The notes: generated by a model not told the origin, from the sequence alone. Shown: positions 1 to 64,000, counted from the first letter of the stretch. The stretch: 64,000 bases of DNA from an uncultured Methanomicrobiaceae archaeon (GCA_963826525.1 CAWGXH010000004.1:1760001-1824000); one strand, 5' to 3'. Translations and numbers: made by a program.

Positions 1-450
1 CCTGCCCGGGTCTTTGACGGTGAGCAGGCAGCGATGGCAGCCATTTTGAGCCGGGAGATAACCGAAGGAGACGTCCTGGTGATCCGCTACGAAGGCCCGC
101 GCGGAGGGCCGGGGATGTCCGAGATGCTCTCCCCAACCTCGGCGTTGATGGGGCTTGGGTATACCCGCGTCGTCCTGGTGACCGACGGCCGGTTCTCGGG
201 CGGGACACGGGGCCCGTGCATCGGGCACGTCGCTCCCGAAGCCGAAGTCGGCGGCCCGATCGCGCTGGTGCGGGAGGGGGATCGGATCGAGGTCGACCTC
301 TACGAAAAACGCCTCGATATCCTCGTGGATCCGGGAACCCTGGAAGAGAGGAGGAGATCCTGGACCCCGCGGCAGCGAAATCTCTCCGGTGTGCTCGCCC
401 GCTACGCACGAACTGTCGAACAGGCGAATCTCGGCGCTGTCCAGCGTTAG
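1..450 (+). CDS. ilvD: Dihydroxy-acid dehydratase, C-terminal part (truncated by window edge)
   Basis: IlvD motifs [36 protein letters not shown]. Confidence 0.95.
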
Positions 451-585
451 GGCCTGTAACACCCCATATCTCCTTTATTTTTTCAAACGGCCAAAGGCGG
501 AGGGTATATGTATCCTCCGGCATACAGTCTCTGTCAGGCAGATCCCTCCGAGGGAAAGCCTTCAATACGATACCATGGTGATGTG

Positions 586-1167
586 ATGATCGACAAGTTT
601 CTCGAAGGTAACAAGACGTTTCTCAAAGAAGATTATAGCCGGAACCCCGAGCACTATGAGGCTCTCGTCTCGAGCCAGAGCCCGGTCGTCCTCTGGATAG
701 GCTGCTCGGACTCGCGCGTCAACCCAGAAAGGATCACCGGGGCAAAGTCGGGCGAGTTATTCGTCCAGCGCAACATCGGCAACGTCGTCCCGGTACACGA
801 CTGGAACTTTGCCACTGTTCTTGAGTATGCCGTGAACCACCTGAAAGTCGGGGACATCGTCGTCTGCGGACACTCCGATTGCGGGGCTATAAAAGCGCTC
901 GACAAGGAGAGCAATGATGCCTACATCCCGCTCTGGCTCAACAACGCAGTCGAAGCGAAGCGACGTGTCGATGCGCGGATGCAGGTGCCGAAGACGCCTG
1001 AAGAAGAGGCGATAAGGCGGCGGCTCATCGAGCTCGAGAATGTCGGCCTGCAGATCGAACATCTCCGCACGTACCCGCCGGTTCGTGCGGCGGAGAAGGA
1101 GGGGCGTGTCCGGGTGCACGGACTGTACTTCGATCTCGCTACCGGCGAGCTGAAAAAAGTCTATTAA
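586..1167 (+). CDS. Beta-class carbonic anhydrase
   Basis: GCSDSRV, RNIGN and CGHSDCGA zinc motifs; ATG 586 preceded by GGTGA. Confidence 0.93.
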   Translation: MIDKFLEGNKTFLKEDYSRNPEHYEALVSSQSPVVLWIGCSDSRVNPERITGAKSGELFVQRNIGNVVPVHDWNFATVLEYAVNHLKVGDIVVCGHSDCGAIKALDKESNDAYIPLWLNNAVEAKRRVDARMQVPKTPEEEAIRRRLIELENVGLQIEHLRTYPPVRAAEKEGRVRVHGLYFDLATGELKKVY

Positions 1168-1529
1168 GCCTCTTCCAGGGCATAATCGACCTCCTCTTTT
1201 ATCAACGTGAAAGATATCCTCCCGATGGACGTGAGCCGCCCGTTCACGAGAATCATCGGGATAGGTGGATGCCGCTCTTCGATGAGGGCTCTGATGTAAT
1301 CGGGCACGGCCTCGTCGATGATGGTCAGCTGGACCTCGACGCGATCTCCATACTCCTTCTTCAGCTCGTCGCGCAGAGCGCTTATGGCATCCATCATGCG
1401 GTTTGACGGATAACAGACCTCAAGGCCGCAGCTGCGTGTCTCATCACAGGGAAACGGGCCGCATTCCGACTCGGAGAGCCCGACGATCTCAACAGTAACA
1501 TCTGCCATGTACATTCCATCCTGTTTCAC
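1164..1529 (-). CDS. Hypothetical Cys-rich protein, possibly thioredoxin-like fold
   Basis: ORF with CGPFPCDETRSCGLEVC and a C-terminal PIPMILVNG segment; overlaps the upstream gene by 4 bp. Confidence 0.65.
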   Translation of the reverse strand: MKQDGMYMADVTVEIVGLSESECGPFPCDETRSCGLEVCYPSNRMMDAISALRDELKKEYGDRVEVQLTIIDEAVPDYIRALIEERHPPIPMILVNGRLTSIGRISFTLIKEEVDYALEEA

Positions 1530-2449
1530 CCTATATGAGCCTTCGTCTCACCGGAAGCCTCCAGTAGTGATGCGACAGCCGCCCGCACCCGTTCTTCGAG
1601 CCCTTCAATCGCCCTGACGTCCCGCCGGGTATCCATTCGGTCGACCAGAATCTCCCCGCCGAGATGGATGCCGATGTTCCGCATGAACGCGCCCGTGACC
1701 GACCTGACGCATTCGAACGGCTCAGGCCCCGGGCGTCCTGCGACGGCGATCAGAAGGCCGTTCGTTGCGACGGGTGTCCCGAGGAGCGTCCGTCGTGCGT
1801 GGAGCGCCTGACCCCGGTCGATGACAGCCTTGAGGGCAGCCGGAACGGTATTGGTGTAGACCGGTGTTGCGATGATGAGGAGGGACGCCGTTTCGATGGC
1901 CTTGAGAATAACTGTCATATCGTCCTCGAGCAGACAGATGCCCTGGTTGTAGCAGACATAGCAGCCGGAGCAAGGCCGAATATCCATCTCGTGTACGGAA
2001 AAGATATGCGCCGAACGTTTCTGCCGTGACGCTTCGTCGGCACACCATCCGGCAAGGGTTGCCGAGCTGCCGAAATGCCGCGGGCTGCCCTGAAGGATGA
2101 CGACGTCGTAGGCCTCGCCCGGGAGTGTCCGGCTGACGGGTGGCAGGGCCTTCGTATAGTGTTCCGGGCGCGCCGCTACGTCGTACGCGAGTCTTCCGAA
2201 TACGATGTCGGCCACCTCGTCTGTGGAGAAGAGCGTATGCGGCGGTTGTTCGTAGGAGTTGATCACGTAACGGTAGACGCATTGCCCCGCATGCCGGATC
2301 TCCACGGTATATCGCCGCATGCCCGGATAGACAGTACCAAGGTCTTCGCTCAAGAGGTTAATGACGAACGCTCCGACCGGTGTCTCGACCGTCCGGCTCT
2401 CTGCCGGTTCTCTGCTGGCCTCCATGCATCGCAGTGCGTGGCATACCAT
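1526..2449 (-). CDS. Iron-sulfur flavoprotein / NADPH-dependent FMN reductase family protein with extra N-terminal domain
   Basis: QGSPR, CSGCYVCYNQGIC (CX2CX2CX5C), ATPVY, LKAVIDR. Confidence 0.85.
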   Translation of the reverse strand: MVCHALRCMEASREPAESRTVETPVGAFVINLLSEDLGTVYPGMRRYTVEIRHAGQCVYRYVINSYEQPPHTLFSTDEVADIVFGRLAYDVAARPEHYTKALPPVSRTLPGEAYDVVILQGSPRHFGSSATLAGWCADEASRQKRSAHIFSVHEMDIRPCSGCYVCYNQGICLLEDDMTVILKAIETASLLIIATPVYTNTVPAALKAVIDRGQALHARRTLLGTPVATNGLLIAVAGRPGPEPFECVRSVTGAFMRNIGIHLGGEILVDRMDTRRDVRAIEGLEERVRAAVASLLEASGETKAHIG

Positions 2450-2570
2450 ATGAACGTAACGGAGTGCTCCTGCGGCAGGAAGGTCGTTAGAAAGACGGAC
2501 GGGATGCGGCAGCGCGCCGGTCAGTCACTACCGTTAATAAGGTCCCGCACCTATGGTACTATGGTAATTC

Positions 2571-3626
2571 ATGAAGGCGGTTCTGGGTCTTGAAGACGGC
2601 ACTTTTATAAAAGGAGATGGTTTTGGTGTTGAAGGGAGCTGCTCGGGCGAACTCGTCTTCACCACGCAGATGACCGGTTATATGGAGTCCCTGACGGATC
2701 CGAGTTATGCCGGTCAGATCTTGATGTTTACCTTTCCTACAATCGGAAACTACGGAGTTGATACCCAAAATTTCGAGAGTTCCCGGGTTCATGCGCTGGG
2801 CTCCGTCACCCGCGAGATCTGTGCAAAACCCTCTACGAACTCTTCTATCGCCCGATTCTTCGAAGAAAACGGGCACTTTGGAATATGCGGTGTCGACACC
2901 CGGATGCTGACGATCAAAACGCGGGTGAGCGGCACGCTGCGTGCATCGCTCATCGTCGGCGATGATAACGAAGAAGCGGCGATCGAGCGCGCACGGTCGG
3001 TCCCGCCGATAACTGACCAGGATCTGATCGGCAGCGTATCCTGTCCGGAACCCTATCGGATCGCCGGGCAGGGCAAACGGATAGCCGTCATCGATCTCGG
3101 TATCAAGCGGAATATCCTCGTCAGTCTTGCAAAAAGGGGTGCCGACCTCTGTGTCTTCCCCCACGACGCCACGGCCGACCAGGTGATGGCATGTGAACCC
3201 GCCGCCCTTTTCATCAGCAACGGACCGGGCGATCCCCGCAGGGCGGCAGCGGTCATCCGGCTCATCAGCGACCTTGCGGGCGAGCTTCCCATAATCGGTA
3301 TCTGTATGGGCATCCAGGTGACCGGGCTCGCTCTCGGCGCCGAGACCTACAAGATGAAGTTCGGTCACCGGGGCACAAACCAGCCCGTCCGCTACAAAGA
3401 CGGCAGCATTTACATCACCACGCAGAACCACGGTTTTTCGGTCGACGCACAGACGCTTCCCGAGGGATGCCTAGTCTCCTACCGGAACGTCAACGACGGT
3501 ACGGTCGAAGGGTTCGAGAACAAGGACTTGGACATCACCTGTGTCCAGTTCCATCCCGAAGCGCACGGGGGGCCGCGCGATACGGAATCACACTTCTTTG
3601 ACAGAATCTACCGGGGGATTCCCTGA
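2571..3626 (+). CDS. carA: Carbamoyl-phosphate synthase small subunit
   Basis: GELVFTTQMTGY, SNGPGDP, GICMG, QNHGF, QFHPEA. Confidence 0.98.
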   Translation: MKAVLGLEDGTFIKGDGFGVEGSCSGELVFTTQMTGYMESLTDPSYAGQILMFTFPTIGNYGVDTQNFESSRVHALGSVTREICAKPSTNSSIARFFEENGHFGICGVDTRMLTIKTRVSGTLRASLIVGDDNEEAAIERARSVPPITDQDLIGSVSCPEPYRIAGQGKRIAVIDLGIKRNILVSLAKRGADLCVFPHDATADQVMACEPAALFISNGPGDPRRAAAVIRLISDLAGELPIIGICMGIQVTGLALGAETYKMKFGHRGTNQPVRYKDGSIYITTQNHGFSVDAQTLPEGCLVSYRNVNDGTVEGFENKDLDITCVQFHPEAHGGPRDTESHFFDRIYRGIP

Positions 3627-6600
3627 TGCCGCGGAAAAATCACATACACTCGGTTCTTCTCATCGGCTCGGGGCCGATCCAGATCGGCCAGGCGGCGGAG
3701 TTCGACTTCTCCGGATCCCAGGCCTGCCGTGCTCTCCAGGAAGAGGGTGTTAAGGTCATCCTGGTTAACTCGAATCCGGCGACGATCCAGACCGATCCCG
3801 ATATGGCGGACGTCATCTACGTCGAGCCGCTCAAGGCGGAGATCATTGCTAAAATCATCAAAAAGGAGAAACCCGACGGCATCCTCTCCGGCATGGGCGG
3901 GCAGACCGGTCTGAACATGACCGCCGAGCTTGCGGAGATGGGAGCGCTTGAGGGTGTCGAGATCCTCGGTACGCCCCTCGAGGCGATCTACCGCGGCGAG
4001 GACCGCGAGCAGTTCCGCGACCTGATGAACGCTATCGGCGAGCCGATTCCAAAGAGCATGGTCCTCGAGAGCATGGACGAGATCGATACGGCTCTTGCCG
4101 AGGTCGGCCTCCCTGCCATCATCCGGCCTGCATACACCCTCGGCGGCTCCGGCGGCGGCGTTGCTCACACCGCTGAAGAGATGCGCCGGATCATCGAGCT
4201 CGGCCTTGCCCGTTCCCGTATCCACCAGGTCCTCGTGGAAGAGAGCGTCGCCGGATGGAAGGAGATCGAGTTCGAGGTGATGCGGGACTCGTCCGATACC
4301 TGCATCATCGTCTGCGGTATGGAGAACGTCGACCCGATGGGCATTCATACCGGTGAATCCGTCGTCGTGGCGCCGATCCTCACGCTCCGCGACGACGAAT
4401 ACCAGATGATGCGCAGCGCCGCAATAAAGATCATCCGCGCGCTCGACGTTCAGGGCGGATGTAATGTCCAGTTCGCCTTCCGGGACGGCGACTACCGGGT
4501 CATCGAGGTGAATCCCCGCGTCTCACGGTCATCCGCTCTCGCCTCCAAGGCGACCGGGTACCCTATCGCCCGGGTTGCGGCCAAAATAGCGATCGGCCTT
4601 CGCCTCGACGAGATAATGAACACCGTCACCGGTGCAACGCCGTCATCGTTCGAGCCTGCCATCGATTACGTCGTGGTGAAGGTGCCCCGCTGGCCGTTCG
4701 ACAAATTCAAGTCTGCCGACCGGACGCTCACCACGGCGATGAAGAGCACCGGCGAGGTGATGGCAATCGGGCGGACGCTTGAAGAGGGCTTTAAAAAGGC
4801 GCTCCGGTCGCTCGATACGGATATGAAGCGGCACACGAACCCGAGCGAGATCCGGATGATCCTCACCCGGCCGACCGACGAGCGGTTCGGCTGCCTCTTC
4901 GACGCCTTCCGGGAGGGTTTCTCGGTCGAGGAGATCGCGAGCCTTACCGCCATCACTCCCTTCTTCCTTGAGAAGATGCAGAATATCGTGACGATGGAGC
5001 AGAAGCTGCAGGCGGATTTTAAGCCCGAAGATGTCCGGAGCGCAAAGCGCTACGGGTTTACGACCGAAGAGATCGCCGAGTTCTCGGGCAGAAGCCCGGA
5101 CGAGATCGACGCGCTCGCCGGTTCGCCGACCTACAAGATGGTCGACACCTGCGCTGCGGAGTTCCCGGCGACGACCCCGTACTTCTACTCGACCTGGGAG
5201 GACGGGTGCGAGATCACGAAGAACGGGATGAAGAAGGTGCTGATCCTGGGTTCCGGCCCCATTCGGATCGGGCAGGGGATCGAGTTCGACTACTGCACCG
5301 TCCACGCCGTCATGGCGCTCCGGGAAGAGGAAGGGGTCGAGGTGCATATCGTCAACAACAACCCCGAGACGGTCTCGACCGATGCGGATACCTCCGATCG
5401 CCTCTTCTTCGAGCCGATGCAGCTTGAGGATGTGGTGAACATCCTGAAAAAGGACGATTATTACGGGGTCATGGTACAGTTCGGCGGTCAGAACTCCGTA
5501 AATCTCGCCGTACCGCTCGATGAGGCGATACGGAAACTCAATCTCCCCGTTCGGATCCTCGGAACCAGCCCCGATGCCATGGATGTCGCAGAGGACCGCG
5601 ACCGTTTCAGCCAGCTCCTGACGAAACTCGAGATCCCGAGCCCCCCGAACAGCTCCGCGTACTCCGAAGAGGAGGCACGGACGATGGCGCGAAAGATTGG
5701 CTACCCGGTCCTGGTGCGCCCGAGTTACGTCCTCGGCGGCCGGGCAATGGAACTTGTCCACGACGAGACGGAGCTTGAGAGTTACATCAAAGAGGCCGTC
5801 CGGGTGAGCAGAAAGCACCCCGTCCTGATCGACTCCTTCCTCCAGAATGCGGTGGAGATCGACGTCGACGCCGTCTGTGACGGCACCGATGTGCTCATCG
5901 GCGGTATCATGGAGCATATCGAGGAGGCGGGCGTCCACTCCGGGGACTCAGCCTGTGTTATTCCGCCGCAGTCGCTTTCTGCGTCGGTGATTCAGCAGGT
6001 GCGGGACTACACGAGGAGGCTCGCCCTCGGCCTCGGTGTCGTCGGCCTCATCAATATCCAGTATGCGGTCAAGAGCGACGTGGTGTACGTCCTCGAGGCA
6101 AATCCCCGGGCGAGCCGGACGGTCCCCTTCGTCTCCAAGGCGACCGGCATCCCGCTTGCCAAGGTGGCCGCAAAGGTCATGATAGGCAGGAAGCTCGCCG
6201 ATCTCGGCGTTACCGAGCGGGAGATCAGCCACGTGGCGGTCAAAGAGGTGCTGCTCCCGTTCAATAAGCTGCCGGGCGTCGATACGGTGCTCGGCCCCGA
6301 GATGAAGAGCACGGGCGAGGTCATGGGAATCGATTACGACTTCGGTCGGTCGTACTACAAGGCCTGCACCGCTGCCGACAACACCCTTCCGGTCAGGGGG
6401 AACGTCTTCATCTCGGTGACGGATGAGCAGAAAGAGGAGATTATGCCGATCGCACGGAAACTCGGTGAGATGGGTCTCTCCCTTTACGGCACCAGCGGAA
6501 CGGTGGAGTTCCTCGCCCAGAACGGTATCGCGGCGAATCTGGTGCGTAAAGTCCAGGAAGGTTCGCCGAACGTTATCGATATGATGCGCCACGGCGGCAT

Positions 6601-6796
6601 CAGCCTCATCATCAATACGCCTGCGGACAAGGCTTCAAGGCAGGATCACCTTCAGATCATGCGTATGGCTATCGATTACGGCATTCCCTACATCACCACG
6701 CTGCAGGCGGCCCGAGCCGCCGCGATGGCGATAGATGCGATACAGCGCGAGGAGATCACCATCGAACCGCTCGGCCACTATATCGGAACGGCATAA
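3626..6796 (+). CDS. carB: Carbamoyl-phosphate synthase large subunit
   Basis: 1056 aa; duplicated GSGPIxIGQ..EFD motifs, ATP-grasp domains, MKSTGEVM, C-terminal MGS domain. Confidence 0.98.
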   Translation: MPRKNHIHSVLLIGSGPIQIGQAAEFDFSGSQACRALQEEGVKVILVNSNPATIQTDPDMADVIYVEPLKAEIIAKIIKKEKPDGILSGMGGQTGLNMTAELAEMGALEGVEILGTPLEAIYRGEDREQFRDLMNAIGEPIPKSMVLESMDEIDTALAEVGLPAIIRPAYTLGGSGGGVAHTAEEMRRIIELGLARSRIHQVLVEESVAGWKEIEFEVMRDSSDTCIIVCGMENVDPMGIHTGESVVVAPILTLRDDEYQMMRSAAIKIIRALDVQGGCNVQFAFRDGDYRVIEVNPRVSRSSALASKATGYPIARVAAKIAIGLRLDEIMNTVTGATPSSFEPAIDYVVVKVPRWPFDKFKSADRTLTTAMKSTGEVMAIGRTLEEGFKKALRSLDTDMKRHTNPSEIRMILTRPTDERFGCLFDAFREGFSVEEIASLTAITPFFLEKMQNIVTMEQKLQADFKPEDVRSAKRYGFTTEEIAEFSGRSPDEIDALAGSPTYKMVDTCAAEFPATTPYFYSTWEDGCEITKNGMKKVLILGSGPIRIGQGIEFDYCTVHAVMALREEEGVEVHIVNNNPETVSTDADTSDRLFFEPMQLEDVVNILKKDDYYGVMVQFGGQNSVNLAVPLDEAIRKLNLPVRILGTSPDAMDVAEDRDRFSQLLTKLEIPSPPNSSAYSEEEARTMARKIGYPVLVRPSYVLGGRAMELVHDETELESYIKEAVRVSRKHPVLIDSFLQNAVEIDVDAVCDGTDVLIGGIMEHIEEAGVHSGDSACVIPPQSLSASVIQQVRDYTRRLALGLGVVGLINIQYAVKSDVVYVLEANPRASRTVPFVSKATGIPLAKVAAKVMIGRKLADLGVTEREISHVAVKEVLLPFNKLPGVDTVLGPEMKSTGEVMGIDYDFGRSYYKACTAADNTLPVRGNVFISVTDEQKEEIMPIARKLGEMGLSLYGTSGTVEFLAQNGIAANLVRKVQEGSPNVIDMMRHGGISLIINTPADKASRQDHLQIMRMAIDYGIPYITTLQAARAAAMAIDAIQREEITIEPLGHYIGTA

Positions 6797-6809
6797 TATG
6801 AGGTCATGC

Positions 6810-6853
6810 TGCGGGGAAGATACGTTCCCCGCAGAAGACGCCTCCGCTTTTTT
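6810..6853 (+). terminator. Hairpin plus T-tract after carB
   Basis: tgcggggaa-gatacg-ttccccgca inverted repeat followed by a T run, between convergent genes. Confidence 0.45.
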
Positions 6854-6883
6854 CTCATGACGATACGGTAGCGGTCGCAGGAC

Positions 6884-7429
6884 TTATGCCGCTAGTGGTG
6901 CCCTCCCGGTGCTTCCGCCGGTGAAGCCATAGATGATTCCGAGGATGCCGAAGATTATGGCGTAGATCCCGAGCACCCAGACGATGGTGGCTGCACCGAG
7001 GAGCGGGTAGAAGAGGAGAACTCCTCCGAAGATCAGCGATACGATGCCGAGGAGCACGAGTAAGAGGCGCATCCCCATTCCTGCCGATGCGGTGAATGCG
7101 GCGACAAAGTCACCGACACCGGTGATCAGTGCCCAGAACGCGATGAGATAGATGATGATCACGATAAAGAAGTACGGTGAGACAAGCGTTAAGATGCCGA
7201 TCAGAATCCCGAGGAGCCCGAGGAGTATGATCGACCACTTCGCGCCGCCGGAAGGGCCGGAGGTTGCTCCGGCGATGAGTGCGAATGCTGAGATGATGAT
7301 GGCAAAAAAGCCGAAGAAGTAGACTAAGAACTCGAGAACGACGGCCGGCCATACGATGGCGGCAATCCCGAAGAGGAGCGCGATGACGCCTCTCAGGACA
7401 TAATACCATTTCTGCTCTGTTCCGTCCAT
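6884..7429 (-). CDS. HdeD/DUF308 family membrane protein
   Basis: LRGVIALLFGIAAIVWP; two repeated hydrophobic units, about 6 TM segments. Confidence 0.88.
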   Translation of the reverse strand: MDGTEQKWYYVLRGVIALLFGIAAIVWPAVVLEFLVYFFGFFAIIISAFALIAGATSGPSGGAKWSIILLGLLGILIGILTLVSPYFFIVIIIYLIAFWALITGVGDFVAAFTASAGMGMRLLLVLLGIVSLIFGGVLLFYPLLGAATIVWVLGIYAIIFGILGIIYGFTGGSTGRAPLAA

Positions 7430-7808
7430 GGTAAAACCTTCTGGTTCAGGACTGCATACGGTGCTTGCACTATTTATTGTGTTGGGACGGCCGTCTCCTG
7501 CCGGGAGGTGGCGACGGATGCAGCGGGGGCGATCGGCCTCTGCCGTCGCGATAAGGCAAGGAGCCTGTGCTTCCCGGGATGCCGGTACCCGGGTGGAACA
7601 GGAGCGTGCCGTTCAGAAGCGTCCCCGGCCTGGGCCGGATCTTCGCCTTCTCCGGCCTCTGCCCATGTCGAGAATTCTCTGCGGGTTCCGGACGGAGGCT
7701 GCCGGATTGGGTCAAATCGGAGCGTGCAGAAACCGATGCCAAGGATTTAATGCGAAAAAAGGTGCATTTTTACAGTGGTGCCCGCAATGAGAAGGGGAGG
7801 GAAGTTTC

Positions 7809-8516
7809 ATGCGCAACGCGGAAGATAACACTACTGTCGAGTTCCCGCTCCGCGGTGAATGGACGGCCGTCCGTACGCCTGCATACCGTGTACCAAGCCA
7901 CGGGACGGGGGAGTTCGGGCTGCGGTATGCCTTCGATTTCGTACGGGCAGAATGGGAACCTTCCATGCGGTTTTCGTCGAAAAACAGGTTTCATCAACTA
8001 TACGGTCATGTCCCGGTAAATGACTACTATGGCTGGAGCCAGCCGATATATTCTCCCTTCGACGGCGAGGTCGTCATGGTCCGCGACGGCTGGCCCGACA
8101 TACTGGGAGTGAACACGTTCAAGGACATCTTTCATTCGCTCCTTCTTACCTATTCATTCATGCGTGCTCCCTCCCCCCGGAGCATCGATATCCGCCGCGT
8201 CGCCGGGAACTGTGTCGTCGTCCACTCGGAACGTTGCTCGGCCTTTCTGGCGCATCTCCGGAGTGGCTCAGTGAGCGTCAAAGAAGGGCAGCATATACAG
8301 GCAGGCGATCTGATCGGCGAAGTCGGCAATTCAGGCAATACAACGGCGCCGCATCTGCATTTCCAGCTCATGAAGGGAGACGACCCTTTTACAGCCACCG
8401 GCCTTCCCTGTCGTTTCCGATTTTACGAACGTTACTGTGACAAGGCATGGGAGTCCGTAACCAACGGCATTCCGGGGCGGCTTGAACGTATACGGTATAT
8501 GGGTGAACTGCCATGA
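7809..8516 (+). CDS. M23 family metallopeptidase
   Basis: YAFDF, PIYSPFDGEV, GN..AFLAHL, IGEVGNSGNTTAPHLHFQL. Confidence 0.88.
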   Translation: MRNAEDNTTVEFPLRGEWTAVRTPAYRVPSHGTGEFGLRYAFDFVRAEWEPSMRFSSKNRFHQLYGHVPVNDYYGWSQPIYSPFDGEVVMVRDGWPDILGVNTFKDIFHSLLLTYSFMRAPSPRSIDIRRVAGNCVVVHSERCSAFLAHLRSGSVSVKEGQHIQAGDLIGEVGNSGNTTAPHLHFQLMKGDDPFTATGLPCRFRFYERYCDKAWESVTNGIPGRLERIRYMGELP

Positions 8517-9444
8517 CAAAGAAAGCCATGCGGGAAATCGCCAGGCAATTCTTGCAGTGAGACTGCACTCAGAAGGCTACGGAAACAGAGTTCCACGACA
8601 ACCAAGAGTGATAACTCCAATGTGCAACAGCACCCGTAATGCGACGGTATGAAATCCCTTTCTCAATCGCCTTCCTGGTCACAACTTTTCAGCCGCATCG
8701 CAGAAGAGGTCGGGCAAAAACTGGCTGGTGGACATAGCAGGATCCGGGAAGAGAATGCCGGGCTCGTCCGGCAATTCTTCGGACTGAAGAGGAAGGCCTG
8801 ATGAGCATGCGCAGCCGATCCGGATCTGCGTATGGCTTATGGATGGACGATAACTGTGGCAGTAATTATGCAAAATGCCCTATTTTCTGCGTTCTCCCGG
8901 GCTTGCCGGGATCTCTTCGAACAGCGGATCGCGAAACACGTCTCCCCGCGGGAAAGTCACCCCCCGGGCATCCCGAACGAAGGTCAAATCGGCGTTATTT
9001 TCCGGTTCTATCGCCCTCTTCGGATGTCGGATTCCAGTACCGGAAATTATCCTGTGTATGTCGCCCCGATCGCCGTAAAACGGTAGGATCGGAGGGCCAT
9101 ATCGGCCATATGCGGCAGAGTAATTTTCAGGGGGATGTCTCCCCCTGGTTCGACCAGAGATCGGCTGTCTGAGGGCTTCTGTGAGGGTCGAAATTCGGAA
9201 GAGTTCGGCCTGGATTGCCGATATATAAGCGTTGCTTAACCGGTGCTGTGTTGCACAAATCTGCCCGGAGATATTCGGTGGCTATTACTCATGTGCATCC
9301 GCTCACCGACGCCCGCAATCGGAAGGCAATGCTGATAGATATCAGCCGAGCACCTCTGGAGTTCGTCCGCGTCACCGCTGACCGGGCACGGGGCAAAGAC
9401 TTGGCCGACAGCCCCGTATGTTCCGGCAGAGCCAAAAAAAAGAG

Positions 9445-10326
9445 TTATTGTGTGCCGATCCAGGCGTTCACCTGGTCGGGGTGGGCGTCGACCCATGCCT
9501 TTGCTGCTTCCTCATCCGATGCGCCTTCCTCAATGGAGACCATCACCGACTGCATATCGTCGGCAGTCCAGTTGAACCGGGTGAGGATCTCGTAGACTTC
9601 GGGCTTGTCGGTCGCAAGACCCTGGCGGGCGAGCGTTGCGATGTACTCTTCACCGCCGTAGATTCCCTTTGGGTCGTCGAGATACTTGAGGTCCCACCGG
9701 GCGAACTTCCAGTGCGGTGTCCATCCGGTCACGACGACCCACTCTTCGTTCGCAATAGCGGAACTGAGCTCGGCAGCCATGCCTGCGCTGCTGCTCGCGA
9801 CGATCTCATAGTCAAGACCGTACGCGTCGATCGCCTCTTCGGTTCTTGACATGATCCCGGCACCGGGTTCGATGCCGGTGATCTTCCCGTCAAATTTCTC
9901 AGTGACAGTGTTCAACTCATCGATGGAGTCGATGGTCACGTACGACGGAACAACAAGTCCGATCTTGGTTCCCTGCATGTTCTGCCCGACCAGATCGATC
10001 CGGTCGCCATACTCTTCCCAGTAGTTTGCCTGTGTGGCGGGGAGCCATGCGGAGATAGTACAATCGACATCACCGTTCGCAACCGCCTGGTAGAGCGGTC
10101 CTGCATCGACGGCGACGATCTCGACGTCATATCCGGCTTTTTCGAATGCCTGCTTGAGCACATTGGTGCTGGCAATTTCCGAGTCCCAGGTTACGTAGCC
10201 GATGGTTACGGTTTCTGTCGGTGCGGATGCCGGCGTTGTTTCGGTCGTCGTGCATCCGGCAGCCAGAATACTCACCAAAAGGAGGCATCCGGTCAGGAGC
10301 AATACACTCTCTCTTTTTAAAAACAT
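9445..10326 (-). CDS. Glycine betaine ABC transporter substrate-binding lipoprotein (OpuAC/OtaC type)
   Basis: Lipobox-like LAAGC; SAWLP, GIEPGAG, GWTPHW, DPKG; RBS GGAAGGTGA before ATG 10326. Confidence 0.93.
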   Translation of the reverse strand: MFLKRESVLLLTGCLLLVSILAAGCTTTETTPASAPTETVTIGYVTWDSEIASTNVLKQAFEKAGYDVEIVAVDAGPLYQAVANGDVDCTISAWLPATQANYWEEYGDRIDLVGQNMQGTKIGLVVPSYVTIDSIDELNTVTEKFDGKITGIEPGAGIMSRTEEAIDAYGLDYEIVASSSAGMAAELSSAIANEEWVVVTGWTPHWKFARWDLKYLDDPKGIYGGEEYIATLARQGLATDKPEVYEILTRFNWTADDMQSVMVSIEEGASDEEAAKAWVDAHPDQVNAWIGTQ

Positions 10327-10556
10327 CTCAATCACCTTCCGGAGCGGTTGTGCTGCATAGACATCGAGAGCGAAAGTCGGCACTTCAGTGGTGCAGAGCA
10401 TTCTCCTTGATGCTGAACGGTTCTGTGTATGTGAAAAAGACGATCCTTCTATCACAGATATCCGACATATATGCCTTTTCCAAAAACCGTTCTGCAGTCT
10501 GATTGGAAAGGCCAATAATGACCGATTAAAGGGTTGTTCTTCACGCCATAAAGGGA

Positions 10557-11399
10557 TTATGGGTTTCTTTTATGTGGGAGAACATTCTGGGTGATCCGGT
10601 CGAGGATAATGGCGATAATAACGATGGCAAGGCCCGCTTCAAACCCGCTCCCGATATCGACCCGCTGGATTCCTTTCAGCACCTCGAGCCCGAGACCTGC
10701 CGCACCGATCATCGAGGCGATCACCGTCATCGAGAGTGCGAGCATGATGCACTGGTTGACGCCCGCCATGATCGTCGGCAGGGCGACGGGGAGCTGCACT
10801 TTGAGCAGTTTCTGCCTTGGGGTCGTACCGAATGCGTCCGCAACCTCGATCAGCTCCGTCGGGACCTGGCGAATCCCGAGATTCGTAAGCCGCATCGCGG
10901 GTGGCATCGCGAAGATCACGGTAGCGATGATGCCCGGGACGTTCCCGAGGCCGAAGAAGATCACTGCCGGAATGAGGTAGACGAAGGAGGGCATGGTCTG
11001 CATAAAGTCGAGCCCCACCCGCAGTACGGTGTTTATCCGCTCGTTGGTCGCGGAAAGGATGCCGAGAGGGATGGCGATGGCGAGTGCCAGTAGGGTCGCG
11101 GAGATCACCAGCGCGAACGTGAGTATCGCCAGGTCCCAAAGCTGGAGGTTCCAGATCAGCAGAAGGCCGAGAGCGGTCAGCAGGGTGACCTTCAGATCCC
11201 GGCGGGTCATGAAGTAGACCAGGACAGCGGCGAGGACGACGAAGACGGGCGCCGGAATGAGGAGCAGCATGTCCTGGAACCCGTCGACCAGGTATTTGAG
11301 CCCTCCGCTGACGCCGTCCAGCAGCCAGCCGAAGTACTCCTCTATCCCGTCGACCAGCATCTCCGCACCGGCACCGAGAGGGAGTTTAGGCAGCATCAT
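10557..11399 (-). CDS. Glycine betaine ABC transporter permease (OpuAB/ProW type)
   Basis: [36 protein letters not shown]. Confidence 0.95.
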
Positions 11400-12675
11400 C
11401 TACATGCACCTCCATCTCCGCCGGGGCGGTGTGCTGCACCGGGGCATCATCCGGTGCGGCAGGCTGCTCTCTCTCCACTTCCTTGCGTGCCAGGGCGGCG
11501 AGCACCGAGCCCCGGATGATGATACCCCGGATCTTTCCGTTCACGTCGACGACGGCAATGGGATACCGGCTGTCGGCGATCACCGGGATGATATCCGCGA
11601 CGGGCGTGTCGCAGGTGACCGTGGGAACGTCGGTGATCAGGATATCTTCCAGTAATTTCCCCGACTTGAGCGCTTCGACGACGTCGTCGATCTGCACGAG
11701 TCCCCGGACCTGCCGCTGCCGGTTGACGACGAAGATGCTGGCAATGTCGTGCTCCTCCATCAGGTGCAGGGCGACTCTCGGGCCGGCGGTGCTCGGTGCC
11801 ACCGGCTCCGGGCGTTTCATGACGTCGTTTGCCGTCAGCACCTTTGCCATATCCACATCGGCGACGAACTTCTCGACGTATGCGTTGCTCGGCCTCGTCA
11901 GGATATCCTCGGAACTGCCGATCTGGACTATCTCGCCGTCTTTCATCAGCGCAATCCGGTCGCCGAGTTTCAAAGCCTCGTCGAGGTCGTGCGTGACGAA
12001 GATGATGGTTTTGTTGAGCCGCTGCTGCAGTTCGATGAGTTCGTCCTGCATTTCCTTCCGGATCAGCGGATCGAGGGCGGAGAATGCTTCGTCCATCAGG
12101 AGAATGTCCGGGTCGCTCGCGAGCGCACGGGCGAGCCCGACACGCTGTTTCATACCGCCTGAGAGATCGCTGGGCATGCTCTCCTCGTAGCCGGAAAGCC
12201 CGACGAGTGCGAGAGCCTCCCGTGCTTTGCGGTGGCGCTCATCCTCCGGCATACCCTGCACTTCAAGTCCGAACGCAACGTTCCCGATGACGCTTCGGTG
12301 TGGAAGCAGGGCGAAGTTCTGGAAGATCATGCCGATCTTCCGCCGCCGCGTCTGCCGCAGCTCGTCGGATGACAGGGCTACGATATTGCTGCCTTCCAGC
12401 GACACTGTGCCGGCAGTCGGTTCGATGAGCCGGTTGAGGCAGCGCAGCAGGGTCGATTTTCCGCATCCCGACAGTCCCATCAGGACGAATATTTCACCGG
12501 GATAGACCGAGAATGAAACATCTTTCAGAGCGACGACATGGTCGGTCTTCTCTTTTATCTCCTGTTTTGATGAGCCTGACCGCAACAGCTGCAGGGCTTT
12601 TTCGGGCTTTGGGCCGAAGATTTTTACCAGGTCATCAACCCGGACTATCGGCATCTCTTCTCTGTACTGCTCCAT
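11386..12675 (-). CDS. Glycine betaine ABC transporter ATPase with CBS domains (OpuAA/ProV type)
   Basis: [29 protein letters not shown]-terminal CBS pair. Confidence 0.95.
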
Positions 12676-13134
12676 GTAATCCTCTCAAAAAATCTGGATA
12701 TTCGAATCTGAGTGTATAGGGCACTGATAGATCTGATTTCTATTCGACTCACTTTATAATCTCCGGTTTCAAAATTTGGACGTTTATACGTGGAATTTTA
12801 AAAATATCGCCATTTTGGAAAGGTATTCGGGTTCGCTATACGGGCTGTCCGTAGATCTTGATATTTAGAGATATTTTGGCATTAGGGGCAATATAATGGA
12901 CAGTATGGCATTTTTGGCTGTGGTCAGATGTCGCCCTGACTATGCGATGTATATTGGCGGTCTCGTGCCCGACCCTTGCGGAGTGAAGGTGCTCCGTTTT
13001 CCGGAAGAGTTATCGGTGGTGTGTTATAAGGGCTGATTCACGATACTATTCATTTATTGGGAGAAAGATCATATTACTATGGACTGTATCGTTCTGCTAC
13101 GGAGATATATCCAGCGCAACATGGGAGTTTGAGA

Positions 13135-14319
13135 ATGGAGAAGGGAAAAGTCGTCCTTGCATTTTCCGGAGGTCTTGATACCTCCATCTGTGTCCCCCTT
13201 CTGCGGGAGCACTATGGCTACGATGAAGTCGTTACCGTGGCGGTCGACGTCGGTCAGCCCGAAGAAGAGATCCGGAGAGCAACAGAGAAGGGAGCGCTGC
13301 TCGCAGACCAGCACTATACGATCGACGTCAAGGAGAGGTTCGTCGAGGAGTACCTCTTCCGCTCGATCAAGGCAAATGGGTCGTACGAAGGCTACCCGAT
13401 GGGAACCGCCCTTGCACGGCCGCTCATTGCCGAAGAGATCGTGAAGGTCGCCGATAAGGAGAGCGCCCGCTGCATCGCGCACGGCTGTACCGGCAAAGGT
13501 AACGACCAGCTTCGGTTCGATTTCATCTTCAGAGCGGCAGGGTATGATATCGTCGCCCCGATGCGGGAGATGAACCTGACCCGCGAGTGGGAGATCCAGT
13601 ATGCGCAGGAGCGCAACATCCCGGTGACGGTGGTCAAGGAGAAACCCTACAGCATCGACGAGAACTGCTGGAGCCGGAGTATCGAAGGGGGCAAGCTCGA
13701 GGATCCTGCCTTCCACCCGCCCGATGATATCTATGCGTGGACGGTCTCCCCGAAGGATGCTCCCGACAGAATGGAAGAGATCACCATCGGGTTTGAGAAA
13801 GGTGTGCCTGTCGCACTCAACGGAGAGAGGCTTGACGGCCTGGCCCTCATCAAGCGCCTGAACCTGATCGCGGGACGGAACGGCGTCGGCAGGAACGACA
13901 TGATAGAGGATCGTATCCTCGGGCTCAAAGCCCGCGAGATCTACGAGCACCCGGCTGCTACCGTCCTCCTCGCCGCGCATCGCGACCTCGAACACCTCGT
14001 GCTGACCCGAAATGAACTGGCGTTCAAGCATATCGTCGACGACAAATGGTCGGAGCTCGGTTACATGGGACTCGTCCACGAGCCACTCTACCATGCCCTG
14101 AACGCGTTCGTCGATACCACGCAGGAGCGCGTCACCGGCTCGGTCGACGTCGGTCTCTATAAGGGAAGCGTCAAGGTGCTCGGCAGAGCGTCGGATCTGG
14201 CGATCTACTCGGGCGATCTTGTATCCTTCGACAGCTGCACTATCGACCAGAACCACGCTGTCGGATTCTCCAATTACTTCGGGCTGCAGGCCCGTCTCTG
14301 CAAGAATATGAAAAAGTAG
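13135..14319 (+). CDS. argG: Argininosuccinate synthase
   Basis: [30 protein letters not shown]. Confidence 0.97.
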
Positions 14320-14334
14320 ACGGAAGATTGGTGC

Positions 14335-14739
14335 TCACAGCACCTTCTTTCCCGCTTCTTTCCCCGGGGTGCACTCGAAGACCTCGGTGATCGAGATCAC
14401 GATCAGCGATCTTGCCGGGTATGCCTCGCTCTTTGCCTTCATCTGTGCGCGGAACTTCTCGTATGCCTCTCCCGAAGTCTGGATCTCCGCCGAGCCTTTC
14501 ACCTGGAAGCACCGCTTGATATCGGGATCGTAGACGTAGAGCGCCACCGTCGGGTTCTCTTTTAAGTTCTCAAGCGTCTTGTGCATGTAGTTGTCCATGA
14601 TCCAGATCGTGGCATCGTCGACGAGCTGAACCGCGCCCATCGGGGCTACGTTCGGAACGCCGTCTCTGGATGCCGTCGCCATCGGGAACACTTTGTTTTT
14701 CGTAAAAACAGCCTTCATCTCATCGTTTAGTGAAACCAT
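14335..14739 (-). CDS. Pyridoxamine 5'-phosphate oxidase-like FMN-binding protein
   Basis: MATASRDGVPNVAP, KTLENLKENP, FECTPG; only the C-terminal 134 aa of the 657-aa track ORF look real. Confidence 0.85.
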   Translation of the reverse strand: MVSLNDEMKAVFTKNKVFPMATASRDGVPNVAPMGAVQLVDDATIWIMDNYMHKTLENLKENPTVALYVYDPDIKRCFQVKGSAEIQTSGEAYEKFRAQMKAKSEAYPARSLIVISITEVFECTPGKEAGKKVL

Positions 14740-14955
14740 GCCCTCATCTCCTCGTATATGGCCGTAGCGGTCAATGCGGGCTGCTACGGCCAGCCACGTA
14801 GGGGTATCGGACGTCGGTATATATAATTCCGCTGGTACCGGTATCCTGACCTCTGCATGTGCATCGCGGGAAAATCGGCAGACGGGACGGGAGGATTGCC
14901 GCCCTATGCCGCCACTATGGAAAGATATAAAGATACAGACGCGAAAACGACTACT

Positions 14956-16452
14956 ATGTGTGCCCGCTTTTTGGAGCGCTTTTTCAAACCCAAACCTCAT
15001 ATCGTGGAGAGTCCGCCTCCACCCTCGATCTCGCACGGGGCCGGCATGACGATGCCGGAGTATAAGGTGAAACCCTATTTTATCGTGGCCTCCGTCGAGA
15101 TGGGAAATACGACGACGAAGTGCATCCTCACCGGTACGAACCTCGAGACCGGTCGAACGTATATCATCAATAAGACCGTGACCATGAGTCGGGACGTCCG
15201 GGCGCCGAAACCGGGCGAGGCGGTCTTCGGTGCCACGCTCGACGGCACCGAACTGACCCGCGAGTCGGTCACCGAGCTCGTCCGCGACACCCTTATCCGG
15301 TGCCATAAAGAAGCGAACCTCTCTATTCAGGACGATCTCGACTTCGTTGTCAGGAGTACGGGCGTGGTGGCGGCGATGGACTCCCCCGAGCAGGTTGGGG
15401 ACTTCGTTATTGCACTCGCCAACGGTTGTCTCGAGGCAGGCGTCCCGCCCCGGAAGATGACGCCTCCGATGTCGATCGAGAATCTTCCGAAGAAATTGCG
15501 GGAGCACAGTTTCGCCGACCGGGTCGTCTTTGTCGGCGCGGTGGCCGGAGTCGTCCCGCCGGTCGGGTGCACCGGCGTCGAGATGGTGGCAAACGAGATG
15601 GAAGGCGAGCTTGCCATGGCGGGAATGAAGGAGGGCGCGAAATGGACGCCGGTCGATTTTCGGAACCCCTGTCTCTCGATAGACTTCGGGACGACGCTTG
15701 ACGGGCGGATAACGAGCGATGTCGCCCCCGACGAGCCGAACCCGTTCGCCAAAACCATCGGCAACTTCTGTGGGCTTGCCGGAGCGATACCCGACTCGAT
15801 CGTGCGGGGAACGGGGCTTGTCCGGGAGAGAACCGGAACCGCCCTCGACCTCCTCGGGGATCGGAGTATCGGTAGCGGACTTTCGAACCGGAAGGGCTTT
15901 CTCGTAAAGGAGTACGTCGACCGCTGCCACGAGCATATCGATATCCGCATCGTTCCTCCCGACCGAACCCGGTTCGGACGGGTTCCGGTCTGCGCAGCCG
16001 CGGCCGCGGAGTCGGGCGTGGCGCTGATCGGCTGTGACTGCGGTGTCAACGGCAGTGAAATGGACATCCTTAAAGAGATCGGGAAAGAGATCTATGATAA
16101 CCACGGTATCGGCCTCCTCACCCAGGTCGTCGATCATGTCTGTGCAGAGATGGCACTGCGTCTCATCGATGTTGCCATCGCACAGGGGATGGTTCCGCCA
16201 AACTCTGCGATAGGGTTCACCGGCAGGGCTGCAATCTCCGGGAGGAAGCCCGAGTACATTCTCGACGGCATTACCGAGAGAGGGATCTATGATATGCCGA
16301 ACGATCACCTCGTCTTTGTCGATGACGGCCTTGCCCGTGGTGCAGCCCTGATGGGACGATGCATGAACTCGATCGGAAAGCCGAAAGATCCGCTCGGCGG
16401 AGTCTGTGGCGGGCCGTGCATTATGGCAAGGCGGATCAAGATTGGAAAGTAA
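14956..16452 (+). CDS. Methanogenesis marker protein 14 (actin-like ATPase fold)
   Basis: VASVEMGNTTTKCILT, NEMEGEL, DFGTTLDGR, DDGLARGAA; TATA-like ATATAAAG upstream. Confidence 0.85.
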   Translation: MCARFLERFFKPKPHIVESPPPPSISHGAGMTMPEYKVKPYFIVASVEMGNTTTKCILTGTNLETGRTYIINKTVTMSRDVRAPKPGEAVFGATLDGTELTRESVTELVRDTLIRCHKEANLSIQDDLDFVVRSTGVVAAMDSPEQVGDFVIALANGCLEAGVPPRKMTPPMSIENLPKKLREHSFADRVVFVGAVAGVVPPVGCTGVEMVANEMEGELAMAGMKEGAKWTPVDFRNPCLSIDFGTTLDGRITSDVAPDEPNPFAKTIGNFCGLAGAIPDSIVRGTGLVRERTGTALDLLGDRSIGSGLSNRKGFLVKEYVDRCHEHIDIRIVPPDRTRFGRVPVCAAAAAESGVALIGCDCGVNGSEMDILKEIGKEIYDNHGIGLLTQVVDHVCAEMALRLIDVAIAQGMVPPNSAIGFTGRAAISGRKPEYILDGITERGIYDMPNDHLVFVDDGLARGAALMGRCMNSIGKPKDPLGGVCGGPCIMARRIKIGK

Positions 16453-16454
16453 CG

Positions 16455-16700
16455 GTGATACAGTTGACAGAAGAAGAACTCTTTGATTTGCTCATCCCGC
16501 CGGGTGTGCCCCGGTCGATTATCTTCGAGATTCCGAATAAGTTCGATGTCGAAGTCGTGAAGCGCCCAAGAAAGATGCAATTTGCCAATATGGACGGCGA
16601 TATGCGTGAACTGCTTGCGTTCCGCGGAAGACGCGAGGTCGTCGAGCAGGTACAGCAGTACCTCTTCAACGAGCTCGCTGAGTTCATAAAAGAAGAATAG
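16455..16700 (+). CDS. Small hypothetical protein co-oriented with marker 14
   Basis: GTG start 2 bp after marker 14 stop; DLLIPPGVP...LAFRG. Confidence 0.65.
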   Translation: MIQLTEEELFDLLIPPGVPRSIIFEIPNKFDVEVVKRPRKMQFANMDGDMRELLAFRGRREVVEQVQQYLFNELAEFIKEE

Positions 16701-16710
16701 TATTCTATTT

Positions 16711-17637
16711 TTATCGATCCTGCCGGGATCCACCGATCAGCCTTGCGAGCAGCGCTTTCTGGGCGTGGAGACGGTTTTCTGCCTGATCCCACACAATGCT
16801 CTGCGGACTTTCGAGAACCTCGTCGGTGATCTCCTCGCCCCGGTGTGCGGGCAGGCAGTGCATGACGAGGGCGTCCGGGGAGGCGTGCCGAACAAGCGCG
16901 GCATCGATGGTGTATCCGGAGAATGCCCGAAGGCGTGCGGCGCGCTGGGATTCGTCGCCCATCGAGACCCAGATGTCCGTATAGAGGATATCCGCATCCT
17001 GCGCCGCAACTTTCGGGTCGCTGCCGATGCTGACGTGCCCTCCGGCATCCCGCGCCATTTCGACGATCTCGTTCTTCGGCTGGTAACCGGGTGGGCTTGC
17101 CACCGCAATCTCCATTCCGGTGAGCGCGGAGGCGAGGATAAACGAGTTGCAGACGTTGTTTCCGTCGCCGACCCAGGCGAGGCGGAGTCCTTCGAGCGAG
17201 GTGAAGCGTTCTCTCATCGTCAGGATATCGGCGAGCACCTGGCAGGGGTGCAGCCTGTCGGAGAGTCCGTTGATTACCGGAACCGTTGAATAACGGGCGA
17301 ATTCTTCAATGGTTTCATGATGGTACGCCCGGATCATAACCGCGTCGACGTAGCGTGCAAGCACCCGGGCGGTGTCGCGGATCTCCTCGCCCCGACCGAG
17401 TTGCATGTCGTGAGGGTTCAGGAAGAGCGCGTGCCCGCCGAGATCGGTCATCCCGACCTCGAAGGAGACCCGTGTCCGGGTCGAGGCCTTCTCGAAGATC
17501 ATGGCGAGGCTTCTCCCGGCCAGGACCTCATGTGGAATGCCCTCCTGTTTCAGCACCTTCAGCCGGCGCGCCTCGGTGATGAGAGACTCGAGTTCTTCGC
17601 TGCTCAGATCGATGATCGAGACGAAATCTTTCTTCAT
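16711..17637 (-). CDS. argF: Ornithine carbamoyltransferase
   Basis: [32 protein letters not shown]. Confidence 0.97.
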
Positions 17638-18927
17638 AGAATCTCCTGCATATGCCTGCACCGCTGGTCGAGGAGCTCCCGGGTCCCGATATCCCGGCGG
17701 TGGAAGACCGGGCCTGTAACCGAGGCGGTTGCATCCTCTGCGATTGCCTCCGCCTCTTCGAGCGTATCGCCGATACCGACGAAGGCAAGTGTGCGTGAGG
17801 TCAGGGTATGGAGCGTGCCGCTTCGCTCCTCCACGTTTGCGTAGTACGTCAGCGCCTTCCCGGCGTCGCCCATGGAAAGAGGGCGGCCAAAGACCGGATG
17901 GTCGGGATATCCCTCGGGAACGAGGTACTTGCAGACCGTTGCCTTTTTGGCAAATCTGACGTTCGATGCAGAGAGGTTTCCTTCGACGAGGCGGCAGACC
18001 ATCTCGGAGAAGTCGGATTCAAGGAGAGAGAGGACGTTCATCGCCTCGGGGTCCCCGAACCGTGCGTTAAACTCGATGACCTTCGGCCCCTCCCGGGTGT
18101 TCATGAACTGACCATACAGGATGCCCCGGTACGGCGTGCCGCGACCCCGCATTGCTGCGACAACGTCTTTCATGATACGAAGAGCTTTTTCGTAGTCGGT
18201 AGCGCCGACGAAGGGGAGCCTGTGGTCAGGGAGGGAGTACCGATCCCATTCCCCCGGTATTCGGGCCCATGTCGCCTTCGTATGCACGTTTGTGATCCTG
18301 GACGAGCGGCATCGGCACGAGATGGGTGCCGTCGACGAATGCCTGCAGGGTGAACTCCTCGCCGATCAGCCGCTCTTCAACGATGAGGTCGCCGCCGAGG
18401 CTCTCCGCATACTCGACGGCTCCTCTGGTATCGACATGCTCGCCCATGATGCGGACTCCTTTTCCTCCGGTGAGCCCGATCGGCTTAATGGCAAGGTCGC
18501 CGTCGTATGCCTCGATGAATTCGCGTGCCGCTGCACTATCGTGGAAGACGCGGTACTTCGGGCATCCGGCAATACCATCCCGTTCCATCATCTCCCGGCA
18601 GAAGGATTTATCCGTCTCCAGGCGTGCCGCAATGCGGTTTGGACCCATGCAGGGGATGCCCGCCCCTTCGAGCATATCGACGATGCCTGCTTCGAGAGGT
18701 GCTTCAGGACCGATGACTGCGCTCTCCACACCGCATTCGGTGGCAAACTGCGTTATCTTTGAAACGTCGGTCTCTCTTCCGATCAGCACGCTTTCGGAGA
18801 GTCGGGCTATCCCGGGATTCCTCCTGGCCATCACAGAAAAAATTCTCACGTCGCTGTTGCAGGAAAGCGCTCTGGTGATCGCATGTTCCCTGCCACCACC
18901 ACCTACAACAAGTATTCTCATATCCAT
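17634..18927 (-). CDS. purD: Phosphoribosylamine--glycine ligase (frameshift near 18240)
   Basis: [33 protein letters not shown] continuing in another frame with [10 protein letters not shown]. Confidence 0.93.
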
Positions 18928-18954
18928 CTATATGAACCGCATGTCGTTTAATGG

Positions 18955-19467
18955 TTATTCGTTCAGAACCTCGCTGACACGCACAAGAGCCTCGAAACGG
19001 ACTCCCTGGCGGCTCAGCGCTTCGGCAGCGCCGGCCTCGCGATCGACGACGGTCACCACGACATGTACCTGTGCACCGGCGGAGCGGAGCATCTCCACAC
19101 CGTACAGGGCACTTCCTCCCGATGTCGTTACGTCTTCGACGAGGAGCACCTTTTTATCTTTTACCTCCCCTATTATGGCGCCCGATTTGCCGTGCTCCTT
19201 CTCGGTCTTGCGTATGATGGCAAAGGGCTTTCTGCTTGCGAGCGAGACCGCCACCGCTATCGGCACCGCTCCTACTGCGACCCCGGCCACGACGTCGAAG
19301 TTCCGGGTCTTTGCAATCTCTTCTCCGATTGCACCGAGTATCTCCGGATTGGTCGTGGCGGTCTTGATATCGATGTAGTATCTGCTCCGCGCTCCCGAGG
19401 CGAGGAGAAAGTCTCCGAACTCTATTGCTCCGCTTTCGATCAGCATCTCCTGAATTGTGGTTACCAT
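18955..19467 (-). CDS. pyrE: Orotate phosphoribosyltransferase
   Basis: FLLASG.SRYYIDIK, RKTEKEHG, VEDVTTSGGS. Confidence 0.96.
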   Translation of the reverse strand: MVTTIQEMLIESGAIEFGDFLLASGARSRYYIDIKTATTNPEILGAIGEEIAKTRNFDVVAGVAVGAVPIAVAVSLASRKPFAIIRKTEKEHGKSGAIIGEVKDKKVLLVEDVTTSGGSALYGVEMLRSAGAQVHVVVTVVDREAGAAEALSRQGVRFEALVRVSEVLNE

Positions 19468-20009
19468 GGTACGTCCTTCACTCCTGTAAGGTATCCTATA
19501 ATGTTTGCCAGCCGGTGGAGCAGGGGTGTCAGAATGAGAATCCAGATCGCGATTGCCGGTGTTATGGTTTCAAAAAACCACGAGGGATTCCCTATGAGGA
19601 CGAGAATAAATGCCCCGACCACCAGGTCGTACTGGTCGGCGACCGGCCACTTCTCTCCCCGGTCTTTGCCAAGGCGCCGCTTGATGAAACTCTTGGCAAG
19701 ATCGCCGAGGAGTGCTCCCGCGGCAAGCAGCACGACCGTGAGAACCGTCAACTCCGGGAGGAACGTCCAGCCCGCGAGACTGCGAAGCAGGATCTCCGCG
19801 ACTCCCGCCAGCACCCCGGCGGTCACCCCTCCGATGAAACCGCGGTACGTCTTTCCGTCGCCAAAAACCCTCCTGCCGTCGGAAAACTTCATTCCTAGGT
19901 CTATCGGTCTCCCGCCCCCGAAGAGGGCGGCGGCAGAGTTTGGCACGTATGCCGGAATCATTATCCATATCGCTGACAATAGTGAGAGCGCAATGTAAGC
20001 GATATCCAT
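19461..20009 (-). CDS. carS: CDP-archaeol synthase
   Basis: PAYVPN, PIDLG..FSDGRRVFGDGKT, GDLAKSFIKRRLG, DQYD, C-terminal KDVPW. Confidence 0.93.
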   Translation of the reverse strand: MDIAYIALSLLSAIWIMIPAYVPNSAAALFGGGRPIDLGMKFSDGRRVFGDGKTYRGFIGGVTAGVLAGVAEILLRSLAGWTFLPELTVLTVVLLAAGALLGDLAKSFIKRRLGKDRGEKWPVADQYDLVVGAFILVLIGNPSWFFETITPAIAIWILILTPLLHRLANIIGYLTGVKDVPW

Positions 20010-20103
20010 ACTTCTAGTCGCCAATAGTCTAGTATAAAGAGTAAATATAAAGATTAAGGTATCGAAATATGAGATCAGAATGGACGACGGCACAGGTGAT
20101 TCG

Positions 20104-21572
20104 ATGATTATCAAGAAGACAAAGAGCCTCTGCCCCACATGCCGTATGGTACTGGACGCGGATGTCGTGGAAGAGGACGGGAAGGTCTGGTTGGTGCGGA
20201 CGTGCCCGGAACATGGGACGTATCGCGGTCTGTACTGGTCCGACCCGGAGATGTTCAGGCGGTTCGAAGAGTACGAGGTGGTTGGAAACGGCGTTTCGAA
20301 TCCGCAGAGATCTGCGTCCGAGGACGAATGCCCCACGGCCTGCGGTCTATGCAATAATCACTCGTCAACGACCCTGCTTGCGAACATCGACCTGACCAAT
20401 CGCTGCAACTTAAACTGTGACTTCTGCTTTGCCAACGCCCGTGCGTGCGGCTTTATATACGAACCGACCTTCGAACAGATTGTGGACATGATGTGCCTCC
20501 TGCGCGGAGAGAAGCCTGTGCCGGCTCCCGCAGTCCAGTTCTCGGGTGGCGAGCCGACCATGCGTGACGATCTGCCGGAGATCATCAGGAAGGCCAAGGA
20601 ACTTGGGTTCCAGCAGGTGCAGATCGCGACGAACGGGATCAACCTCGCGAAGGACGTACACTACATCCAGGAACTGAAGGATGCCGGACTCAGCACAGTA
20701 TACCTCCACTTCGACGGCGTCTCCAGAGAGACAAATCCTATCCTCCCGACCAGTGAAAAAGCGCTCCGTAACTGCGCAGAAGTCGGCATGGGTGTCGTGC
20801 TGGTGCCGACGGTCATCCGTGGCCGCAACGATCACGAGCTGGAGCTATCATCCGGTATGCGGCGGAACGGATCCACGTCGTCCGCGGCGTAAACTTCCAG
20901 CCGGTGGCATTCACCGGAGCCGCCAGCGACGACGACGTCGCCAAAGAGCGGATCACCATCCCGGACCTTGCCGAGTGTATCGATGCTCAGACCGACGGCA
21001 TCATAAAAAAAGACTTCTTCTACCCGGTGCCCTGCGTCGTCCCGGTATCCGAGCTCGTGGAAGCGTATACCGGCAAACCCCAGCTCGTATTCACGGCACA
21101 TCAGCACTGCGGAGCCGCGACCTACGTCTTTATCACCGACGAAGGCATGGTTCCGGTAAACAGAATGCTCGATGTCGATACTTTCTTCGATTCGATCAAG
21201 AAGATGGAGACGAAACTTCGGAAAGGCGGATCGATCAACAAGTACGTGACCCTTGTCGAGGGGGTGCGGGATCTGCATACCTCTGTGAAGAAGGCCGAGG
21301 ACGGCAACACCACGGATTTCTGGAAACTGATCGCAAAAGCGCTGGTTCTGCATAACTTCGAAGCGCTGCGGGAGTTCCACTGGAATGCTCTCTTCATCGG
21401 GACGATGCATTTCATGGACAACTTCAACTACGATCTTCAGCGTGTCCGGCGCTGCTGCATCCATTATGCGACACCGGACGGGCGCGTTATTCCATTCTGC
21501 AGTTACAATAGCGGCCCCGTCTACCGGGAGCAGGTCTGGAAGGCCTTCGCACAGCCTCCCGATGAAAACTAG
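20104..21572 (+). CDS. tes: Tetraether lipid synthase (GDGT-MAS/Tes, radical SAM; frameshift near 20840)
   Basis: N-terminal SLCPTC...CPEHG, CPTACGLC..H, radical SAM RCNLNCDFC, C-terminal RCCIHYATPDGRVIPFC. Confidence 0.88.
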
Positions 21573-21770
21573 GCTTCCCTCCCTTTTATGGCGAGTTCAT
21601 CTCGAAAACCGCCGATAAGGCCATACCGGCCATAGGCTCGACCGATGAAAATCGATTGTCATGGTAATTTTCCGGCAGAGGTCGGATCTGCCCCCTCCTC
21701 CTGTCGATGCGATACCCCGAGAGAGACCGACACTTCCCTGCTCTTTGTGAGATCTGCTCACCGTGTGCAG

Positions 21771-22706
21771 TTACGGAAATGGCAGCGTTATACTTTCCAG
21801 CTTTTGCATGGCGATACCGGCGATGGCAAGGTCCTGAATGGCAAGACCCGTCGAATCGAAGATGGTGATCTCTTCAGGCGTTCTCCGGCGCTTCTTTCCG
21901 AGAACCACCTCCCCGAGGGTGCCGGCAATCTCGCCCGGCGTGTAGAGTCCCCGGCTGATAGGTACGTTGATCTCGCCGGAGTGGACGGCCTGTTCCCGGT
22001 CGTCTACGTATACCTCCGCCCGCCGGAGGAGAGCAGGGTCGAGCTCCTGTTTGCCGGGAGCGTCCGCACCGATGGCGTTAATGTGGGTTCCGTCTGCAAT
22101 CCATTCCGATCGCACGATCGGCACGGTGGACGGGGTTGTGGTCACGAGTACGTCACAGTCGCACGCCTCCTGTAGTGAGGCGCTGCGGGCGTTGTACCGG
22201 GCATACCGCCCGGCAAACACCTCGGCGTGCCCTCTGTTCCGTGCCCAGACCTTCACCTCCTCGATGGTGAGCTCCGCAGCGATCGCTTCGAGCTGTGCCT
22301 CTGCCTGTCTGCCGCTCCCGACGAGCCCGAGCGTCACTGCTCTCTTCGGCGAGAGGTACTTTGCCGCCACAGCTCCTGCCGCCCCGGTACGCATGGCGGT
22401 GAGCTCGGTTGCATTGATGATGGCCTCGGGAAGGCCGGTCTCCGGGTCGAGGATGATGGTGAGCGCCATCACGGTCGGAAGGCCGCGAGAGCGGTTTTGC
22501 GGATGCACGGTGACGATCTTCACGCCTGCAATGCCGAGCGCCGGCAGGTAGGCGGGCATGGTCCGAAGGTCACCCGCATCGAAGGTGACGTAGATCTTCG
22601 GCGGCATTCGGATATTTCCCCTGCCGGCCTCGGCAAACACCGTTTCGACGGCCCGGTTCACGTCGGCGTACCGGATCTGCTCTCCGCCGCCTGAATAGTA
22701 TCGCAT
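21771..22706 (-). CDS. ala: Archaeal alanine dehydrogenase (ornithine cyclodeaminase/mu-crystallin family)
   Basis: MPPKIY, GDLRTMPAY, KIVTVHP.N, TAMRTGA, AIGADAPGKQE, FDSTGLAIQD. Confidence 0.85.
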   Translation of the reverse strand: MRYYSGGGEQIRYADVNRAVETVFAEAGRGNIRMPPKIYVTFDAGDLRTMPAYLPALGIAGVKIVTVHPQNRSRGLPTVMALTIILDPETGLPEAIINATELTAMRTGAAGAVAAKYLSPKRAVTLGLVGSGRQAEAQLEAIAAELTIEEVKVWARNRGHAEVFAGRYARYNARSASLQEACDCDVLVTTTPSTVPIVRSEWIADGTHINAIGADAPGKQELDPALLRRAEVYVDDREQAVHSGEINVPISRGLYTPGEIAGTLGEVVLGKKRRRTPEEITIFDSTGLAIQDLAIAGIAMQKLESITLPFP

Positions 22707-22757
22707 GCTTCCTGGTATCCGCACGCGAGAAGAAAAAGAGTCTGATCTGCTCCTGCC

Positions 22758-23444
22758 TCAGATCTCTTCCTGAATGCCCCGGATGGTCAGCCTGATGAGT
22801 CCCAGGTGTGCATCGGGCTTTGTGAAGACACAGATATAGAGGTCGCCGTACGGGGCGATGATCAGCTTGCCGTCGGGGGACTCGAGGATCATCTGGTTTA
22901 AGTTGCCCATCTCCATATCCGAGACGATCTTCACGCCGGCCCGGAGGAGATCCTCGGCTACGGCGGCAACCTGTTCGACATCGGCGTTGCCGATGGACTG
23001 GAGTGCAAATCCTTCATGAAATACCGAGACGGCGATCACGCCGGGTTGTCTCCCGATCTGTGCCAGCCTCTCCTCACTCATCGTCGATTCGCGAGCGATA
23101 GGCTCCTCCTGCTCCGGTTCCTCTTCGACTATACTGCAGCCGTTAGCCCTGCAGTACTCCCATGCTGCTTCGAGCTCGTCCGGGGTGTATGCTATCATCG
23201 TGCATTCGAGCAACGACCTGCCGTAGAGGTAGTCGAGCGCATTTTCACCGCTGATACTGTAGACCCGGTCGTCCTCCTCGAACCTCGCGGCTATGGGATT
23301 GCCTGCCTCGACGACGAGAAAGCCGCCGCCTTCCGGCCCGGTGATAGTGAGCGCGCCGGTAAACCCGGGGCTGACGCTCATGAGATTCGCAAGAGTCCCC
23401 TGCATCTTGCCGAGCATTGTCCCTTCAGGCAGCATCGGTCTCAC
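22758..23444 (-). CDS. DUF2226-like N-terminal domain fused to Roadblock/LC7 domain
   Basis: N-term MLPEG..GFTGALTI..GFLVVEAGNPIAA..GENAL; C-term PGVIAVSVFHEGF..QMILESPDGKLIIAP..AHLGLIRL. Confidence 0.75.
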   Translation of the reverse strand: MRPMLPEGTMLGKMQGTLANLMSVSPGFTGALTITGPEGGGFLVVEAGNPIAARFEEDDRVYSISGENALDYLYGRSLLECTMIAYTPDELEAAWEYCRANGCSIVEEEPEQEEPIARESTMSEERLAQIGRQPGVIAVSVFHEGFALQSIGNADVEQVAAVAEDLLRAGVKIVSDMEMGNLNQMILESPDGKLIIAPYGDLYICVFTKPDAHLGLIRLTIRGIQEEI

Positions 23445-23788
23445 AGAGCGGCAGTTATCCGGTCACGGTTCTTCTTCAGCTCGTATCTGATCCTGCCCAC
23501 GTTGACGTTTGCATTCGCGACGATGGCGATCAGTTCGTCCTCGGAGAGCGGCGAGAGGAGAATCGGGCCGTTCTCAAGCTCGACAAGCATCTGGAGCATC
23601 TCCCCCTGCCCGAGTTCCATGCTCATCGCCTCCGATGTTCCCATGCCGGTCGATGCCATCGCTCCAAGAGCTTCGATATCCACATTGCCTGCAACCACAC
23701 TTTCAATGACAAAGCCGTCCCGTCCTGCGACGACAGCGGCAGTCACTCCGTCGAGTTTTAAGAACTCTCCAAGAATCTGTTTCAGCAT
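23441..23788 (-). CDS. Roadblock/LC7 (MglB-like) protein
   Basis: DGVTAAVVAGRDGFVIES, EALGAMAS, QMLVELENG, NVGRIRYELKK. Confidence 0.92.
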   Translation of the reverse strand: MLKQILGEFLKLDGVTAAVVAGRDGFVIESVVAGNVDIEALGAMASTGMGTSEAMSMELGQGEMLQMLVELENGPILLSPLSEDELIAIVANANVNVGRIRYELKKNRDRITAAL

Positions 23789-25170
23789 CTCTTCATCCCC
23801 TCTTGTTTTGCGTTTTCTATGTCTATTCTGATGGGCATCTGTCCGATGGCGTGGGTTGCGCACGAAATGCAGGGATCATACGCACGGATCACCATCTCTA
23901 TCCGGTTTGCCGCGCTCTCGGTCAGGGCACCGTTCTGCACGACCCTGCGTGCCATATCCTCGACGCCCCTGTCCATGGCATAGTTGTTCTGGCAGGTCGC
24001 CACGATCAGGTTGCACCGTTCGATCAGTCCGTCCTCGCTCACGGAGTAGTCGTGGATCAGCGTGCCCCGCGGCGCTTCGATGATGCCGACGCCGCGCCTG
24101 TTCGCGACTCCCACCGCAGGTGTTCTGATATCCTGCCCGGTGATGTCCGTATCCGAAAGATAGGCGACTGCCTTTTCGCACGATGCGATGAACTCGATAT
24201 ACCGGGCGATGTTGTAGGCGAGGGTAGTCTGGCTGTGCGCACCGAACTTCCGGCGATATTCTGCCAGCGCTTCGTCGGCACGCTCGCTTCCCATCTCCCG
24301 AACGATGTTGAGCCGTGCCAGAGGGCCGACGCGGTAGTAGTCGCCGGATTTGAGCCGGGCGAACTTCAGGTACGACCAGGGTTCCGAGTACTCATCGATG
24401 TACGTCGCGTAGTCTTCTCCCGAGAAGGACCCGATCCGCTCTCCACCGGCTCCGAGCACCTCTGCAGTGCCGTCATACGTCGTGAACGTCCCCTTGTCGG
24501 AGAGGCCGACGAATGCCGTCTTGACGGCACCGAACGAGGGGTCGACGTCGTCGAGGAGCCCCTTTGCGATATCCCATCCCTCCTCAGCGATGGCGAGCGA
24601 CTCCTTCGCCATCGAAAGAAGGTCGCTTCGCTTGCTCTCGCTTAAGGGTGCGGACATCCCGCCCGGCAGCGCGTTCCCCGGGTGGATTGGCTTGCCGCCG
24701 ACGGCTTCCGTCAGGCGCTGCCCGAACTTCCTGACCGCGATCGCCTTCTTTGCGATCTCGGGCGACTTCTTTGCAAGCCCGATGACGTTGCGTTCCTCCG
24801 GCGGGGCCTCGTGGCCGATGAGGAAGTCGGGTGCCGCGAGCATGAAGAAGTGCAGGGCGTGTGAATGGACGAACTGCCCGACATTGAGAAGTTCGCGGAG
24901 TTTCTTGCCGGTTTCCGGGGGTTTGACGCCGAAGATCTGATCCGTCGCTTTCGCTGCGGCGAGATGGTGGGCGGAAGGGCAGATGCCGCATATCCGGGGC
25001 GTGATGCGGGGCGCCTCTTCGACGGCTGCCCCGATGAGGAACTTTTCAAAGCCCCGGAGCTCGACGACCTGGAAATGAGCGGACTCGACCTCCCCGGCGT
25101 CGTTTACGTAGATCTTGACCCCTGCATGCCCTTCGATCCTCGTGACCGGGCTGATGGTGATCTCTTTCAT
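23782..25170 (-). CDS. Group 3 [NiFe]-hydrogenase large subunit (MvhA-like)
   Basis: PVTRIEGH, RGFEKF, L1 RICGICP.AH, VGPLAR, EAPRGTLIHDY, L2 DPCISCATH plus cleavable C-terminal tail. Confidence 0.95.
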   Translation of the reverse strand: MKEITISPVTRIEGHAGVKIYVNDAGEVESAHFQVVELRGFEKFLIGAAVEEAPRITPRICGICPSAHHLAAAKATDQIFGVKPPETGKKLRELLNVGQFVHSHALHFFMLAAPDFLIGHEAPPEERNVIGLAKKSPEIAKKAIAVRKFGQRLTEAVGGKPIHPGNALPGGMSAPLSESKRSDLLSMAKESLAIAEEGWDIAKGLLDDVDPSFGAVKTAFVGLSDKGTFTTYDGTAEVLGAGGERIGSFSGEDYATYIDEYSEPWSYLKFARLKSGDYYRVGPLARLNIVREMGSERADEALAEYRRKFGAHSQTTLAYNIARYIEFIASCEKAVAYLSDTDITGQDIRTPAVGVANRRGVGIIEAPRGTLIHDYSVSEDGLIERCNLIVATCQNNYAMDRGVEDMARRVVQNGALTESAANRIEMVIRAYDPCISCATHAIGQMPIRIDIENAKQEGMKRC

Positions 25171-26084
25171 CCGCTTCTCTCCTTGATAAGGTCGCGAATC
25201 TTTGAGTTCTCTTTGTCTTCCATGATCAGGCTTCCGATGGTGAACGCATACATGGTATGGGCGACATCGTAGAGTTCTTTTTCAACCTCTTTCTGCGGTT
25301 TATCCGTCAGATCGGAGATCCGCCGCACCATCATATTGTAGATGTCGCGGCACGGTTCGCGGAGAATGTCGAGCGACGGCCCGTTGCACCCGTGGCACGG
25401 CACGTTGTTCTTCGGGCACGCCGCTCCGCATCTCCCGAAGGTCACGCTTCCGAGACAGAGGTATCCCTGGCCGAGCAGACAGTGTTCCCGGTCGGGAATT
25501 CCCTCGTACCGCCGTTTCAGCGACCAGTTCTCGACAGGCCCCATCGTCCTGTCGCACTCTGCGCAGACGGACTTCCTGGAGAGTTCGAGGGTATCACCTG
25601 CTATCAGCGCCGGAATAATCTGCTTTAAGAGTGCTTCTTTCGGCGGGCACCCGGTGATGTAGTAGTCGATCTTCGTCATATCCCCGACGGCGAACGCCCG
25701 GTACAGGAACGCAGGGACATCCTTCGGAATGGTACCGTCCGGGTGCGCCGTCTCCACGCCGCGGTAGACGTAGTCGAAGAGTTCGGCATTGCTGCTGAGC
25801 ATCGAGAGCCCCGAGACGCCGCCGTAACAGGCGCAGGTGCCGAAGGCGACGATCTTCTTTGCCCGCTTTCTGAGGAGATGTAGCCGCTCCTGATTCTCGA
25901 CGTTCCGTATTGCTCCGGTTACGAACGCGATGTCGATGCCTTCCGGGGGCTCCTTGACGTCCATGATCACCGGCGAGTAGACGATATCGGCCTTCTCGAC
26001 AAGGTCGAGGATCAGTTCGTGGAGGTCGAGCACGGCGATCGTGCACCCCGAGCACCCTGCAAGTTCTTCAATGGCTATCTTCAC
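25167..26084 (-). CDS. Group 3 [NiFe]-hydrogenase small subunit (MvhG-like)
   Basis: GCSGC, GTCACYGG, GCPP, SVCAEC, CLLGQGYLCLG, CGAACP..NVPCHGC; no Tat signal. Confidence 0.93.
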   Translation of the reverse strand: MKIAIEELAGCSGCTIAVLDLHELILDLVEKADIVYSPVIMDVKEPPEGIDIAFVTGAIRNVENQERLHLLRKRAKKIVAFGTCACYGGVSGLSMLSSNAELFDYVYRGVETAHPDGTIPKDVPAFLYRAFAVGDMTKIDYYITGCPPKEALLKQIIPALIAGDTLELSRKSVCAECDRTMGPVENWSLKRRYEGIPDREHCLLGQGYLCLGSVTFGRCGAACPKNNVPCHGCNGPSLDILREPCRDIYNMMVRRISDLTDKPQKEVEKELYDVAHTMYAFTIGSLIMEDKENSKIRDLIKERSG

Positions 26085-26093
26085 AGGGTCACC

Positions 26094-26657
26094 TCATTTC
26101 AGAACGAGCTTCTTCAAGCAGGCATTCGGCCCGGTATGGACGATCTCAAGCTTCGCACGCCGCCCCGTTATCTCTTCGATAGCGCCGACGACGTATCCGA
26201 AGAGTGTCTGGCAGAGGGGTCCCCCCTGTTCCAGGCCGTTCCGGCGAAGCGTCTGGCGAACGATGCAGTCGTGGAATACGAGGTAGATGAACGTCTCGCC
26301 GTTCTCTTCGATGATGAAACTCTCTTTATCCTCGGGTTTCCAGACCTCGAAGGTGTACTGCCCGGAGAGGAGGTCAGAGAGCTCGTGGAGCGCCCCTTCG
26401 ACGTCCTCACGCTTCTGGAAGTATTTGGCAGTTTCATGGCCGAACTTCTTTCCGGCCCGGTACGTGACCGCATTTGCCCCCCGGCCTGCGATCTCTTCGA
26501 GTGAACGGATGATGAGCCCGTTCAGTTTCATGACTCCGTGGAGCGTCTGCTCCATCTCCCTCGGTCGCGGTGTGCAGTCGAGAGGGATGTCCTCGGAGAG
26601 GTAGACGATATCGGTGTGGAAACTCTCATGGAGCTCGTCGATATAACTTGCTGTCAT
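26094..26657 (-). CDS. V4R-domain ligand-binding protein
   Basis: YRAGKKFG helix; HDCIVR..GPLCQTLFGYVVGAIEEITG..C pattern typical of V4R. Confidence 0.8.
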   Translation of the reverse strand: MTASYIDELHESFHTDIVYLSEDIPLDCTPRPREMEQTLHGVMKLNGLIIRSLEEIAGRGANAVTYRAGKKFGHETAKYFQKREDVEGALHELSDLLSGQYTFEVWKPEDKESFIIEENGETFIYLVFHDCIVRQTLRRNGLEQGGPLCQTLFGYVVGAIEEITGRRAKLEIVHTGPNACLKKLVLK

Positions 26658-26899
26658 CAGATCACCCGATTCAACATTTCACAGACCCGCATGTCGATGT
26701 AGTGCCTCCGGGCAGGATAGATCCCGCGGTGCTCCAGTGCCTGGGACGGGCAGATCTCGTGGCAGGAGAGGCAGCCCATGCAGTTATTTGGTTTGACGGG
26801 GACACTAATCCCCTCCTGGAGTTCGTAGACGTCCATGGGACAATCCTTGACACAGAGACCACACCCGAGACACGCGTCCTTATCTACACGTATATCCAT
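26657..26899 (-). CDS. 2x[4Fe-4S] ferredoxin
   Basis: CLGCGLCVKDCP and CMGCLSCHEICP. Confidence 0.93.
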   Translation of the reverse strand: MDIRVDKDACLGCGLCVKDCPMDVYELQEGISVPVKPNNCMGCLSCHEICPSQALEHRGIYPARRHYIDMRVCEMLNRVI

Positions 26900-26929
26900 C
26901 TCTTGAGCCTCTTGGTAGATTCAATCACT

Positions 26930-26960
26930 GTGATATAAAAATCCTCCGATATTTATACGT
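26930..26960 (-). promoter_or_regulatory. Putative TATA box(es) for the ferredoxin-V4R-hydrogenase operon
   Basis: Minus-strand TTTTATATC about 35 bp and GTATAAAT about 55 bp upstream of the ferredoxin ATG. Confidence 0.45.
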
Positions 26961-27142
26961 TGTGTTTTCGGTTGTTCAAGGAAAAAAGATTTCTTCCGAT
27001 AATGTCGTTTTTTAAAGTCGGATGATGGGCTACGTTCAATCGGCGGCAGTATATTGTTTTCGCCAGGCCGATTGCGAGTCTTCCGGCCGCACCCGGGAGG
27101 GGCTCATCCGCCCCTGTGCCCTTCACGAGAGAAAATGGTGGA

Positions 27143-27340
27143 TTAGTTGAGTTCTGCAACGTTTCTGGTGGCGGTCATGAGCATCTCAAGATCGTCTTCG
27201 GAGAACGACATCCTTCCCTGCAGATGATCGACCTCGTCCTGCTGCTGCCGGATACAGCGGTACATGACGTATACCATGAAGATCTGGAAGAGTACGATGG
27301 TGCTGAAGGCTACGAGCAGTATGCTCTCAACCGCCATCAT
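27143..27340 (-). CDS. Small single-TM membrane protein
   Basis: N-terminal hydrophobic helix then acidic/coiled tail; start overlaps the MinD stop. Confidence 0.7.
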   Translation of the reverse strand: MMAVESILLVAFSTIVLFQIFMVYVMYRCIRQQQDEVDHLQGRMSFSEDDLEMLMTATRNVAELN

Positions 27341-28125
27341 CTCACCCTGAAGAGTGTCCTCGCCAGCCTGTCGACGAATCCCTCCCTCACCGGGCGGTCG
27401 GGTTCGTCGTCCGTGTTCTCGATCCCTGCAATATTTGCAGAAATGCGCCGAAACGCCCGTGATGCATCGGACGAAGGGTACTTGACGACGATGGGGTGAC
27501 GGCCCGCGGATGCACGCCGGACGTTCGGGTCTTCGGGGATGATGCCGATGATCCGTACCCCGAGCAGTTTCTCCATCTGTGCACGATTGAACTCATCGTT
27601 GGTCGTGGTGACGCGATTGAGTATCGCCCCTTCCACATGGCCGCCGACGGTCTCGGTCAGTATCTTGGTCTTCAGCGCGTCGACGATGGAGGAGATCTCC
27701 GGATTGACCACGAGAATCACCCCGTCGGCAACGGTCAGCGGAATGATGCCGTCTCTGCTGATTCCTGCCGGAGCATCGATGAGCATCACATCGAAGTCGC
27801 CGATGAGCTCACTCATGACGTCGCGGAGGCGATCCGGATTGGAGTTCTGGAACCCCTGGAGCGAGAGACCGCTTGGAACGACCTTCACCCCGAGCGGGCC
27901 GTCGTAGATAGCGTCCCGGACGGATGCCTTTCCCCCGAGCACTTCGTGGAGGGTTACCGGGAGATTTTCAAGTCCCAGGATGAGTCCGAGATTTGCCATC
28001 CCGACATCAGCATCCAGAATGCAGGTCTTCTTGCCGTACTTCGCAAGCATCGGGCCGAGGTTTGCCGTAACGGTCGTCTTTCCCGTACCGCCCTTACCGG
28101 ATGCAATTGTATATACATATACCAT
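27337..28125 (-). CDS. minD: MinD/ParA-family ATPase (archaeal MinD)
   Basis: SGKGGTGKTT, DADVGMANL, IDAPAG, ILNRV, IPEDPNV; C-terminal amphipathic GFVDRLARTLF. Confidence 0.93.
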   Translation of the reverse strand: MVYVYTIASGKGGTGKTTVTANLGPMLAKYGKKTCILDADVGMANLGLILGLENLPVTLHEVLGGKASVRDAIYDGPLGVKVVPSGLSLQGFQNSNPDRLRDVMSELIGDFDVMLIDAPAGISRDGIIPLTVADGVILVVNPEISSIVDALKTKILTETVGGHVEGAILNRVTTTNDEFNRAQMEKLLGVRIIGIIPEDPNVRRASAGRHPIVVKYPSSDASRAFRRISANIAGIENTDDEPDRPVREGFVDRLARTLFRVR

Positions 28126-28157
28126 GGTCGCTCATTCCCCGTTTCTTCTCGGGTAGG

Positions 28158-28740
28158 TCATACCCATCTCCGGAGGGCTTCTCCGACGTCACTTTCAAGC
28201 ACTGGCAGAGCATCGGGAGAGGACCTGCCGTACCGGACGGGCGATACCGATCACCGTTTCTCCCCTGTGGGAAACGCCGATAAGCCTGACATCTTCACCC
28301 GCCGGTCTCTCTCCCTGCTGGTAGAGGTAACTGAACTCTGCCGCCTCTTTTTGCGGGTCGGATCGCGTCGATCCGATGACAAGACCGTCCGCGGTAGCAA
28401 GCGTAAAGGACGTCAGGCTGTACTTCTCTGCGATAGCGGCGAGATGCTCCTGCAGGCTCTCCGCAGCAGTCAGGTCGATATCGGTTCTTACGCTACTCTC
28501 CGGCTCTTCCTCTGCCGGAACCCCTCTGTTCTGCACGGACAGCCGCTCCGGACGCAAGTTCGCGAATCCGGTCCCTACGGTGACCTTTCTGTGGAGGTCC
28601 ACGATCGTAGAGAGGTTCCTGTGAAGATCTACAATGAAGTAGAGGCATCCTGCGCAGGCTATCACCAGGATCACCGTGGTGATTGCGATAAAGGTCATCA
28701 GGAATGTTGTGTATCCCGTTGGATCCATAAATGGCGTCAA
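28158..28740 (-). CDS. Membrane-anchored protein with Roadblock-like C-terminal domain (probable frameshift near 28225)
   Basis: N-terminal TM; LAAIAEKYSLTSFTLATADGLVIGST resembles a Roadblock start; alternative frame ends ..LESDVGEALRRWV* at 28158. Confidence 0.6.
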
Positions 28741-28746
28741 CTCCTT

Positions 28747-29386
28747 CTATGCGTCACCATCCTGAATGAGATGCTCGAGGTTAATTCTCCGGAGCATATC
28801 CTTGCAGCTGACCCTGAACGTACTGTTGAGTTTATCAAGATCCATCTCTTCGATCGTCTGCACGATCGAATTGAGGTCTTCCTGGTGTCCGTCGGCAGGA
28901 GGAGCCCCTGTTCGATCGCCCGTCACCCGACTCGGCCGAACCTGCGGCACTGCTGCCACAGGTCCGGTAATGTTCGGTGGTGCGGGCGGTTTTGCCCCCT
29001 GCCCCGGTATCCGGGAACTCGCTGGTCTCTGGGTCCCGCTCCGGGCCAACGACGCTTTCCCTGGAGCACCTGCCTTTGGCGGTTCGGTGCTGCAGGAGCG
29101 GTTGAACTCCCGTGCGAGATTGATCTGTTCTGGGGTGAGATGGTTCAGCTCTGCCGCTGCCTCGCGCTCTTCGTCTTCCCGCAAACCGTCCAACGCATGC
29201 ATTCCCTTCTTCGCACCGCACTCGGCAAGCAGCACCTGCCCCCTATCGAATACTAATATGGCGCTTTCCTTCCCGAGTGCGATTGTAACAATATCCGGTG
29301 AACTGCGTACTCCCAAGCTCGTCCTTCAGTGAACGAAGGGTGACCGATCTATAAAGGCGGTGAAACATTCCACGCGGCAGCTGCAT
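28747..29386 (-). CDS. DUF2226-like protein with Pro-rich linker (frameshift near 29285)
   Basis: Upstream frame MQLPRG..DELGSTQFTGYC joins TIALGKESAILVFDRGQVLLA..GMHAL..QINLAREFN; AT-rich TATA-like stretch at about 29408-29430. Confidence 0.7.
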
Positions 29387-29525
29387 ACGACCACTTCACG
29401 CCACTGATATTTAATATATGCTATATTTATTTGTTTTCTGCCGATACTATCGGGTGTGGGGAATCGTTGCTCCATTCCCCGAGGGTACCCCTCTCTTTTC
29501 GGGTAACGGTTCTCCGAAAATGATT

Positions 29526-29990
29526 TTACTCCGCCATCTCCCGAAGAACGAACGCATACGCGGTCTTTACGCCGTCTTCAACGGCTGGATCGATTGCCGG
29601 TGAATAGTGGTCTACGCTGCCGACCTCTATGCCGATGGTTACTATCTTTGTAGCAAGACCGAGTTCACGTGCAACGGTGACGGCCTCACCGACACCGAGA
29701 TCATGGAGGACGATTGATCCGTGACGCACCGGGGGCGGCTCCCGAAAGATATGCACTTCTCCGATGCGCTCTCCAATCCCGACCATAGCGTCAACGATCA
29801 CGATCTTTTCATAGCCTTCCATGAGGGGGATCAGGCCGAGCCCGCCGGCTCCACCGTCAACTGCATCTATCCCGGGATTCAGCTCCAGGAGGAGGTGCAG
29901 CACCGCAATTCCTGCCCCGTCATTTCCCATGAGCGGGTTTCCGCATGCAATTACTCGTCTCCGGGTGTGTGTCACGCTCTTCCTCACCAC
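29526..29990 (-). CDS. Hydrogenase maturation protease
   Basis: ACGNPLMGNDGAG, VDGG, IVDA, LHDLG. Confidence 0.92.
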   Translation of the reverse strand: MVRKSVTHTRRRVIACGNPLMGNDGAGIAVLHLLLELNPGIDAVDGGAGGLGLIPLMEGYEKIVIVDAMVGIGERIGEVHIFREPPPVRHGSIVLHDLGVGEAVTVARELGLATKIVTIGIEVGSVDHYSPAIDPAVEDGVKTAYAFVLREMAE

Positions 29991-30068
29991 CGGTTTTATT
30001 GTGCCAGGTAGAAAAGGGTACGTACAAACCGTTCAGGGTGCAGTCGTTTCGTCCCTGACCGGAGTTGC

Positions 30069-30872
30069 GTGAACAGCATGATCTACATTGTTCCAAAACC
30101 GACCGATACGCCCACCGACAACTCCACCGGGCAGGTAATCGGTGAACTTGAGAAGGCCGGAGCGGGATATACCCTCCTCGATCTCGACTCCCTCGATCCG
30201 CTCGAGAGCGGTCTTGAGCGCGAACTCATCTGGGCATGCGGCATCAGGCAGAACGGCCATGACTTCGAGACGCTCAACGTACTCGCGCTTGATAACCGTG
30301 TCGTGAATACTCCGGAGAGTATCGTCACCTGCGCCTGCAAGGTGGCAACGACGGCGCTTCTCCTCCGTCGGGGTGTGAATACGCCCCGGACGCTGTTTAC
30401 GCCCTCGGGCGAGAGAGCCCGCTCCTTCATTGAGGAGTGCGGGAAAGTCGTCTACAAGCCTCTCTACGGCTTCGATGGGAACGGTATCAGGCTGATAACC
30501 GACGTCGCCGATCTCGAGGCGCCGCCGTGGTATCTGCAGGAGTACGTCCGGAACGATCGTGATTTCCGGGTCTTTGTCATCGACGGCGAGGCCGTGGGCG
30601 CGATCGAGCGTGTCTCCGACAGCCTGACACACAATATCCATCAGGGAGGGCTCGGAAGGGCTCTTCCGGTCGACGCGGAGATGGCCTCGGTTGCCGAGGC
30701 CGCAGCCCGTGCCGTCGGGATCGATTACTGCGGCGTGGATCTGCTCCTCGACGGCCGGGAGTATACTGTCCTTGAAGTGAACGGAACGCCGAACTGGCAC
30801 TGCATGGCGGCACCGATCCCGAAGCTCCTTGCCGGGTTCCTTATCGAGAAGGAACGGGAGATGAAGTCGTGA
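30069..30872 (+). CDS. RimK-family alpha-L-glutamate ligase (MptN/CofF-like)
   Basis: VYKPLYGFDGNG, YLQEYV, DFRVFV, NIHQGG, GVDLL, LEVNGTP. Confidence 0.9.
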   Translation: MNSMIYIVPKPTDTPTDNSTGQVIGELEKAGAGYTLLDLDSLDPLESGLERELIWACGIRQNGHDFETLNVLALDNRVVNTPESIVTCACKVATTALLLRRGVNTPRTLFTPSGERARSFIEECGKVVYKPLYGFDGNGIRLITDVADLEAPPWYLQEYVRNDRDFRVFVIDGEAVGAIERVSDSLTHNIHQGGLGRALPVDAEMASVAEAAARAVGIDYCGVDLLLDGREYTVLEVNGTPNWHCMAAPIPKLLAGFLIEKEREMKS

Positions 30873-30975
30873 GAACAATCTGCCCCTGCGCGCCTGGATT
30901 GGACGGAATCGGGCACAGGAGGGGCATAGGACGCCCTCAGTGAGGGTGTCCGTGCAGAGAGGCTATATCCTGAAA

Positions 30976-31260
30976 TTACTGGAGATATTCGATTTCCTTC
31001 AATGTTTTTTCGGCGAGCTCCCGCATGCGCGCCGAGATCCTGCCCGATGACGAAAACTCGACATCTTTCATTGCGTTTGCAAGTTCGGTTCCAAGGACGA
31101 AGATCGCGTATTTGTGCTCCATTTTACTTTTATGAACCTGCGTCGGATCGATCTTCAGGGAGTAATACTGCGAGAATTTTAATTCAGGGTTCATCATCTC
31201 AAAAAAGTCTTTTATCTCGGTAAGCATCCCATGTAGCGTTATAAGCTCTTCCTTGTGCAT
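30976..31260 (-). CDS. UPF0058 family protein
   Basis: MHKEELITLH..IDPTQVHKSKMEHKYAIFVLG. Confidence 0.88.
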   Translation of the reverse strand: MHKEELITLHGMLTEIKDFFEMMNPELKFSQYYSLKIDPTQVHKSKMEHKYAIFVLGTELANAMKDVEFSSSGRISARMRELAEKTLKEIEYLQ

Positions 31261-31322
31261 ATTCTCTCCCTGAAATAAAAATTGTAAATATAAACATATA
31301 TAAATTTGCACGCCAAAATCCG

Positions 31323-32561
31323 CTACCCCATCTTTATAAGCCTGATGGAAGCGGGCCGCTTGACGATTCCCTTGAAGTCACGGGCGGCGACATACTCAAG
31401 GTTCTTCCCGCCAAGGCGGTCGAGGAGTCTCTGATCAACTACACGGTCGACGACGAGCCCCTCCACCTTTCCATTCAGGCTCAGAAGGGCACCCTCCAGA
31501 TCTGCGGCATCCGATTCTGCAAGAACGGCGGAGTCGGGGGAGAGGAATCGGGCGAGATTGCGATCTTTCACGTTCGCGATGTGGTCGCCGAGCGTTAGCG
31601 GGACTCCCGATTGCAGGGGCTGCGGGTCTTCCCGCGCCGTCTGTTGCTCCGGGGGATGTGCATCGGCAGTCTTTTCGTCGGTCGGTAACTTCGCCTCCGT
31701 CGGGATTGCTCTTCCCGGCTGCTCCTGTTCTTCCCTCCCTGTGTATTCCGCGGTAAACTCGACCGGCACTTTGTTCCGGAGCGCCTTGACGATCTCCTTT
31801 CTGGTCATTCCTTCGACGCTCTTGCCGCGCTGACAGTACGACACGAAATCGATATCGGCGACCTGCAAGAGTTCACGCAGGATCAGCTCGCCGCCGCGGT
31901 CGCCGTCGAGGAACGTCGTTGCCGTCTTTCGGGAGCAGAGGTCGATGATGATATCCGGAACGTTGGTGCCCTCGACGGCCACAGCGTTCTTTATGCCGTA
32001 GCGGAGGAGGTTGATGACGTCCGCCCGCCCCTCGACGACGATGATTGCATCCGAGTCGCAGACATTCGGGCCTGCCGGTACTTTTTCGTCGCCGAGCAGT
32101 TCGAGCTTCTCGATTCTGATGACCTCCCTCACTTCGTCGAGCAGTTCGTCGCTGTTGATCTCCCCCTCGTCGAAGTGTTCGAGCAGCAGCTCCTTCGCCC
32201 GGTCGACGATCTTCCGGCGTTTTGTCACGCGGATATCTTCGATCCGGCCGACGGTAACGTGCGCCGTGCACGGTCCGACGCGGTCTATCGTCTCCAGGGA
32301 TGATGCAAGCAGCGCCGTCTCCGCTCGATCGAGCGAGGAGGATATCAGAATCTCCCCTTTCGTCTCTCCGCGCTTGGTACTGATCTGGACATCTATCCGT
32401 CCGACCCGCCCGGTCCTCTGTAAATCACGCAGATCAAGGTCTTCGCCGAGTAAACCTTCTGTCTGGCCGAATATTGCGCCTACAACATCGGGTTTATCGA
32501 CCACCCCCTCTGTCTGCAAAGTAAGGTGAATAAGGTACTTTGTAGTTTCCGGTGAATACAT
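31323..32561 (-). CDS. dnaG: Archaeal DnaG-like protein (exosome-associated)
   Basis: DVVGAIFGQTEGLLG, TOPRIM VEGRADV, DGDRGG. Confidence 0.96.
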   Translation of the reverse strand: MYSPETTKYLIHLTLQTEGVVDKPDVVGAIFGQTEGLLGEDLDLRDLQRTGRVGRIDVQISTKRGETKGEILISSSLDRAETALLASSLETIDRVGPCTAHVTVGRIEDIRVTKRRKIVDRAKELLLEHFDEGEINSDELLDEVREVIRIEKLELLGDEKVPAGPNVCDSDAIIVVEGRADVINLLRYGIKNAVAVEGTNVPDIIIDLCSRKTATTFLDGDRGGELILRELLQVADIDFVSYCQRGKSVEGMTRKEIVKALRNKVPVEFTAEYTGREEQEQPGRAIPTEAKLPTDEKTADAHPPEQQTAREDPQPLQSGVPLTLGDHIANVKDRNLARFLSPDSAVLAESDAADLEGALLSLNGKVEGLVVDRVVDQRLLDRLGGKNLEYVAARDFKGIVKRPASIRLIKMG

Positions 32562-32812
32562 GTAAAACCCCCCCACTGTACGGGAAGATAATCGCCATAT
32601 GTCATGCAAACATTCATAAGCCTGAACATAGGTCCAGCTATATATCTAGAGTGAAATTACTTAAAGTAAATGGCAGCCGTATCGCGAATCCAGGCGGGGA
32701 TGGATTCCGAATTCATCGAATAATGGGCTGGGATTTAGATTATTGCGGAATTATAATGGTGCTTTAATGATGCACGGAGCAGAGGCTGTTATCTGCCCCG
32801 ATACCGGGGCTC

Positions 32813-33133
32813 CTACGGCTCTCCAGCTGATTTGAGGGCTGCAAGCACTGCCGAACGCTGCGCACCCGTGATGAGAAGGGTCTTTGTGGACGATGTGGTT
32901 CCCGATGCAACGGTCACGGAGCTGCGTGGCACGCCGAGGGTCTCTGCGACAAGTGCGATGATCGCCTTATTCGCCCGCCCGCCTACGGCAGGAGCTGCTA
33001 CCTGACAGCGGATGCTCTTTCGCCATGTATTGTAGCCTGCGGGAAAAGCATTCTTCTTCGCACCGGCCGAGACATCGAGTGCGATACGTATCCCGCTATC
33101 GGTCTCTGTTACGGCGTCGGCAAAGGAGTCCAT
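32813..33133 (-). CDS. DUF167/UPF0235 family protein
   Basis: VAAPAVGGRAN..LGVPRSSV..GTTSSTK. Confidence 0.9.
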   Translation of the reverse strand: MDSFADAVTETDSGIRIALDVSAGAKKNAFPAGYNTWRKSIRCQVAAPAVGGRANKAIIALVAETLGVPRSSVTVASGTTSSTKTLLITGAQRSAVLAALKSAGEP

Positions 33134-33163
33134 ACGATCACGACTCTCTCGTGGAATAATCAG

Positions 33164-33295
33164 AAGTGTCGCCCGACACTAACAAGCGAAGATCACCGGT
33201 GGCTGGTGCCGTACCTCACCCGCTTTTTAACCCTATGCCGGGCGTTGCCTGTCGCGCACCTGGGTTGTCCCGAGGTTCATATCCAGGCATCTCGC
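33164..33295 (-). ncRNA. Putative box H/ACA pseudouridylation guide RNA
   Basis: 3' hairpin: lower stem CGCCCGGCA/UGUCGGGCG followed directly by ACA; pocket AGGGUUA / GUUA; upper stem AAGCGGG/UUCGCUU with GUGA..UGA K-turn-like motifs; upstream TTTATA. Confidence 0.7.
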
Positions 33296-33314
33296 CAGAT
33301 GATCACACGGGGAC

Positions 33315-34613
33315 CTATAAAGTGCGCTGTATCGGCACACAATTATTCGTTCTCCGGGATATTATACCCTCCGCCGGGTACCACCGCGGGAGCACGGCCA
33401 GATATTCGCCCTCCTTATATGCGCGCACCCCCTGCACAATAACCTCCGTCGGGAAGACCGCCTCATAGCCCGCGTAGGGCGACCATCCGGCACGGGAGTG
33501 CAGGGTGCCCGGATCTATCGTCGTGATCTCCCGGGGATACAGGGCGTAGTCTGCCCGATCGCCGGGGGCAAACCCGGCGCACGGGATGCCGAGGAGGGTT
33601 GCCGGCGTCCTGGATGTCTTCTCTATGACCGATATCCGCGAGATCTGCCGTTTCTGCACCGCTGCCATGAGCAGAGGCACCATCGTCTCGACACCGGGGA
33701 TCCCCGATGGTGCATCGGCGATAGCACGGCGCTTCTCCTCTGCCGTATGCGGGGCATGATCGGATGCAATGACATCGATCTTCTCCCAGCGCAACCAGAG
33801 ATGCCGCCGTTCCGTCTCGCTCCGAAGTGGAGGGTTCACCTTTCCGGCCGCATCGGCAGGGTCGAATTGCTCCCGGGAGAGGAAGAGGTGGTGCGGCGTC
33901 ACCTCCACCGTTCCTTGTGCGGCATCGACGGCCGCGGCGGTGCTCAGGTGGCAGAAGTGGATGCGCGAACCGGGTGGCGCAAGCCCGCTGACGATCGCGA
34001 CTGCGCGCGCTTCCCCGTCCGCCGGGCGCATCCGGTCGTGATCGGCGAGGGTCTGCGGGGCCCCCTCGAGAGCGATCTCCTCTGCGTGGATCGTGGCAAG
34101 CCCGCCGAGACGGTTGATGCGCCGGAGGGCATCGGTGAGTGCCTCGGGCGAGAGCGCCTCGCCGTAGCTGGAGGGGGCTGCAAACGTCTCGCCGAAGGCA
34201 AGTGCGCCCGCACGCCACATCCCTTCGAGATCCGCATCCGCCGTGACGCCGGCGTTCACCGCAAAACCGCAGACGGCATGCTCCGCAGCCTCACGTATCC
34301 GCGTGGAAAGCCGCTCTCCGGTGGTGAGGGGAGGGATGGTGTTCGGCTGATCGACGACGACCGTCACACCGCCGGCGACGGCGCTTGCCGTGCCGCTGGC
34401 AAAGTCCTCTTTGTGCGCCTGCTCTCCGCCTCGCATATGCACGTGCATATCGACCGCCCCCGGCATGCAGATAAACCGGCTGCAGTCGACGGACTCACAA
34501 GCCCGGAGCGGTGCCCCAACGTGCCTGACGAGCCCCCGATCGACGGCGATATCGGCGACCCTCCCGTCCGGGAGCGTCACATTCTCGAGGAGGAGATCGA
34601 CCGGCCGGGTCAT
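33315..34613 (-). CDS. pyrC: Dihydroorotase
   Basis: DMHVHMR, DQPNTIP, IHAE, HFCHLS, EVTPHHL, KVNPPLR, ASDHAPH; extreme C-terminus may be frameshift-extended. Confidence 0.92.
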   Translation of the reverse strand: MTRPVDLLLENVTLPDGRVADIAVDRGLVRHVGAPLRACESVDCSRFICMPGAVDMHVHMRGGEQAHKEDFASGTASAVAGGVTVVVDQPNTIPPLTTGERLSTRIREAAEHAVCGFAVNAGVTADADLEGMWRAGALAFGETFAAPSSYGEALSPEALTDALRRINRLGGLATIHAEEIALEGAPQTLADHDRMRPADGEARAVAIVSGLAPPGSRIHFCHLSTAAAVDAAQGTVEVTPHHLFLSREQFDPADAAGKVNPPLRSETERRHLWLRWEKIDVIASDHAPHTAEEKRRAIADAPSGIPGVETMVPLLMAAVQKRQISRISVIEKTSRTPATLLGIPCAGFAPGDRADYALYPREITTIDPGTLHSRAGWSPYAGYEAVFPTEVIVQGVRAYKEGEYLAVLPRWYPAEGIISRRTNNCVPIQRTL

Positions 34614-35524
34614 GCGAGGTTCGCCTTCAGGTCGTCTTTCTGCACGTAATGCACCTCGACCATATGATCCGGTTTATAGCGCATCTTCGCTTCCCGGAGT
34701 CCGGGAACCCCCATGTCGCATTCCCGGTCGATGCAGAGGTACTCGTTCACGAGGCCGGACGCGGTCTCGGCATTGATCGCACGATAGATCCCGCGGTACA
34801 CATCGGGTAGCGCCTTTTCGAAGTGCACTACCGCGGTCGTCTCGTTCAGCCGTCCCACTACCGATATCGCACCGATGTTCTCTCCTACCCTGACGATCGT
34901 GCCGCGGAGCTGCAGATCGAAGAAGTGCTCCATGGCAAAGAGGATGGCGTCCTTCTCGTAGGCAAGGATGGGTACCGAGTCGCAGTCCTTCCACTCGCAC
35001 CATTCGATGAGGAACTCAAGCACCTCGTCGATAGTCTCCGGCGTGATCGCATCGGTCGTATACGAAAATTCGCGCCTGAACTTGTTGAGGTTCCGGCGTA
35101 TGGTGAGGTAATCGCCGCCGGGGAGTTTGGCAAGGTCATCGGCGCGGTAGATGTAGTCGAAGAAGTCCCTGTCCGGGTGCAGCGTGAGATCCGGATAGAG
35201 CGTGCGTATCCATGCCGTCGAATCCGGATCGAGCGAGATGAGGGGGGTTTTGCCGCCTGCCGATGCGGCAAGTTCCAGCACCTCGCGGAGGAGGGCGGGG
35301 TCCTTCGGCCCTATCGGTGGGCGGAAGGTCGTTTCGCCGTCGATCGTGCTCGAGATGACGATCGCATCCCCGACGCAGGCGTACCGATAGTCCGCATAGT
35401 GATTCCAGCAGACCATATTTGCAAACGTGTTATCGCTGTGTACCTGCGGGTACGCCGCGTACTGTTCATTAAAAGTATCTCTATCATCCAGGGTAACCGG
35501 TTTGAAATCACTCAGTGACAGCAT
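34610..35524 (-). CDS. DUF2156 (aminoacyl-tRNA-dependent transferase-like) protein
   Basis: DYIY..DLAKLPG..RRNLNKF, VHFEKA, DMGVPGLREAKMRYKP. Confidence 0.85.
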   Translation of the reverse strand: MLSLSDFKPVTLDDRDTFNEQYAAYPQVHSDNTFANMVCWNHYADYRYACVGDAIVISSTIDGETTFRPPIGPKDPALLREVLELAASAGGKTPLISLDPDSTAWIRTLYPDLTLHPDRDFFDYIYRADDLAKLPGGDYLTIRRNLNKFRREFSYTTDAITPETIDEVLEFLIEWCEWKDCDSVPILAYEKDAILFAMEHFFDLQLRGTIVRVGENIGAISVVGRLNETTAVVHFEKALPDVYRGIYRAINAETASGLVNEYLCIDRECDMGVPGLREAKMRYKPDHMVEVHYVQKDDLKANLA

Positions 35525-35526
35525 CT

Positions 35527-35955
35527 TCACTGCTCTCCGTAATACCGCATGGGCACAAAGCCTTCGAGTCTCAAAAAGCCCATCGGTTGATAAAATTCTT
35601 CGGTTCCGGGTTCGGCAATCAGTCCTATCCACCCAAGATCAGCAGCTTTGCACTGCTCCAGCAGTGCCGAGACGATCATCTTCCCGATGCCCCGCCCCCG
35701 CTGATCGGGCAGGACGACGAGGTCCTGAATATATGCGTCGGAGACCCCGTCCGAGATGACCCGGCCCATCCCGACCGTCCGGCCGCTCTCTCTCTCGACG
35801 GCGACGGCGAACACAAAACTCCCCCGGACGAGGGCGCCGAGCCCGGCCGGATCCCACCGTTCGTTCCACCATCCTCCTGCGCGGTAGAGATCGGCGATCA
35901 CCTCTTCGTCCCAGGCGTTCACCATCCGTATCTCGATCCCCGTTCCCTGCTCCAT
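35527..35955 (-). CDS. GNAT N-acetyltransferase
   Basis: VGMGRVISDG..AYIQDLVVLPDQRGRGIG..FYQPMGF. Confidence 0.9.
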   Translation of the reverse strand: MEQGTGIEIRMVNAWDEEVIADLYRAGGWWNERWDPAGLGALVRGSFVFAVAVERESGRTVGMGRVISDGVSDAYIQDLVVLPDQRGRGIGKMIVSALLEQCKAADLGWIGLIAEPGTEEFYQPMGFLRLEGFVPMRYYGEQ

Positions 35956-36050
35956 ATCCGTATCTCCTTCCATCCCGGACTGTATCACTCAGGTTTGTTT
36001 CGCAGGCTTACGGCGCGGCAACTCAAAAAGTGTATCTGTGGGTCTTCGCC

Positions 36051-37047
36051 CTAACAGACTCTTGGAACGGGGTCGCCGATCGGCGGCTCGATGAACCGCT
36101 CTCCCCCGATGGCGGTCTTCATAACGACGTTCGATCCCTCGACGACGGTGCCGACGATCGCCGCATCCCGGCCGTAGGGGTGGGAGCGGAGTGCAGCGAG
36201 AATTGCATCGGCATCCTCCGGTTTCACGCCGAGGATCACTTTCCCTTCGTTCGCCACTTCGAGGGGGTCGAGGCCGAGCATGCCTGCCGCACTCCGGACA
36301 CTCGTCTTCAGTGGAAGCGACTCTTCCTCGATGACGACGCCGTGCCCGCTCTTCCTGGCCATCTCGTTGATGGCGTTTGCAAACCCGCCCCGGGTCGGGT
36401 CCTTCATCGCGTGGATCTCCCCCGCCGCCATCGCACGCTCGACGAGCGGCCAGAGCGGCGATACGTCCGAGCGGATCTGGTCGCCGAACTCGAATCCCTC
36501 CCGGTGCGCCATGATGGCGATCCCGTGATCGCCGAGGGTGCCGCTGACGATGATGCGGTCGCCGACGGCAAGTCCGTTATCGCGCACGACCTGTTCGGCG
36601 ACACCTATCCCGGCGGTGTTGATGATGATGGTATCAAGCAGCTCCCCGCTCGAGCACTTTGGTATCGCCGGTGACGAGGTTTGCACCGCATTCTCCGAGT
36701 GCGGCATCCATGGACGCGACGATCCGCTCGAGGTCGGCGATCTCGAATCCTTCCGGTATAATCATCCCGCATGAAAGTGCTATGGGTCTGCCTCCCATCA
36801 TGGCGAGATCGTTGATGGTCCCGCAGACGGCGATCCGGCCGATGTCACCGCCTGGAAAGAATATCGGGGAGACGACATGGCTGTCGGTGGTAAAAACGAT
36901 GTTCCTGCCGCTTATGGGGATCACTGCGCCGTCGTCAAGCGATTCGAGCCCTATTCCGCCGGCATTGTTATTTTTCAGGTTGGTGATGGTCTTGAGGAGT
37001 TCGCCCATCACTTCTCCGCCGGCTCCGTGCATGAGGTTTACTTTCAT
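36051..37047 (-). CDS. hypE: Hydrogenase maturation protein HypE (frameshift near 36645)
   Basis: HGAGG, TTDSHVV.PIFFPGGDIG, GDTKV, DPTRGG, ANEG, C-terminal PRVC. Confidence 0.93.
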
Positions 37048-37372
37048 CGCGCATCCACTTCTCTGAGAAATTATTTCGCATATTCGCTATTTGAACCGAA
37101 TTCTCTGACAGATGTCCTGAATTATGACTGGTTCTTCCGGGTAGTACGTTTGATCCGGCACCCCATAAAGTATCTCTTCTCTGTAGCGGCCGTTATCCCG
37201 GTGCTCCGCGACGGCGTGCTCCCCGGGTATGATGGGAAAAACTGAAACAAAAACCAGTGTCTGGAAAACAGGGATAAAACAGTGCGACTTACAACCCGTG
37301 GCATGGTATACCGCTGCCCGCAGGGGTATCCGCGAAGAGATCTCTGTCCCGGCAGGCCCGGTGCCGCGCCGG

Positions 37373-37711
37373 TCAGTCTGCGACTTCTATCTCGATGTTG
37401 GTGACGACGACTTCCCTGCCGTCGACAATCTCGGGGAGTTTCCCGCATCCCGGGCAGACGAACCGCTCGCTCCCTTCGTATCCGCACGGACAGCGGGATC
37501 TGATCGCGACATCGCGGCAGTCGAGTGTTGCCCCGGCAAAGAGTGGGTCATCCTCGATAATGACCTCGAAGAGAAACTTCACCTGCTCCGGGTTCACCAT
37601 TGCCATCTTCCCGAAATCGATGTGCACGCACTTCACCAGGTCAGCTTTGTTTTCGATGGCTGCGCGGCGTGCGGTCGCATAGATGTCATGGGCAATGCTG
37701 TACTCGTGCAT
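37373..37711 (-). CDS. hypA: Hydrogenase nickel metallochaperone HypA
   Basis: MHEYSIA, CPCG..CPGCG, GRE. Confidence 0.93.
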   Translation of the reverse strand: MHEYSIAHDIYATARRAAIENKADLVKCVHIDFGKMAMVNPEQVKFLFEVIIEDDPLFAGATLDCRDVAIRSRCPCGYEGSERFVCPGCGKLPEIVDGREVVVTNIEIEVAD

Positions 37712-37938
37712 TACTCCTCCATCATCGCCGCATGAACCTGCCGGAAGATCTCACGGGTCTCGAGCCCTTCCTCCCGCGAGAGTTTCTGTATTGCAAATCC
37801 GACGTGAACCAGTACGAACTCGCCGATCTCCACATCCACAAGGTCGAGCCTGACTTCCTGCCTGAGGTCGCCGAAGTCCACGACCCCGATGTTATCGTCT
37901 TTGATCTCCAGTACTTCAGCGGGCATTGCGATGCACAT
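37711..37938 (-). CDS. hypC: Hydrogenase chaperone HypC
   Basis: MCIAMPA..VLVHVGFAI. Confidence 0.95.
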   Translation of the reverse strand: MCIAMPAEVLEIKDDNIGVVDFGDLRQEVRLDLVDVEIGEFVLVHVGFAIQKLSREEGLETREIFRQVHAAMMEE

Positions 37939-38551
37939 GTCTCTTCACTCCTCGTTATATCCGGATGACCTGCCTCAAAGATGGTATGCTGCTACCTGAA
38001 AAGGGATGGGCGCATTCCTGTGGTCATGCGGCGTACCGTCTTCGGCGCTTTCTCTCTCCGGCATACATACGGTTCGCTCCGTCACGTGAAAAAGTATGCG
38101 CATCATCAGTTTGCTCGTTCCGAAGGCTCCTTTTTGTCTTCCGCCTGCCCGATTACGTTTGAGTCTCCTTCTTTAACCGGTGTGCAGGTGAGGCCCGTAT
38201 GGAACCGCCCCACGGCCTGTTCGCCCGGAGCTCCGGGATGCCGTTCCTGCCGTGTCGGCGACTTCGGCACCGGGAAGGGCGGATCGCGATCCGACGAGGA
38301 CCTGCTGCCGTCGTGGTCGACGATCTTCTGCGAAGCCGGGGATGTATCCGGATACCCGCACCGGTCACGTATGGCCTATGAGCAACAGCATTATATGCCG
38401 CGGGACGCATCCCGAAGAACCTGCGAAGATCCAGCGGCTGATGCCGGTATCTGTAGCGACGGTATGTGGCTCCGTAGAGCGCTGCGGATACGGGTGCAGA
38501 GGGCGCGCCCTCGTCCCGCCGTGGGCGAGCAGAATGCCGGGAGTGATGAAA

Positions 38552-39764
38552 ATGAGGAAGAAAAACATACGGGATATCGATGTGAATGGAAAGCGTTTAC
38601 TTATCCGGGTCGATTATAACGTTCCGCTCGATAGTAGCGGCTCTATCGCCGATGATACCCGGATACGTGCAACGCTGCCGACGATACGCTACCTGCTCGA
38701 GAAGAATGCGCGGGTCATTCTCTGTTCCCACCTCGGTCGGCCCGGTGGTAAGGTGGTGGATTCTCTCCGACTCGCCCCGGTCGCGGACCGCCTCTCCGAG
38801 TTGCTGGATAAACCCGTCACGGCGCTCCGCGACTGTGTCGGGCCTGAGGTCGAGGCGGCTGTCTTCAGCATGAGAGCGGGGGATGTCGTGCTGCTCGAGA
38901 ACCTCCGGTTCCACAAGGGAGAGAAAGCAAACGACCCAGGATTTGCCGAACAGCTCGGCACGTCTTGCCGAGGTATACGTCAACGATGCTTTCGGCGTCT
39001 CCCACCGTGTTCAGGCATCGGTGGTCGGCGTTCCGAAGCACCTGCCGGCGGTAGCCGGGCTGCTCCTGCAGCGGGAGGTCGATGTCTTTGCGGATCTTCT
39101 CGAACACCCGGAGCGGCCGTTTGCTGCGGTGATCGGCGGTGCGAAAGTGAGCGATAAACTCGCTGTCCTTGAGAATGTCATCACGAAGGTGGATTTGCTG
39201 ATCATCGGGGGAGGGATGGCATCTACCTTCATCACGAGCGAGGGGCTCGGCGTCGGTGCATCACGCGTGGAGGCGGATCAGCTCGATTCGGTCAGGCAGA
39301 TCGAGAAGAAGGCCGAGTCACTGCCGGTCACTCTTCTCCTCCCACGCGACGTCGTCGTGGCCGACGTGCTGGGGGCGGGCGCAAAGACACGCATCGTCCC
39401 GATAACCGCGATTCCGGAGGGATGCCGCATCGCCGATATCGGGCCGGAGACGGTTCACGACTTTTCAGAGGCGCTCTCCCGCTGCCGTACCGCCATCTGG
39501 AACGGACCCGTGGGCATCTTCGAGATCCCCGAGTTCGCAACGGGAACACGGCAGGTTGCGGAGGCTATTGCATCGATCCGGGGAACCACGGCGGTCGGTG
39601 GCGGATCGACCATCGAGGCGGTCGAGCGATTCGGTTTTGCGGATCGGATCTCGCATATCTCGACGGGTGGCGGAGCCGTGCTGGAACTTCTTGCGGGAAA
39701 ACCGCTGCCCGGTGTCGAGGCACTCCAGGACGCGAGGCCGGAACTCATGGAGAAGAGGGCCTGA
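38552..39764 (+). CDS. pgk: Phosphoglycerate kinase, bacterial-type (frameshift near 38958)
   Basis: [56 protein letters not shown]. Confidence 0.93.
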
Positions 39765-39789
39765 TCGTCCGGCACTCCGGGGAATGGCG

Positions 39790-40758
39790 ATGAAGCGGAT
39801 AGGCATATTGACGAGCGGCGGTGATGCGCCGGGCATGAATGCCTGTATCCGGGCTGCGGTGCGCACCGGGCTTGCAGGCGGCGTGGAGGTGGTCGGGGTA
39901 CGCAGGGGGTATGCCGGGCTTATCAGGGGCGAGACGATGCCGCTTGACCGGACGGCCATCCGGAACACCATCCACCTCGGCGGAACGATTCTCGAAACGT
40001 CCCGCTCCCGGGAGTTCCTGACCCGTGAAGGGCGGGCAGAGGCTGCAGCGACTGTTCAACGGGAGAACCTGGACGGCCTGATCCTGATCGGGGGCGACGG
40101 GACGTTCCACGGCGCAAGCATCTTCGCCGACGAGTGGGGGACAGCGTTTGTGGGGGTGCCGGCGAGCATCGATAACGACGTCTACGGTACCGACTCCTGC
40201 GTCGGCTTCGATACCGCCGCGAACTGCGCCCTCAACGCGATCGACCGGATCCGCGATACGGCACGGTCGCACGATCGCCTCTTCTTTGTCGAGGTGATGG
40301 GCAGGGAGAGCGGCTACCTTGCACTCGAGAGCGGCATTGCCGGCGGCGCCGAGGAGCTGATCATCCCCGAGGAGCCGCTCCCGCTTGAAAAGCTCGCCAC
40401 CCGACTCAAAGAAGGGCTTGCCATCGGGAAGAAGAGTGCTATCGTGGTCGTGGCGGAGGGGAATCGGCCGGGGAGATCCTTCGAGATAGCCGAGTCACTC
40501 CGGGAGTATCTCGCGTTCGAATCCCGTGTCGTTGTTCTCGGGCACCTCCAGCGCGGAGGGCCGCCCACGGTACGTGACCGCGTCCTTGGAAGCATGCTCG
40601 GTGTCGCGGCCGTTACGGCGCTCCAGGACGGCCGGAGCGGGTGTATGGTCGGCGAGGTGAAGGGGGAGGTCGTCTATACGCCGCTTGAGGAGACCTGGCA
40701 GAAGAAAAAACCGCTCAATCCCGCCTTGATGAGGATATTTCCGCTCCTCTCCGAGTAG
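39790..40758 (+). CDS. pfkA: ATP-dependent 6-phosphofructokinase (PfkA type)
   Basis: LTSGGDAPGMNA, GGDGT, PASIDND, RIRDTA.SH, EVMGR, LGHLQRGG. Confidence 0.95.
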   Translation: MKRIGILTSGGDAPGMNACIRAAVRTGLAGGVEVVGVRRGYAGLIRGETMPLDRTAIRNTIHLGGTILETSRSREFLTREGRAEAAATVQRENLDGLILIGGDGTFHGASIFADEWGTAFVGVPASIDNDVYGTDSCVGFDTAANCALNAIDRIRDTARSHDRLFFVEVMGRESGYLALESGIAGGAEELIIPEEPLPLEKLATRLKEGLAIGKKSAIVVVAEGNRPGRSFEIAESLREYLAFESRVVVLGHLQRGGPPTVRDRVLGSMLGVAAVTALQDGRSGCMVGEVKGEVVYTPLEETWQKKKPLNPALMRIFPLLSE

Positions 40759-40910
40759 CAATGCGGGTGCCCGCAAGGTTTATGCATCGTCATGCCGATG
40801 CCGCTGCCCCCGCGGTGGGTGAGCTCTCCGATGCAGGTTTTGCATGTCGGCACGGAGAACGGCATGTACCCGGGCTCGGATACATTCTCTTACGTGTGGA
40901 GGAAGTGTGT

Positions 40911-41024
40911 ATGAAAGCCATGAAGATTGTTGTTGCTGGACTCGGGCTGGTCGTTCTGGCGGGCGTAGCCCTCGCTATAATGAAGAAGGCCGGAAAGCAT
41001 GCAGGGTGCCCGTACTGCTCCTGA
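40911..41024 (+). CDS. 37-aa single-TM microprotein ending in CPYCS
   Basis: GGAGG RBS before ATG; MKAMKIVVAGLGLVVLAGVALAIMKKAGKHAGCPYCS. Confidence 0.55.
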   Translation: MKAMKIVVAGLGLVVLAGVALAIMKKAGKHAGCPYCS

Positions 41025-41545
41025 TGAAGAGGCGGGAAAGACCCGGCCTTCCTTTTCAGACACCGGCGGCTGCGCTCCCGGTTTGCGGGTAGGTATCAAG
41101 GCTGATTCCCGGCACGGCCTCGCACCGCGGCCGGCTCGCCGTTCCGGTTCAGCAATCCTTAAATATCCCTAATCCCGGCTGAATCCGCCGAAAAAACCAC
41201 CCTCACAGTAGCCCACAGACGGCCGATCGCAACGTCGGTAAGGGTATCCATCCTCTAAAAATTACTGCCCCTTATATTACCGTTATATCTCGAAGATTTT
41301 TCAATATTTCGGGGATATAGGCCATATGCTCCGGCTAATCCTGGTTCTGAAATCTGGCCTCTGAAAACAGTGCTATAATCGGAAACTAACGGCAAATTAA
41401 CCTTATTTCAGGATGGGTGAGGGGCACCCCCTTCACCCGGGTGCCGGCATGCCGTCTGCCGGGGACAGACCGGGCACGCTGTCGGCTGGAACGGGGGGTG
41501 GCGGTGATCCGCGACTTCCCCTGCCCGATCTCTTCGGTCATCCCT

Positions 41546-43309
41546 TCACCCCTGCTCCAGGTCCGAGAGAGCGGCGGCAACCTCAGCCGATGCCTGCTGC
41601 AGCCTGGCGACCTCGCCCGTCGTCTCGTTCAGGTGCTCCTTCCTCTTCCGGTAGGCGGCGGTGATTGCTCCCTGAGTGGCATCGACGGTGTCTGCCAGAT
41701 CCGTATCCAGTTCCCGGGCGAACTGCCGGAACGTCGCATCGATGTTCTGGAGCGTCGCCCACCGGAGGTTCTCGGCGTTCCTGACCACGAGGTAGGCGAT
41801 CTGCTTCTCAAGCCGCGCCCGGATCCGCTTCTCCCGCATCGAACGGGGCAGTGCCCGGTCGAGGAGCTCGTTCGTGACCGGGCTGAAGGTGCTCTCCCAG
41901 CCCTTCCGGGAGACCCAGTACGGCTCCTGCCGCATCGAGAGCTCCCTCCCGCTCTCCGGGGCACGGTAGGGGATAGCGAAGAGGTCCGCGGCAGCCAGCC
42001 TGACCGACTCGATCAGGTCGTCGGCCCGCTGCTGGTGGAGCCGCAGGAGCACCGTCACCTCCTGCTCGACCGCCGTGGTCATCTCCCCGAGTTCGTGCTC
42101 GTAGAGCGACGGGATGGCGGCGGCAACGGCGTCCTGCGCCGCCGCTTCGTCGGGGCCGCCGGGAGCCGCGAGTGCATCTTCCGCCACGCCGCGGAGGCAT
42201 GCGCCCGCCCGCTCCCGGAGCGCCTGCACCTGCTCTTCGAGCCAGGCTGCCACCCGTGTATGGTCGCCCGCGAGGATGTCGGCGGCATGCCGCCGCTGGA
42301 GCTCCGCCTCACGGATCTTCGCTTCAAACGTCCGCATCCGGTCTTCGAGTGTATCGAGCGGCATCTCCAGCGCCCGCTGCGAGAGCTCGATCCGGAGCGT
42401 GACATCACCCAGCAGGTCACGGGCCTTCTTCAGGACCGCATCCCGGAGCACGGCGTTCTTCTCCCCGGCAAGGAACCCGATCAGGTGCTCCGAGACCGCC
42501 GCCATCCCGCTCGACCGCCAGAGGCCGGCATCGTCGGCTGCTCTGGCGGCAAGCCCCTGTTTCGCCGATACCGGGAAGACGGTGACCTGTCCTTCGATAC
42601 CGGCCCGCTCACGGAGCACCGTCTCGAAGAACGCGAGTGCTGTCTCCCGTTCGTCGTCGGCGAGGTAGTCGACCTTGTTGAGGACGAAGAAGACCTTTGC
42701 AACCGCATCGCGGATCGTCTGGAGGAATTCGACCTCCACCTCGGTGATCGGCGGGTCGGCGGAGACCAGAAAGAGCGCTGCATCGCACTGAGCGAGGAAA
42801 TTCAAGGTCATCTCAGTGTTGTGCTGGTGGACCGACCCGATCCCCGGCGTGTCGATCAGGACAACGCCCTCTGCAAGGAGTGCTGCGGGATGGGTCACCT
42901 CCACCTGCAGGACACCCTGTTCGTTCCTCGGGTTGAACTCTTCCGAGACATGCCGGAGGAGTGCCCGCTGCAGGTCGAGGGGAGTGTCGCTCTCGACGAT
43001 CTCGTCGTCGCGACCGTCCAGAAACCGGATACAAACGCTCCGCCGGTCGCCGTGGGCGATCAGTGTCGGGATGGCGGTCAGGGGGATCACCGAGCTCGGG
43101 AGAAGGGCTTCGCCGAGGAGCGCGTTGATCAGGGTGCTCTTCCCCCGCTTGAACTGGCCGAGCACGGCGAGGTGGAACCGGCCGGTACCGAGCCGGTCCG
43201 CCAGTGCGCGGAGCTGGTCGGCGTACGGCGCATACTCAGGCCCGAACGATCGGATACGGTCGGCTTCGCAGGCAAGGCTCTCGGGCAGATGCCGGGTGTG
43301 GCTACTCAT
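41546..43309 (-). CDS. Bacterial dynamin-like GTPase
   Basis: G1 GQFKRGKST, G2 PLTA, G3 DTPG, G4 NKVD, PVSA, long helical C-terminal region; AAGGAG RBS. Confidence 0.9.
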   Translation of the reverse strand: MSSHTRHLPESLACEADRIRSFGPEYAPYADQLRALADRLGTGRFHLAVLGQFKRGKSTLINALLGEALLPSSVIPLTAIPTLIAHGDRRSVCIRFLDGRDDEIVESDTPLDLQRALLRHVSEEFNPRNEQGVLQVEVTHPAALLAEGVVLIDTPGIGSVHQHNTEMTLNFLAQCDAALFLVSADPPITEVEVEFLQTIRDAVAKVFFVLNKVDYLADDERETALAFFETVLRERAGIEGQVTVFPVSAKQGLAARAADDAGLWRSSGMAAVSEHLIGFLAGEKNAVLRDAVLKKARDLLGDVTLRIELSQRALEMPLDTLEDRMRTFEAKIREAELQRRHAADILAGDHTRVAAWLEEQVQALRERAGACLRGVAEDALAAPGGPDEAAAQDAVAAAIPSLYEHELGEMTTAVEQEVTVLLRLHQQRADDLIESVRLAAADLFAIPYRAPESGRELSMRQEPYWVSRKGWESTFSPVTNELLDRALPRSMREKRIRARLEKQIAYLVVRNAENLRWATLQNIDATFRQFARELDTDLADTVDATQGAITAAYRKRKEHLNETTGEVARLQQASAEVAAALSDLEQG

Positions 43310-43571
43310 GGGATCTCTCCTTGATAATCGGGTGGGATACCTGTCGTATCCGCCGACGGATGGTAGGAGTTATCAGCCACAAAAGCGGTTAGAGGTGAAC
43401 TCCATCACCTGAATCTGTACCTCTGTATCTCGCCGTGCGGATAATTAATTCTTTGTCCTGAGAGGTACTGCAGTCCCGGTACTGCCACCCTCTCTCCGTA
43501 TGCACAGTGCAAAGTGTTTTTCGTACTGCCCGGATACGCCCGGTGGACGGAGACAAACCGGCTCGCACTGT

Positions 43572-43751
43572 TCACCACATTGAGGTCACGGTGTTGCGGT
43601 AGAGCCGGTCGGTTTCGTTGCAGAGTGCTTCGATATCTCCGGTAGCCGTGGCGAGTTCCTCCTCAGCATCGCAGCCGGCGGCACTAGTGGCACCGGCGAA
43701 CTCCAGCCGTCCCGTGATCGACTGTTTGAGGTCATCGATCATCGACGCCAT
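43572..43751 (-). CDS. Short hypothetical ORF or gene remnant downstream of the enolase fragment
   Basis: ATG 8 bp after the enolase stop; MASMIDDLKQSITGRLEF.. Confidence 0.3.
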   Translation of the reverse strand: MASMIDDLKQSITGRLEFAGATSAAGCDAEEELATATGDIEALCNETDRLYRNTVTSMW

Positions 43752-43759
43752 GCACGATC

Positions 43760-44071
<312 letters not shown>

Positions 44072-44138
44072 TCACATTAAGAGGGCATGCGGGGTGCCGT
44101 TGCTGCGCTATGAAACAGTGAACATTCACAAAAATGGA

Positions 44139-44223
44139 CGCCGGGAGGGAGATTTGAACTCCCGAGGCGCAAAGCACCAGCGGCTTTCAAGGCCGCCGCC
44201 TTTCCGGACTAGACTATCCCGGC
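44139..44223 (-). tRNA. tRNA-Ser (anticodon TGA)
   Basis: GCCGGGA acceptor stem, GCGGC-CTTGAAA-GCCGC anticodon arm, long variable arm, GGGAG-TTCAAAT-CTCCC T-arm; CCA not encoded directly after the discriminator. Confidence 0.95.
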
Positions 44224-44263
44224 TTGCCGTATACTGTAGGTTCTCCGGATAAAAATAGATTGG

Positions 44264-45376
44264 TCACCGCTGCCTGATGACAAGCAGGATGAGCAGGGCG
44301 AAGATGCCGAGCACCACGGGTATCGGCGTTGCCGGTGTCGTGGCCGGTACGTCGCCGAAGACCGCCGGCGGCGTCTGGCTTGCCTGCACGGTCTCTGCAT
44401 TCTCGACCGTGAGGCGGACGGTGCCGCTGTCCGTATAACTCATGGGATATACCTTGACGTAGACCACGCCGCCCCGGGCGGTGAACGAGGCCTCTTCTCC
44501 CTCGACAAGACCCTTATTGTTTACCTTATGGGTGGCCTGATCTTCATCGGTGTACTCGATCACCCAGTCGATCCCGGGGGAGGTGGTGATCGTTACCGTA
44601 CCGGGTTTCGTATCGATGACGAAGTATGCCGGAGCGTCCCGCGAGGCGCCGGCAGCGGCGGTCATGGCATCGGGCAGTATCGTCGGCGTAGGGCCTGCCG
44701 GAGTGGGGGTAACGAAGCCTCCGGTGACGGTGTAGTCAACGGCGGTAATAAACCCTTTATAGTCGGCATACTGCGCCCGGTACATTCCGCCTTCCGTGAT
44801 GGGCACCTCAAGCGAAAAGGCGCCGTTCTCGTCGGTCTTGATGTAGGTCGGACCGAAGACCGTTGCGGATCCGTGAGCGACCTCGATCTGGACACCTGCA
44901 TCCCCGAGACTCGGGACCGAGCCGGCGAGGCTTAAGGTGCCGTCGTAGATCTGGGTGGTGGGTGCGGTGAGCTTAATCTCCTCGGCTCTATTGACGATGG
45001 TAACGAACTTTAAGGTGATCGAGCTCCCACCGAAGGTCGTCTTCGTCGGGTCGATGATCTCGACGGTATACTGGCCGCCTCGAAGTCCCGCCGTCTCGAA
45101 CGTGGTCATGAACGTTCCATCCTGCTGGATGACGATGGTGTTTCGCGCAATCTCCTGTTTGGTTCCGGATGCGTAATAGAGGACGACATCCGTCGAGAAA
45201 CCCGGAGTGAGCGACGGCTTCGTGAGGCCTTCGGGCATGGTGGTTCCCGTCACAATGAGCGGCTCGCCTGCCTCGACACGATCGGGTGCACTGATTCCGA
45301 TGTATGCCGCCGATGCGGTGCCCACGATCAGCAGCATGCTTATGAATGATAGCCATGCGATCCTTTTCATAATCAT
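44264..45376 (-). CDS. Secreted/cell-surface protein with C-terminal TM anchor
   Basis: Signal peptide (..GTASAA), beta-rich body, P/T-rich linker, C-terminal TM plus basic tail resembling archaeosortase sorting signals. Confidence 0.8.
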   Translation of the reverse strand: MIMKRIAWLSFISMLLIVGTASAAYIGISAPDRVEAGEPLIVTGTTMPEGLTKPSLTPGFSTDVVLYYASGTKQEIARNTIVIQQDGTFMTTFETAGLRGGQYTVEIIDPTKTTFGGSSITLKFVTIVNRAEEIKLTAPTTQIYDGTLSLAGSVPSLGDAGVQIEVAHGSATVFGPTYIKTDENGAFSLEVPITEGGMYRAQYADYKGFITAVDYTVTGGFVTPTPAGPTPTILPDAMTAAAGASRDAPAYFVIDTKPGTVTITTSPGIDWVIEYTDEDQATHKVNNKGLVEGEEASFTARGGVVYVKVYPMSYTDSGTVRLTVENAETVQASQTPPAVFGDVPATTPATPIPVVLGIFALLILLVIRQR

Positions 45377-45398
45377 AGAATGAACTGGTATAGTGTTA

Positions 45399-46386
45399 AT
45401 GATATCCAAAAGTGCTCTGAAACCTCTGGCCTGTTGGCGGGGAAAAGACCTCTACGATGGACAGGTTCTCGAAACGGTGACCGTCATCTTCAGGACGGCG
45501 GGCTGCTCCTGGAACCGGTGCCTGATGTGCGGATACCGTCACGAACGCTACCCGCCGCTCTCCGAAAGCGAACTTGTCGACCGTCTCCTCGGGCAGATCG
45601 CCTGGGTGAAAGAGTCGTTCGCCGACGACGACTACCAGATGCTGAAGATCTTCACCTCGGGGAGTTTCTTCGACCCGGCGGAGGTTCCCGCGGCGGTGCT
45701 GACCGCCGCTAGCCGAGGCGTTCCGGGGCAAGCTGATCGTTGCGGAGACGAGGCCGGAGTACGCAAGCGAGGATCGTCTGGCGGCGTTCATCGCCGGCAT
45801 CGATGACGGCACCTGGTCTACGCCTCTCCACGTTGCGATGGGCCTCGAGACCACGAACGACGCTATCCGGGAGAAGAGCATCGATAAGGGGTTTACCTAC
45901 GCCGATTTCCTGCAGGCGGCATCGACCGCCCATCGCGCCGGAGCGGGTGTCAAGGCCTACCTGATGATGAAACCCCCGTTCCTGACCGAAGCCGAGGCGC
46001 GGGACGATATGCTGCGTTCGATAGAAGAAGTCTCATCCGTTGCCGATATGATCTCGATGAACCTCTGCACCGTCCAGAGCAGAACCGATGTGGAGCGGCT
46101 CTGGAAGCAGAATGCGTACCGCCCGCCGTATCTCTGGAGCGTCCTCGACGTGCTGATCCGATCGCCCGTTCACGTCCTCTGCGACCCGGTCGGCGGCGGG
46201 CAGATGCGGGGGCCGCATAACTGCGGTGCCTGCGACCGCCCGATCGTGAAGGGAATCGGCGAGTACTCGCTCACCGGGGATAAAGAACTCCTCCGGGTTC
46301 TCGCAGAAGAGGACTGCTCCTGCAAGCAGGAGTGGGAGTTCGTGCTCCGGGAGGAGCGCCCCTACTGCATGCCGCTTACGCGGTAG
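45399..46386 (+). CDS. Archaeosine biosynthesis radical SAM protein RaSEA (frameshift near 45710)
   Basis: FRTAGCSW..CLMCGY, KIFTSGSFFD, ETRPE, GLET, KPPFLTE, YRPPYLWS, RGPHNCG.CD. Confidence 0.88.
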
Positions 46387-47618
46387 ACGAACCGCTCTGT
46401 TCATCAAGCTGTTTGGCGAGCAGGGGCAGGAACGCACCCGCATCGCTCACCACGCCGACCGCCTGCATCGTGCCGCGGTCCATCAGTTTGGTGACGGATG
46501 CGGGATTGATATCGACACAGATGGTCTTGACGTAGGAGGGGAGACAGTTGCCCACGGCGACGGAGTGGAGCAGCGTCCCGATCATCAGGACCATCCCGAC
46601 ATCTTTTTGAATGAGCTCCCGCATGGCATCCTGCGCCTCCATGGCGTCGGTGATGACGTCGGGGAGAGGCCCGTCGTCCCTGATGGACCCTGCAAGTACG
46701 AACGGGACGCCGTTCTTCACGCATTCGTACATGATCCCGCCGGTGACGATGCCAAGGTCCACGGCGTTCTTAATCGAACCGGCGCGCATGATCTCGCTGA
46801 TGGCGTAGATGTGGTGCTTATGCCCGCCCGTGACGAGCGTCCCGGTCTTGAGGTCCATGCCGAGCGACGTGCCGAAGAGGTTGTACTCGATGTCGTGGGT
46901 TGCAAGGGCATTCCCGGCAAAGAGGACGTCGATATAGCCGTCCCGGATCATCTTCGCGAGCGAGTCCGCCGCACCGGTATGCACGATCGCCGGGCCGCCG
47001 ACGATGGCGATCTTCCCTCCCTTCTTCTTCAGAGCGAGGATCTCCCGCGCGAGCTTGGCGATGATCGTCTCGCTCGGCCGTTCGGAGGATACCGTGCCGT
47101 GCATGAACTCGAAGGTGCTGATCTTCCGGGGGCGTTCGGGGTATACGACGCGGACACCGTTCTCACCGATGACGATGGCGTCTCCGGCCTTGAGCTTCGA
47201 TAACGGCGTACAGATCGCCCGTTTCTCATCCTCCTCGACGACGATGAGGCAATCCATCTCGATCCCTTCGACCGGGAGCCATTCGTCCCGGTACTTGACG
47301 AACGTCGGGTGGTTGGTGGTTGAGTAAAAGCCCTTCGGAACAATCCTGTCGCCCTCTGCCGGTTTGAGGGTAACGTCGTTGATCTCGGGTGAGCGTGCGC
47401 CGAGGCGGTGCAGCTCGGAGAGGATGGAGTCGAGTCTGCTGATCGTCGGCGGCGGTGATACGGAGCCGCGCGTAGCTCGGGTCTTTTTTATGTTTTCCTA
47501 CGTTGAAGGTGAGGATCTCAAACTCCCCGCCCATGTCCATGATCTTATCGAAAACGAGGGTCATGATGCCGGAATCGATGATATGGCCCTCAAGTTCGAT
47601 TTCCCGGCAGAGTTCCAT
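46376..47618 (-). CDS. TIGR00300 / LOR-SDH family protein, ornithine cyclodeaminase-type (frameshift near 47435)
   Basis: [55 protein letters not shown]. Confidence 0.88.
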
Positions 47619-47727
47619 ACTGATAGGTCGGTGATGATGCGATAAGAGTGTTTCTCTCGAAAATTTGGCCGTTGAAGAACCGTATCCGGCTCGTGTACCG
47701 GTGAGTGGAGATGTTTCTGCGAGAGCC

Positions 47728-48318
47728 TCATCCGCAGAGGTATGCCTGAACCAGGGCGAGTTCCTCGCGGGTGTTGATATTGAAGGCCAGCCGCCGATCG
47801 CGGATCAGCACCGCTACCTCTTCCTGCGCATCTCCGATGCCCGCACCGTCGACGATGTTGATCCCGACCGGGCAGGCGTCCGTGCCGTCCACGACTGCCG
47901 TATACTGCGTCCTGCACCCGTGCTCCCTGCAGAGGCTGTGGGGAACCCACGTCGAGCAGGCGGGTGTGCCGGCTATGCGGTAGCGCTCCTCTATCGTGGT
48001 AATGATATCGGCCTTCAGGCACGGGAGGTCGGCGACGCAGGTGAAGAGGGGCTCGTCGAGATCGAGTGCAAGCACCACCTCTTCGAGATCCTCGATATAC
48101 CCGGAGCCTTCGGCGTCGTACCGCTCGATCCCGTTCGCACGGCACCAGTTCTTCGTAACCGGCGTGCGTGGCGAGGTGACGACCAGTGTTTCATGCCCTG
48201 CGGCCGTGAAGGCGTCGAGGACGTAGGCTATCATCGGTCGTGCGCAGATGGTAACGAGCGGCTTTTCTCCCATCCCCAGGCGTGAACCGGCTCCTCCGGC
48301 CATGATCAGCGCAAGCAT
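47728..48318 (-). CDS. cobY: Adenosylcobinamide-phosphate guanylyltransferase (CobY-type NTP transferase)
   Basis: [35 protein letters not shown]; downstream of the cobD-like gene. Confidence 0.85.
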
Positions 48319-49305
48319 GCCTCGAGCGCCTCGATGATCTGCAGATTCTCTGCATGGGTTCTGACCGCGATCCTGATGTGCTTCGGAAGCCCGAACGAGG
48401 AGCAGTCCCGAACGAGGATTCCCCTGTGCAGGAGCTGTTCGGTCATGACCGGCGCCGCAATGGGGAGGGCGATCAGGATATAGTTTGCAGATGGCTCCCC
48501 GTACGGGAGGTTCATCTCCCCGAGCCGCTCGCAGAGCCATCGACGTTCGCCGGCGATCTGCTCTCTCGAGCGTTTGAGCTCGTGGTAGTGTGCGAATGCC
48601 TCGATTGCATAGGCCTCGGCAAATGCATTGACCGTCCAGGGGAGCCGTGCCGTCTCGATCCGTTCGATGAGTTCCGGCTCGCCGAACCCGTAGCCGAACC
48701 GGATGCCGGGAACGGCAAAGCACTTCGTGAGGGAGCGCAGGAGAAAGAGATCGTCGTGCCGGAGATCGACGAGGCTCTGATCGGGATCGGAGAGTTCTAT
48801 GAAGGCCTCGTCGAGAAAGAGGCATGCACCGTTCGAGGCTGTCTGCTCGAGAAGCGTGGTGACGGCGCCGCGCATACGAAGCGAGCCTGTTGGGTTATTC
48901 GGGTTGCAGCAGAAGCGCACCGATGCCGCCTTCTCGTCGGGCGTAGGCGTCGCTCCCGCCATGCGGGAAGCGAGTTCGGTACTCCCCGAAGGTGGGCTTT
49001 TCGAGGAAAACGCCGTCGCCTTCACCGAGAACAACCGAGCAGAACGCCCGGATGAGCTCGACCGACCCGTTGCCCACGGCAATCTCGTCGGGGCTCCTGG
49101 CAAAGGTGCGCCCGATGACGCTTTTGAGGACTTCGTACCGATCGTCGGGGTAGTCTGCAAGCGTTGCAGGGTCGGGCTTCCAGTCGATGTCGGGGGGAAA
49201 CGGATTGATGTTTGCACTAAAATCGAGCAATTCTCCGCCTCCGTGGCTTTTGTGCCACTGCACGGTTCCGCCGTGCACCACTTTCGTTGGAAATTCTTTT
49301 CTCAT
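48306..49305 (-). CDS. cobD: Threonine-phosphate decarboxylase CobD / HisC-family PLP enzyme (frameshift near 48965)
   Basis: HGG, LDFSANINP, GNGSVELI, CNPNNPTG, DEAF, RSLTK.FAVPGIRFGY. Confidence 0.82.
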
Positions 49306-49502
49306 AATGATGGCACTTATCGCAGGTAGACTGTAGATTGCAATGCATAAAACGGTTTTGAGAGTTCCCTGAGCGATTTAAAAAAGTATTTATACTATCG
49401 GGGTATTATTTGGGTTTATCTGATGTTGTCAGATAATAAGGTGACCGTCGTCTGACAAATGGCAGGCTTTTGTCTGCTTTATGTCGGATATGAGTGATAA
49501 CA

Positions 49503-49682
49503 ATGATGGACCGAATTACGATCAGATTGCCCAGGCAGCAGGTTGAGATGCTTGAGAAACTGGTAGAGGCCGGGGAGTTCCCTACCGTCTCGGAGGCTGT
49601 GCGATATTCCGTCCGGGAGCTTCTCGAGAAGCATGGCAACCGTGTCCTCCGCGAGATCGATCAGGTTTCATTTAAAGTTTAG
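49503..49682 (+). CDS. cdrS: Ribbon-helix-helix regulator CdrS
   Basis: DRITIRLP..LVEAGEFPTVSEAVR directly upstream of ftsZ. Confidence 0.85.
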   Translation: MMDRITIRLPRQQVEMLEKLVEAGEFPTVSEAVRYSVRELLEKHGNRVLREIDQVSFKV

Positions 49683-49696
49683 GGGGTTAGGCATCC

Positions 49697-50824
49697 ATGC
49701 AGACTATCATTAACGAAGCTTTGAAACACGCAGAGCGAGAGAGATTTACCAAGAACGCCATGAACGACGATGGCGATGATATGATCGGTCAGCCGCGTAT
49801 CGTTATCGTCGGGTGCGGCGGCGCCGGTAACAACACGATTAACCGTCTGTACCACATGCAGGTCAACGGCGCAGAGACGATTGCGATCAACACCGACAAG
49901 CAGCACCTGGATATGATCCAGGCGGACAAGAGGGTGCTTGTGGGCAAGTCCCTTACCAAGGGTCTCGGTGCCGGCGGTTTCCCCGATGTCGGCAGAAGGG
50001 CTGCGGAGATGGCACGCCCGACGCTTGAGGGCCTGCTCGCCGACGCCGACCTCGTCTTTATCACTGCAGGTATGGGCGGAGGCACCGGTACCGGAACCGC
50101 CCCGGTCGTGGCGCAGATCGCGAAAGAGCAGGGAGCCATCGTCGTCGGCATGGTCAGTTACCCCTTCCAGGTCGAGAAGGCCAGGCTTCTCCGGGCTGAG
50201 GAAGGTATGGAGGCGCTTGCCGCGGCCGCCGATTCGGTGATCGTTCTCGACAACAACCGGCTCATTAAATTCGTCCCGAACCTGCCGCTCGGACAGGCCT
50301 TCTCGGTCATGGATCAGCTCATCGCCGAGACCGTCAAGGGTATCAGCGAGACGATCACCGAGCCCTCGCTCATTAACATCGACTACGCCGATGTCCGTGC
50401 CATCATGAGCAAGGGTGGCGTGGCCGTGATGCTCGTCGGTGAGAGCAAGCAGCAGAACAAGGCCGAGAGCGTCGTGCACGAGTGCCTGAATCACCCGCTC
50501 CTCGATATCGATTACCGTGGAGCGACCGGCAGTCTCATCCACATCACCGGCGGAAACGATCTGACGCTCCAGGATGCCGAGGAGATCGCAAGTTCCCTCA
50601 CCTACGAGCTCGACCCGCACGCGGATGTCATCTGGGGCGCACGTGTCAACAGCGAATACGAAGGCCGCGTCCGCGTCATGGCCATCATGACCGGTGTCAA
50701 GAGTGCGCAGATTCTCGGACAGCAGCGTGCGTTCGAGCCCGTGGCAAACCGGCAGAATATACAGTCGGGACGCCGTCCTGCATCCCGGGACGCGACCAGC
50801 GGGCATCTTATAGATTTCCTTTGA
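49697..50824 (+). CDS. ftsZ: Cell division protein FtsZ (FtsZ2 type)
   Basis: [23 protein letters not shown]; cdrS linkage. Confidence 0.96.
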
Positions 50825-51211
50825 ATATAACCTCCTCATTTTCTCCTTCCGGTGGTACCCGTGACCCGTTCGGTGCCGCACCGCCTGTGCCGGCGGTGAC
50901 GAACGGGTACGCACGTCCTCCCGAAATACTTAATAGTGCGGATGTCATTTGAATAATAGAACGATCCTGTAAAATCCCGCCTATTACGGGTGGAATGGTG
51001 GATCTCCCGGTTACATCAGTCATCGGGAAATGCCACGAGGTACCGGGGGTTGAACAACCATGAACAGATGGATGAATATCGGCCTGGACAGGTGTGTCCG
51101 GCGAAGCGTCTTTTGTTATGTTGTTATTAACTCCGGAGTCTCCGGCATCGATCTATCCACCCTCCGGCGGGATACACCGGACAGGTAGCGAACGTTGAGG
51201 ATTGGTAGTGG

Positions 51212-52073
51212 ATGTTGAACGATTTAGTTGATAAGAGAAAGAAGTTTCTCGCAGAGTCTGAACAGCACAAAAACCGAAGGAACGAGCCTGAATGCGCTTG
51301 CCAGCAAGTACGCCCGGGAGCGTAACACGCTGAACAACCAGACTCGCGAGTTCGTTGAGGAGGCGCAGAAGCACAAGGAGCTCCGTGACCAGAACAACGG
51401 AGACGTTCAGAGGCTGAAGGAGGAGCGCAACGAGCACAACGATAAGGCGAACGTGCTCTTCGAAGAGATCGAAGCCTTCAAGAAAGAGCACGGGAACCTG
51501 AAGAACCGTGGCATCAAGGAAGTTCAGAAGCAGATCGAGCACTTAGAGTTCAAGCAGCAGACGGAGGTCTACAGCACCGATAAAGAGCGTGAGTTGATCG
51601 ATAAGATCAAGCAGCTCAAAGCCTCCGTAAAAGAGCAGGAAGCGGAGCTTGAACAGAATAAAGATATGCGGACGAAGCTGACCGATGCCCGTGAGTTTCG
51701 CCGGCTCGCATCCGAGATCCATAAAGAAGTGACCGAGAAGGCCGAGCTTGCACAGCAGCACCACGACCTGATGGTGGAGTCGTATCGCAAGGCCGATAAG
51801 TCTCGCGAGGCCGCAGACCAGTCCCACCAGCTCTTTGTCGAGGCGCAGGAGTCTGCCGATGAGGAGCACAAGCAGTTCATCGCCTGCCAGAAGGAGCTTC
51901 GCGACTACGACAAGGTGATATCGGGCCTACGCAAGAAGACGAGGAAGACGAAAGTCACCAAAGAACAGAAAGCCGTCAGAAAAGAAGCAGAACAGATCTT
52001 CCAGAACTTCCGCGGTGGCGAGAAACTCACGACCGACGATCTGCTCCTTCTTCAGCGCGCAAAACTTATATAA
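51212..52073 (+). CDS. Conserved archaeal coiled-coil protein (COG1340-like; frameshift near 51288)
   Basis: MLNDLVDKRKKFLAESEQHKNRRNE joins LNALAS..; LEFKQQT, GEKLTTDDLLLLQ. Confidence 0.8.
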
Positions 52074-52167
52074 TCCTTATTTTTCCCGCACGAAAGTGCA
52101 AAAATCTGTGAATGGTTCTTCAAATGGTTGAAAATCATTTAATAGATTTGAAGCGATCTCTATTGAG

Positions 52168-53292
52168 ATGTCCAGAGACCGGACGCTAGTCCTCTGTGTC
52201 GATCGCGACGACGATATAGGATATAAGGCGGGTATCGAAGGTCCGGTAGTCGGGAGAGAGGCGTGCCTGAAGACGGCAAATGCTCTTGCCCTGATCGACC
52301 CTGAGGACTCGGACGTCAACGCCATCTTCGAGACTGTCAAGATCTACGACCTCCTCCACACTCGCGGAGAGGAGGTTGCCATTGCGGTCATCAGCGGCAA
52401 CCATATGAACCTCCTTGAGGGTGACCGCCGGATTGCGTCGGGTCTTGATACCATCCTCGGGGCGACGGGTGCCACGTCCTGTATCCTGGTGACGGACGGT
52501 GCCGAAGACGAGTATGTCATGCCGATCATTCAGTCACGGGTGCCGGTCAGCAGTGTCCGAAGGGTCGTCGTCAACCAGATGCCGAACCTCGAAGGCACCT
52601 ACTATATTTTAAAGCGCCTCCTCGACGATCCCAAGATCTCAAAGATCGTTCTCGTTCCGATCGGTCTTGCCATGCTGCTCTATGCGACTGCATACCTTCT
52701 CGGGTATCCGGAGGGTGCCACCATCGTCGTGGTCGGGGTCATCGGCACCTATCTGCTCTTCAAGGGATTCGGTATCGACGAGATCTTCCATTACTTCGTC
52801 ACATCGCTGCAGGCGTCGTTGCGGGGCGGGCGTTTTACGTTCGTGTCCTACATCGCGGCAATACTGATGGTGATCGTCGGGATCGTCATGGGCTTTACGA
52901 CCCTGCTGACACTCTACAAGACCTCCGGTATCTTCTTCTATATCCTGACGTTTATCTACGGTGCAATCGTCTGGTTCACCGCAGCGGGGCTCGTTGCATC
53001 GGTCGGCAAGATGATCGATGTCCTCCTGAACGAACGGGAGAATCTCAGAAGAGTTGTCGCCCTGCCGTTCTTCGTTCTGGCGCTCGGGGCGATCGCGTAC
53101 GGCGCCAGCATTTATACGCTCTCGATCAGCGATATTCCGCAGTTCCCTATCGCCGAAGACGTCGGGATACGATACATCGTCTTCGCGACGATCGGCGGTT
53201 TGTTCCTCGCCTTCTTCGGAGTATATCTCCAGTCCCTTCTCAGCAGGTGGGCGGGAGAACGCGGATCGGCTGCGATTGAGAGAGATGTGTGA
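52168..53292 (+). CDS. DUF373 family membrane protein
   Basis: LVLCVDRDDDIG.K, DPEDSDVN, VTDGAEDE, multi-TM C-terminus. Confidence 0.9.
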   Translation: MSRDRTLVLCVDRDDDIGYKAGIEGPVVGREACLKTANALALIDPEDSDVNAIFETVKIYDLLHTRGEEVAIAVISGNHMNLLEGDRRIASGLDTILGATGATSCILVTDGAEDEYVMPIIQSRVPVSSVRRVVVNQMPNLEGTYYILKRLLDDPKISKIVLVPIGLAMLLYATAYLLGYPEGATIVVVGVIGTYLLFKGFGIDEIFHYFVTSLQASLRGGRFTFVSYIAAILMVIVGIVMGFTTLLTLYKTSGIFFYILTFIYGAIVWFTAAGLVASVGKMIDVLLNERENLRRVVALPFFVLALGAIAYGASIYTLSISDIPQFPIAEDVGIRYIVFATIGGLFLAFFGVYLQSLLSRWAGERGSAAIERDV

Positions 53293-53555
53293 CTCTTTCC
53301 CGCCGGCGTGGGAGATATCTCTGGTTTTTTGATGCAGTCCCAGTCCCGGGCGGGTGTTCTCCCGCATTCCGGGGCAGACGCGATCGGGTAATCCTTTCCC
53401 GGCGATTATCCCGTATCCCCGGAGCATTGCTGCAGTATGTCGGGCTCCGCCGGCGTCTTCCGCTTCGCTCCGTGTGATGGTTCTTCCGCACGTCCGTGAG
53501 GGCGCCCTACCCGGAAAAGGCAATCGCACCGGTCAGGGCCGGCCTTCGGCGAGGT

Positions 53556-54008
53556 TCAGGGGGCGGTGAAGTAGCCGACGCCGTTCGGAACCGCCCGTAC
53601 CTTCTCATAGTGTCTGGTCTCCTGCGGCGTTGTTATGGTGAGCGAGGGAACCTCTACGTTGAAGGTATGGGGGGGGAACCAGTATGCATCTCCCCCGTAG
53701 TCGTACGATGCATTGCTGACGATGATTACGGCACGCTCAAGGTCGATCCGCTGGATGCGTGCCTTTTCAAAGTCGGTTACCTGCAGCACCTTCTTCTTTA
53801 AGTCCGACTGGCCGAGGAGAAATACGAGAAGGCTGATTCCGCCGTCTATCGTGTAATCGACGGTGATGACGGCGTGCTCCTCAACAAGGTTGACAGAAAC
53901 GCTCTGTACGGTAACGTAACCGTATCGTGCAGCATCGTCGCCTGCAAAGGCAGGGACGGTGAGTGCGCAGATGAGTACCAGAACAAGCCCGAGCGTTCCC
54001 CATCTCAT
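53556..54008 (-). CDS. Hypothetical exported protein
   Basis: Signal-peptide-like N-terminus, 150 aa. Confidence 0.7.
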   Translation of the reverse strand: MRWGTLGLVLVLICALTVPAFAGDDAARYGYVTVQSVSVNLVEEHAVITVDYTIDGGISLLVFLLGQSDLKKKVLQVTDFEKARIQRIDLERAVIIVSNASYDYGGDAYWFPPHTFNVEVPSLTITTPQETRHYEKVRAVPNGVGYFTAP

Positions 54009-54211
54009 TACTCAGTACATTATTGTGAAGCTGATAAATCCTTTATGGTCTTGTGCAGGGAGAATGGAGAATATTCGATAGACACCGGGTTTTTTTCGAT
54101 TACGGCGCCGGAATTGCCGATACCCGTGAACGCTCTCACGGAAAAAAGAGTCCCGGGGTATTTCCGTCTCCCGGGGAGGTTTCGAGAACAAAGGGCGGTT
54201 TGTTCCGAAGT

Positions 54212-54487
54212 CTACCTCACCTGGGAGAGGACGATCTCGATGCTCGACACATTGGTTTTGCCGGTATCGGTATCGATCATCTCCGTGGACGTTAAGACCT
54301 CTTTCTTGCTGACATTTGCCAAAAACCGGTTCAGGGCTATCTCGGCCGTATCGACAGCCCGTGAGATGGCCTTCCCTCGCGCTTTGATCGCAACCTCGTC
54401 CGCTCCGTTGTTGAACTGGGTAACCACCGCGAGTACGTAGTTCATAACAGGTTTATTCCCAACGAATACTGTGTTGTCCTTAATCAT
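54212..54487 (-). CDS. albA: DNA/RNA-binding protein Alba
   Basis: [32 protein letters not shown]. Confidence 0.96.
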
Positions 54488-54498
54488 TGCCCACCTCA

Positions 54499-55516
54499 TT
54501 AGAGATACTTTTTCGAGTATATCAGCTCGGCGTTGAGGACGGAAGCACCTGCGGCACCTCGGATGGTATTGTGACCGAGCGCAACGAACCGCAGTCCTTC
54601 CCGGATTCTGCCGACCGAGACCGTCATGCCCCTGCCCCGATTGCGATCAAGGCGTGGCTGCGGACGATCGGGCTGGTCGAAGATCTCAACAGGCTTTGCC
54701 GGTTGTAATGGAAGATTGCTGAACGGGGATTTAAAGCTTGCGTAAGCTTTTTTGACTTCGTCTACCGGACTCTGCACGTCGACCCAGATCGCAAGAGTGT
54801 GCCCGTCGATGACCGGAACCCGGTGACAGCTCGCACTCACGTTGAACGGGGCGTCGTGCACCTCGGATCCGTCGAAAGTTCCCATGATCTTCAGGGTCTC
54901 GGTCTCCATCTTCTCTTCTTCAGAGCCGATGTAGGGGACGACATTATCATAGATATCCATTGCGGATACCCCTGAGAATCCTCCTCCCGAGATCGCCTGC
55001 ATGGTTGCCACACGCACATCGCGGAATGCGAACGAACGCAGGGGTGCAAGTGCCATAACGAGTACGATGGTGGAGCAGTTCGGGTTGGTTACGATAAATC
55101 CGTCCCGGCCTTTATCGCGCTGCACGTCGATAAGACCCAGGTGATCGGGGTTGACCTCGGGGACGACGAGCGGGACGGTCGGATCCATTCGGTGCGACCG
55201 GGCATTGCTGCATACGGCGACTCCGGCATCTGCGACATCGGCCTCGATCGAGGTTGCAATATCGGCCGGAAGCGCCGAGAAGACGAGATCACAGTTTTTC
55301 ACGCTCTCGACAGTAGTCGGAGTGACGGTGATGTCGCCTACCGAATCCGGAAACGGCGCATCAAGGCGCCAGTTTACGACATTGCTGAATTTCTTTCCCG
55401 CACTTCGTTCAGAAGCGGTGAGCGCCTCCAGATGAAACCAGGGATGGTCAGCGCAGAAGCTGAACGAAGCGCTGTCCCACCGCTCCTGTGGCACCAAGCA
55501 CTCCTACGTTTATCAT
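54499..55516 (-). CDS. asd: Aspartate-semialdehyde dehydrogenase (frameshift near 55455)
   Basis: [17 protein letters not shown] in the 5' frame; [22 protein letters not shown]. Confidence 0.93.
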
Positions 55517-55561
55517 AGACAAAAGTATCTGTAGTGTTGGTGTTATTAAAGAATGTGATTC

Positions 55562-55735
55562 TTATTCCATTGAGATTGCTTCGGCCGGACATTCGTCGAC
55601 GCAGGATTCGCAATCGACACAGAGGTCGATATCGACTACTGCCTTTCCGCCTTCCATCCGAATCGCTTCGGCGGGGCAGATACCGACGCATGTCTCACAG
55701 CCTGTACACTTCTCCAGATCCACAATTGCGGGCAA
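55562..55735 (-). CDS. 2x[4Fe-4S] ferredoxin
   Basis: CTGCETCVGICP and CVDCESCVDECP; TTG start after GGAGG. Confidence 0.9.
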   Translation of the reverse strand: MPAIVDLEKCTGCETCVGICPAEAIRMEGGKAVVDIDLCVDCESCVDECPAEAISME

Positions 55736-55839
55736 TATATTTCCTCCGACTGTATATGTGCGGTAAAAGGCTAAAAAAATATTTCGGTTTGCCCTTTTCG
55801 GGGCGACAGTCTTTTCGGATTGCGGCTTTGCGGTGACGA

Positions 55840-56598
55840 TCAGATGCCGAGAACGTCCTGCATCGAGTAGATCCGCTTCTCTCTTCCGGGAACCCACGCC
55901 GCTGCCCGCACTGCTCCCTCGGCAAAGACCGCACGGTCGTAGGCACGGTGGGATACCTCGATGCACTCGTAGTTTCCTGCAAAGAGGACGGAATGATCGC
56001 CGACGATGTCGCCGCCCCGGATCACGTGGACGCCTATCTCGTCTTTCCGTTCGGCCATCCCCTCTCTGCCGTATACCTTCTCGCGGCTCCCGAGTTCCTG
56101 GTCGAGGATCTCAAGGATGGTCTTTGCCGTCCCGCTCGGTGCGTCTTTCTTATACCGGTGGTGAGCCTCGGTCACCTCGACGTCGTAGTCGGAGAGCATG
56201 CGTGCGGCCTGCCGGACGAGCTGCCAGAAGATATTGACGCCGACGCTGAAGTTGCTCGAGATAACGGCAGGGACGGTTCCGATGACTGCCTCGTCGATGG
56301 CGGCACGCTGCTCGGGTGAAAAACCCGTCGTGCCGACGACGAGCGCCACGTTGTTTCGTGCCGCCGCCCTGATGTTCTCCACGGCGGCATGGGCGACCGT
56401 GAAATCGATGAGGACATCGGGCCGCTTCGACTGCAGGAGTTCGTCGATCCGATCCGCCGTCACCACGTCGGCGCCGAAGAGCGTTCCTTCCTTGATGTCG
56501 ACTCCGCCGACAAGTTCGAGGTTGGGGGATTCGTCGACGATCCTCCCGATCGTCGTTCCCATACGGCCGAGTGCGCCGGTTATTACTATCTTAGTCAT
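55840..56598 (-). CDS. dapB: 4-hydroxy-tetrahydrodipicolinate reductase
   Basis: GALGRMG, GTTG, EAHHRYKKDAPSGTA. Confidence 0.96.
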   Translation of the reverse strand: MTKIVITGALGRMGTTIGRIVDESPNLELVGGVDIKEGTLFGADVVTADRIDELLQSKRPDVLIDFTVAHAAVENIRAAARNNVALVVGTTGFSPEQRAAIDEAVIGTVPAVISSNFSVGVNIFWQLVRQAARMLSDYDVEVTEAHHRYKKDAPSGTAKTILEILDQELGSREKVYGREGMAERKDEIGVHVIRGGDIVGDHSVLFAGNYECIEVSHRAYDRAVFAEGAVRAAAWVPGREKRIYSMQDVLGI

Positions 56599-57466
56599 AC
56601 TGTGAAAGCACCATCCTGAGTACCTGGGTCTTTGCCTCGTCGAGGTCATCGAGCGGCAGCCGCACGGGTCCTGCCGCCATGCCACGGAGCCCGACCGCCT
56701 TCTTCACCGGGATCGGGTTCGTATCGATGAACATAGCCCGGAAGAGCGGTGAGAGTGTATAGTGAAGCTGCCGGGCCTGCTGGAGATCGCCGGCGCCGAA
56801 GGACTCGTACATCCCGACCATCCGCAGGGGATCGATGTTCGCCGCGACCGAGATGACGCCCGCTCCGCCGAGGGAGAGAATGGGTATGGTCATGGCATCG
56901 TCTCCCGAGAGCACCACGAAATCCTCGTCCTGTGTCTCCTCGATGATCTGCGAGATCTGCGTGATATCGCCGCTTGCCTCCTTGACCCCGAAGATATTCG
57001 GGTGCTGTGCGAGTTCTGCGATAAGGTCCGGCCGGAGGTTCTGGCCCGTCCGCCCCGGCACGTTGTACAGAATCAGAGGGATATCGAGATCCGCGAGTCT
57101 GGTGAAATGTTTGACGAGGCCTGAACGGTTTGGCTTGTTATAATACGGACTGATGATAAGGGCGCCGTCCGCCCCGGCGTCTTTTGCGGATCTGGTAAGC
57201 CTTACGGCTTCCTCGGTATTGTTCGATCCCGTCCCGGCAAGCACGGGAATCCGGCCGTTCACGACGTCGACGGTCTCGCTGACGACACGCTCGTGCTCTT
57301 CAAAACTGAGTGTGGCCGACTCGCCGGTCGAACCGCACGGGACGATGCCGTGAATACCGTTCTGCAATAAAAATTCGATATTTGAGCGTAACCCTCCAAT
57401 ATCGAGATCCAGCTTCGGACTCCTTTCAAAAGGGGTGATGATTGCCGGAAGAACTCCCTCAAACAT
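56591..57466 (-). CDS. dapA: 4-hydroxy-tetrahydrodipicolinate synthase
   Basis: GSTGE, PYYNKP, YNVPGRT, GVKEASG, NPIPVK. Confidence 0.97.
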   Translation of the reverse strand: MFEGVLPAIITPFERSPKLDLDIGGLRSNIEFLLQNGIHGIVPCGSTGESATLSFEEHERVVSETVDVVNGRIPVLAGTGSNNTEEAVRLTRSAKDAGADGALIISPYYNKPNRSGLVKHFTRLADLDIPLILYNVPGRTGQNLRPDLIAELAQHPNIFGVKEASGDITQISQIIEETQDEDFVVLSGDDAMTIPILSLGGAGVISVAANIDPLRMVGMYESFGAGDLQQARQLHYTLSPLFRAMFIDTNPIPVKKAVGLRGMAAGPVRLPLDDLDEAKTQVLRMVLSQYD

Positions 57467-57476
57467 ACTATGAGGT

Positions 57477-57665
57477 TTACGGCCTTCTTCTATTTATCTT
57501 TCTTGAGATATATCCGGCGACGCGGTTCCGGACGCGCTTGCTGTCGATTACTGCTGCTTCAAGAACTGCATGCTTGTTCTCGTCAAAGTTGTTGCTGAAC
57601 TTCTCGCCGTGCTTTTCCATCAGCTCTTGGCCGAGGTTCTTGATGTATGACGGTTTAATTCCCAT
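57477..57665 (-). CDS. rps17e: 30S ribosomal protein S17e
   Basis: FDENK..SKRVRNRVAGYI. Confidence 0.95.
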   Translation of the reverse strand: MGIKPSYIKNLGQELMEKHGEKFSNNFDENKHAVLEAAVIDSKRVRNRVAGYISRKINRRRP

Positions 57666-57676
57666 ATTGACCTTCC

Positions 57677-58228
57677 CTAAACTTGTGTATATGTTATGCG
57701 ATTCGACAGTTTAAGAATATTATGTGCTACTACGACCGGATCTTCGCCGAGGATGCGAATCATGGGCTCTTTTCCGACGGCTCCGGTATCGTAGATCACG
57801 TCGGGCACACCGTCCCTGCAGCAGGATGCCACGCCCCAGTCCATCGTCCGGATGCCGGGAGGTTCGCATGTTCGGTCGAAGGAGCAGATCTCGAACATGA
57901 GGTTCTCGAGTTCGTCGATCGCCGCCGCCGAGTAGCGGATATTCGCCGCGCTCCGTATGGCGGGTTCGAACTTCATCGCCGTCATGACGATACGTGCGAC
58001 GTGATCGCTGGCGCCAAAGGCTACTTCGCCGACCGGATGGACCGCATCGCCGAGCCGCACGATCCTGCCTGCGACGGCCGCGACGTCCTCTCTGCTCCGC
58101 GGGTCGGGGAGCGCGTAGGCGATGTTCATGCCTACCTCGGGGATGAGCCGGACGTCCATCGCTCCGGCGAGCATCGTGACGGCCTCCCCGAGTCTCCGGA
58201 TGACTGCTGCGCGTTCATCTGGTGGCAT
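57677..58228 (-). CDS. thiN: ThiN-family thiamine-phosphate synthase domain protein
   Basis: LIPEVGMNIAYA, FGASDHVAR, RSAANIRY, GAVGKEPM. Confidence 0.85.
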   Translation of the reverse strand: MPPDERAAVIRRLGEAVTMLAGAMDVRLIPEVGMNIAYALPDPRSREDVAAVAGRIVRLGDAVHPVGEVAFGASDHVARIVMTAMKFEPAIRSAANIRYSAAAIDELENLMFEICSFDRTCEPPGIRTMDWGVASCCRDGVPDVIYDTGAVGKEPMIRILGEDPVVVAHNILKLSNRITYTQV

Positions 58229-58268
58229 AGCACATACCTTTCGCAGACGAGCGGCATAAGGGTAACGG

Positions 58269-58844
58269 CTATACGAGGCCGACCCGGTCTCTCACTTCTG
58301 CAAGACCTTCGATGGCGAGGCGGTACAGGGTATCGAGATCCATCAGGGTCTCGATGGATGCGATCCGCTCGCGCTCGCATCCGGCGGCGAACGACTTCTC
58401 CTTGAACTTTTTCCGGACGGTCTTTGGCGAGACTTCGTCTATCCTCCCGCCTTTGACTCGCGCGCAGGCGAGAACCAGCCCCGAGACGCTGTCCGCCGCC
58501 TGTAGGGCTATCTCGACCGGTTCCCGGTAATTGCCAAAGAGCAGGTGATTGTGCCGCATGATAATGCCTGCCTGCTCTTCCGGTAAGCCCGCTTCGATCA
58601 GGATATGGTATCCTTCGAGACCGTGGCGGGTCATATCGCCTCCCGTCGCCTCGTAGTCGATGTCGTGCAGAAGGCCGATCACCCGGAAGGTCTCCGGATC
58701 TTCGCCGAGATGCTCTGCGATCTTCTTCATCACCGCCGCTGTGGCATAACTGTGAATCAGGAGCGACCCGGTCGTCACATGTCGGTGGAGGAGCCTCTCC
58801 GCTTCAGCACTGTCCATAGGGATCAGATTCTCATCCGGAACCAT
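58269..58844 (-). CDS. HD-domain (HDIG) metal-dependent phosphohydrolase
   Basis: HS..GLLHDID, HG..G, AADSVSG, KKFKEKSFAAG. Confidence 0.88.
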   Translation of the reverse strand: MVPDENLIPMDSAEAERLLHRHVTTGSLLIHSYATAAVMKKIAEHLGEDPETFRVIGLLHDIDYEATGGDMTRHGLEGYHILIEAGLPEEQAGIIMRHNHLLFGNYREPVEIALQAADSVSGLVLACARVKGGRIDEVSPKTVRKKFKEKSFAAGCERERIASIETLMDLDTLYRLAIEGLAEVRDRVGLV

Positions 58845-58922
58845 AACGGTGATGGTGATCGATCCCCCTCGCCGTCGGAGAAAGCATAAAGATTTACCCC
58901 GTCCTGACGATGATCTGATACT

Positions 58923-59105
58923 ATGGATATACGTGTTCTCGAGGTGGTGACTGCGATAGCGAGCCTCGCGCTCTTCATCGCGCTGCTCGTCCTGTTGCCC
59001 TTGATTATGGCAGAGTTCCAGGGTCTGGCGTACCTTATCGCTCTGGTAGTCTTCATCCTCATGCTGAGCGCGGCGGGATCCGCCCTCGATAAGAGAGCGG
59101 CTTAA
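58923..59105 (+). CDS. Small two-TM membrane protein
   Basis: 60 aa, two hydrophobic helices. Confidence 0.65.
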   Translation: MDIRVLEVVTAIASLALFIALLVLLPLIMAEFQGLAYLIALVVFILMLSAAGSALDKRAA

Positions 59106-60110
59106 GCCTGCTTCTTCTTATCGTTCTTCTTTATTCTGTAGTAGGAAAGGGGGTGGCTGACACGCTCGCAGAGTTTCTCCCGGTTGACACAGAGTCCGAA
59201 CGTGCGCATAGTCGCGCATGACGGCGGTGTATACTCCGTCCCGCTCCGCCCGGAGATATGCTCCACCTGGTACATCGTCTTTCCGACGTCGAAGTCCGGA
59301 GCTCTTTGAAACATCCCGACAATCTCCGTTGGGCTCAGCCCGATCGTATGGAGGAACGCGGTTATGGCAAACCGCCCCATGTGCGGGAGGTTCGTGCCTG
59401 CAGTGATCGCCGCAATAAGGCTCCCTATGCAGGGTGGGAACGCACCCTCTTCGACCGCACCGAACTGTTCCAGGATCTGCTGCTGGTATGCTGCGGTTAT
59501 CCCGGCGGTTATCGGGGCGAACTGATCGCAGAGCGTTCGTGGTATTTTCAGGGGAAGCTGACGGTGGAGAATAACGCGGATCCGTTCGCGGAGCAGTTCG
59601 TCGCGCTCGTCCGCATCGAGCGTGACGATACCGGCGTGCACCTCGCGGTTGACCAGCCGCCAGCGGGAGTCCCGCAGCTGCGTGACCAGTTCGACGTATT
59701 CACAGACCGGCAGCGTCCCCCGACTCGTGTCGATCCCGACGCTCTGTGCGACATACTGCTTCTTTTCGGGTTCCTCGCGTTCGAGAAAGTACCGATGCCC
59801 GCCTCGCCTCGAATCGTGTCAGGCGGTCGGTGAGGATACGGTCGCCGATACAGGAGACCAGCATGCGGGCGAGAGCGTAACTTGCGATCTCGATCTCGGG
59901 GGGTGCCTGGTGCGCCTCGTCGTCGCGGAACTCCTTCTTTCCGGCGAGGGCGTCAAGGACACGCTCCTGTGCGCGGTTCAGGGCTTCACTGCCGCGAGGG
60001 CCTGCGAGAAACCGGTCGAGCGAGTCGAACTGTTTCCTGACGAGCTGTTCTGATTCTTTTAAAAAAGGGTATTTGCCAAGCTCTTTGATATCAAGAGCGA
60101 TTACCATCAA
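59102..60110 (-). CDS. priL: DNA primase large subunit PriL (frameshifted at about 59640-59800)
   Basis: KYPFL, SYALAR; C-terminal FPPC, H..RF, YQVEHI, YTPPSC..C..C..HPL Fe-S motifs. Confidence 0.9.
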
Positions 60111-60853
60111 TCAGCCTCGATCCGGGGTGCAAGGAGATATTCGACGCGACCATTGCCGTCGGCGATATCGAACGCAAACCTGACCGGGTGATCGACGCCG
60201 AGGTGGACTTCGACCTCCGCTGCTTTTGCCATAACCTTACCCATATCTTTGAGGTAGTCGAGGGAGAAGAGAGAACGTGCACCGACCGGGTTTAAGCTCA
60301 CGAGTTCGTCCTCCCCGAGAGCGAGTTTGATCTGATCGGTGTCGCCCTCGGCCTCCATGTAGAACGTCATCGAATCGGGATCGATGCCGAGGGCTATCTT
60401 ATCGGATATGACCGCGGCAGCCTTGATTGCGTTGTTCAGTGCGTTCCCGGAGATGATCACTCTGCCCGGCAGCTCGATTGTCGGTGGGTTCGGGTCTTTT
60501 CTGATGGTGTTGACGTCGAGGAGCGTGATGGAGTAGCGGTATCCCTTGAACGAGAGCTCGAGTTTACGCTCCTCTTCGGGGAGGTTCATCGCCAGCTTAT
60601 CGCCTTTGCTCATCATCCCGAGGACGTTCTTCATTTTCGCGATATCAAGACCGAGCTCTCCCGGTGTTGCCGCATACGTGTCAAAGGCTCCGCTCTTCAG
60701 CTCAAGCGAGACCATAGCCACATTTGCGGTATCGACTGCCCGTGCTCGAAGCGTATCCTCTTCCGTATGAAGTCGGCACTCGGTGACAAGAGCCGCCATT
60801 GCGTCGATAGACTCCCTGAATATCTCCGCGTCAATCGTTGCCTTTAACATCAT
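60107..60853 (-). CDS. pcn: DNA polymerase sliding clamp PCNA
   Basis: AVDTANVAMV, FSLDYL, YLLAPRIE. Confidence 0.96.
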   Translation of the reverse strand: MMLKATIDAEIFRESIDAMAALVTECRLHTEEDTLRARAVDTANVAMVSLELKSGAFDTYAATPGELGLDIAKMKNVLGMMSKGDKLAMNLPEEERKLELSFKGYRYSITLLDVNTIRKDPNPPTIELPGRVIISGNALNNAIKAAAVISDKIALGIDPDSMTFYMEAEGDTDQIKLALGEDELVSLNPVGARSLFSLDYLKDMGKVMAKAAEVEVHLGVDHPVRFAFDIADGNGRVEYLLAPRIEAD

Positions 60854-61066
60854 GATCCCTTAATCAAACTCAATTATAACCTATATAATCATACTTTTAA
60901 TTATAGTGTTTTACGATTGCGTATCAACGGTCAGGGGGAATGCACCGGTCCTGCAGAAATCCCATACTTTGATGTTGCACGAAAGCATATAGTATACGTG
61001 ATCTTTTATTGATCTGCCGATGCGCTATCGTCCGCATCGGTCGTAGACGGAAGGAGTATTTGCAGA

Positions 61067-61663
61067 ATGGGTTCTCAGTGGTCGAGAGATAAGGTCTACA
61101 ACCGGGCCATGAAGGCCGGGTACCGATCCCGCGCCGCATATAAACTCCTGGAGATTCAGGAGAGGAACGGTATCATCCGTCCCGACGACAATGTGGTGGA
61201 TCTGGGTGCGGCACCCGGGAGCTGGCTGCAGGTACTGCGCGAGCTCACGGACGGGAAGATCGTCGGCATCGACTTAAACCCAATCGCACCCCTCGAAGGC
61301 GTCACTACCATCGTCGGCGATTTTACGCAGGAGGAAGTGCGGGAGCGGGTTTTAGCCGAGCTTGACGTCGTGAACGTCGTGGTCTCCGATGTATCTCCAA
61401 AGCTCTCGGGGCAGAAGAGCTACGATCAGGCACGAGCGATCGGGCTCGGCGAGGAAGCACTCGCGTTCGCCTGCACCGTCCTCAAGCCGGGAGGAAATTT
61501 TGTGATAAAGTCGTTTCAGGGCGAGCTCTTCTCCGATCTGATGAACGATATCAAGGAACACTTCCATTCCGTCAGGGGCTATCGGGCGAAATCCACGCGG
61601 AGAGGGAGTACCGAGACGTATATCATTGCGAAAAGTTTCATAGGGCGAGAGGATGGCGCTTAA
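61067..61663 (+). CDS. rlmE: 23S rRNA Um2552 methyltransferase RlmE/FtsJ
   Basis: YRSRAAYKL, DLGAAPGSW, SD..P, FVIK.FQG, S.E.Y. Confidence 0.95.
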   Translation: MGSQWSRDKVYNRAMKAGYRSRAAYKLLEIQERNGIIRPDDNVVDLGAAPGSWLQVLRELTDGKIVGIDLNPIAPLEGVTTIVGDFTQEEVRERVLAELDVVNVVVSDVSPKLSGQKSYDQARAIGLGEEALAFACTVLKPGGNFVIKSFQGELFSDLMNDIKEHFHSVRGYRAKSTRRGSTETYIIAKSFIGREDGA

Positions 61664-62533
61664 GGACACATACGGCCGTACCGTAACGAATCTCCGGATA
61701 AGCCTGACATCGGAGTGCAATCTCCGGTGCATCTACTGCCATGCAGAAGGTGAGGTCGACCCGAAGGAGCAGATGAGTGCCGACGAGATCGCCGAGCTGA
61801 TGCAGGTCGGGGCGAAGTTCGGTATCCGAAGCATCAAGTTTACCGGCGGGGAGCCTCTGCTCCGCTCCGATATCATTGATATCATCCGGGCGGTGCCTCC
61901 GGGCATCGAGTCGTCCCTGACGACGAACGGCACCCTGCTTGCAGGCAAAGCTGCTGCTCTCAGGGAAGCTGGCCTCTCCCGGGTGAATGTCAGCCTCGAT
62001 ACGCTCAGACCCGACCGATACCGGGAGATTACCGGAAGAGATCAGCTCGATCGGGTGCTTGCAGGCATCCGGGCGGCCATCGATGCCGGCCTCACGCCGG
62101 TGAAGCTCGAATATGGTGCTCCTCGAGGGGATCAACGACGACGAGTTCGACGACTTCATGGAGTTTGTCCGGGGGAACCGGAACCTCATCCTGCAGGTCA
62201 TCGAGCTGATGGACTTTCACGACTGTAAGTTCCACGGGGATGTCGACGGCGTCGAGCGCGACTTAAACACCCGGGCGGAGCAGATCGTGACGCGGAGGAT
62301 GCACCACCGCAGGAAATACTGTCTCGATAATGCCGAGGTCGAGGTTGTCCGGCCGCTCCACAATACGGAGTTCTGCGGCTTCTGCAACCGGCTTCGCGTC
62401 ACCTCGGACGGAAAGCTCAAACCGTGCCTCCTGCGGAGCGATAACCTGATCCCTATCCGGGGAAAACACGGCGAAGACCTTGAAGCGGCCTTCAGAGAGG
62501 CCGTAAGCCTGCGCGAACCGTTACTTCAGGTAA
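61653..62533 (+). CDS. moaA: GTP 3',8-cyclase MoaA (frameshifts near 62110 and 62520)
   Basis: LRISLT..CNLRCIYC, TGGEPL, NVSLD, FCGFCNRLRVTSDGKLKPCL. Confidence 0.92.
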
Positions 62534-62667
62534 CGCCCTTTCCCTGTGGTTTGTCCTGCTCCTTACGGATGCACCCGCCTGAGCTGCGTCTTTGGAAAAA
62601 TTCATCCTGTCTGCTCCTGTTTCGCCGCGAAAGCAATATTTTTTAACTCTCTCTCCAATAGGTTGGT

Positions 62668-63180
62668 ATGCTGGAAGAGAACGAATATGTCGGTGTCATG
62701 AAGAAGCTGTACGGCAAGTCGCTGATACTCGAAGACCCTTCCGACTTCCACCCGGTGCTGTATTTTTACTTCGTCGATTCGCTCGCCCACATCGACTTTA
62801 CGCTCGGGATACTGTCGTTCAACTATATGTCCCCGAAGAATGTCATGAATATGGAATACCTGCGGTGGCGTCTCGACCAGGGGAAGCAGGGCGAACGTGC
62901 TCTCTTCCCGGAGTTCATCAACTGGCTGAAGGCGGAGCATCACGATACGTTCGAGTCGCTCCCTCTCCTCTGGAGCGGCATCTACGACAACGACGACCCC
63001 GCCTCGTACCGGAGTTTCCGCATCGTGCTGAATCCCGACGACAAAAAACCGCTCCCGGCAGAGTATCTCTCCGCATTCGTCGATCAGTTCTTCGAGCAGA
63101 CGTTCCTGCGCCGGCTCTACCGCGGCTCAATGCTCGCCAATCTCTTCGATGAATTTGCCGGAACCAGATCTGCCCCGTGA
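62668..63180 (+). CDS. Hypothetical protein
   Basis: 170-aa ORF co-oriented with neighbours, protein-like composition, no recognised motif. Confidence 0.7.
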   Translation: MLEENEYVGVMKKLYGKSLILEDPSDFHPVLYFYFVDSLAHIDFTLGILSFNYMSPKNVMNMEYLRWRLDQGKQGERALFPEFINWLKAEHHDTFESLPLLWSGIYDNDDPASYRSFRIVLNPDDKKPLPAEYLSAFVDQFFEQTFLRRLYRGSMLANLFDEFAGTRSAP

Positions 63181-63191
63181 GGTGATACGGC

Positions 63192-64000
63192 ATGGATGTC
63201 GCCCGCCTCTGTTCATCGCTCGTCCGGATCAAGAGTGAGAATCCCCCCGGCGGTACGGCCGACGTCATCGAGTATATCAGGGACTTTCTCGATACGCTCG
63301 GTGCCCGGAGCCGGGTCATGTCGTACCCGACGGCAGGGCGAACCTCGTTACGACGGCGCCGGATTCCCGGCTCCTTCTCTGCGGGCACGTCGATGTCGTG
63401 CCGGCGATTGCCGATGCGTGGGTGCACGACCCGTACGGCGGCGAGATTGCCGGAGGGTTCGTCTGGGGGCGGGGCGCCACGGACATGAAGGGCGGTTGTG
63501 CGGCGCTCCTTACAGCGTATAAAAACCTCGTGGATGCCGGGGAGGAGCCGAAGGTGCAGTTCGCCTTCGTCTGCGACGAGGAGACGGGGGGTGAGTTTGG
63601 TATCTCTTCCCTGCTCAAGGAGGGTCTGCTCACGCCCCGTGACTGCCTGATCGCCGAGCCGTCGCCCCCGCTCAACCCCTGTATCGGGCAGAAGGGGCTC
63701 TGCCGCCTGGAACTCTGCTTTTCAGGAGAGCCGGGCCACAGTTCTCTCTATCCTGTCGTCGGCAGGAGCGCCATTATGGAGGCGGTTTCGCTGATCGAGT
63801 ACATGAAAGAACTCCACGCACACGAGTATGCGGCGGGAGGCGAGATGCAGGCGATCGTAGAGCGGTCGTCGCAGGTGCTCCAGGATATCTTCGGTATGGA
63901 AGGGCTCCGCGATGTCCTGACCCGGGTCATGTATAACCCCGGCCGGATCGAGGGTGGGGAGAAGGCGAACATCGTTGCGGAACGCTGCAGGATGGAGCTC
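63192..64000 (+). CDS. M20/ArgE/DapE-family metallopeptidase (frameshifted at about 63320-63370; truncated at window end)
   Basis: SENPPG, CGHVDVVP, GRGATDMKGG, CDEETGG, IAEP, GHSS, GGEKANIV. Confidence 0.88.

Follow-up and report, generated by a model that had tools for sequence, protein, structure and literature searches.

A four-gene [NiFe]-hydrogenase cassette of an uncultured Methanomicrobiaceae archaeon, composed of a ferredoxin, a V4R protein, an MvhG-like small subunit and an MvhA-like large subunit, was found joined to a switch module whose Roadblock, DUF2226-like and MinD genes are, in relatives, part of a Tad/Epd-like type IV pilus locus. The switch module has six members: one Roadblock protein, one fusion of a DUF2226/PATAN-like domain to Roadblock, another DUF2226/PATAN-like protein, a Roadblock-like protein with a membrane anchor, a MinD ATPase and a small membrane protein. 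The recognition of the Roadblock/DUF2226-like/MinD genes as a type IV pilus module is new here, and the best reading of the whole, which is put forward tentatively, is that the cassette provides the H2/redox input to a pilus-control switch.

Layout of the locus

The stretch of DNA analyzed (the window; 64,000 nucleotides, C4:1760001-1824000) carries 11 ORFs at 22758-29990, all on the minus strand and in one orientation. An earlier note, made from the sequence, had described 11 such genes, and every one of them was found where that note had placed it. The features are listed from the highest coordinate downwards:

29526..29990, minus strand: g01, [NiFe]-hydrogenase maturation endopeptidase (Pfam HycI 1.7e-15; TIGR00072 2.6e-26)
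28747..29385, minus strand: g02, DUF2226/PATAN-like protein, interrupted (N-terminal domain homologous to that of g11; 28747-29316 as annotated)
28195..28740, minus strand: g03, membrane-anchored Roadblock-like protein (alignment; Atlas structure of an orthologue)
27337..28125, minus strand: g04, archaeal MinD-type ATPase (TIGR01969 2.5e-97)
27143..27340, minus strand: g05, hydrophobic protein of 65 aa (ORF; 4-nt overlap with the MinD stop)
26900..27142, minus strand: intergenic T-run and candidate A/T-rich TATA-like boxes some 40-55 nt ahead of the ferredoxin start (by eye)
26657..26899, minus strand: g06, 2x[4Fe-4S] ferredoxin (Fer4_7 3.1e-13)
26094..26657, minus strand: g07, predicted V4R-fold protein with invariant Cys/His positions (Foldseek; source names)
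25167..26084, minus strand: g08, MvhG-type hydrogenase small subunit (PDB 5odc_E 3.2e-71)
23782..25170, minus strand: g09, MvhA-like [NiFe] large subunit (PDB 7t2r_D 4.6e-121; Ni-binding CxxC motifs)
23441..23788, minus strand: g10, Roadblock/LC7 protein of 115 aa (Robl_LC7 9.5e-16; ORF as called 23441-23863)
22758..23444, minus strand: g11, DUF2226/PATAN-like N-terminal domain fused to a Roadblock domain (C-terminal Roadblock 1.7e-8)

According to the ORF coordinates, the ferredoxin and V4R genes share 1 nt, the V4R and small-subunit genes are separated by 9 nt, the small- and large-subunit genes overlap by 4 nt, the large-subunit gene overlaps the Roadblock gene, and the latter overlaps g11 by 4 nt; this confirmed that the ORFs of the last block overlap or lie within 10 bp, as had been claimed. 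The true start of g10 is most likely the ATG at 23788, judging from its orthologues, which align from residue 25-26 of the called ORF. The g02 gene has its true start at the ATG at 29385 and is broken in this assembly by one extra base near 29286 (an apparent +1 frameshift). From an extra base near 28222 onwards, the C-terminus of g03 is unlike that of its orthologues.

Conservation and nesting around the type IV pilus locus

The conservation of this neighbourhood was far above chance expectation. In a survey of 54 Methanomicrobiales loci, 32 of them with long flanks, the large subunit was followed by the Roadblock gene and then by g11 in 49/49 testable loci, and the ferredoxin, V4R and small-subunit genes preceded the large subunit in 46/46. 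MinD was located inside the flanks of 29 of the 32 long-flank loci and was missing from those of L037, L039 and L045. The link between cassette and module was kept in three different gene orders within Methanomicrobiales. The earlier note had proposed a hydrogenase embedded in a V4R/Roadblock/DUF2226-like/MinD module and had named a gene-neighbourhood survey as its check, and the proposal was borne out in these loci and in three further lineages described below. Since kin are not independent, these counts make the events look more numerous than they were.

In four hydrogenase-free genomes of the lineage f5 (4 were inspected of the 17 having a g11 match), the Roadblock gene and g11 were found immediately upstream of PilB-TadB-TadC, and the g02-g03-MinD genes were divergent. 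Cassette and module were placed between the prepilin peptidase and PilB in 11 of the 32 long-flank loci, and in most non-Methanoculleus relatives the hydrogenase is situated within the pilus locus. The pilus genes of the window genome (a PilB-type ATPase, two T2SSF platform genes and a prepilin peptidase) are located at C4:1228163-1236345, about 550 kb away, and no PilB, T2SSF or prepilin peptidase gene stands beside the module there. The f5 and pilus-embedded loci agree with the archaeal T4P loci of Makarova et al. (2016), whose main text names MinD-family ATPases (FleN/MinD, arCOG00589) as the most frequent regulators in archaeal pilus loci and describes Roadblock proteins (arCOG02603) as "often encoded in a variety of T4P loci." As the switch genes belong to the pilus locus of relatives, the pilus is the probable output of what had been called a "polarity or positioning switch." The pilus connection of the Roadblock/DUF2226-like/MinD genes had previously been missed.

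The occurrence of these genes was nested, with the hydrogenase cassette inside the range of the Roadblock pair and the latter inside that of the pilus ATPase. The hydrogenase was detected in 66 of 121 Methanomicrobiales genomes and a g11 match in 64 of these 66, both exceptions being fragmented assemblies. The Roadblock pair without hydrogenase was found in the 17 f5 genomes and in G089 and G099, and PilB with neither of them in 5/5 genomes tested. The enzyme was lost repeatedly inside hydrogenotrophic genera. In one genome a 99-aa remnant of the large subunit lies ahead of Roadblock-g11-PilB, which indicates loss of the cassette while the switch stays.

The same module was also found, with differing gene orders, in three further family-level lineages (f14, f15, and f8). 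Hydrogenase and switch genes thus share an operon in several archaeal orders. The association was seen in 3/3 f14 loci examined. In f15 the cassette is joined directly to PilB-TadBC, and a small GTPase lies between two Roadblock genes. Cassette and Roadblock gene occurred together in 3/3 f8 loci examined, two of them with MinD as well; in L100, the one f8 locus submitted to Pfam, a true DUF2226 domain (3.7e-16) follows the Roadblock gene, in the operon position of g11. No pilus genes adjoin the module in f14, f8, and Methanoculleus. Both f14 and f8 possess the V4R-linked enzyme alongside a canonical mvh(D)GA locus, so that the former is a separate paralogue there, and the earlier view that this is not an ordinary Mvh held wherever it was testable. 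In the tree, the V4R-linked enzyme of f14 clustered with that of Methanomicrobiales (93/98), apart from the canonical f14 pair, and the f15 and f8 enzymes were placed on separate long branches.

The enzyme and the proteins encoded with it

Judged by its sequence, the enzyme of the window is MvhAG-like. The top PDB match of the large subunit g09 was 7t2r_D (4.6e-121), followed by 5odc_F (5.7e-117) and 9sw2_F (8.1e-114); in its translation the N- and C-terminal Ni-binding CxxC motifs are both intact, and the protein runs past the last motif His, a C-terminal tail thus being present. The small subunit g08 aligned with MvhG 5odc_E (3.2e-71) over residues 2-285 of 305. The NCBIfam scores were below the cut-offs, at 390.9 bits against 800 for g09 with VhuA and 232.6 bits (5.3e-69) against 450 for g08 with VhuG. 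The full-length subunits, both Ni motifs, the tail and the protease gene are shared with MvhAGD/VhuAGD (group 3c). By contrast, mvhD, mvhB, and a polyferredoxin are absent from the window operon, where a small ferredoxin and the V4R gene, strictly co-conserved, take their place, and the enzyme is translationally coupled to the Roadblock gene.

The only FlpD/MvhD gene of this genome was found at C4:195017-195385, far from the window, and g09 is its sole MvhA-like enzyme, which leaves room for a role as the Hdr-linked hydrogenase. Published genome papers annotate this enzyme as Mvh. Every Methanoculleus-type locus carries the maturation protease gene upstream, and no pilus-embedded locus does.

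The earlier domain assignments were largely right, except that the V4R, DUF2226, and g03 Roadblock labels were not returned for the window proteins by Pfam or profile comparison. On g07 the Pfam V4R model (PF02830) was silent, and only ATC_hydrolase was returned, at 1e-4, below the cut-off; the label is favored by the source name of the family, "contains V4R domain," and by the fold model. Among PDB structures, Foldseek matched this model (mean pLDDT 66) best to the sensor domains of MopR/PoxR/DmpR, to TRAPPC3/Bet3 and to H-NOX, with E about 2e-5 for MopR, PoxR, DmpR, and TRAPPC3, and the predicted structure thus points to a sensor fold. Positions C149, H174, and C180 show no variation, and C131 is kept in 7 of 8 rows; the remaining row is masked. 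The V4R protein is more conserved than the hydrogenase itself and is absent from the f5 loci. The same set of folds (Bet3/V4R, longin/Roadblock, small NTPase) occurs in TRAPP/Ragulator, g07 resembling TRAPPC3/Bet3 and g11 resembling LAMTOR. In the present system, however, the V4R gene goes with the hydrogenase cassette rather than with the Roadblock module.

The mean column identity of g10 was 84% (13 orthologues, hydrogenase-free lineages included), and between lineages with and without the hydrogenase the Roadblock protein was 77% identical and showed no visible adaptation. Robl_LC7 was recognized in 14/14 g11 orthologues, and the C-terminal domain of the g11 AF2 model (pLDDT 85.6) resembled an Asgard Roadblock, LAMTOR, and MglB. 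The DUF2226-like label fared less well on the window proteins: Pfam DUF2226 (PF09987) gave no match on g02 or g11 at E up to 10, g02 as annotated (28747-29316) had no Pfam match, and DUF4388 (PATAN, PF14332) reached 0.051, on g11 only. The label is favored by the homology of the N-terminal domains of g02 and g11 (hhalign 91.8%, E 7e-7), by the f8 counterpart, and by sub-threshold matches in orthologues, to DUF4388 in 3/14 for g02 (best 7.7e-4) and 2/14 for g11 and to DUF2226 in 2/14; the Atlas likenesses to PATAN and DUF2226 (0.79-0.82) are leads only. Similarly, g03, which has an N-terminal hydrophobic stretch, gave no Pfam match, and its description as a TM-Roadblock-like protein failed in profile comparison (hhalign 2.6%) and was favored by the Atlas structure of an orthologue (TM 0.76 to a Robl_LC7 cluster). 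Genes resembling g05 come after MinD in the own-genome paralogue, in 2 of 4 f5 loci and in f14. Additionally, a g11 paralogue was preceded by a HAMP protein in 3/3 genomes; with this type of neighbour, g11 is of a kind found behind signal-input proteins.

The module resembles the MglA/MglB switch and the PATAN pilus regulators in having Roadblock beside a P-loop NTPase, PATAN-like domains and, in relatives, pilus ATPase genes, along with the structural match of g11 to MglB. PATAN domains are reported to bind PilB and PilC in Synechocystis, PATAN genes have MglB genes nearby, and a 2026 preprint describes ParA in the place of MglA beside MglB. The system of the window differs in being archaeal, in the replacement of MglA by a MinD-type ATPase, with no GTPase among the 11 genes and a small GTPase only in the f15 locus, in the fusion of the PATAN-like domain to Roadblock and in the presence of a hydrogenase in the operon. 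The word "hydrogenase" is absent from the main text of Makarova et al. (2016), whose supplementary tables may list these loci, and from a 2026 census. The literature search yielded no description of a hydrogenase combined with V4R, Roadblock, DUF2226-like, and MinD genes or of its pilus link, in agreement with the earlier statement that no described system of this composition was known.

Possible roles of the cassette

The results given above concern the genes present, the structure of the operon, its conservation and nested occurrence, and protein folds; the physical contacts in the following scheme, its direction of signalling and its output are all inferred. The [NiFe] site would oxidise H2, the electrons would pass through the three clusters of the small subunit to the ferredoxin, and the V4R protein would read the redox state, directly or as a relay. 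The Roadblock/PATAN-like proteins would act on the ATPase cycle of MinD and on the PilB/TadBC pilus machine, changing how active the latter is or where it is placed, and pilus-mediated attachment of the cells may thus be steered by the H2 supply. A more definite version, in which some methanogens and related archaea have a dedicated V4R-linked group 3 [NiFe]-hydrogenase as a cytoplasmic H2 sensor that acts, without a kinase, through Roadblock/PATAN-like adaptors on a MinD ATPase and on the motor of the type IV pilus, is possible and somewhat doubtful.

The H2-sensing regulatory hydrogenases (group 2b), HoxBC-HoxJ-HoxA and HupUV-HupT-HupR, work with a kinase. The logic proposed here is the same, a [NiFe]-hydrogenase accompanied by signal-transduction proteins and not by an energy-conserving partner, and in f8 the large subunit stops at the final Ni-ligand motif in 3/3 cases, with no tail, as in the known H2 sensors. 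The window enzyme, however, has a tail and a protease, its best matches belong to group 3 and not to group 2, and no histidine kinase or response regulator domains were detected among the 11 genes with Pfam and NCBIfam. In favor of the switch-input reading are the constant company of the Roadblock pair, ferredoxin and V4R, the pilus locus of relatives, the nested occurrence, the large-subunit remnant, the recurrence in f14, f15, and f8, the second, canonical Mvh of f14 and f8, the sensor fold of V4R, the HAMP neighbour of the g11 paralogue, the tail-less f8 enzyme and the reported binding of PATAN domains to PilB and PilC. Counting against it are the unadapted Roadblock protein (77%), the likeness of the window enzyme to a catalytic Mvh in its tail, dedicated protease and full-length MvhG alignment, the distance of the pilus genes in this genome and the sub-threshold PATAN/DUF2226 assignment of the window proteins.

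Some of these features also suit an ordinary catalytic Mvh that feeds MvhD/HdrABC and only shares a promoter with pilus regulators for co-expression, e.g., at low H2, with neither a physical nor a signalling link between them, a reading that we consider unlikely. It would account for the full-length matches to MvhA/MvhG structures, the intact Ni motifs, the tail and the neighbouring protease, the status of g09 as sole MvhA-like gene with MvhD encoded elsewhere, the published annotation, and the unchanged Roadblock protein of hydrogenase-free lineages. It does not explain why ferredoxin and V4R are co-conserved in all 46 loci, with V4R outdoing the enzyme in conservation, in an operon devoid of MvhD, nor why canonical Mvh is also present in f14 and f8. 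Moreover, no genome with a contiguous locus had the cassette without the Roadblock pair, the link persists in lineages with very different gene orders, and the enzyme was repeatedly lost in hydrogenotrophic genera.

Quite unlikely is that the hydrogenase is cargo, which MinD, the Roadblock/DUF2226-like adaptors and the membrane-anchored Roadblock-like protein would place or partition, likely at the membrane or pilus base, the same module placing the pilus machine elsewhere. ParA/MinD ATPases are encoded beside the cargo that they position, as a review describes and as is otherwise established; MinD lies in the flanks of most loci, nested occurrence suits a cargo dependent on its positioning module, and, with no pilus genes by the module in f14, f8, and Methanoculleus, the hydrogenase is the only candidate cargo there. 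Yet L037, L039, and L045 lack MinD despite their long flanks, the cassette proteins have no membrane anchor or known adaptor motif, and the literature search turned up no precedent for a soluble hydrogenase that is positioned. A single historical insertion of the cassette upstream of a pilus-regulator operon, kept by inertia, is highly improbable: the V4R-linked enzymes of Methanomicrobiales and f14 form one clade, so that much of the conservation, counted among kin, could stem from one event, but the link outlasts at least three rearrangements within Methanomicrobiales and a 550 kb translocation, other gene orders accompany the long-branched enzymes of f15 and f8, and the start and stop codons of the large-subunit and Roadblock genes overlap both here and in f14.

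If the hydrogenase is indeed a cytoplasmic H2 sensor of this kind, the H2 supply would decide whether cells attach to H2-producing partners or release them. The pathway would then be the first for H2 sensing to be described in archaea, and it would couple a redox enzyme to an NTPase switch in a new way.

The operon and its hydrogenase

Eleven open reading frames, all on the minus strand, are present at 22758-29990, as the earlier note had described. Those with a family call are listed here.

Genes of the operon at 22758-29990 with Pfam/NCBIfam family calls
minus strand, HycI-type maturation protease (g01)
minus strand, archaeal MinD (g04)
minus strand, 2x[4Fe-4S] ferredoxin (g06)
minus strand, Oxidored_q6 small subunit (g08)
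minus strand, NiFeSe_Hases large subunit (g09)
minus strand, single Roadblock protein (g10)
minus strand, 228-aa protein with a Roadblock domain at its C-terminus (g11)

The others are a DUF2226/PATAN-like protein (g02), a membrane-anchored Roadblock-like protein (g03), a 65-aa hydrophobic protein (g05) and a protein with a putative V4R fold (g07). The ferredoxin, V4R, small and large subunit genes are called here the cassette, g10 and g11 the Roadblock pair, and the Roadblock, PATAN-like and MinD genes the switch module.

Both Ni-binding CxxC motifs are present in the translated large subunit, which extends beyond the last His as a tail. Its closest solved relative was its counterpart in an electron-bifurcating NiFe hydrogenase (7t2r_D, 4.6e-121), the match to MvhA (5odc_F) reached 5.7e-117, and the small subunit aligned with MvhG over residues 2-285 (3.2e-71). 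Neither subunit reached the curated NCBIfam cut-offs of VhuA and VhuG. No second MvhA-like gene was found in the source genome, G000 (3.06 Mb, 16 contigs, 87.6% complete), and its sole MvhD gene sits 1.59 Mb from the hydrogenase. TATA-like boxes and T-runs were identified by eye. The single tRNA of the window, tRNA-Ser (anticodon TGA), lies on the minus strand at 44139-44223.

The window was compared with a genome of the same genus (G110, 88.8% nucleotide identity) and with contigs of relatives, and uncompensated single extra bases were found near 29286, 28222 and 23808. The first splits g02, which truly begins at the ATG at 29385; the second changes the end of g03 and the third the tail of the large subunit. 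Elsewhere in G000, a TadC gene (G000:C4:1235310-1236345) and a g11 paralogue (G000:C5:305234-305987) also lie in two frames; errors of assembly or genuine lesions and pseudogenes may account for all of these. Just ahead of the g11 paralogue, 3/3 genomes examined encode a small HAMP-domain membrane protein (loci L080, G000:C5:300000-311000, at 5220-6468; L087, 5083-6338; L088, 5728-6987).

The share of sampled words was at most 0.09 in every sequencing run, and therefore none of the runs comes from this organism. Contigs of relatives (85-95% likeness) in the metatranscriptome X4 span the junctions of small with large subunit, V4R with small subunit and Roadblock with g11, a weak hint that relatives express the operon genes. 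X4 was used only in this way because contigs cannot demonstrate a transcript and such libraries may contain DNA; the parts left uncovered are uninformative.

Among the proteins lacking a family call, g07 (187 aa) gave one Pfam match, below cut-off, and the V4R-family sequence profile had no match below E 0.2 among PDB sequences. The family is labeled in the source records as "hydrocarbon binding protein (contains V4R domain)", and the model of g07 (pLDDT 66) resembles the sensor domains of MopR, PoxR and DmpR, as well as TRAPPC3/Bet3 and H-NOX, so that the V4R protein of the cassette is predicted to have a sensor fold. Mean column identity across nine orthologues was 86%; C149, H174 and C180 are invariant even in relatives at 31-35% identity, and C131 is kept in 7/8 rows, the eighth being masked; the protein thus has a conserved Cys3His site. 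Alignment-based complex prediction of V4R with the small subunit, Roadblock and g11 gave 0.00 in both runs, with the controls left unfolded, and is uninformative in either direction.

At their N-termini, g11 and g02 carry homologous domains (hhalign 91.8%, E 7e-7), which have sub-threshold matches to DUF4388/PATAN and DUF2226; the C-terminal domain in the g11 model (pLDDT 85.6) resembles Asgard Roadblock, LAMTOR subunits and MglB. The Roadblock likeness previously seen in g03 was supported by a structure match of its soluble part in the Atlas, the sole source of this putative assignment, but not by profile comparison (hhalign 2.6%); Pfam placed Robl_LC7 in 1/8 members of the g03 family, at 0.14. 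In one genus, the g11-type protein is enlarged to 628-724 aa by a long insert separating two conserved ends (loci L047, 10533-12707, and L054, 10770-12656).

Conservation in and beyond the Methanomicrobiales

Scanning of species-representative genomes gave 69 loci, and in 54 of them the large subunit was at least 60% identical. The gene arrangement described earlier was confirmed and extended: the Roadblock gene and g11 follow the large subunit in 49/49 loci where 1.2 kb or more of downstream sequence is available, and the small subunit, V4R and ferredoxin precede it in 46/46 loci where the upstream sequence reaches 2.4 kb or more. Where 5.5 kb was available on each side (32 loci), MinD was present in 29, upstream together with the protease in 21 (the Methanoculleus type) and downstream in 8, and 11 had PilB downstream and prepilin peptidase upstream. 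The other 15 loci, from bacteria and one Methanocaldococcaceae MAG (30-43% identity), contained no V4R, Roadblock or MinD.

A second MinD, 66% identical to that of the window, was found in G000 (L079, G000:C4:901000-913000, at 5610-6589); a separate small membrane protein of g05 type comes after it, and no Roadblock or pilus genes adjoin. Orthology of the two MinD copies was not settled by the tree, in which the G000 paralogue, the clade of the Methanoculleus-type loci and that of the pilus-embedded loci are not resolved from one another. A pilus-embedded locus (L045, 5210-6468) has an extra divergent pair of a Roadblock and a DUF2226-like/Roadblock protein (26-35% identity) and lacks MinD.

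V4R relatives were detected in 35 of the 201 genomes sampled from the phylum, with matches outside the Methanomicrobiales in the families f14 (13/15 genomes), f8 (4/27), f15 (1/23) and f20 (1/2); the f20 match is weak and its locus contains nothing related. The three f14 loci share the order ferredoxin, V4R, small subunit, large subunit (54% identity), Roadblock, g11, g02-like, a 237-aa protein, MinD and g05-like, the Roadblock start overlapping the stop of the large subunit, and no pilus genes were found within 10 kb. The single f15 locus has ferredoxin, V4R, small and large subunit (42% identity), immediately followed by PilB, a fused TadBC and a KaiC-like gene, with MinD divergent; a DUF2226 protein with a Roadblock and a separate Roadblock-small GTPase-Roadblock trio lie in the vicinity.

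All three f8 loci (L100, L101 and L102) have V4R, small subunit, ferredoxin and large subunit, V4R being in tandem in at least two. Their large subunits (390-405 aa; L100, 7606-8793) stop at the last Ni-ligand motif and are tailless. In L100, five small genes, including a membrane-anchored Roadblock-like protein as judged from the translation, follow the large subunit and precede MinD, Roadblock and a true DUF2226 (3.7e-16). MinD and Roadblock also lie downstream in L101, and L102 has Roadblock alone of the switch genes, in divergent orientation. Proteins of 218-258 aa that occur with the cassette in f15 (L099, 10484-11260) and f8 (L100, 6948-7604) have C-terminal stretches that look alike by eye; no Pfam family was found for them.

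Additionally, f8 carries an mvhD-G-A operon, and f14 a second G-A pair next to a polyferredoxin. A tree built from 20 large subunits grouped the V4R-linked enzymes of the Methanomicrobiales with those of f14 (93/98); the canonical pair of f14 (100/100) lies outside this group. Monophyly of all V4R-linked enzymes was unsupported and is not claimed, because the backbone of this tree is unresolved.

Association with pilus loci

In loci outside Methanoculleus, among them those of Methanofollis and Methanolinea, one strand carries PIN-ATPase, hisI and prepilin peptidase genes. The opposite strand of these loci reads ferredoxin, V4R, small subunit, large subunit, Roadblock, g11, g02-like, MinD, the gene of a 209-aa protein, a PilB-like ATPase (T2SSE, PilB3_C) and a pair of T2SSF genes. 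In G000, these pilus genes adjoin one another at C4:1228163-1236345, without the switch module. A Cys-rich or Fe-S N-terminal domain of PilB was considered as a target of the ferredoxin and ruled out; PilB begins with a low-complexity stretch rich in Pro and Glu, in which no motif of this kind occurs.

Where the cassette is absent, the Roadblock/PATAN-like/MinD module is part of the pilus locus. No hydrogenase orthologue was found in the 22 genomes of the family f5, and 17 of these have g11. In all four of the g11-positive genomes examined, TadC, TadB, PilB, g11 and Roadblock lie on one strand and g02-g03-MinD is divergent, with a g05-like gene after it in two. The cassette has also been lost in families that otherwise carry the hydrogenase, in G099 (carriers in its genus: G045 and G094) and in G089 (carriers: G015 and G021). 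The genome G099 has the peptidase, a 99-aa large-subunit remnant and then Roadblock, g11, the 209-aa gene and PilB. This 99-aa frame (L085, 8766-9065) corresponds to a C-terminal portion of the large subunit (4.5e-21) and stands directly before Roadblock in a genome otherwise without hydrogenase; it was therefore taken as a deletion scar. Another genome, G089, has g02-g03-Roadblock-g11 and no hydrogenase.

In five genomes with neither hydrogenase nor g11, a PilB orthologue persists (67-73% identity); a Roadblock match was obtained in just one of the five, at 25% identity. The hydrogenase is present in 66/121 Methanomicrobiales genomes and g11 was matched in 64 of those 66, the two exceptions being fragmented assemblies, with the match at a contig end or the genome 56% complete. 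Occurrence is therefore nested, the cassette within the range of the Roadblock pair and the pair within that of PilB.

Possible role of the hydrogenase

The sensing or positioning role first suggested for this enzyme was supported in part, by the conserved operon with the switch module. Our tentative preference is for the cassette as an H2/redox input to a Roadblock/PATAN-like/MinD pilus switch. Oxidation of H2 would set the redox state of the ferredoxin/V4R pair, this state would be relayed to the Roadblock/PATAN-like proteins, and these would tune MinD and the pilus motor. According to published work, small NTPases are under the control of Roadblock proteins (MglB acts as the GAP of MglA), ParA can stand in for MglA beside MglB, PATAN domains bind PilB and PilC, and archaeal pilus loci frequently carry MinD-family ATPases and Roadblock genes. 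The switch is similar to the MglAB/PATAN control of bacterial pili, but MinD replaces MglA, and the pilus locus is of the same kind as archaeal two-platform-gene pili. The enzyme does not belong to the group 2b H2 sensors.

Several points count against a sensor. Roadblock is 77% identical between lineages with and without the cassette, the pilus genes are distant in G000, the window enzyme appears to be a working catalytic Mvh and the only one in that genome, and genome papers annotate the Methanoculleus-type enzyme as Mvh. An ordinary Mvh sharing just a promoter with the switch genes is less likely; the enzyme is MvhAG-like, but its operon differs from that of Mvh and its scores lie below the curated cut-offs of that family, and the V4R-linked enzyme has its own subunit set with ferredoxin and V4R. 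That the hydrogenase is cargo of the MinD module is unlikely. The four-gene cassette always travels with the Roadblock pair in contiguous loci, and a historical accident of adjacency is very improbable. The rest of the probability goes to roles that we have not thought of.

In the literature searched, no description was found of a hydrogenase tied to V4R, Roadblock, MinD or pili in archaea, nor of one in an archaeal pilus locus, although the supplements of two pilus censuses lay outside the search and may list such loci. What is new here is the hydrogenase as a candidate sensor, of predicted function, in a putative sensor-to-pilus-switch system.

To our knowledge, how H2-consuming methanogens find and hold H2-producing partners is an open question, and we know of no archaeal H2 sensor. 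The locus provides a concrete, testable candidate for one: a hydrogenase paralogue tied to a Roadblock/PATAN-like pair that is itself tied to a pilus machine. It also corrects routine annotation, in that the "Mvh" of Methanoculleus and relatives has ferredoxin and V4R as its subunit set. Given this set and the coexistence with canonical Mvh in two lineages, models of MvhAGD-Hdr electron flow in the Methanomicrobiales rest on assumption. Moreover, the locus would be an example from the archaea of MinD acting together with Roadblock proteins, which bears on ParA/MinD regulation in organisms without MinE.
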